Assembly (NCBI RefSeq): GCF_963853765.1
Contig: NC_088854.1
Span: 43,586,001-43,650,000, forward strand
Direction: 5' to 3'
DNA: 64,000 nt
DNA from: Magallana gigas
Taxonomy: Eukaryota
Shown: positions 1 to 64,000 of the stretch, piece after piece
How positions within the stretch are numbered: the first letter of the stretch is position 1
How the letters are laid out: the number at the start of each line of letters is the position of its first letter
The notes under the pieces: model-generated
Database searches by the model: none
The model's input: only the letters and a program-made list of their open reading frames with translations
Told to the model about the DNA's origin: nothing
Made by a program: the position numbers and the translations under genes

Positions 1-26130: not shown

Positions 26131-29100
26131 ATGTCGGCTATTCAGCGAAGGAAAAGACGGCCAAATGGAGGCCATAGGAAAGATACGCCAGATGTAAAAA
26201 TCATGAAATCCATGGACTCGTTTGCTCGATCGATCTCGTCTATAGATTACCAGTTGACTCAAAAATGCAGTATATGTGCTCGTCCAAACTCCCAGCTGGG
26301 TAGTTTAAGACCAGTGATGAAAGTATTAGAGATCTCTTGCCATGGAATCCCTTGGCTATTAGGAACTATCGGATTACTTTTATCTGTTCATAAACCAGAA
26401 CATTTAGTAGTCCTGATGAACTTATTGATAGGTAAGATTTAAAATACTGAATGCATGCATGCTAGTAGTTATTTCCCAAGTTTTTCTTATATTACTCTCT
26501 CTCTCTCTCTCCCTCCCTCTCTCTCTCTCATAAAAATACATTGCATGTAGGCATGCCAAGCCAATTTTAAAATGGTATTATGAGATTAAAATCTTTGTAT
26601 ATTTCAATTCTGTTACCTGCTATTAAGCTTAAAAATTCATTGTTTTTGAAAAATTCCAACATTATATATTTTTAAAATATTTTTGAAGTTTGCACTTTTA
26701 ACATATACAATTGAATTTTTACATATAAAATGTCACCTCCATTTTCATACCTTTAAACCACTGAAATTTTTTTTTTGTTAACACAAAACTCAAGAGAATT
26801 GATAAAAGAACAATGTCCAGTGTGAAATTTTCATTAAACATACAATTTTATTAATTATAATTAACAATGAAATGAAAATTGTTAGTTTATTTTGGTCGAT
26901 CAGCTAGATCTCTGGCCCCCATGCAATGTCTGTAAATAGAATTAAAAAAATATTAATTTATGTGATATTTGCATATCAATAAAATGAATAAATAAACAAG
27001 ATATCTCAGTAATACTATTTACTAATACATAATTACCTGTTTAGAAATGAATCAGAACAGTATACAGAAGTCTTAACTCGGGAACCATGAAATCTCTGCT
27101 AACATGTCTGAAACCAAGCAAAAGTAAATTTTGTAAGATATTTTAAATTTTTAACAAATTGTATGATTAATGGACTGATGAAATGTATTGCTTTAATAAA
27201 TTGAAATGTTTAAGTTTTATTTTCAGTGATGAAGAGTAAATGCAATTCTCATAATTATCATACAGTGTATTATTAATACTAGCACCAATATAGAAATGTG
27301 AAGTCTGAATTGAAAAAAAAAAACAACCCACAACTATAAGAACAAAACAAAGAAGACAAGCCTGCAACTTCTATCAGTTTTCAATAGTACATATGATAAA
27401 TAATTAAAAACAAAATGTTTTTTAGTAAAAAAGAAATAAAATTTTAGTATTCCATGAAGTAGGAAATTCACAACTGTAAAGGTCTTTTCCAAAACTTTCA
27501 ACAACAGAAAAACAACCGAAATGCCATACATTCAACTGATACCTCTGGTATAATCTCTAAATCACCCTTTTTATAATCATCCAAAAGTTTGTAAGTGTAC
27601 ACACACTTTGTAATTCCATCTTCTGCCACATCATTATCATACACAATGTTATAGAAGTTCACAAAACCTGGCACAACACTTATAACCCTTCCTATGTAAT
27701 TGTCTGTTGAAAATCTATGTTTAACCCTTTTCCCAACCAATAATGGAGTCCTAATTCTTTGTGGTTCAGTATCTGGGCCATGATAAGCAGCATCTATAAG
27801 CTTCAGCAAGTTTTCTCTCAATACAGAAATAGGATGCTTTTTACCTTTAGAGCTAAACTTAAAAACCTCTTTGTTTTCATGTTTTTGCTTCAACATCTTT
27901 TGTCTAAATCGAAGTTGAGCCTCAAGTGCTTTCCTTTTCTCATTCTCCTTCTCAATCTCACCAAGTGCTGCATCAACTCTTTCCCTCGACTGCCAAAGCC
28001 CATAATATGCTATTTCATTTGTTTGTTTTTCCCGCTGTGCAAGTAAATTTTGCTCCTTTTTAGCAAGAGCAACCTTTTTTTCTTCTAAAAGCTGTCTTCG
28101 CTTTAAAACAATATCATGGCACCGCTCTTTAAATTGTGCTCTAAGCTCCCTTCCTTCCGAAATACCCTTACTTATCATCTCGTGTTTTTCTTGATCTGGT
28201 AAAGAATCTAACCATTTGGATGTTTTGTTAAATGAAAACATGATGAATGCCTCATTTGTTATGGTTGATGCGTTTGGGCGAAAACTTATAAAGTTGTCTA
28301 ACATTCCAAACACTCTCTCACTCATTTTATTGTGTGGAACAACAGATTTGCTTTGATCTTTGAGTTTATCAGAAGGGTTATTGTATGCTCCTCCAGGTAA
28401 ATGTTCTCTTAAGGCGCCAGAAACAAGTTTATGGAAGCCACAAAACAGCAATTGGGCAAGCTGAATAGCAATATGATCAAATTCATCATTTGGTTTCACT
28501 AGTTCTTCATAAAGTTTGTCTTTAACAATTAAACTCTCTTCAAATGGGTACTCATCTCCATTAACAAATCCTGATGCATCTGTGCTCTGTCTTTCAAGGT
28601 ATACAGTAAGGCTTTCAAAATATGTGTTAAGATCTAAAATATTGAGGTTCTTTTCAATAATTCTCCAAAACGGTGCAGTTATCAATTTTGATATTAATCC
28701 CAACACCTTGCAGGCAGCAAGGAAAACTGGATTCTTAATTAAATGAGCAATTATCTTGTGCAGATTGTTTGTAACTCCATGAACATTGTTTAGAAATGTA
28801 CTGATTGTCTCTCTGTGGTAGTAAACTACCTCAGCAATAAAAAAGATTACATTGAACCTGTTTCCCCGGAATGGAATAAATAATACTTTTTTATCCCTTG
28901 AACTGCAATAAACTTTGAATTCTGCAAATGCACCACATTTCTCATCGCCTCCACAAGAGAAACATTTTGAGCAACATCTCATTAAAGTTAATGTTTTAGC
29001 CTCGCTTTTTGAAAAATAACATTCACTTTCCTGGTCAGTTTCAGGATCTTCAACAACATTAGATTCAGAATTTCCTTGTTCATCTTCAAACTTTTTGAGA

Positions 29101-32100
29101 ATAGGTGATGTGCACTCTGCCATATTTACAAGTAGATGAAGTGCACAAAAGAAGTTATTAACTTTGCTGCACATGAGTTTTTGTTCATTACTGAGTACTT
29201 CCCAGTCCTTTTTAACAATAGACAAAATTTCCGATTTATACTGCTGCAAAAGTTCTGTGAATGATATGTTTACTTTAGCCCTATCAGACATGAAACTTTG
29301 GATGTTGCTTATGATTGTATGACCAACTGATACATCTTCATTGATTATCATTTCCTCACAAGCAGATGATATGTCGTTGAGAATTTCTTTGAAAGTGTCC
29401 AGTGTTGTTGAGGCTGCTTTATTATGCATGTCTCTTAGTCCCAGGCAAAAGACCTCTTTTTCTTCATTGCTTGCAAGGAATGTTTGGTAAGTCTTGCCTT
29501 TCTTTCTCGTTTCATCTCCATACAAACAAAGGTTTTTCTGTTGTCCCAGTTTCACACCAATGTGTTTTTGTCCGATTGCTACCTTTTCACACACAATGTT
29601 GTCTACTGTTTGTCTTGATGGCAATTCATTAGCTACTTTGTTTCCTAACTTTAAAACGCTTTCAATAACTGATGGGATGTTTTTAGTGGCAACATTAAGA
29701 GAGGTCAATTTCATTATACATTCTCTAACCTTGGGGGTGTATGATCCAGAATCTTCATCAAATATTTTCATTTCAACATCATCATCCAATAAATTCAACA
29801 AATAATCTCTTTCCTGTTCCAGTGCTTTTATATCACTTTTCAACTTCAATAATTCTTTTGCAGAGTCATCATTACCCTCTGGTTTTGTCTCGTGAGGAAC
29901 AGATTGTAGTTTTGTAAGCTCAGTCTGCATAGTTTTATATTCAGACAACAATTCCTTACATCTTTCTTTTTCTTTTGTAAGCAAATATGAGCAATCTCTC
30001 TCCAGTTTTTGATACTTTTTAGCCGTTTTTATTTTTAATTCATCTCGTTTTCTTTTTCTCATTAGTAGTAAATTCTCATACCTAAGTTTTCTTGTTTTTG
30101 CTTTCCATTCATCAACCTCTTTTTTTCTTTTTTTTTCTTTTTCTGTTATTTCTTTTAATTTATTTTGCTGTAAATGTTTTGACGCCTCTATTTCTTCTTC
30201 ACAGAGAAGTTCTCTATGCTTAATTTTTTCATTTTGTTCTTTTAATGTGTTGCTCAAAGACATCAATGTTAAATTAACTGCTTCAGACTCGAATTGTGCC
30301 ATAATTGGCTTTTTAACACCTCGTGTTACTGTCCCTACAGGAATTTCAAAATTTAAAGCTTCAAAATCGGTTCTGTATTTCCCCTTTTTTTTCTTTAAGT
30401 TTTCATTTGTGCGTCTTAATTTCCTTACTAAAGCATCTGCATTAATAATTTCATTTTCTCCTATATAGTCTTTAAAAATTTGGTCAATTTTACATAGAGG
30501 AACATTGTCATTTTTCATTTTTTCAAACATGTTTACGGCATCTTTATTGGTTATGAGTGGAATTTTTTTTGGGGGGGGGGGGGGGGGTTATTTAACAGAT
30601 ATCATTACAGTCATCCAGAATTGTCATTTTTCCTCCTCGATTTTCAATTAAAGCCCTATTTATTTCAAAAATGCTGCTTGGGATATCTAATAGTCCAATG
30701 AGTTTCTTTTCACGTTTGAAAAAAATTTCGTCCGTGATATCTTCTATCAAAGTTTCAATGAACTCTGTTTCCTGATACAGGTAGTCTTCTACCTTTATTT
30801 CAAAAATATCTCTAGCTTTTAGATAGTTGTTATCATCATAAATCTCTTTAACAAATTTGTCAAAAATGCTCAGTAATTTTCTGGCATTATCTGAACATGT
30901 TTTGCTGGCTAAACGGCCATCCAAAATTTTCCTGACAAAGGAAAGTTTAGGAACACAAAACCCCGCTCTTTGCCTTTCAAGTACCTCACAAAGATGAGAA
31001 CTCTTTGACATACTCTTGATCTGTTGAAAGTAGTAAATGAATGCCATTACAATATGTAAATCGCCTACCATAATCAATTCAATATACATTTCGAATTTCC
31101 TCTGTTGACATATCGAAATTAACGTTAAAATCTTATTATCTGATCGAAGATAATCCGTAATAAGAACAATTTCAATAATATGGTTTCAAAATAACTTTAA
31201 ATACAAGCATAAACTACGCTATATATCTTTGAAAATGAAATAAAAGGTGAAAATCAGTGTGAAATATGGGAGCCGCCATTTTTGAACGGAAACGAGGCTA
31301 TCAACACACCACATATTATTTCGACAAAATATACATATTGTCGTGCATTCTTTCATCATTTCTTATAATAATTAACAACATAAAGTATGATATATTTTAC
31401 CTATCATAGTTAAAAGGTTGCCTTTGCATTTAAAAAGACAAAACACACTTACCGCTCTCTTTCAGCTTATTTTTCTTTGATAAAAACACGTGTTTCTCCA
31501 GAAGTAGAGAGAAAGGCATGCGCTTGGATCATTTCGTAAACTGGTTCCTTTAACATTCGGAATATATCGTACGTTTTCTTCGAGTTGTAAGCCGTAAAAG
31601 ACAACAACCCTCATGCCTAAAATACGCATGACGTCAGAGACATATAAAAAATAGAGAAGATCGAGTTACGGCCCTTTGCTTTGGCATGCCTATTGCATGT
31701 AAAGTATTTTTTATGTTCAGAAAGCTCAGAATGACATGTTTATACTTAGCTGCAGAACTGTAGCTCTCCGTGGGAAAAAAATATTGACAGACCGGAGAGC
31801 TACAGGGCCACCCATTGAAAAAATTGTATATTTATTGCGCAGAAAAACGTGCGCTAGTTTTCGACCAATTTACCTTATTTATACACAAATTCTGAAAACA
31901 ATTAGTACCACATTTTCGCTAGCCAAGGGTTTTCGGTCCACTTTGCTCCCCATAAACCCTTGGCGGATTTCATTGCGAAAACTTGGTGACGAGCTCCGTT
32001 TTATGATTGGCTGCAGCTGCGAGTAGCTGATCCAATCGCAGTGCTTGTAAATATAAACTTTAAAAGAAAACACATGTGTGATCTTTGGTAAATCATTCGG

Positions 32101-33768
32101 TGATTGAGACACAAGTTCTCGAGTATAGTGCCTCACCAACGATGGTCTAACCAGATCGCTTAAAAAACCTATATATTTTACTTGGATTGAACATAGTTCT
32201 ACAAACTTGTCAAGGCTCGCGTGATAGCATGGGAAGTAAACATGGCGAATGTAGAAGCTGCCCATCCCGTTAGTATATACGTTCCTGCTTATGGTTATTG
32301 CTTTTTAAAGTTTAATGAGATTTCTTTTATTTAATTTCTTTGGTTCACAATATTTACGACAACGATACCTGGTTTTATGACATGAAAGCTTTGATATAAA
32401 TCGCGACTTTTTCACTCCTGGTACAGGTCCTTACAAAACACTATGAATAAAACATTCCATGCTTTCCCTAGTTTTTAACTTAATTTGTATTTAATAGCAT
32501 TGTTAATTATGTTCCGATATTCGGTAGTCAACATGTTTTCAAGTTGTAATAATGCCGTAGTGTGTATATAACCCAATGTTTATATCGATTAAAATGTAAA
32601 TATGCAAGGGGTGCAACTCAAGTTGCTCGCTAGATAGCGCCACCACATCACTGAGTTTTCGCAATGAAATCCGCCAAGGGTTTTTGGGGAGCAAAGTGGA
32701 CCGAAAACCCTTGGCTAGCGAAGATGTTAGTACCATTAAATTCTTCATGCAATTTACTACTGATATCGTCTCTTCACTTGCCTCTGATAGTCTTTTAAAC
32801 ACCATCACCAGTCCTGTAAATTCATGTGGTGCACATTGTTTACATGTAAAAGTGGCGACTGTCGATCTCAATGTAAATTCAACATACTTGATTTTCCGAG
32901 GTCGGTACCGTGTTTCGGAGAAAGTCTAAGGCAAATAAAGAGGCGATATCAGTAGTACATTGCATGAAGAATTAAATGGTACTAATAGTTTTCACAGAAT
33001 TTGCGTATAAATAAGGTAAATTAGTTGAAAACTAGCGCACATTTTTCTGTAGCTCTCAGGTCTGTCAATATTTTTTTTCCCCGGAGAGCTACAGTTCTGC
33101 AGCTAGTTTATACTATACTGTCCCAAGCCCAAGGTAGCCTTCATTTACCTAGTTCACATTTTGCTTAATTACTTGATATTTATGAATATCTCCGGGTTCA
33201 AACGATGTTCATTCAAAAATATAAAAAAAAAACATATGAAACATATCAGGTTTCAATTTTTTTAACATTAAAGTTTCCCAGACTTATAGTAACCCATTAT
33301 AATTTCAATTTGCATGGGTGTTGTAAATATTATGACTTGGAAATATATTCAAGAAATCTTATCATGTATTTTCATTTTGTATTAGGCCTGATTGGAGATC
33401 TCATCATCATTGCTGTTCTCAAGATGCTAGTTCAGCGCGAAAGACCACCGCTCAACAAATCAGACATGTTTGCCACAGTGTCTGTCGACAACTACTCTTT
33501 CCCCTCAGGCCACTGTTCCAGGGCCATTATGCTTGCTTACTTCTTTTCAGAAAGGGTGAATTTTGAGGCACCAATACTTGGGCTTATTGTTTTGTGGGCA
33601 CTTTTGGTTTCATTATCTAGACTTCTTCTCGGAAGACATTATTTAAGTGATGTTTTGTTTGGAATGATTCTTGGAGCTTTAGAGTTCAAGCTTTTGTCAT
33701 ATTATTGGCTATCGAAAGAGAACTGTATGTTTGTTTTAGAACCATTTTTTGCACATTTTCACTTGTAG
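26131..33768 (+). CDS. PLPP6: Polyisoprenoid diphosphate/phospholipid phosphatase 6/7 family (PAP2 superfamily)
   Basis: Exons 26131-26431 and 33386-33768 join in phase: LEISCHGIPWL...LLIG|LIGDLII, C1 KMLVQRERP, C2 YSFPSGH, C3 SRLLLGRHYLSDV. Likely co-orthologue of PLPP6 and PLPP7. Confidence 0.9.
26495..26529. repeat. (CT)n microsatellite
   Basis: Imperfect CT run just inside the PLPP intron, next to the transposon end. Confidence 0.9.
27498..30530 (-). CDS. DDE transposase with N-terminal coiled coil and C-terminal Spin/Ssty(Tudor)-like domain
   Basis: Uninterrupted 1010-aa ORF. Motifs LYGDET (D ~29515), FMSDRAKVN (D ~29284), FFCALHLLVN (CxxH), RGNRF (equivalent to the hAT TRW) and HNKMSERVFG (E ~28318) follow the hAT/P/MULE-type layout. 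C-terminus LVGKRVKHRF...YTYKLLDDYKKGDLEII. Confidence 0.85.
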   Translation of the reverse strand: MFEKMKNDNVPLCKIDQIFKDYIGENEIINADALVRKLRRTNENLKKKKGKYRTDFEALNFEIPVGTVTRGVKKPIMAQFESEAVNLTLMSLSNTLKEQNEKIKHRELLCEEEIEASKHLQQNKLKEITEKEKKRKKEVDEWKAKTRKLRYENLLLMRKRKRDELKIKTAKKYQKLERDCSYLLTKEKERCKELLSEYKTMQTELTKLQSVPHETKPEGNDDSAKELLKLKSDIKALEQERDYLLNLLDDDVEMKIFDEDSGSYTPKVRECIMKLTSLNVATKNIPSVIESVLKLGNKVANELPSRQTVDNIVCEKVAIGQKHIGVKLGQQKNLCLYGDETRKKGKTYQTFLASNEEKEVFCLGLRDMHNKAASTTLDTFKEILNDISSACEEMIINEDVSVGHTIISNIQSFMSDRAKVNISFTELLQQYKSEILSIVKKDWEVLSNEQKLMCSKVNNFFCALHLLVNMAECTSPILKKFEDEQGNSESNVVEDPETDQESECYFSKSEAKTLTLMRCCSKCFSCGGDEKCGAFAEFKVYCSSRDKKVLFIPFRGNRFNVIFFIAEVVYYHRETISTFLNNVHGVTNNLHKIIAHLIKNPVFLAACKVLGLISKLITAPFWRIIEKNLNILDLNTYFESLTVYLERQSTDASGFVNGDEYPFEESLIVKDKLYEELVKPNDEFDHIAIQLAQLLFCGFHKLVSGALREHLPGGAYNNPSDKLKDQSKSVVPHNKMSERVFGMLDNFISFRPNASTITNEAFIMFSFNKTSKWLDSLPDQEKHEMISKGISEGRELRAQFKERCHDIVLKRRQLLEEKKVALAKKEQNLLAQREKQTNEIAYYGLWQSRERVDAALGEIEKENEKRKALEAQLRFRQKMLKQKHENKEVFKFSSKGKKHPISVLRENLLKLIDAAYHGPDTEPQRIRTPLLVGKRVKHRFSTDNYIGRVISVVPGFVNFYNIVYDNDVAEDGITKCVYTYKLLDDYKKGDLEIIPEVSVECMAFRLFFCC
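30592..31089 (-). CDS. Upstream ORF within the transposon; possibly the first coding exon of the transposase
   Basis: 165-aa ORF inside the TIRs on the same strand. A 55-nt GT-AG segment (30596-30542) containing a poly-C run would fuse it in frame to the 1010-aa ORF. Confidence 0.45.
   Translation of the reverse strand: MYIELIMVGDLHIVMAFIYYFQQIKSMSKSSHLCEVLERQRAGFCVPKLSFVRKILDGRLASKTCSDNARKLLSIFDKFVKEIYDDNNYLKARDIFEIKVEDYLYQETEFIETLIEDITDEIFFKREKKLIGLLDIPSSIFEINRALIENRGGKMTILDDCNDIC
31747..33105. mobile_element. Non-autonomous fold-back DNA transposon with 9-bp TSD (Mutator-like)
   Basis: TIR TAGCTGCAGAACTGTAGCTCTCCG / CGGAGAGCTACAGTTCTGCAGCTA; identical GTTTATACT at 31738-31746 and 33106-33114. 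Long imperfect inverted arms; no transposase ORF. Confidence 0.88.
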
Positions 33769-35994
33769 ATAGTAAAAGACTAACACTTAATGTGAGCTGT
33801 GATTTACATATGCATAGGCATCAATGCACGCATTATAATTTTTTCAGACAAAACTGTGATTTTTTTTTGGTTGAAAACCTTACTTGTATTTATACATTTG
33901 TGATTTTTGACAGTGTTAAAAAAAAGCCCCACACCATTCATATGCATAATCAACCAGTGTTTGTGGTATTTACAATAGTGTACAATGTACAAGGTAGAAC
34001 TTTCACATTTTAATGGCATTGAGTGGACATTCTGTTAACTGCATTTTTTTTATTTCTAATAAAATGTACATTGACAGCTGTTGCATGTGATGAGTCAAAA
34101 CTGCATGTAATGCAGTATGTTTTAACCTGTAGAATCGGAGTGAAAAAGGTTTATAATGTTACGCCTATCATTTTTCTGTTCAAAGTGTTCTTAACAAAAC
34201 TCAACAGCATATGCAGCAAGCCTGTGCAGAGCAAACAGCTTTTAAAGCTTAGATTATTTATAAATCAAGGAAAAATGTGTTTTCAGAATACATGATGATG
34301 AATTACTGGGGAATCTTTCAAATTTATGGTGGCTCAAAATGTTAAACTGGATCCTTTTTGTGAATCTCTAATCCACAGATTGATTTCCTTATTAAGTCTG
34401 CAACAATCTTTATTATCTTGCATAACTTATTAAGTTCCAAATTGTACATCTCCTAAAAATTAGCAATCAAAATTAGAAAAAAAATAACCCTCCTTCTGGA
34501 TGAAATAATTTCACAGAGTGCAATCAATTTATTGCATAGATTTCTGAATTCATTTTCATGGTTTCATCTTGTGTGTATTAGACATAAGACATGGCTAAGT
34601 GTATTACAGAAAGCTATGTTCATCATTTGTTTTAATCATGATTGGCAACTTAACAGTGTACATGATGTTGGAAATAACTTAACAGCAGTTGATGCTATAT
34701 CAAGTTTTGATATTAATGAATGATGTTGTTATTTTTTCCATGTTGTTTTTTAAACCTCTGTACTGTATTTGTCTCTAGTCACCGAGTGTATAAGAACAAG
34801 GCCAGCAATACATGTATGTACAAGTACACCCACCTTTTGTTTTCACCAATAGATAATGTTATGCATACATTTACGTACTTCAATCAGTTGGCCACCCACC
34901 TTACACAGACTTGATTTATGCTCTGTCATGAAATCCACTGAAGTATTTATATTATATGTACAATGTAACCACTGTATCGGGAAATTAACTGTTATATCAA
35001 CAAAAGCTTTCAATACTTTTATTATTTTTTCAGCATATTCTGTAGATTTAGATTTTGCATTGAAGAGCACTGTTGGTCTGTGTTCTTATTCAATTTGATG
35101 TACAAGTACATGTTGAAGCTCCAGAACAAAAGTGCACATGTATTTCTAGATTAGAAGATGTTTGCCTGATAAAGCAGCATTTGGACACTGTCATTCTCAT
35201 CAATAAGCATTTACTCTAGTTGGTCACAATTTGTTAAATATCGGTACCTTTAACAACTAACTTGAGAATTTCATGGTTTTCATTTGAGATTATTAAAGCA
35301 GATTCAAGATACTATAACCTCACTTGATCAGAGAAATGTTTGTTTTTTCTTTAAAGATTGTGTATAGGATTTATTATGAAAAAAACATACATTGTCATCA
35401 AGGTATCATAACTATTCAGATGCTTGTGCCTATATAATCAAGATGAGTTTATTACTGTTAAATTGTGTGAACTGAAACTGCATATAAAGTTGCATTAGTA
35501 CCTTTCTAATGTTGTTACTTAATCTTTAAAGTTTCATATTTTTTATGTACTAAACTCAGGAAACTATCCTTATTACATGGCTAATGTGCATGTCATTACA
35601 TCTTTTTAAATGTATATTCATAGTCCAAAAGCAAATATGATCATCTAATTTGTGATATATGTAACCAAACTGTTTGAATTGTAGATGACAATTGACAATG
35701 AAGTGTTCTAAAAACAAATTTTATTTAGTGTTTTCTGTGCAGAATAACAAAGATTATTTTCAATTGACTTAGCAATTAAATGTACCAGTAAATGCCCCCA
35801 TCTGGCCATCTTTGACAAGGGGAGAGAGAAAAAAAAAGGTTTGGGAGAGGATTTTGCTGAAAGGTTCTGCAATGATCGTGAAAGTTGCCCTTTATGCCTT
35901 GAAATTTGTTTCAATGTATCTGCACATCCAAAGACATTTTTTGAGTAAAGCTACATGTGTAATTATGGCAAAAGGTGTAGAAACTATAGCCCAT

Positions 35995-36235
35995 CCATGG
36001 GTCTCCATCAGTCTGCTATGACCTTGACCATAGACCTTCAGAAATGGATCAAGGTTACTAAAACCAATCACTTAAAAGTACTCTATGTGAAGTAAGAATC
36101 CGATTGGGCAAAGTTGAAAGAAAATATCCTAACAAAAATTTACATGAGGTCTATTATGACCTTGACCTTTGACAAAGAAACTTGGTTCAAGGCCACTATA
36201 TTCTTTACCCTTAGGCACTCTAGATGAAACATGCT
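35995..36235. repeat. Fragment of Helitron/HINE-associated satellite-like repeat
   Basis: Two TATGACCTTGACC(A/T)T units about 150 bp apart with similar neighbouring sequence; this motif is typical of bivalve Helentron-linked repeats (recalled). Confidence 0.4.
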
Positions 36236-36960
36236 GGACAAATATGTAAATTGTTCTCCATCTCATTGCAACTTATCCACAATACTTTTATATACATGTA
36301 AACACAAATTCAAGCTGTTGAACTCTGATCTGTACATGGAATTGTAAATATGCAAAGAAATAACACATAAATGACATTGACTATTTCTTTATTTTCACAA
36401 AATACATGATATTAAAGGGGTTTATTTACCTTTGCTCAACATCAATAAAAACGTGGCACATCATATCAATAAATTAAATTCTATATACATCATTTAAAAC
36501 ATGTTGGAATGTTTCTTGGTCCTACATGTATGTAGTTATTGTAGTTGTGTTAATAATTATCTACCAGGTCATATGCAAGTTTTAATCAACATTGCAAAAT
36601 ATGAACATAACACCCTGCACTATTGCAGAAGCTGGATTTCAGAAAAGTACTAGATATTTTATTCTGGAGACCATTTCGTAAAAATCAGAATTGGGGTGGG
36701 GGGAGCATAATTTAAAATAAAACTGACAAAAAGGTGTACAGATCACATGGTAAATCCACTCTCTCTCTCAGAACTGTCAATGCAGACAGTAAGTATATAT
36801 ACATGCACTGGCATGATCAACTTGCATTACCTTTGCATAGGTTTTATAACTTTACACGGTAAAATGTGTCTCTCTAACTCTATATACACTCAAACCTCCT
36901 TAACTCAAACTAGATGAGACAGTTTCAAAATTTGAGATATTCGAGATGTCAAGGGTAAAA

Positions 36961-37171
36961 TACTGTGGAATCATTAGATTTTGTGATCGCTCAATTTTCA
37001 TGGAATTTGTGAGTACCTCTCAACCACCAATTAACATTGATCCTCCCCGAACCCCTAAATTAGGATTTTAAAGTCATATTTTCTTATGTTGGAATAAGAG
37101 AATAAATGAATCTGTAAAATTTAAGGAATCCACAAAAATTGGCCCCAGCGAATTTAAATGATTCCACAGTA
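36961..37171. mobile_element. MITE with TACTGTGGAATCATT termini (TA target, Tc1/mariner-like)
   Basis: Perfect 15-bp inverted termini TACTGTGGAATCATT / AATGATTCCACAGTA; same family as 58056-58292. Confidence 0.8.
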
Positions 37172-39425
37172 CTTAAAAAATACAGTGTAGGTGGTTGAGA
37201 CTTACAAATCACTTCAACAGATCCATTGTATTCCAGATATCAGTGTTCGAGATATCAAAGTTCAACTGTATATAGGTTTAGTGAAATCCTCTAGATCAAG
37301 CAAGACAAAACACAAGACTTATTTACAGACAATCCTAATAGAATGGTGGTGTTTGGTACATGGACGGAATCTTGTAAATAGCAATAAAAGCAAAACACCA
37401 CAGCATACTACAGTGCATACATTCTTCTGCATTCTATATAAATATTCACAACATGGGGTTAAGTGTTGTAACAATAAGGTGGTTAACTGCTCAATGTATA
37501 TGTAAATGCCTATTATGCTCTCCAAAATACATGTAAGTGTTTATTAAAGCAGATGTTGACAACCAAAAGCAATATATTACATTAACAAACTGTAAAAATA
37601 ACATACATACTGTACCTAGAATCATGATATACTCCCAGCAAATGGGAGAGGATCGAACATTTTGTCTTCCATTTAAGACAATGACTTGGTATTTCGCCCT
37701 GAGAATTTCATTGAGTGGTGGTTAATGAAAATAGTGGGATTTCAAAATTCATATATTTTTTCATATATGGATGGATTTAACATAGGGTGCTCGATCTATA
37801 TAAAGCAATCAGTGAATATTTAATTTTTAGTGAACAGCTACTGATACATATAAGTTGTTCAGTGAATTTAAAGCCTTATCTGGATATCTAAGTGAGATTT
37901 ATATTTGTACATTTTATGGCAAATAAACTGACTGAGATAAAAAAAAAAATACATATTGCTTTTGCTATTTCTCATAGCAATTCAAATTTAAGTAAAAAAA
38001 AAAAATGCAAAGGATTTCTCACACAACGGATTAGTTACAGTATGTTCACAATAAATAAAACAATGTCATCATAGCATCTTGATTATAAGAAAAATAATCA
38101 AAAGATTTTGTTACATAGTACTCCTCGTTAAAACGCTGTTAACACATAATGTATGGGTTAGTCATATTTTCATAAGCTTATCTTGATTTTTACCCACAGT
38201 AAAACAAAAAATCTATTTGTATGTCATATACATGGACCGGTTAAAAACAGTGTCTAGTTTTGTCCTCTTGAAATCAAATGACGGCCGGCCATCAATAATA
38301 CACAATCAGAACTTCAACCTATAACGGAGGTCAAAACACAACAATCATATTGCATAATGCAACAACAATAGAATTTGAAAATAAACAACAAGACCTTTTA
38401 ATCTTGAACACTCTAAATGTATCGATATATCCTGTTTTAACATTCATCACACGAGATTAAAATAACAAGGGCCACTGATTCACAAACATATTGCTTCACA
38501 ATTATACAAACATGATAAGGGAACAGAGTTGGATTGTTAGTCGAGATCAAGATGGATTCTACAGATATAATGCCCTAGAACTATTTCATCTACTGTAACT
38601 TGTATACAGATCCAGATCTACATATATTAATGTGAAAGATTTCATCTATGAAAAGTGGAATACATACATGCCTCCTCTTCAGTCTTGATTAAGGAATACA
38701 TGTACTAGTATATTGTATTGTAAGGGTCATACTCTAATACTGATTACAAATATCAATAATGTGGCCTTCAATAGAAAATCTTCTTATTTTATTTAATCAA
38801 ATATTAGAAATTTCAAGCCTGAATATGTAGTGACAATTTGAAATACTGGTATGTCATCAAATGAATCATCTTCATACTTTAGATATATGTACAATGAACA
38901 GAAATATTAAGCGTCATTACAGTAGTGTATTTTTACGAGAATGCACATTCATGTATGTGCACAATTTACATGATTCTTTTTTGTTGATGCTTGCCCATTC
39001 CCTCAAATTCATGTCATACTCAAATTGTTACATGTTAGATAATTACTGAAAATGTTATTCAAGGTTTTTCAAACCCTTTGTCAGTTATCCAAATATAATC
39101 CCCAATAAAAATATCACAGTAAATTTTAAAATAAAATATTACCATATAGAAATCAATATGGTAGTCTAGGTACTATGAGTACGATAGCAAGGAAACTTTG
39201 ATTCTGGGGCTAAGACAGCATCTTTACCTAATGAAGTATGGTAAGTCATTTTGGCTGACAATAGGGACAGCAGGTCATACATTGTATCAATAGCCAGTGC
39301 AGTCATGGACCATTAAGGTGGGTGGGTGGGATGGGAGAGGGGCTAGGATGTACATGTCTACATCTATAAAGTCAGACTGGTCATACATGTAGCATCAATA
39401 CTTGTGGGGGTAAGGGTCTGTCCAT

Positions 39426-41766
39426 CTACTGGACCTGCTGGTGTTGATCTGTGAACTGAGCATCAATCTGGGAGGCAGCCGCCATCTGTTGGCTCACCAT
39501 CTGTTGTGGAATTTGTTGTCCTGGCATGCTCTGTTGTATCATTTGTTGTTGTTGTTGCTGCTGTTGTTGTAGAAACATCTGTTGTTGAATGTGAGGATCC
39601 TGCATTTGTTGAGCATACATCTGTTGTTGTTGTTGTTGTACCTCAAATGCCTGCTGTTGCTGCTGCATTTGAACCTACATTGTACAAAATAAAATTACAA
39701 TAAATGCGTGTACAAGGAAGAGGATAATTCAATGCTTGTAGTTTTTATACACTGTTAGATGGTTAACTGTACAGCAGTATGCAGGTACTGCCTAACAGAC
39801 ATGTACAACTACTCTTGTGTCGTACCTGTTGTTGGATACTAGGCTGCGACTGATGCCTGGCGTGCATGATTTGTGCTACATTGTACACATAGGTTATGTC
39901 TGGCCGCTGTTCTGGGTTTGGGTTGATACACAATGCCACCAAGTTTCTTAACTATAAGATAAAGCAAAATCAATTATTTCTTTGAATCCCTTTTATATAC
40001 GGAAAACAATGAGAATTAAACATCCTGAAATTGTACTAGCCTCCTCTGAGTAGCAGTCAGCTGGTAAAGGGGGGTAATCACATTGGTCAATCTTCTTACA
40101 CAGGGAGTACAAATTCATCTTGTCTCCATAAAAAGGAGATTGTAGAGCAGCCATCTGGCAAAGGGAGAAAATCCAGTTAGTACAACAAATAAGATACCCA
40201 CAGTTGTCTGAATAGAGCTACGCTTTATTGGAAAGTATTCACTTCGATAAATGAGGGATTGAGTACAATACATCACCAACTTCTGTAATGCATTCACCTC
40301 ATACAACAGACACCCCAGAGACCACATGTCTGACTTGAAGTTGTACCCTGTTTCATGAATTCTCTCTGGTGACATGTAATAAGGAGTTCCAACTGCAGAG
40401 ATAAAAGAGGGACAGTAAATTTAGTTCTGTGACAAGACATCACAAAATCTCTTGTATAGTTTTAATACATCTGTACAAAAAACTAATCTGTCTTACCGAG
40501 AGAGTGAGCAGCTGTGGTTTTGGAGCTGAAGAATCTACCCAGTCCTAAATCTCCAAGCTTTACAATTCCTTCAGCAGTAATAAACACATTTGCAGGCTTG
40601 ATATCTACCAAAAGTGAAATACATGAGAGATTAGGTACTTTTCACAATAAAATGGCGAATATTTAAACTGATGACAAAATAGTACATTGTGAAAATTTAG
40701 GGGATAAAATACAATAGAAACAAACCTCTATGCATAATCCTACAATTATGCATATGTTCTAGAGCACTGCAAATTTGTATGAAGTATTTCCATATAGTCT
40801 TTTCAGGAATCAGTCTCTTGTGCTTCTTAAAGTGCTGTTAAAAAATGTAAAGAGTACATAACAGTAAATGTTACCAAACAATATAATAGTAGTTACATGT
40901 ACCAAGTAAATCAGATAATTTCAATAGTAGCTACATGTACCAAGTAAATCAGATAATTTCCAGTAAAAAGAACAATTTTTTTCTATCAAAATAAAAGGTT
41001 CAACACCATGAAAGAGGTTGCTTTGAATTATGTTCAATTTATTACAATATTAAAAGTACCTAGAATACCAGTACATTAACTGACCTTTATCATTCTAGAG
41101 AGATCACCAGCATCAGCCAACTCCAGCACAATATTTAGCTCATTGTTTTCAATGAAAGAGGACAAGTACTTGATCACATTTAAATGATTAAGTTGCTGCA
41201 AAACAAGAGAAAAACTTGCAATATACCCTTTTGGATGTTAAAATAAAGCATAAATGAATAAATATGGAAATACTGTGTTTTCTGATACAATCTGTTAGAA
41301 ACTAAAAAAAAAGTCAGAAAGAGTTAATATATTTAATTGCCTCTCCCTTTAAATCAGTTTAAAAGATTATTTCCTTATCTTTTACATGAACTGTCATACA
41401 TACTTGAAGTAGCCCTATTTCTTTGATGCAGTCTTGTCTTGCCTTTGCATCCATCATCTCAAATATCTAGAATTTGATGAAAGAAGAAAAAAATAATCAA
41501 ATAAATGTATACATAAATTTCTGCAGTTATCATATCCAAACTCAAGCAAGAATTGAAGTACTCTAACATTTTACCTGTACTTTCTTCAAGGCAACAACAC
41601 TGTTGTCAATTTTACATCTTGCTCGGAATACTTCTGAAAACTGTCCTTTACCGATCCTTTTGTCGATTTCAAAATTAGCTAAACAACCGTAGATATTTCC
41701 TTGCTCCTGCTGCTGTTGAACTGTGTTTGGATCCAAAGCAACGGTGGGTTCCATTGGCATGGCCAT
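39426..41766 (-). CDS. NEK7: Serine/threonine kinase NEK6/NEK7 with Gln-rich C-terminal extension
   Basis: Exons 41766-41575, 41466-41404, 41195-41085, 40834-40726, 40604-40497, 40392-40298, 40154-40041, 39951-39826 and 39674-39426: [104 protein letters not shown]. Co-orthologue of NEK6 and NEK7. Confidence 0.96.
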
Positions 41767-43027
41767 TTTTCACTTAGAGAAAATTTTAAAAAGATATGGT
41801 AATTAGATTTTATCTCAGACTTAATCTATTGAGATAATAATATTATTTCATAATCAATTTAAGCCAAGTGAACTAAAAACAGCAGTGGTCTATGATTGAA
41901 GGAGCTGTATCCAGATCTAGCTAAACGCTTAATGTATGGGACCTTAAAAAAGATCTCTATTAATGATCTTTAATAATACATTGTACATGTACCATAATTT
42001 TAAAGCTGCTCGATCTATTTGTATAGCAAATTTTAGAAAAGATTTAATGATTTAATTGGTTTTTAAAGTATATGTTTACATGTTCCAATCATTATGTACA
42101 ATTCAATAGTTTCACTGCTCATTGTTAAAATATGTGGTTACAAAAATCACTAATTTACCAAGCACCAAAGGATTTATTTGGTGAAATTAAATAACCTTCA
42201 GAGGAATTGATCTGAATGAAAAGTTATTTAATTCTGAAGTGGCTAAATAATCCTATAAAGCAGCTTTAATAACAGATGTGTGTATATATACAAAATATTC
42301 CAACTTTCAGCCAAAGAAACATGATCTTCAAAATCTCACAGGCATAACACAATAATAATGAAAGTTTACATGCATAAGTGTAGGATTTATTGTCCATTTC
42401 CTTTCTATCAGACAACTCTTTCCCATTTGTGTACTGTAGTCCAACTTTTATTCTCACCAACTTTATTTTGTGATTAACAAGGGACAAAACTGGTTTGCAA
42501 TTAAGATGTGAATTTTCAAGAAAATAAAAAACAAGAGACATTTTATTATTGCTTGACGGCGAAAAATATTTGCGATGACAAGACTCTCGCAAACCTCTCA
42601 AAAATTTCTCGCACACAAATTCAAGTTGGTTTACATTATATTGTTTGTATATATAAACATTATACATGTCTACGTCTCTGAAGGGCCATAATTGGTAAAT
42701 AAAATTGAATTTATTTGAATGGACATTATTTACACTTTCCAATGTTTGGGCTCTATACTCCCTATGTTCTAATTTGGTATTTTTGTCACTATATCATGAT
42801 TTTCATAATTAATAAATACAAATCACTGAATACAATTGAAATTAATAATTGGAACAAAATCAAAGGCATTTTTTACATTTTACCCAGATACAATGACTAG
42901 AGTGAAAACAATATTCTTCCAGGAATTTGCAAATTCTGATATCTTTGACTCAATCAAAACACCTCCACACTTTCCAACAGTGACAAGGTCAGAGGAGTAT
43001 AAACAGGTCCAGCACGATCACTCTACT

Positions 43028-43635
43028 TAGCTACGTGGCTTGATTTACCTACGTAGCTTTTTTTTTACCTACCTGAGGTTTATTTAGGTACGCAATCATA
43101 TTTTTTTCTTAAATAGGCATTTGTACTTAAAGTCAATTATTTTCAACGTTGAACTGATCTAAAAACAATTTTTGAAAAAATCACTCTTTAAATGTTGCTC
43201 TTTTGGTGCAAATGCAGCCAAAGTTCAAAAAGTTTTGTGGCTATGTATAAATGTTCATGTGTTACCAAACAGCTACTTCTAAAATGGAATAACAAAGAAA
43301 AACAGTTCTGGATAACGTGATGATTGATTGGCAATAATTCAACACAATATGAAGTAATCGCACTCAACAATGCCTCATCCCATACGAGGTGTCATACACT
43401 TACTCAATTGATAGAAATGCATGTTTTCCTTAAAACAGCTCAAAAACAGCAATGTTCTGACTATTTTTACTCTAGATTGCTTTTATAAAACTACACAGTA
43501 CAAATAGAGGTTGATAGTTCCTTGCGACTTTTTGTCTGTTTAATATTAAGAGCAAAATTGCATATAAAAGGTAGCTAAATAAATCTATTTCAGGTAGGTA
43601 AAAAAGCTGTGTATGTAAATCAAACTACGTAGCTA
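43028..43635. mobile_element. Non-autonomous TIR element (~610 bp)
   Basis: Inverted ends TAGCTACGTGGCTTGATTTAC...TTTTTACCTACCTGA / TCAGGTAGGTAAAAAAG...GTAAATCAAACTACGTAGCTA. TSD not resolved. Confidence 0.75.
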
Positions 43636-43644
43636 AATCTGATT

Positions 43645-44670
43645 GGCTGTTCGTTCGCCCTAAAATGCGCTCGCCCTTGACGCCGTTCGCTCTAGTTTCC
43701 GTTCGCCCTTAGTCCGTTTGCTCTTTACGCCGTTCGCACTGGGTCTGTTCGCCTTATTTTTATATAGGATTAATTTATTTATATATATTTTGTGTATTCT
43801 GATCAATTTAAACATTATGAAGATATATATCAATTAATGAAAATAATACCACTTCTATAAATTGACTTACGGTGGCATTATTATATCGTTACCAAAACTT
43901 GTGAATTGATTATTTTGTTTTTTTAATGTTACTATATTTTATTTTCTTATGTTTTTATTTTGTAATTATTTTAAATTTTACCTCATAATATAACCATATC
44001 ATAATTATGAAATTTGAAGTGACTAAAAATCTTATGATCTTATTATTAATTACGGGTATATGATAATTAAATATAATTCAATTAGTAATTATATAAATAT
44101 ATTACTATAATTTGTAAATAAAGTGCTTGCAATAAAGTTGGAATAAGTTTCACATTATTTTTAACTTTAATGAATTATCTGTTATCCCTTCATCATGCCT
44201 GTACCAATGATTATTCTCCTGGAATAAAATCATCTTTGCCCAAAATCCAATCATTCTTGTAAAAATTGTTACATATAATGGAAAACGCACACCAAGTATG
44301 GCAAAATTTATTGATTTACTTAATTCTTATTATACAATTAAAGTCTCAATTTCTTTAATTGTTTAAAATTCACCAAGCGGATCATTTTTAAAACAAGAAG
44401 ACGGTTATCGACAATTTACGGCAATGAAATCTAACAATTATACCATTTACGTCTTTTTTGTTGAAGGAAAAACATAGAATATACGAATAATTAATAAAAG
44501 TTAACAAGTTTTCATTTAAAGGTAAATGAAATAACTTATAATGTGGTTTATTAATAAACAAGGTGCGAACGAGGTTTAGGGCGAACGATAATTTGGGCGA
44601 AAAATAATTAGAGCGAACGGACCTAGAGAGAACGGAGTAATGCGAACAGCTGGATAGGGCGAACGAACCC
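43645..44670. mobile_element. Non-autonomous TIR element with arrays of subterminal GTTCGCCC repeats
   Basis: About seven (C)GTTCGC(C/T/A)C units at 43648-43755 are mirrored by about seven G(G/A/T)GCGAAC units at 44565-44670; ends GTTCGTTCGCCCTA / TAGGGCGAACGAAC; very AT-rich core. Confidence 0.75.
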
Positions 44671-45328
44671 GATATCGCTAATTCCAGTGATTGTCTTGGA
44701 CCTGGTAAAGGTATAAAGCAGAGTGGAATAGAATAAACTCTTTAAATTTGAGAGGTTGTGGAGAGAAAAAAGTAAATATACAGAAGGCGCAAAAATATAT
44801 AACTTCCACATGTAAACGTCATAAAAGGCTTAAGCACATATTCAGAACTTTTCACAAAGGATGTCAAGTTCCTGGGATTCAACATGAACAAGTTGTAAAA
44901 CATGCATATTCAAATGTTTCCTCTGCCCGCCTTTTCTTACATAAAAGCCGACTTACATTTTTAATCTGTAGATTTATGTAGTTTTGACAAAATTACAAAT
45001 ATATAACACTATAATAAAAGAACTTACATATTGGAATTGCAAAACTACATATGATAATAATACCTGTGTTAATTTCAGGAAGTTGATAATGCGCATGACT
45101 GACGTACCTGACAACGTCATTCGACTAACTCTGTGTTTTACTTTTAAAATGAAGATAAAACTTGAGAAGTACCAAAATAGAAAAAAGTCATGATCTTGTA
45201 AACTTTTGTTTAAATACTAATTAAGCGTTGAAGAATTCAAGTATTTTTCAAACGCAAATTTTATAAATTGAAAGTAGTTTTCCAACTATTAGAGTTCCTC
45301 AGAATTGCGCGAAGCCAATGAATAAGTA

Positions 45329-48300
45329 ATGGAAGCGTCTGAACGCGAAGTTAAGGTGAATGTGTTGGTTATGAATTGAAAATTGACAGAGAGGTTTATT
45401 ATATTGTGAATTTCCCTTGCTAATTTGGACCCAAATACTGCCAGATAAAATAGTACTGTACAGACAAATTAAAATGAAAATCTATGACATCTTTTTGAAT
45501 ATAACCGAGTAAATTGCATTCGCTAGATGCCATATAAGATGGCAAACTTTTGCGTGCATTTATTTGTGTCAGAAAAAGGTGTACCAATATAGCCTGATAG
45601 CAGGTCAAGTACAATCTCTTTATTTAGCTCACAGGCACCTGATGTGAAAATAATGTTATTCTGTTTATAGTAAGGACGTTTCCTCTACTAAAAAAAAACA
45701 ACTTTAAAATAGTCACCATTTCACCAGCTCATCTTCCACATGCTTTGTTTGAAACTTGATCTTGCCAAATTAACATGATGTGGTCAGACCTGATCGAATA
45801 CAAGCACTAAATAGCTGAGTGGGTAGAGCTCCTGACAAGAGATTCAAAGGGGCTGGGTTCAAATCCTGGTCTTGTTTGTTGATATATATTTCTCAACTCT
45901 GGTACATTTGGTGCCATGCCAATCCGACAATCCCTGGAATTGAAAGGGTAACTCCTTTTAGGGAAAAGAATCTGGATGTTGGTCATTGAAGGTGATATGT
46001 TCATTTAAGTGTTCATTTCATTTTAATGTGATAATCAGACAGGATCAAATAGTCGTGCCAGATAGCTAAGTTGGTAGAGCATCTGACTAGAGATTCAGGG
46101 GGCCTACTTCAAATCCTCATTAGGTCTGTCCTTATTTCTGCCATAGATCTACATTTTTTGCTGTGCAAACCCCTGGAACTGACAGGATAACTCCTGCAAG
46201 GGAAAAGACCCTGGTATGTTCATCATTGAACAGTTGAAGGCGATGTTCATTAGAGGAGGAAAGAATGTGACAGTCGGACCAGATTAAATATTGGCACCAG
46301 ATAACTCAGTGGGTAGAGCACCTGACTAGAGATTCAAGGATCCTGGGTTCAAATCCCAGATTGGTCCAACAGTATTTCTTCCATCCCATTACATGTATGA
46401 AGTGAAACAACTTTTTTAAATCCATTTGAATGTTTTTTCTGTTTGTTTTGCAGGATTTCCGTTTCCAGCAACTCTGCAGAATTCGGATTTTTGACCCTCC
46501 TGATAGTCCCTTTCAAGGAGTTACTCAACTCATTGCCTGTTCTTCTAAATATGGATTAACATTTTTAGGAACAAAAAATGGTGATTTTTTTATGAATTAG
46601 TTATATGTATCCCTGGCATTTTTTTCTATAAAATATGGTACTGGGGTAGTACTTGCTAATATTTTGTGCAAGGACTTGAATCCCCTTTCACTTTTAAGCA
46701 TAGCATATTGAAATACATAAACTATTGAACATAATAATATATTTTACTTAAAAAAGACTAGAGATTCAGACAACTACCAGTATTTTGTAAGCTCTTTAGT
46801 AAACTGATTTTTTCCTGTTTTAGGATTCAAAGTTATCAAAACATCTGATGTGACAGACATTGATATTAGACATGCTGCAGAAAGAACCACCTTGATTGTG
46901 GCAGATCCGCCAATTAGGACTAGTGTTCAGGTGGAGGGCACTGTATCTCACCTGTGCTTGAGCTGTGATGAGCTAACACTGGCTGTAGTTGTCACTTGTA
47001 ATGGCATCATCCAGATCTACATTTATGATGTTAAAGAATTTGCTAACCAGGTACATCAGTTCCAAGCCTATTATAAGTACCATAAATGCATAACTTAAAA
47101 CAATNNNNNNNNNNNNNNNNNNNNNNNNNNNNNNNNNNNNNNNNNNNNNNNNNNNNNNNNNNNNNNNNNNNNNNNNNNNNNNNNNNNNNNNNNNNNNNNN
47201 NNNNNNNNNNNNNNNNNNNNNNNNNNNNNNNNNAAAGAAATTGATCTTTATTTATTACTAAATGGAACCATTTATACAACAGGGACAGAATGTAGACCCA
47301 TTTCAGAAGATTCGAGTGACCTGTGAAGTCCTGGACATGGCTTGGAATCCCACTCAGCCCACATTACTGGTGGTCTGTATGAGTGATGGTAGAGCTCAGC
47401 TGTTAGAGGTGGCAGAAAATTTCAAGATCGTGGCCTCACTCCCACCAGTGGTGTCAGCCTGCAGTGGTATGTCACAATCTAATTAAGATTTAGGTCCCTT
47501 GACCCACTTGCCACATAGATCACTATAGATCACTATACCCAACGAACTTGTGTAGTGATCTACATGAACAGATCGAGTGTACTGGAGGTCCTTTTATCAC
47601 TACTTGTAGATTCTTACTTACATGTACTTCAGACTATATCTACATGTACCATACCATTTTATTTGGAAATGTAAAACACATTCTTTATTCATATTTTATA
47701 TTACCGTAAGTGTCCAGTGAAAATATTGTTGATATGGTACTGTATAGAAAGTGTTACAAATGCAGGGATTGGGTTACAAGATCTTGAGTATTTTGATGTG
47801 TGGTAAATACTTTGTATATCAGTGTGTTGGAGTCCAAAAGGAAAGCAGTTGGTTATTGGCACTGGTAATGGAACACTGATGCAGTTTGACCATGAGCTAA
47901 AGAAAAAGAGAGATTGGGCCAGACCCTCAGTTTTACCAGAGGATCAACAGTTTGAAGGTAATAGTCAAGTATAACAGCTCCTTACATTTATCGGTAAGCA
48001 TATCAAATGATTGATATTTCCAGCCTTTTCAGAATTTTGCAGTTAGATTTAACATACTTCTGGAATAATTTCTTTTGTTTTTTTGTGAGGGGATTTTAAC
48101 CTGATTTTATCCAATTGCATGCAACCAGATATGTTGATTTAGACATATTATCCAAATTCACTGCATTCCAGCTGATTAATATTCATACGTCTCTCTGTGG
48201 AGAATTAATTGATTTTGGTATTTTTGGTATTTGATGCAAAATCCCCATAGACGGTTTTGATACTAGTAATTACTTTTATACTTCTACAGTTAAGGGAGTG

Positions 48301-51300
48301 TCCTGGATTTCTACCTACATGTTTCTGGCCTCATACTTTCCCCGAGGAAGTCCGGATGATCAGCCAACTGTTGTATTGACCTCTGGCTCGGTTAGTACAT
48401 ACAGTATTTTCTTAATGAAGCAAAAGGCACTGTTGCAAGGGATATGAGTAGTTACAAGTACATTGTAGAAAGCAGTGCATTTTTTAATTCAGATTCATTT
48501 AAGGCTAAGACATTGATGGTAGTTTATTTTTGTTTTGCTTGATGATTGTAGAAGGATGGTGATCCAGCATTTATTAGTTTTCTGGATCCTTGCTATGGAA
48601 ATGGAGAAGGAATAGCCAGCACCATGCACTTTAATTATATTCCACAATGGTATGAAAAAATAAATCATTGTTATTATGAATTTAGATGTAATGCAAGATA
48701 TTCATATACCACTACTGTAAAATGTAGATTCCTATTCAAATGGGAGGAATTTATATTTGCATAAAATCGAAAGATGCACCCCTCACCAATTAAAAAACCT
48801 CTCTATCAGTTTTTCTGACAGATATGAATTATTTGAAATTATATCAAAAGTTTGGTGCTCACCATTTTATATTCTCTAAATTGGGTTACAAAATGGTGGA
48901 ACCGAAGAATAAAGTACTCACATATGATAAGGAAGTTACAGTGTGTAAGTGATTATGAGCTTGAAATTAAAAACATGTAATATGTGATCTTATAGATCCC
49001 CAACATTTTGTTTTGAATTGGTTTTATCAGCTTTCAATCAACATGTTATTGAAGTGACTTGATATTCAGTATTAGTACTGATACAATCCTGACACTATAC
49101 ATTCCATGCAGAATTGACATTAATATACTGTGTATGAACATGTATTTTATGAATATGGGTTTGCATAACGTGTATGTAAATATACATGCTATTAATTTAT
49201 ACATTAAAAAACAACATGTTTTATACATGTATATGTAAACAACAAATAATGGAACTGATTTTTTGTTTCAAGGGAAATGGTTTTGTGTACCTCCAGTACT
49301 GCCTGTGAGACAGCCATTGTGGGCAAACACTTTGATGATAAGGTAGGACAGGTTTATAATGTGTTGTTTCTTAAAGATATTGTATCATGTAGAGTGTAGG
49401 TTTATCTGGTCTCAATTGATAAAGAAAATGAAAAGTTTAATGCTCTTTTCCCCTTTGAGCTCTGTATGTTTGTTCTCTTATGCTGTCTCTCAATTTACAT
49501 TTGCAACATACAGTACATGTATTTGTTAATTGACAATACCATATACAATGTACGCTAAATGACCAGGGCATTTGTTTTTCATAGAACACCTTCGAGCGGT
49601 GGACCCTGGATGATGCAGCTCGAGCTGAGCTTCCTCTGACTGAAGACTATGCTGACACATTTCCTTTGGGAGCCGCCATCGACTTCTCATCACAGTTCCA
49701 AGTTCCAGTGGGTAAGTAAAATGTCAAGACAGTGATATCTTTATATCAATTCAAAGGAATGTATTGAATTTTATGCACATTTTTTTGTTAAGACCAACTT
49801 ATTGTGTATAGACATCCATGTTCTTGTATGGGGCATATGTATGTATGTGATTAATATTTTGTTCATTTTTTTTAACGTAATAATTTTTTTGTTTGATTTC
49901 TAGTATTTTTTAATAGTATTTCAGGGTAAAATAGCAAGACATTTTAGAATTATGATACTATTCAATTAAGAATTGTATGTTCAATGAACCTTCATTCTAA
50001 TTTAAAAGTATATGCTTATTTTCTGAATATATGTACTATATTCTACATTAAGTTTAGATATTTAAGAAATCTGTATTGCAGGAGAGCAGAGATACCCACC
50101 ATGCCCAATGTTTATGCTGCTGTCCACAGACGGGGTACTGGTGACCTACTACATGATGTACAGCCATGCCGACGCCCAGGCCCAGCCCATCACCAGCCCC
50201 CCTCAAGATCTCCCCGCAGGTCCAGTCAGGAGACCCACTGCAGCTAATGTTCAAGGTTTGTTTTACACAATTTAGTAGTGACATGTGTACATTTTATTAG
50301 GAATTTCAATAAACTTCTCACCATCTCTTTATTATTATTTTTTTTTGATTCACAAGGGGATTTTTTTTTCTTTTGAATGCTAAGTATTCCTTTGTTGGTG
50401 ATGTTTTCAGGCTCGGTACAAAAAGATGCAGCCCCAATTGAAGCGAGACCAACTCCTCAGTCTGGACAACCTGGTGTAACTTCAGCAGTCCCTCCAAGTC
50501 AAGCAGCAGACAATAAGGCCAGTGCTTTTGGTTTCTCAGCCTCTGGATCTACTGGAAAGTCCTTGTTTGGAGCACCTGCATCTCAGGGCTTCGGTTTTAC
50601 CTCCTCTACACCTTCATCTGGAGGTGCACCTGGATCAATCTTTGGGCAGAGCAACACAGCAACAACTCAGGTTGCCTCTTCCACCCCTTCATCTGGAGGT
50701 GCACCTGGATCAATCTTTGGGCAGAGCAACACAACAACAACTCAGGTTGGCCAAAGTTTCCTGGCATCAGCTCTCTCAGCACCAATGACTGCAGCCGCAA
50801 CATCTACAACAAAAACAGGGTTTGCTGATACATCAAATGCACCTTCCCAATTCAGCTTTAAGCCACAACCTGCTGCTAACTTTAGTCTGAATGCCTCAGT
50901 TACTAAACCCTCTATCTCTGCTGTTCCTACACAGCCAGTGGGGGCATCAACAGCTGGTGGATTTTCTTTACCAGGACAGAGCTCTGGTGGGAGTAATTCA
51001 GGTTTTAATTTCAGTCTGTCTTCTTTAAACACAACTGGACAAACAACTTCGTCATCCTCAGCTCCTGCCAGTAGCAAGGCAGTTACTGCACCAGTAACCC
51101 AGTCACAGATAACATCTGGGACTTCAGCTGCTTCTAAACAGTCAGTCTTTTCATTTAGCAGTTCAGCTGCCCCCTCTGAAGGTTTTGGTGTTAAACCACT
51201 TGCCACATCTACCACACCAGCATTTGGAATGACACCCACAACAACAGTAACAGCAGCTACAACTAAGTCCATTTTTGGAACACCCGGCACCTCTTCTTTG

Positions 51301-54300
51301 TCCAAGTTTGGATCAACTCCAGAGACGGCCCAGCCAAATGCACCTTCAATGTCCCCAGCAGTGAACACAGCTACTGGTGGTAGTTCATTGTTGATGCGTG
51401 GTTTTGGATCCTCATCTGTGCCTACCTTTGGTACCAAACCAGGGGCAGCTGCCGTAACACCAACATTTGGAGATGCCAAATCAGCTACAATGACCCCTGG
51501 TTCTATTCCACAGCCTCAATCCAAGCCAGCAATTGCAGCAGCACTAACTTCAAGTTTTGGTGGCTCAATGCAAAATCTTTCAGCATTAGGGCAAGGGCCA
51601 AACTTGAACAATACAAAACAACAGTCTTCTCCAGGTGTTGAGAGACAACAATCTGAGGGAAGTAGATCAAAGACACCTGTTGCAGGTAAGTTGTCAGGAG
51701 TTTATTGAGATATTTGATGGAAAAGTAGAAAAACTGAGCTGATTTCATACTTGTCTTATTTTGTGTTTCAGATGCCAGCCAAAAGACAAGTTCTGCTTCT
51801 GAGTCTCTCAATGATACTTTTAGTGCATCTATTGCCGAGGAGGTTAGTGTAATTTGTACTTAGGTATATCAACTTTCTGTCTAACATACAACATACACTG
51901 TACATAGTATTTTCAGAAAAATCAAAACTTCTTTAATGGGTCCTCCTAATGAAGGAGAAAAAATTAATGTTAAGAAAAATTTACCAACCAATTTAGATTC
52001 ATAAGAGTTTTAAGAAAATGCTTTTTTCTTCTTATTAGATTGCTCATTTTGAGAAAGAATTACGCGAGTTCAAACAGCGAGCAGGTGCTGTGAGAGAGTC
52101 GATAGGTAGCAAGGAGGACATGCAACGACTGCGAAACAACACAACAAAGATCAGCAATTTCTGTGATGAAGTGAAAGCAAACACAAAGGTAATAAATCAA
52201 CCACAGGTATTCATGGTATTTTGATGATTTTTATACATGTTGCATGTGAACTTCATATACTGTGAAGTTTTTTAATACAATTCTAAAATATATCATTTAA
52301 CCATAAATAGTACCATAATTTCAGGAAAGAATTTTGAAAGTACATTGTCTTCCAGATCAGTGAAATAATTCTCACTGGATTGAATCACTGTTATTCCTAA
52401 ACAAAATTGTCAAGAGGAATGGTTTCTATAAATTACTGTTCTCAAAAGTGTGTTTTGAATTTTCTGTCCAATTTTTTACTGTATATCATTTTTTACTGTA
52501 AGAAATATCTGACTGTTTTATTGCTGTGACAGGAGCTGAGTAAGGAGATATCAGACCTGAAGAGCCTGTGTCTGGATGGGTTTGCTATGGTAGAGGACTG
52601 TAAGATGAGAGAGCAACGTAACACAGATGCCCAGTATGTTCAGCTGTTGAGAAACAGGGCCTTGGATCCTAAGAGTCTGGCCACAATGAGGAGCCTTCAG
52701 CAGCAGCAGCAGCTGTTGGACCAAGGACTCAGGGACGTGGACGCCATTTTGGACCAAGAGTGGGAAGATTATCAGAACAAAAAGAAAAAGAGACAAGGGT
52801 TGGTTATTTTAAGGCAAAATTGATGCTTTCCTTTACGAAGATTTTGTGCAACAGGTGGAACACTCTTAAAAACTGCTGCATACCATATATATATATATAT
52901 TTAGAATCCAGAGACCGACAACTGATGGAATATACCAAGTAATTAAGAGCAATAGGAACTTGATCATAAGAGAGAAGAATCAACTGGATGACCTGGAAAC
53001 ACAGTTGAAGCAGTTAAAGCTGTACAATAGGAACTCCAGTTGGAAGCATCCAGACACATCAAGGTAGGTGGTAGAGCATGTTTACTATGGAAACAATAGG
53101 AGGGCAGAGGTATTTATGTACAATGTATTTTACTAAGTATTTTATTTATCCATTGGTTTGGTTACCTGTTTCTTTTTCATACTAGGGAACCAGCAGAGTT
53201 GTCTTCTCTGGCGGACTCCCTCCTGGAAAGCCCAAAGAAAGCTCCGGATGATCCCAGGAGAGCACCCAGTGTCCAGACCCTTGACCCTAACAAGCAGGCA
53301 AAGCTGCGGGAATACCTGTCCAGGAAAACTGTGACCAAAGTCAAATCCACAAGGCCTGGTATGTTTTATGAATTAAAAAAATAGTGAAGACTTTTGAAAT
53401 GCTGAAGGTTAAACTTTGAAAATATCCTTTGAATCAAATCCGATTTCTTGGATTTTGTTACTTGTAGAGAACTTGTCCATGTCTCGCCTAGCATCCACAG
53501 AAAAGATACGACAGGCTCTAAGCAGACAGAGCTCTCCTACAAAGGCTCCAAGCTCAGCAGGTCTGACATCTTACTGTATTAACATTTCTACCCTCAAGGT
53601 TTTGTGTGTTTAAAACCCTTCTACAGCACATTGGTTTTTATTCTCAAGTGTGCAAAAACACTTTTGGTTATTTTAAGTATATTAAAGTGTTCCATACACA
53701 TACACTGTATGTCAATTACCGGTAAATACATAAGTGGCTACTGTACATCAATACATCTAGGTCCGAGTTATATTATACATTATTGTCTCTGCTTTAAATC
53801 TTTAATAGGAATTGTGATTTTGCATATTTGACATTGATAATCAGAGCTAAAAGAAGTACCCTGTCAAAAAAAAAAAAAATCTGCTAAAAAGAATCTTTAA
53901 ATTTTTTGATCTGTTACATGTAGTGTATGAAGACTGCCATGCAAAAATAAAGAATCTTAATTTAGTATTTGGCAATTAATTTGAGGTATACATTTTCTTG
54001 AATTAAATATTTGTTCTTTGTATAATTAGAGATGAAGTCTATGGTACAAGGGAGGCCCATTCTACGTGCCACATCTCACAATGGATCTCGACAACTCGTC
54101 AATCAAGGCTTACAGCCGACCAGTCCAGGAATGGAGGCTGTAACTAGACAGCAGATCAGCATGCAGCCCAAGCCAAACACCTACCAACAAGGATTTATGG
54201 TAAGTGGGCAACGAAGTAACAAGGACCTTAAACTGGTATTATTTCTCTCTTAAAAGGGCTGCTAATGTATAAATATACATGTATAATTTATGGCATTTTG

Positions 54301-57300
54301 TGAATACTGGTGAATATTAAACTTTGTTGGCAGAAAGGAAGAAGTTTTTAGACTTTATTCATTTAAATTTTACACTACTGTAAATTCCTAAGTAAACGCG
54401 AGAAATTAATATCCGGGTAAAATTGCGAGAAGCCCGTCTCGCGAATTTTAAAATCTTGCTTTTTATTTATGGCCATATGTAAACTACATAAAACTATGAT
54501 AAAATTTTGACAATCACGATTTTATGTTCTGGCAATTTGTTTGAAAATCGTTGAATTGCGGAATTAATACTGCGTAAAATAAGGAATATACAGTAAATAG
54601 TGTCTCACATTGTATATAGGATTTAAAGGATTCAGGGTTACTTTGTTAGATGTAATTTGCTGACACTTTCATCCAGTTTACTCCAATCCGTCAAACCATA
54701 ATATAGATGCTATATGAAGCACATGTTCTACTAGTGATCAATGTTCAATTTCAGTTTGCCAACAGTGGAAATACTAAGCCATCCTTGATGGCTTTCCAGC
54801 AGAAACTTACCCAAAATTGTAAGTTTATTTGTTATTTCTGTGGGCTCTGAAAATTGATTATAATTTCCATCCTTCAATGATTTTTAGCCTCTACATACAT
54901 GTACATGTAATGTATTTGGATTGAAATCTTTATTGCTACTTTTCATACGTGTGTCATAATTATAATCCCTGAATATATTTTAGTGAAGCCAGCTGACCAA
55001 TATCCACATTATGAGGATATTACTCCAACATCTACTGATGCAACAGAAGATGAGGATGATGATGATTACGATGAGGATGATGATGACGATGATGATGATG
55101 ATGATGAGCCTGACAGTGAGCATGATTCCGAACCCCTCAATCGGAAAATTGGTAACTTTTATACAACAAGTCAAATACCTTAATGATACAAAACTTGAAA
55201 GTTATGTCACCAAAGATTAAGATCTTATGTGTAGGTATAAAAAGTATTAAACTCTGAAGTCTTGTTTATATCGTTTTGATTATAAATCATGTTGAATAAT
55301 TAAGAATCAAATGATTTTCATAGCTGAGAGGAAACCTCCCCCCTCGTCCACTGCTCCTGTCATGGGTTTATCTGGGGCAGCTACAACCAAGCCCCTATCT
55401 TTCTCGCCCCAGACATTTGGACAGGGTATGTCTGGTTTCACCAGCTTTACTGCCGGAGGAAATAAACCAGTCTTTGGGGCAAAACCAGATTCTACAACAC
55501 CCACTGGTTCTCCAAAGCCAAGCTTTAATGCAGGATTCCAAGGATTCAAGCCTGATGAAAAGACTCCAACTAACACCTCTACTCCCAAAACAGGTAGATA
55601 CATGTACAGGTGCATAAGCATTTACAATTTACAGTGTATATAAAAGTAGCTAATTCTATACACAAACTTATTACAGAGTGTTCATACATGTATGTGTACA
55701 TTGTTATTTGATGAATTAAAATATCTTAAGGACTTTTTACCGTAATCAATTTCAGCATTTAAGTTTGGATCTGATGTCCAGCCAAGCTTTGGAGGTAAAA
55801 ATTTGTTTGGCCAACCATTGAAGACCGAGGATAAAAAAACAGAAGAATCCAAACCTATTTCTTCACCTTTGCTTGCAAAAGGTACTGGTATTTTAAAACA
55901 TTAGCTACAATTAATAGAGAAAGTGTAAACTTATTTTTCACACATTATGCAGTGTACATGTTCTCTCTTTAGAAAATTGTTACATTTTGTATTTCTTGTT
56001 TATGAAACAGCTCTAACAGCAGACTCGGAAGATGATGATGATTTGGGTCTTGGAAAAAATGATACTGCAACAGAACAGGCCAAATTGGATAACAAAACTT
56101 CTGGAAAGCCAAGCACAGAGCCCAAGTTCGATACAGCAAGTAAAACACCATCTTTTGGATTTGGAAAAGTTCCTTCAAGTATTGCATTATCTGATTTAGG
56201 TAAAGAGGGATCAGGACAACCTTTGGGAGTTACATCCGGTTTGTTTGGACAACCTTCAGGTACTTCTGTGTTTGGAGGAGCAATTTCTAGCACAACTACT
56301 TCTTCTGCTGGTAAAAGTGTGTTTGGTTTTGGTGCTCCTGTTGGAGCATCATCTGGAGGTGGTTTCTTTGGCCAGAGTTCTACCACCAGTGGGGGATTAT
56401 TTGGTAAATCAACAAAAGATGAAGACACTGATAAAGCTTCTCCTAAGACAACTGCATCAACAGGACTATTTGGACAGAACTTGGCCTCTAGTAGTACTGG
56501 TCTCTTTGGTCAGAAGAGTTCTCAAGCATCTGTTACCAGCAAAAGTGATGTATCAGGCCAAGATACATCTTCTAAAGTTGCTTCCTCTACTGTTGCATCT
56601 GCTTCTGAAAACCCTCCAGCCTCAGAACTGAGTACAGCATCTGCCATATCCAGTGCAGCAGGAATGACATCCTCAACACCAGGGTCCAGTTTGTTCGGGC
56701 AACCTCAGACAACCACTGCCACATCTGGATTATTTGGTCAAACTTCAGCCGCAGTTTCCACTGCTGGATCTGGATTGTTTGGACAAAAAACAACTTCATC
56801 GGGAACGACATATGGGCAGGCTTTAGCTCCTCCCCCACCGCCTACTTATTCTAGTACAGAGGCTGGCTTGCTTGGGAGACCTTTAACTTCAGGCAGTGGA
56901 GCATTTGGACAATCCTCTACAACATCAGCCATTGCAACATCTTTGTTTGGACAACAAACAACGACCACTGGATCTGGAAGTTTAAGCAAACAAACTACAA
57001 CCACTGGGTCTGGACTCTTTGGACAGCCAGCCACAAGTTCTGGTGCCGGGTTATTTGGACAGCCAACAACAACTGCTTCTGGATTATTTGGACAAGCAAA
57101 TGCTGCATCTTCAACCTCTGGCACTGGATTATTTGGACAGTCAAGCACAACCTCAACATCTGGAGGGGGATTGTTTGGGACATCTGCATCTTCTTCAGTA
57201 TCCACTGCAGGCACGAGTGTGTTTGGTCAAGTTTCCTCATCTTCAACAAGTGCAAGCACAGGGCTGTTTGGGCAAACTGGATCAGGAGGGTTTGGTCAGA

Positions 57301-60273
57301 GCTCAACAGGAACAAAGCCATCAGTGATTGGTGGACTATTGTCTGGCACAGATGAAGCTCCAGCCACAAGTACTGCATTTGGACAAGGAGGTCCATCTAA
57401 GAACTTATTTGGAACAGAGACATCTTCTGCAGCACCTTCCTTTGGCCAGCCTGCTCCACTGTTTGGCTCTTCCACTGCTTCCACTGGGCCAGGGTTTGGA
57501 GGCACCACTACCAGTGCAGGGTTTGGATCTGCTGGAAGTGGGTTTGGATTTGGGGGCTCTGCTACCACTACTTCTGCAACAGGATTTGGTCAGACAAACC
57601 AGACAGGGGTATTTGGACAACCTACAAGCTCAAGCTCTAGTGCTTTTGGAGGATTTGGAAGGTAAGAATTTTGCTATTCTTTAAAACTGTGAAGTGGTCA
57701 TCAGTAAAGAACCTTATGTTCATTAGTTAATAAAATGACAAATAATGTATGATAAATGTTGTTTAATCAATATAGTGCATCTAGTGGACAGACTTCAGGG
57801 GGTATGTTTGGAGGGGGTGGAGGAATGTTCTCGGGGTTGGGAGGCAAACCTTCCGAAGACAAGGCTAAAACCAATGTCTTTGGCTCAGTGCCAACCTTTG
57901 GAAGTACAGCTGCCACTCAAGGTAAGAAAATGATAGCGAATTACTGGATATACATGATCAGGCAAATAAAAGATTATTTATTAAATTGGCCCTTTTAACT
58001 TGATAAAAAATGCAATATCTAGTAGATGTAGTATGCTTGTAAAAAAATTCTTCAATACTGTGGAATCATTAAAAGCCAACACTAAAATGTTTTTCTGTAT
58101 ACCAACCTTAAGGTTGAATAGGAAACAAAAGTTGCAGCTCAATATTTTAGAGTTCCCCATATCCTCAAATGAATTATGACACTCAATATTGATTTGATAA
58201 TCTTTAAGCCAACAAAATTAGGTCCTTTTGATCCTGTGAAAATTGGCATTTCATAGAAATTGGCTTTCATGAATTTTAATGATTCCACAGTATTGTCACA
58301 CAGATTTATAATTCCAGTGTAAGTGTTGTAGATACATGTATATCAACACCTTGGGACTAATTTGGTTAAATACTCATTTTGGGATATATTCATTGACTTG
58401 TTGTCACTGATGTGGGGTTCTGTTGATACTGTTTATAGCTAACTTGTTTGGCAACCAGAGCCCTAGTACACTTAGAAGTGCTGGTGGATCAAGTCCATTT
58501 TCAGGCAGTGGATTCAGTGCAGGTGGTTCCAATGTGGCATCCACTGGTTTTGGTGTGGCCAAGTCACAGAGTCCAAGTGGTAAAAACTATACATTAGTAG
58601 CAAGATACCTTCACTATAATTCTCATATTTCACACAGAGAAAATTTATTTCTGATTGTAACACACTATTGTTAGAAATACATGTCATAGTGTAATTGTAT
58701 GTGAACATTTTTAAAGATGAACATTTTCTTCACTGTTAGACAGAGAGAAATTGTATCATATTATTTTCATGTGGAAACTGCAAGTAGAAGTACATTGTAT
58801 CCTAATCCAATTTTCCCCCTTTCTTACTAGGTTTTGGAGCACCACCTAGTTTTGGAGGAACTCCAGGCTTTGGGAGTCAGGCAGCGTTTGGAAGCTCCCC
58901 TAGCTTTGGATCAGCACCTGCATTTGGAGGAGGGTCAACGTTTGGAGGAGGATCCTCATTTCAGAACCAGCTTGGATCCCCTCAAAACACAGAGGGTGGA
59001 GGTGGTGGATTTGCTGGGTAACTATACTGCTTGTGATATACATGATATTTGTAAGTCTGGTTTCTGTCACAGTTTCTTCAACTTTGAATACAATGTACTT
59101 GCAAGTACCATTCTCTTTGTTTTAGTTTTGCATCTAGTGCCTCCCCAACCTTTGGAAGTCTGGCTCAAGGAGGCAGTACTCCTCCCACATTTGGCAGTGT
59201 GCCACAAGGGGGTGGTGGATTTGGTGGATTTGGAGTGACTGGTGGAGGGGGAGGAGGGTTTGGAGGAGCTAGTCCAGGTACTTAGACTGCTGATATTCAT
59301 TGTACATGTACAGTGAAAGTACTAGCACTAAATAACATTCAGTTCCAGTTATTTAAGTTGAGTAAATTGTATTTATTATATAATTGACTAATTCCTAGCC
59401 CTCTGATTGGCTGATATCCAACAATCTAGAAAATATTAAACCTTTATATATTCACCTGCAGTAACCAAGGAGGTCAATATGAAATTTGATTTTTTCTACA
59501 ATGGACTAAAAATAGATCAGGAATTTCCAAAATGCTATGATTTCTTATCATAATTCTTGTCGTCCAGTGCTAAATCGTGTTTCTTAATTTGTTTGGCTAT
59601 GGCTTCAAAGTAAAAGAGGATCAAGTTTTCTTTGCTTGATAAATGCAATTTGATATGTCTGTATCCCCTTTGCCATTGAATCATATCATAAAACAATTAT
59701 TGCTGATTTTTTTTTATCAATACAATGATTAAGCTATATACTGTCTAAGTACAATGTTCACCTTGCCTTCAGCTCAATGAATATTGTACTTTTCAGGTAG
59801 CAAAATCATTGATTTGACCTAAAAATAAATATACAATAAACATACAATATCCAACTCCTATACTGACCTTTTACTGACTTCAGATTAAATAAACATACTA
59901 GTTTTTTCAAGGTTTTATAATTTTGATTTGATTTCACATTTTTGTTTCCTTTGCTTTTAAGAAAGGGCTTTACAAAAACTGATAAATCAGTGATCAGTGC
60001 ATATGAAGTGTTTTACCAGAGGCTGTCTGAATGGCCTGTTTAGAGAATAATTTTAAAAATGTTGATTTAAAATTAAATGTTTTCCTTACATATTCCAATC
60101 CTAGTTTTCTTCAGTATGGAATAGGACATGCACTTGGTATCTAGAACCAGGTGCTTGAAATGTGGTACATGTATTACAAGTGCATGTACATAAACCTTTA
60201 TCTGTGCTGAGATAATGCATGTCTTTACATATTGTTATTTTGTTGCAGGATTTGGACAAGCTCCAAGTTCAGG
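45329..60273 (+). CDS. NUP214: Nuclear pore complex protein Nup214/CAN (terminal exon not located)
   Basis: First exon 45329-45355 MEASEREVK joins 46454 DFRFQQLCRIRIFD, matching the Nup214 N-terminus. Beta-propeller exons follow (VCWSPKGKQLVIG, MLLSTDGVL), then an S/T/P-rich exon (~50412-51685), coiled-coil exons (~52040-53063; IAHFEKEL, LDPKS) and FG-repeat exons (56010-57661 onward to 60249-60273). Confidence 0.94.
45776..46393 (+). mobile_element. Tandem TRIM (LTR-internal-LTR-internal-LTR) with tRNA-like LTRs, Helenus/TRIMp3 type
   Basis: Three ~128-bp LTRs (~45776-45906, 46027-46153, 46266-46393), each with an A-box (TAGCTGAGTGGG/TAGCTAAGTTGG/TAACTCAGTGGG), CTGAC(T/A)AGAGATTCA and a B-box-like (G)TTCAAATCC, and each ending in ACA. 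PBS TGGTGCCATG follows the first LTR; PPT AGAGGAGGAAAGAA precedes the third. Homologous to 19623-19977. Confidence 0.78.
47105..47233. other. Assembly gap (129 N)
   Basis: Run of N in the NUP214 intron between exons ending at 47050 and starting at 47283. Confidence 1.
54376..54595. mobile_element. MITE with TACTGTA termini
   Basis: TACTGTAAATTCCT / AGGAATATACAGTA inverted ends, with internal CGCGAG(A) motifs. Related remnants at about 4330-4415 and 42500-42640. Confidence 0.65.
58056..58292. mobile_element. MITE with TACTGTGGAATCATT termini
   Basis: TACTGTGGAATCATTAAAA / TTTTAATGATTCCACAGTA; same termini as 36961-37171. Confidence 0.8.
59370..59840. mobile_element. Possible non-autonomous Crypton-like element remnant
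   Basis: Contains CTCTGATTGGCTGA near one end and AATGTTCACCTTGCCTTCAGCTCAATGAATATT near the other, an arrangement recalled from marine-invertebrate Crypton-type repeats. Boundaries are approximate. Confidence 0.3.
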
Positions 60274-60435
60274 GTAAGTAAATAAACTTGATGGGTATTA
60301 TATGTTGTATTTCTCATGTATCATTTAAAGGGACATAGTCACAATTTTCAAACTATTCCATCCATTTTTAAAAAGTCTATAATTGTAAACTTTGGAATGT
60401 CAAATGCTTCACCAATATTAGTATATCATTAGTGG

Positions 60436-60600
60436 GTACCTGTAAAGTGCGAAATGAAATAAACGAAACGAAATAAACCAAAACTAAACAAAATCCACGA
60501 AACGAAACCTACCGAAACAAAACAAAATGAAACTAAATCAAAAGGAAACCTACCAAAATAAAACAAAACAAAACGAAATCAAGCAAAATGAAATATATAA
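60436..60600. repeat. (CGAAA/CAAAA)n subterminal-type repeat array, probable transposon end
   Basis: GTACCTGTAAAGTGCGAAATGAAAT followed by many AACGAAA/AACAAAA units. No matching opposite end was found. Confidence 0.55.
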
Positions 60601-61955
60601 AACAATTATGATTTAAAATGTATTTTATAGTGTATATTTTAGAAGTAACAAGTCTTTTTTGAAACGCAGCAAAAGTAATTGTAAATCCATTTGTAAATAT
60701 GGATTACACTTTTTATTAGATATTGCTCATTTTAGTGCAAAACAACACTTTAAACTTAACCCAAATTTTAACTTTCGGGTTCTTGTTAATATAATCCATT
60801 TGTATGACTGGTGATTCTTGTCTGCGTTTGTCCGACACTAAACTATATATTAGATCATATTGAGTCAAATTTACGTGATTATGAAGGGGCGAAGCAAGCG
60901 CGCCCCCTTCCTAATCAGTTAATCATGTAAATTTTATCTAATATGATCCATTTTACTAAGAACATAAACCACTTTCTCTGGCTGATCAAAAGTTCTGCGT
61001 CAGTCAAATATCTCTCTTTTGCTTAGGGCTCTCTAATCTGTCAATCGGGTATAAAATCATGTATAAAATATTAAATAAAATATGGCATAAACTTTGTTTG
61101 AAAAACAAAAACAAAGAGTTCTGAACTCTGTATCTTGCATATCACTTCATTCTGCAGATTCTGACATTCAGAATTTAGTCAGGCATTAAAAATGACCATG
61201 TAAATCATTCTTGGCAAGTTAACATTGAAGTTGAGCTCAATCTGTCTATGATTCCGTTCATTCAGTGATGGAATGATTTATTCTTGTAATCATGTTGGTT
61301 TTTTCTTTGAATTATTAGTGGGAATCCTTCCTTCACGGGATACAGAGGCTGAATACAGAAAAATGTATCTGTAATTAAATCTACAGTTAAATATGCTGAA
61401 CATTGAAGTAAGATGGGAAGACTGTATAAGTCAACATGCAGTTTGGAAAAATATGATTTTGATAATTGATAATTCATGTTCTTAGGAAAGTTAATTATGA
61501 TGTCCTAATTATCAAAATTTCTTTCATTGATTGTGTATGAAATTGGTATGAGCATATTATCCTATAAATAAATTCCTTAAACTAGTGTTTGAATTGTGTT
61601 CTTTTTGTATTTTCATAATCATCTTTAGCTTTACAAATCAAGTATCATTTTTCTACTTGTGGAAATCTGGAGCTGTGAATTGTTTGAGGTTAATAAACTT
61701 CTGACCAGGAGTAGCTGTGATTGCTCTATTCTGTCAAATCTTGGGGTTCATGTCAGATCTAAGAAATGAAGAGTCTTTGTCTTTGATAACACTACAAAGT
61801 GATTTTACAATATGTAGTCCAATACAATAATATTTTATCGAACGATGGTTGAAAATTATGTAAATATTAGTAAGAAGGAATCATTCTTTGAATATTATAA
61901 TGTGATCCTATATGATCGGGTGTGAAATTAAATCTATCATAAAGCCCTGTGGGCT

Positions 61956-63362
61956 TTATTCGATCACCTGAGTCACTTGGTTGACCTATTGCAATTGGTT
62001 TTCGTCAGTAGTCATGCGATGTGCATCATTCGTTAACAATTTTAACTTCTTCTTGAAAACTACAAGGACAATTGTAACAATTTTTGGTGTGAAGCATCTT
62101 TATGGTAAGAGGAATCTAAATGTAAAATTCATGGCTCTACCACCTCCACTGTGTCATAGGTGGGGCCAAATATGCAAAAACAAAAAAGCCAAATTTTCAA
62201 AAATCTTCTCGATTCCCACACATGTGGGGGAAAAACTAAATGCACGATTATGCCTATGAAGCCCTCTACCAAAATTTGTGAAATTCATCGCCCCTGGGTC
62301 AGGGGTTCAGGCCCTAGGGTGGGGCCAATATGACCATATGATAAAATTAAATCTTAAAAAATCTACCTCTTTACTCCCTTAAATATTCGAGAACGAAATG
62401 CATCGTTGAGAACGAAATGCATCGTTAGGATCTCCATGAGGCCCTCTACTAAAATTGTGAAATTCATGACCCCTAGGCCAAGGGTTCAGGCCATAGAATG
62501 GGGCCAATATGGCTTATAGTAAAAATGTATTTTAAAATCTTAAAAAATCTTAAAAAATCTTTAAAAATCATCTTCTTCACTCCAATATATATTTGAGAAA
62601 AACTAAATGCATGGTTATGATGTCCATGAAATCTTCTACCGGTACTTAAAAATTATGAAATTCATGATCAGGGGTACAAGCCGTAGGGCGGGGCTAATGT
62701 AGCCATATAGGGAAAATGTAATAAATCTTCTTTACTCCCTATATACGTACATGTACATGTTTTTGAAAAAAGTATTGCATGGATATGATGTCCATGAAGC
62801 TATCTACCTAAATAGAGGGAGGGGGGGGGGGGTAAATATGCCATATATTGAACATACATGTATAATTTTACTTGAGGTAATTGAAATGTGTCATACAAGT
62901 TGAACTTTATCTTTAGAAAAATATGTTGAATTGTCATTTGGCAATATTGAATTAGATATATGTTCTATTTTAGGAAATCTATCTAATTATCCTTTACATT
63001 GTACACTTTTGGAAACAAGCTATATGCATTGCGGTGCATTATAAATGAAACTGTGAATATAATAAAAGATTGACCATTAAAGGCCTGCAGGTCTCTTATT
63101 ACCAAGAATTTTGGCCCCTGAAGCCAAGGTATAGATAATCGAGATCCCTCCAACTCTTATACTCCCAATCCACCTTTTTATGAATGAATATTTTTCAATC
63201 ATCAAAAATAAAAGCAGGGTATGTTCAGTCAGAGGAGTCTCAGATTAAGGTTTAGACTTCAAAATGAAGCTTAAAATGCAAACATGAGACTTTCTGCAGC
63301 TGACATGTCGATCTGAGGGATATTGGACTCGGGTGACCGTCAAGGCCTGAGGGCCTCTTGTT
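61956..63362 (+). mobile_element. Helentron-associated non-autonomous element (HINE) carrying a ~166-200-bp tandem satellite
   Basis: 5' TCACCTGAGTCAC..GTTGACCTATTGC. About four tandem units sharing ATGAAGCCCTCTACCAAAATTGTGAAATTCATG.CCCCTGGG.CAGGGGTTCAGGCCCTAGGG.GGGGCCAATATG (62240-62790). 3' TCGGGTGACCG plus hairpin AAGGCCTGAGGGCCTCTT and terminal GTT. Resembles the Crassostrea Cg170-bearing Helitrons (recalled). Confidence 0.8.
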
Positions 63363-63539
63363 GGATTTGATCACGCCCCAACCGTATTTGAGCACCTCAT
63401 AATACTTTTAAAAAAATTATTTCTTAAACATTTGCAGGCCAATAATTAGCAATAACCATTTTAGGGGAGAAAATTATTTTCGAATTGTGTTATTTAGTTC
63501 CAAACTTTAGACTTAAAACTTTGTTAATTTTACGACGAT

Positions 63540-63762
63540 TAACAAACAAAATCTACGACTTATATTGACATCTTCCGTTGGCACGGATGCTAGCGCGAGG
63601 GGGTGTCATTGATGAGGGAGGACGCTGTAGTGCCCGAAAAAAAACCACTTGTCCAACCATACCACCATGCTCTATCATATACAACCGCTGTCGATCACAG
63701 GGATCGAACACGAGTGCAGCGGGGAGAAGCGAGTGCATTGCCCACTACGATACTTGGATATC
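63540..63762 (-). mobile_element. tRNA-derived SINE
   Basis: Minus strand: A-box-like TAGTGGGCAATGC, B-box GTTCGATCCC, a core GTGGTTTTTTTTCGGGCACTACAGCGTCCTCCC resembling the GGTTTTCTCCGGGTACTCCGGTTTCCTCCC domain of molluscan SINEs, and an AT/T-rich tail. Confidence 0.6.
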
Positions 63763-64000
63763 CTCTATAATCAATAATATTGGCAAATCATGGTTGCTAG
63801 GCTACCATACACATATTTCTAGAGCGTCTACATGCATGTCTGTGTTTCATAATTGAGACAGTCTAATATAGATATGGAAATGGGAACATGATACTCTATA
63901 CTTTTCACTAATATGACCTTGAACGTTTAGCTTACTGAGTAAATCCTTTTCTAGATCTTGGATGTAACTTTATTGCCAATAAATCATTTACTAAAACTAT

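What the first reader, a model, noticed from the sequence alone, without database searches (positions are those of the whole stretch)
27549..27740. Transposase fused to a Spindlin-type (Spin/Ssty) Tudor domain with an apparently intact methyl-lysine cage
Seen: the last ~80 aa of the 1010-aa transposase read LVGKRVKHRFSTDNYIGRVISVVPGFVNFYNIVYDNDVAEDGITKCVYTYKLLDDYKKGDLEII. Established (recalled from memory): the second Tudor-like repeat of human SPIN1 is [62 protein letters not shown], and it binds H3K4me3 through an aromatic cage (F141, W151, Y170, Y177). By eye, HRF=F141, DNY=W151 position, IVY=Y170 and CVY=Y177, and the YxYxLLDDYKxGDLxI tail is nearly identical. Inference: this cut-and-paste transposase may carry a histone reader that steers integration to H3K4me3 chromatin, a DNA-transposon analogue of chromodomain integrases. 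It may also bear on the origin of the Spindlin family, originally described as vertebrate-specific. The element end lies only ~420 bp from the PLPP6/7 ATG, beside a bidirectional promoter, which fits but is a single data point. I do not recall this fusion being described but cannot verify novelty.
Basis: partly seen in the sequence, partly recalled or inferred. Interest (0 to 1): 0.92.

Follow-up and report, generated by a model that had tools for sequence, protein, structure and literature searches.

The report
Oyster DNA transposon carrying a Spindlin-type reader
An intact, recently mobile oyster cut-and-paste transposon encodes a hAT-like transposase ending in one Spindlin-type Tudor domain whose methyl-lysine pocket is conserved, so it probably reads histone marks, though no targeting to such marks has been shown.

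Summary
The 1010-aa minus-strand ORF (27498-30530) ends in one Spin/Ssty repeat (aa 930-997).

- **Sequence:** it matches Tudor repeat 2 of human SPIN1 at E 8e-10.
- **Fold:** the model has pLDDT 90, and its 47 best PDB matches are all Spindlins.
- **Pocket:** six of the seven SPIN1 pocket residues are identical and the seventh is W151 to Y. All are near-invariant across 50 relatives.

The carrier is a real transposon, 5,144 bp long (26548-31691).

- It has 12-bp perfect inverted repeats (TAGGCATGCCAA) and a 7-bp target duplication.
- A second copy, 99.6% identical, lies 15 Mb away.
- The transposase has a Hermes-like fold (Z 17.2) and a conserved D339/D416/CxxH/E738 set. It has no Pfam hAT match.

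The fusion defines a family found in bivalves and a sea urchin. All nine Spin-Ssty matches in this genome lie in such elements, and no three-repeat Spindlin gene was detected.

Stranded RNA covers the domain. One spliced isoform skips the whole ORF.

Not shown: methyl-lysine binding, the mark read, or any insertion bias. This copy lies in the single intron of a PAP2 gene, 116 bp past exon 1. Copy 2 lies beside another transposon.

Reader-transposon fusions are already known for chromo and PHD domains. I found no paper describing this Spindlin-type one, so I class it as a new variant of a known kind.

The parts
26548..31691 (-). Whole transposon, 5,144 bp, from 5' end at 31691 to 3' end at 26548
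   Evidence: A 99.6% identical copy at G000:C2:58557560-58562702 shares exactly this stretch; similarity stops at the inverted repeats
31680..31691 (-). 5' terminal inverted repeat, TAGGCATGCCAA read on the minus strand
   Evidence: 12 bp perfect with the other end, 13 of 15 over a longer span
26548..26559 (+). 3' terminal inverted repeat, TAGGCATGCCAA read on the plus strand
26541..26547 (.). Target-site duplication TTGCATG, left copy
   Evidence: Copy 2 has ATTATAT on both sides. A sister family has 7-bp duplications in 4 of 5 copies, with one mismatch in the fifth
31692..31698 (.). Target-site duplication TTGCATG, right copy
27498..30530 (-). Transposase ORF, 1010 aa, no intron needed
   Evidence: Homologues at 45-84% identity are collinear over the full length. 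Stranded polyA reads match the sense strand
28026..29840 (-). Catalytic core, aa 231-835: RNase H-like DDE domain split by a helical insertion domain
   Evidence: Model pLDDT 87. Hermes hAT transposase gives Z 17.2, rmsd 3.5 A over 342 residues; the next best match is ISCth4 at Z 10.4
29514..29516 (-). D339, first catalytic aspartate (motif GDETRK)
   Evidence: Invariant in the 19-sequence alignment A4. Aligned with the first D of canonical hATs by hhalign
29283..29285 (-). D416, second catalytic aspartate (motif MSDRA)
   Evidence: Invariant in A4 and aligned by hhalign
29136..29147 (-). C462-x-x-H465 motif
   Evidence: Invariant in A4 and aligned with the hAT CxxH motif by hhalign
28317..28319 (-). 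E738, catalytic glutamate (motif SERVFG)
   Evidence: Invariant in A4. D-D spacing is 77 and D-E spacing is 322. From memory, Hermes is similar at 68 and 324
27540..27743 (-). Single Spin/Ssty Tudor-like domain, aa 930-997. Pocket residues are H938, F940, Y945, Y964, Y978, Y980 and D985
   Evidence: The SPIN1 pocket residue list comes from PMC8213585
30592..31089 (-). Upstream ORF of 165 aa (139 aa from an inner ATG), function unknown
   Evidence: Found only in copies and decayed copies of this element. No similarity to upstream ORFs of related families
27108..31452 (-). Intron (GT..AG on the minus strand) of an isoform that skips the whole transposase ORF
   Evidence: table 5: the joint 31453 to 27107 appears in contigs of two RNA runs and in 4 raw reads of a third
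26930..27036 (-). Second small intron in the 3' region of the element's transcript
   Evidence: tables 5 and 5c, read against the sequence
26131..26432 (+). Exon 1 of the host PAP2 (PLPP6/7-like) gene
   Evidence: ORF. Reads leave the sequence at 26432 and continue at 33387
33387..33768 (+). Exon 2 of the host PAP2 gene. The element lies in the intron between the two exons
   Evidence: Pfam PAP2, 78 bits

Best explanation
This is an intact, recently mobile, autonomous cut-and-paste DNA transposon of an oyster. Its transposase has a hAT-type fold: an RNase H-like DDE domain (D339, D416, E738, with a CxxH motif) split by a large helical insertion domain and flanked by coiled coils. The element makes 7-bp target duplications. 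A single Spindlin-type (Spin/Ssty) Tudor-like domain is fused to the C-terminus, and it most resembles SPIN1 repeat 2. Those points are shown. The following steps are inferred. The conserved pocket binds a methylated lysine on a histone tail, with H3K4me3 the best guess and H4K20me3 possible. Because the transposase is likely oligomeric, several such domains would tether the transposition complex to marked nucleosomes and bias where the element inserts. This would be the DNA-transposon counterpart of the chromodomain of chromovirus integrases. My odds are about 0.95 for the architecture and mobility, about 0.6 for a methyl-lysine reader, and about 0.3 for specific steering to H3K4me3 chromatin. 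The confidence given for this entry, 0.6, is for the statement up to and including the methyl-lysine reader role.
For: - **Transposon status:** inverted repeats and a 7-bp duplication are present in two copies that are 99.6% identical. A sister family has TAGCTATTCCA repeats and 7-bp duplications in five copies. The genome holds at least 49 matches, both intact and decayed. In another oyster sample, a contig leaves the 5' end at 31692 into a different flank, which suggests a polymorphic insertion (table 7).
- **Fold:** Hermes gives Z 17.2, well above every other PDB match. hhalign against canonical oyster hATs aligns D, D and CxxH in register at E 1e-4, probability 58%.
- **Domain:** the match to SPIN1 repeat 2 has E 8e-10. 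A profile built only from transposon sequences finds true three-repeat Spindlins at E 3e-12 among 1.84 billion proteins. The 47 best PDB fold matches are all Spindlins.
- **Constraint:** identity to three homologues is 92/70/51% in the domain, against 88/64/50% in the catalytic core. H938 is invariant, F940, Y964, Y978 and D985 are at least 90% conserved, and position 945 is aromatic in most sequences shown, across 50 sequences.
- **Family feature:** every long protein carrying the domain has the same core. These include bivalves and the sea urchin Diadema setosum.
- **Expression:** stranded polyA reads cover the ORF, including the domain.
- **Location:** this copy lies about 0.4 kb from the start codon of the host gene.
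Against: - No binding or insertion-site data exist. The two copies of this element give one gene-5' site and one site beside another transposon's integrase gene.
- Position W151 is Y here, and a 7-residue insertion separates two cage tyrosines. I could not inspect the cage geometry.
- In Spindlins the repeat sits within a three-repeat assembly. A lone repeat may behave differently.
- A sister lineage without the domain has at least four copies at 97.5-99% identity, so the domain is not needed for transposition. In another lineage the pocket has diverged.
- Pfam Spin-Ssty is below its cut-off for this copy.
Confidence: 0.6

Rival explanations
1. The domain is a working methyl-lysine reader but reads a different mark, such as H4K20me3 or H3K9me3. 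It would then send the element to silent chromatin as a safe haven, as chromovirus chromodomains do, rather than to promoters.
For: SPIN1 Tudor 2 also binds H4K20me3 (PMC8838590). Copy 2 lies about 460 bp from another transposon's integrase ORF. Residues outside the cage that contact the peptide differ; for example SPIN1 E142 corresponds to S941.
Against: Six of seven pocket residues match the H3K4me3-binding repeat, including D184. The window copy lies in the first intron, close to the gene start.
Confidence: 0.2
2. The domain binds a methylated non-histone partner, or serves regulation or assembly of the transposase. Examples would be recruiting a host factor or escaping silencing. It would have no role in choosing the target site.
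For: The domain is dispensable in a sister lineage with recent copies. It follows a coiled coil at aa 800-900, which could be a regulatory module. No target bias has been shown.
Against: All known ligands of this fold class are histone tails (PMC8838590, PMC8213585). The exact histone-binding pocket is the most conserved part of the domain.
Confidence: 0.15
3. The ORF is a domesticated host gene, a Spindlin-like chromatin protein built from an old transposase, and not an active transposon.
For: The ORF is intact, transcribed and intron-free. Public annotation treats relatives as ordinary genes, for example 'SPIN3-like protein, partial' in Mya arenaria.
Against: It has terminal inverted repeats and a 7-bp duplication. 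Two copies at 99.6% identity lie in unrelated places. There are many decayed copies, deleted derivatives and a probable polymorphic insertion.
Confidence: 0.03
4. The domain is a neutral passenger or a chance resemblance without function.
For: Pfam scores this copy below the cut-off, and some lineages lost or degraded the domain.
Against: E-values of 1e-9 to 1e-12 and the fold match exclude chance. The domain is conserved as strongly as the catalytic core, and its pocket residues are near-invariant across families 41-60% identical.
Confidence: 0.02

Closest known systems
Human SPIN1 Tudor-like repeat 2 (Spin/Ssty, PF02513), reader of H3K4me3 and H4K20me3
   Same: Same fold, with rmsd about 1.6 A over about 71 columns. 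Identity is 36% in the structural alignment and 43-50% to repeat 2 of several Spindlins. Pocket residues H, F, Y, Y, Y and D are identical, and the LLDDYKxGDL tail is shared.
   Different: One repeat instead of three. It is fused to the end of a 900-aa transposase. W151 is Y. The loop lengths differ (minus 5 and plus 7 residues). Binding is untested.
Hermes and the hAT superfamily of cut-and-paste transposases
   Same: RNase H-like DDE core with a large helical insertion domain between the second D and the E. It has a CxxH motif, short terminal repeats beginning TAG, and similar D-D and D-E spacing.
   Different: No Pfam hAT dimerisation-domain match, although 123 canonical matches exist elsewhere in this genome. 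No significant HMM match to Hermes. The target duplication is 7 bp rather than 8. No BED zinc finger was found. It has long coiled coils and the reader domain.
Chromodomain integrases of chromoviruses (Ty3/gypsy, e.g. MAGGY), which direct insertion to H3K9-methylated chromatin
   Same: A methyl-lysine reader of the royal-family type is fused to the C-terminus of the DDE enzyme that performs integration.
   Different: That is a retrotransposon integrase with a chromodomain. Here it is a DNA transposase with a Spin/Ssty domain, and the targeting role is shown there but only inferred here.
Chromo and PHD readers fused to DNA transposons, e.g. hAT with CBX/CDY chromodomains in the sponge Ephydatia (Grau-Bove et al., doi 10.1101/2021.11.30.470311)
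   Same: A DNA transposase of hAT type carrying a captured histone reader.
   Different: That survey does not mention Spin/Ssty (0 occurrences of 'spin'). The family here is broad and conserved in bivalves and a sea urchin, not a single-species fusion.
Dada superfamily (Kojima and Jurka 2013, PMC3706591)
   Same: 6-7 bp target duplications, a C/DxxH motif after the second D, and presence in Crassostrea gigas.
   Different: Dada has no terminal inverted repeats, carries CCCC and CCHC zinc fingers, has a D-E spacing of about 176, contains introns and inserts into small RNA genes. None of these holds here.

Membership tests
Spin/Ssty domain family (PF02513) | Significant sequence similarity to Spindlin repeats | tested here: met
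   phmmer against SPIN1 repeat 2 gives E 8e-10. A profile built only from transposon sequences finds three-repeat Spindlins at E 3e-12 in 1.84 billion proteins. The Pfam model scores 17.9 bits, below the 25-bit cut-off, for this copy. Family members score 26.5-47.9 bits.
Spin/Ssty domain family (PF02513) | Tudor-like beta-barrel fold of a Spindlin repeat | tested here: met
   Model pLDDT 89.9, with strands followed by a short helix at LLDDY. The top 47 Foldseek PDB matches are all Spindlin-1 to -4.
Spin/Ssty domain family (PF02513) | Pocket residues of SPIN1 repeat 2 (H139, F141, W151, Y170, Y177, Y179, D184; PMC8213585) | tested here: met
   H938, F940, Y945, Y964, Y978, Y980 and D985: six identical and one W to Y. 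They are near-invariant in 50 relatives, many of which have W at position 945. Cage geometry was not inspected.
Spin/Ssty domain family (PF02513) | Binding of a methylated lysine or arginine of a histone tail | not testable with these tools
   Needs peptide arrays or ITC.
Spindlin proteins (SPIN1-4, Ssty) | Stand-alone protein of about 260 aa with three tandem repeats | tested here: not met
   One repeat at the end of a 1010-aa transposase. A vertebrate Spindlin query hits the oyster genome only through repeat 2, and only on transposon loci.
hAT superfamily | DDE RNase H-like core interrupted by a helical insertion domain, with a CxxH motif | tested here: met
   Hermes Z 17.2, rmsd 3.5 A over 342 residues. 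D339, D416, C462, H465 and E738 are invariant. hhalign aligns D, D and CxxH with canonical hATs at E 1e-4, probability 58%.
hAT superfamily | C-terminal hAT dimerisation domain (PF05699) | tested here: not met
   No Pfam match at E up to 1 in this or seven related proteins. PF05699 matches 123 other places in this genome, none at these loci. Only a loose SERVFG resemblance remains.
hAT superfamily | 8-bp target-site duplication | tested here: not met
   The duplication is 7 bp in both copies of this element and in 4 of 5 copies of a sister family; the fifth has one mismatch.
Dada superfamily | No terminal inverted repeats, CCCC and CCHC zinc fingers, insertion into small RNA genes | tested here: not met
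   Inverted repeats are present. There are no zinc-finger motifs or Pfam hits. The targets are an intron and a transposon flank. The features are taken from PMC3706591.
Transposable elements with a self-encoded chromatin-reader tether (chromovirus type) | Reader domain fused to the integrating enzyme | tested here: met
Transposable elements with a self-encoded chromatin-reader tether (chromovirus type) | Insertions enriched in chromatin carrying the mark that is read | not tested
   Only two sites of this element were seen, with opposite contexts. No histone-mark maps or annotation were available.

The most novel reading that the evidence does not exclude
The vertebrate Spindlin genes descend from a domesticated copy of this transposon-borne reader domain, tripled after capture, rather than the transposon having borrowed the domain from a host Spindlin. 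What I found fits this but does not show it. The oyster has the domain only inside these transposons (9 of 9 Pfam matches) and no three-repeat gene was detected. The fusion occurs in bivalves and a sea urchin. In the unrooted domain tree, the transposon clade, repeat 2, and repeats 1 plus 3 meet at one node, which allows a root on the transposon branch.
Probability: 0.15. Interest if true: 0.85.

Novelty: new variant of a known kind. Interest (0 to 1): 0.66.

Why it matters
**Insertion targeting.** If the domain really tethers the transposase to methylated nucleosomes, this would be a natural cut-and-paste DNA transposon with a built-in histone-mark reader. The element is small, intact and apparently active. 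That makes the question of how chromatin state steers DNA-transposon insertion directly testable with wild-type and cage-mutant transposase.

**Spindlin origins.** A domain known mainly from vertebrate Spindlins is here found in invertebrate mobile elements, at 43-50% identity to repeat 2. This opens a testable question about where Spindlins came from.

**Annotation.** Gene models named 'SPIN3-like' or 'E1A/CREB-binding protein' in bivalve genomes are transposase genes of this family.

Tried and rejected
- **Pfam on the transposase body:** no family was found, in this or seven related proteins.
- **HMM profile of the core against PDB sequences:** no match to Hermes. Only structure comparison and hhalign showed the link.
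- **First structure job:** it failed on an untrimmed alignment and was repeated with a trimmed one.
- **Dada superfamily:** considered because of the 6-7 bp duplications, then rejected on inverted repeats, zinc fingers, spacing and targets.
- **P element, Transib and IS256-like folds:** much weaker matches than Hermes.
- **Word-indexed homologue search limited to the domain region:** returned only two close relatives.
- **Upstream ORFs:** no detectable similarity across families.
- **Domain tree:** it cannot be rooted, so it gives no direction of transfer.
- **Literature searches** for Spindlin or Spin/Ssty with transposase or transposon found nothing relevant. One badly framed search was uninformative.
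- **Complex prediction with a histone tail:** not attempted, because methylated residues cannot be modelled with that tool.
- **Insertion bias:** not tested, because neither gene annotation nor histone-mark data were available.
Full report
**1. The observation**

They lie near the end of a 1010-aa ORF at 27498-30530.

phmmer of the last 100 residues against all PDB sequences returns only Spindlins as significant matches: SPIN1 at E 8e-10, and SPIN2B, SPIN3 and SPIN4 at 3e-8 to 3e-7. The best-scoring stretch is always Tudor repeat 2, SPIN1 residues 131-196. The full protein gives the same match at 5e-05.

It adds H938=H139, Y980=Y179 and D985=D184. These are the seven residues that a published analysis lists as the repeat-2 pocket (PMC8213585). 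Six are identical, and W151 is replaced by tyrosine.

Pfam Spin-Ssty aligns end to end but scores 17.9 bits, under its 25-bit cut-off.

**2. The domain is a conserved part of a protein family**

Homologues at 84, 59 and 45% identity are collinear with this protein and keep the domain. One of them passes the Pfam cut-off.

A profile built only from five transposon-borne domains was scored against 1.84 billion proteins. It found 293 proteins at E up to 0.001.

- The long hits (626-1082 aa) all carry the domain at the C-terminus.
- They all share the same body.
- They score 29-48 bits on Spin-Ssty.
- True three-repeat Spindlins appear at E 3e-12 and weaker.

In a 50-sequence alignment, H938 is invariant. 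F940, Y964, Y978 and D985 are at least 90% conserved, and position 945 is aromatic in most sequences shown, often W. Identity of the domain to three homologues (92/70/51%) is at least as high as that of the catalytic core (88/64/50%). That argues for selection on the pocket.

The AlphaFold model of aa 916-1003 has pLDDT 89.9. Its 47 best Foldseek PDB matches are all Spindlins. The best local superpositions have rmsd about 1.6 A over about 71 columns at 36-37% identity. I could not inspect coordinates, so the cage geometry is inferred from residues and fold.

**3. The carrier is a transposon**

The genome is an oyster's, judging by the labels of the sequencing runs. It holds at least 49 matches to the protein, from intact to heavily decayed.

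One match, 15 Mb away on the same chromosome, is 99.6% identical over 5,164 bp. Similarity ends at inverted repeats reading TAGGCATGCCAA. Each copy is flanked by its own 7-bp direct repeat: TTGCATG here and ATTATAT there.

A sister family has five copies at 98-99.7% identity. It has TAGCTATTCCA repeats and 7-bp duplications: CTGATTG, TACTGTT, GTTAAAA and CTACATG, plus one with a mismatch. Deleted and decayed derivatives of this element also exist. In another oyster sample, a contig leaves the 5' end at 31692 into a different flank, which suggests a polymorphic insertion.

**4. The transposase**

Nothing in Pfam matches the body.

A 19-sequence alignment of the core shows these residues as invariant: D339, D416, C462, H465, R558-F559-N560 and E738. 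The model of aa 231-835 has pLDDT 87.

- By Foldseek, the 12 best PDB matches are all the Hermes hAT transposase.
- By VIA-align, Hermes scores Z 17.2 (rmsd 3.5 A, 342 residues). The next are an IS256-type transposase at 10.4 and retroviral integrases at 8.7.
- A profile-profile comparison with eight canonical oyster hATs aligns both aspartates and the CxxH motif in register (E 1e-4, probability 58%).

Against canonical hAT membership:

- The hAT dimerisation domain is not detected here, although it marks 123 other places in this genome.
- The profile does not find Hermes by sequence.
- The duplication is 7 bp, not 8.

I therefore call it a hAT-fold, hAT-related family rather than a canonical hAT. 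Dada elements also make 6-7 bp duplications, but they differ in every other defining feature.

AlphaFold DB shows the same fold in uncharacterised proteins at TM up to 0.89. By my recollection of the accession numbers, which is not verified, these come from mussels, amphioxus, a sponge, flatworms and basidiomycetes.

**5. Distribution of the fusion**

Named homologues come from Mytilus, Dreissena, Ruditapes, Mercenaria, Sinanodonta, Ostrea, Saccostrea, Tegillarca and Mya. One is from the sea urchin Diadema setosum, with Spin-Ssty at 43 bits. All are 'uncharacterized' except one 'SPIN3-like protein, partial' and some 'E1A/CREB-binding protein' labels.

In this genome, all nine Spin-Ssty matches over the cut-off lie directly beside or inside transposase matches. 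A vertebrate Spindlin finds only repeat-2-like hits on those same loci. So no three-repeat Spindlin gene was detected in the oyster.

More distant lineages vary.

- One keeps a recognisable but altered domain (E 1e-5 to 1e-6).
- One has a tail that only resembles the domain by eye.
- One, with at least four copies at 97.5-99% identity, has none.

The domain is therefore an accessory, not a requirement for movement.

**6. Expression**

RNA runs hold 77-89% of the element's words. In a stranded polyA library, first mates lie on the plus strand across the ORF and on the minus strand over the neighbouring plus-strand gene. That fits sense transcription of the transposase, domain included.

One isoform joins 31453 to 27107 (GT..AG on the minus strand) and removes the whole ORF. 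It is seen in two contig sets and in four raw reads. A second small intron follows at 27036-26930. This isoform does not contradict the fusion, because unspliced coverage runs through the domain and the stop codon.

**7. Genomic setting**

In fact, reads from exon 1 of the plus-strand gene (26131-26432) continue at 33387. That second exon encodes a PAP2 domain at 78 bits.

The element therefore lies antisense in the gene's only intron, 116 bp after the donor and 417 bp after the ATG. That is a typical place for H3K4me3 in animals, but this rests on general knowledge and is one data point.

Copy 2 lies about 460 bp from an integrase-core ORF of another transposon. No trend can be drawn from two sites.

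**8. Mechanism**

Shown: the architecture, mobility, conservation and transcription.

Inferred: the pocket binds a methylated histone lysine. H3K4me3 is the best guess because repeat 2 of SPIN1 binds it. The same SPIN1 pocket also binds H4K20me3 (PMC8838590). An oligomeric transposase, as Hermes is, would present several reader domains, and this would bias target capture.

Rivals are a different mark, a non-histone partner, or a role outside target choice.

**9. Origin of Spindlins**

A tree of 51 transposon domains and 17 Spindlin repeats resolves four clean groups. These meet as an unrooted three-way split: repeats 1 plus 3, repeat 2, and the transposon clade (supports 96/84, 97/91 and 94/90). 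Either direction of transfer fits this tree.

**10. Novelty**

Fusions of chromatin readers with transposons are documented, mainly for chromo and PHD domains. They include hAT-chromo fusions in a sponge (doi 10.1101/2021.11.30.470311). That survey does not mention Spin/Ssty, and my searches found no paper on this fusion.

An earlier first-stage note of this scan (s1-388566) gave the same reading for the second copy. It is not independent evidence.

I class the finding as a new variant of a known kind.

Noticed in passing
window 27108-31452 (minus strand): A spliced transcript joins a 5' exon ending at 31453 to an exon starting at 27107, skipping the entire transposase ORF. A second intron follows at 27036-26930, and a polyA signal lies near 26890. 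The first exon holds only a 55-aa ORF, so the product looks non-coding.
   Followed up: partly
window 30592-31089 (minus strand): An upstream ORF of 165 aa lies inside the element, ahead of the transposase. It occurs only in copies of this element. Some related families also have a 100-146 aa upstream ORF, but with no detectable similarity.
   Followed up: partly
window 30563-30593: A poly-C/poly-A tract just upstream of the transposase ATG produces many 'goes back' joints and poly-G loose ends in RNA reads. These are most likely sequencing or length-variation artefacts.
   Followed up: no
window 26528-26547 and 31692-31712: The insertion site is near-palindromic: AAAAATAC...GTATTTTT around the 7-bp duplication. 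Copy 2 has a similar AAAATACATTGCAT stretch at almost the same distance on its 5' side. This may be a target preference or a coincidence.
   Followed up: partly
L007-L010 (G000:C3:39.95 Mb, C1:57.43 Mb, C1:6.01 Mb, C3:23.49 Mb): A sister transposase lineage, 36% identical, has at least four copies at 97.5-99% identity and lacks the Spin/Ssty domain. It is a natural control for the domain's role.
   Followed up: partly
L028 (G000:C4:14853287-14857936): An internally deleted, rearranged derivative of this element. Its termini are 88-92% identical, and unrelated DNA lies between them.
   Followed up: partly
L013 6177-7094: Next to copy 2 lies an ORF with an integrase core domain (Pfam rva_4, 261 bits). 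It belongs to another mobile element.
   Followed up: partly
window 26485-26541: A (GA)n/(CT)n microsatellite lies directly beside the 3' end of the element, in the intron of the PAP2 gene.
   Followed up: no
P0151, P0003, P0062 (public annotation): Relatives of this transposase are annotated as 'SPIN3-like protein, partial' (Mya arenaria) or 'E1A/CREB-binding protein' (JGI). P0111 of Mytilus coruscus is a chimeric gene model that joins transposase pieces, the Spin domain and a beta-propeller.
   Followed up: partly
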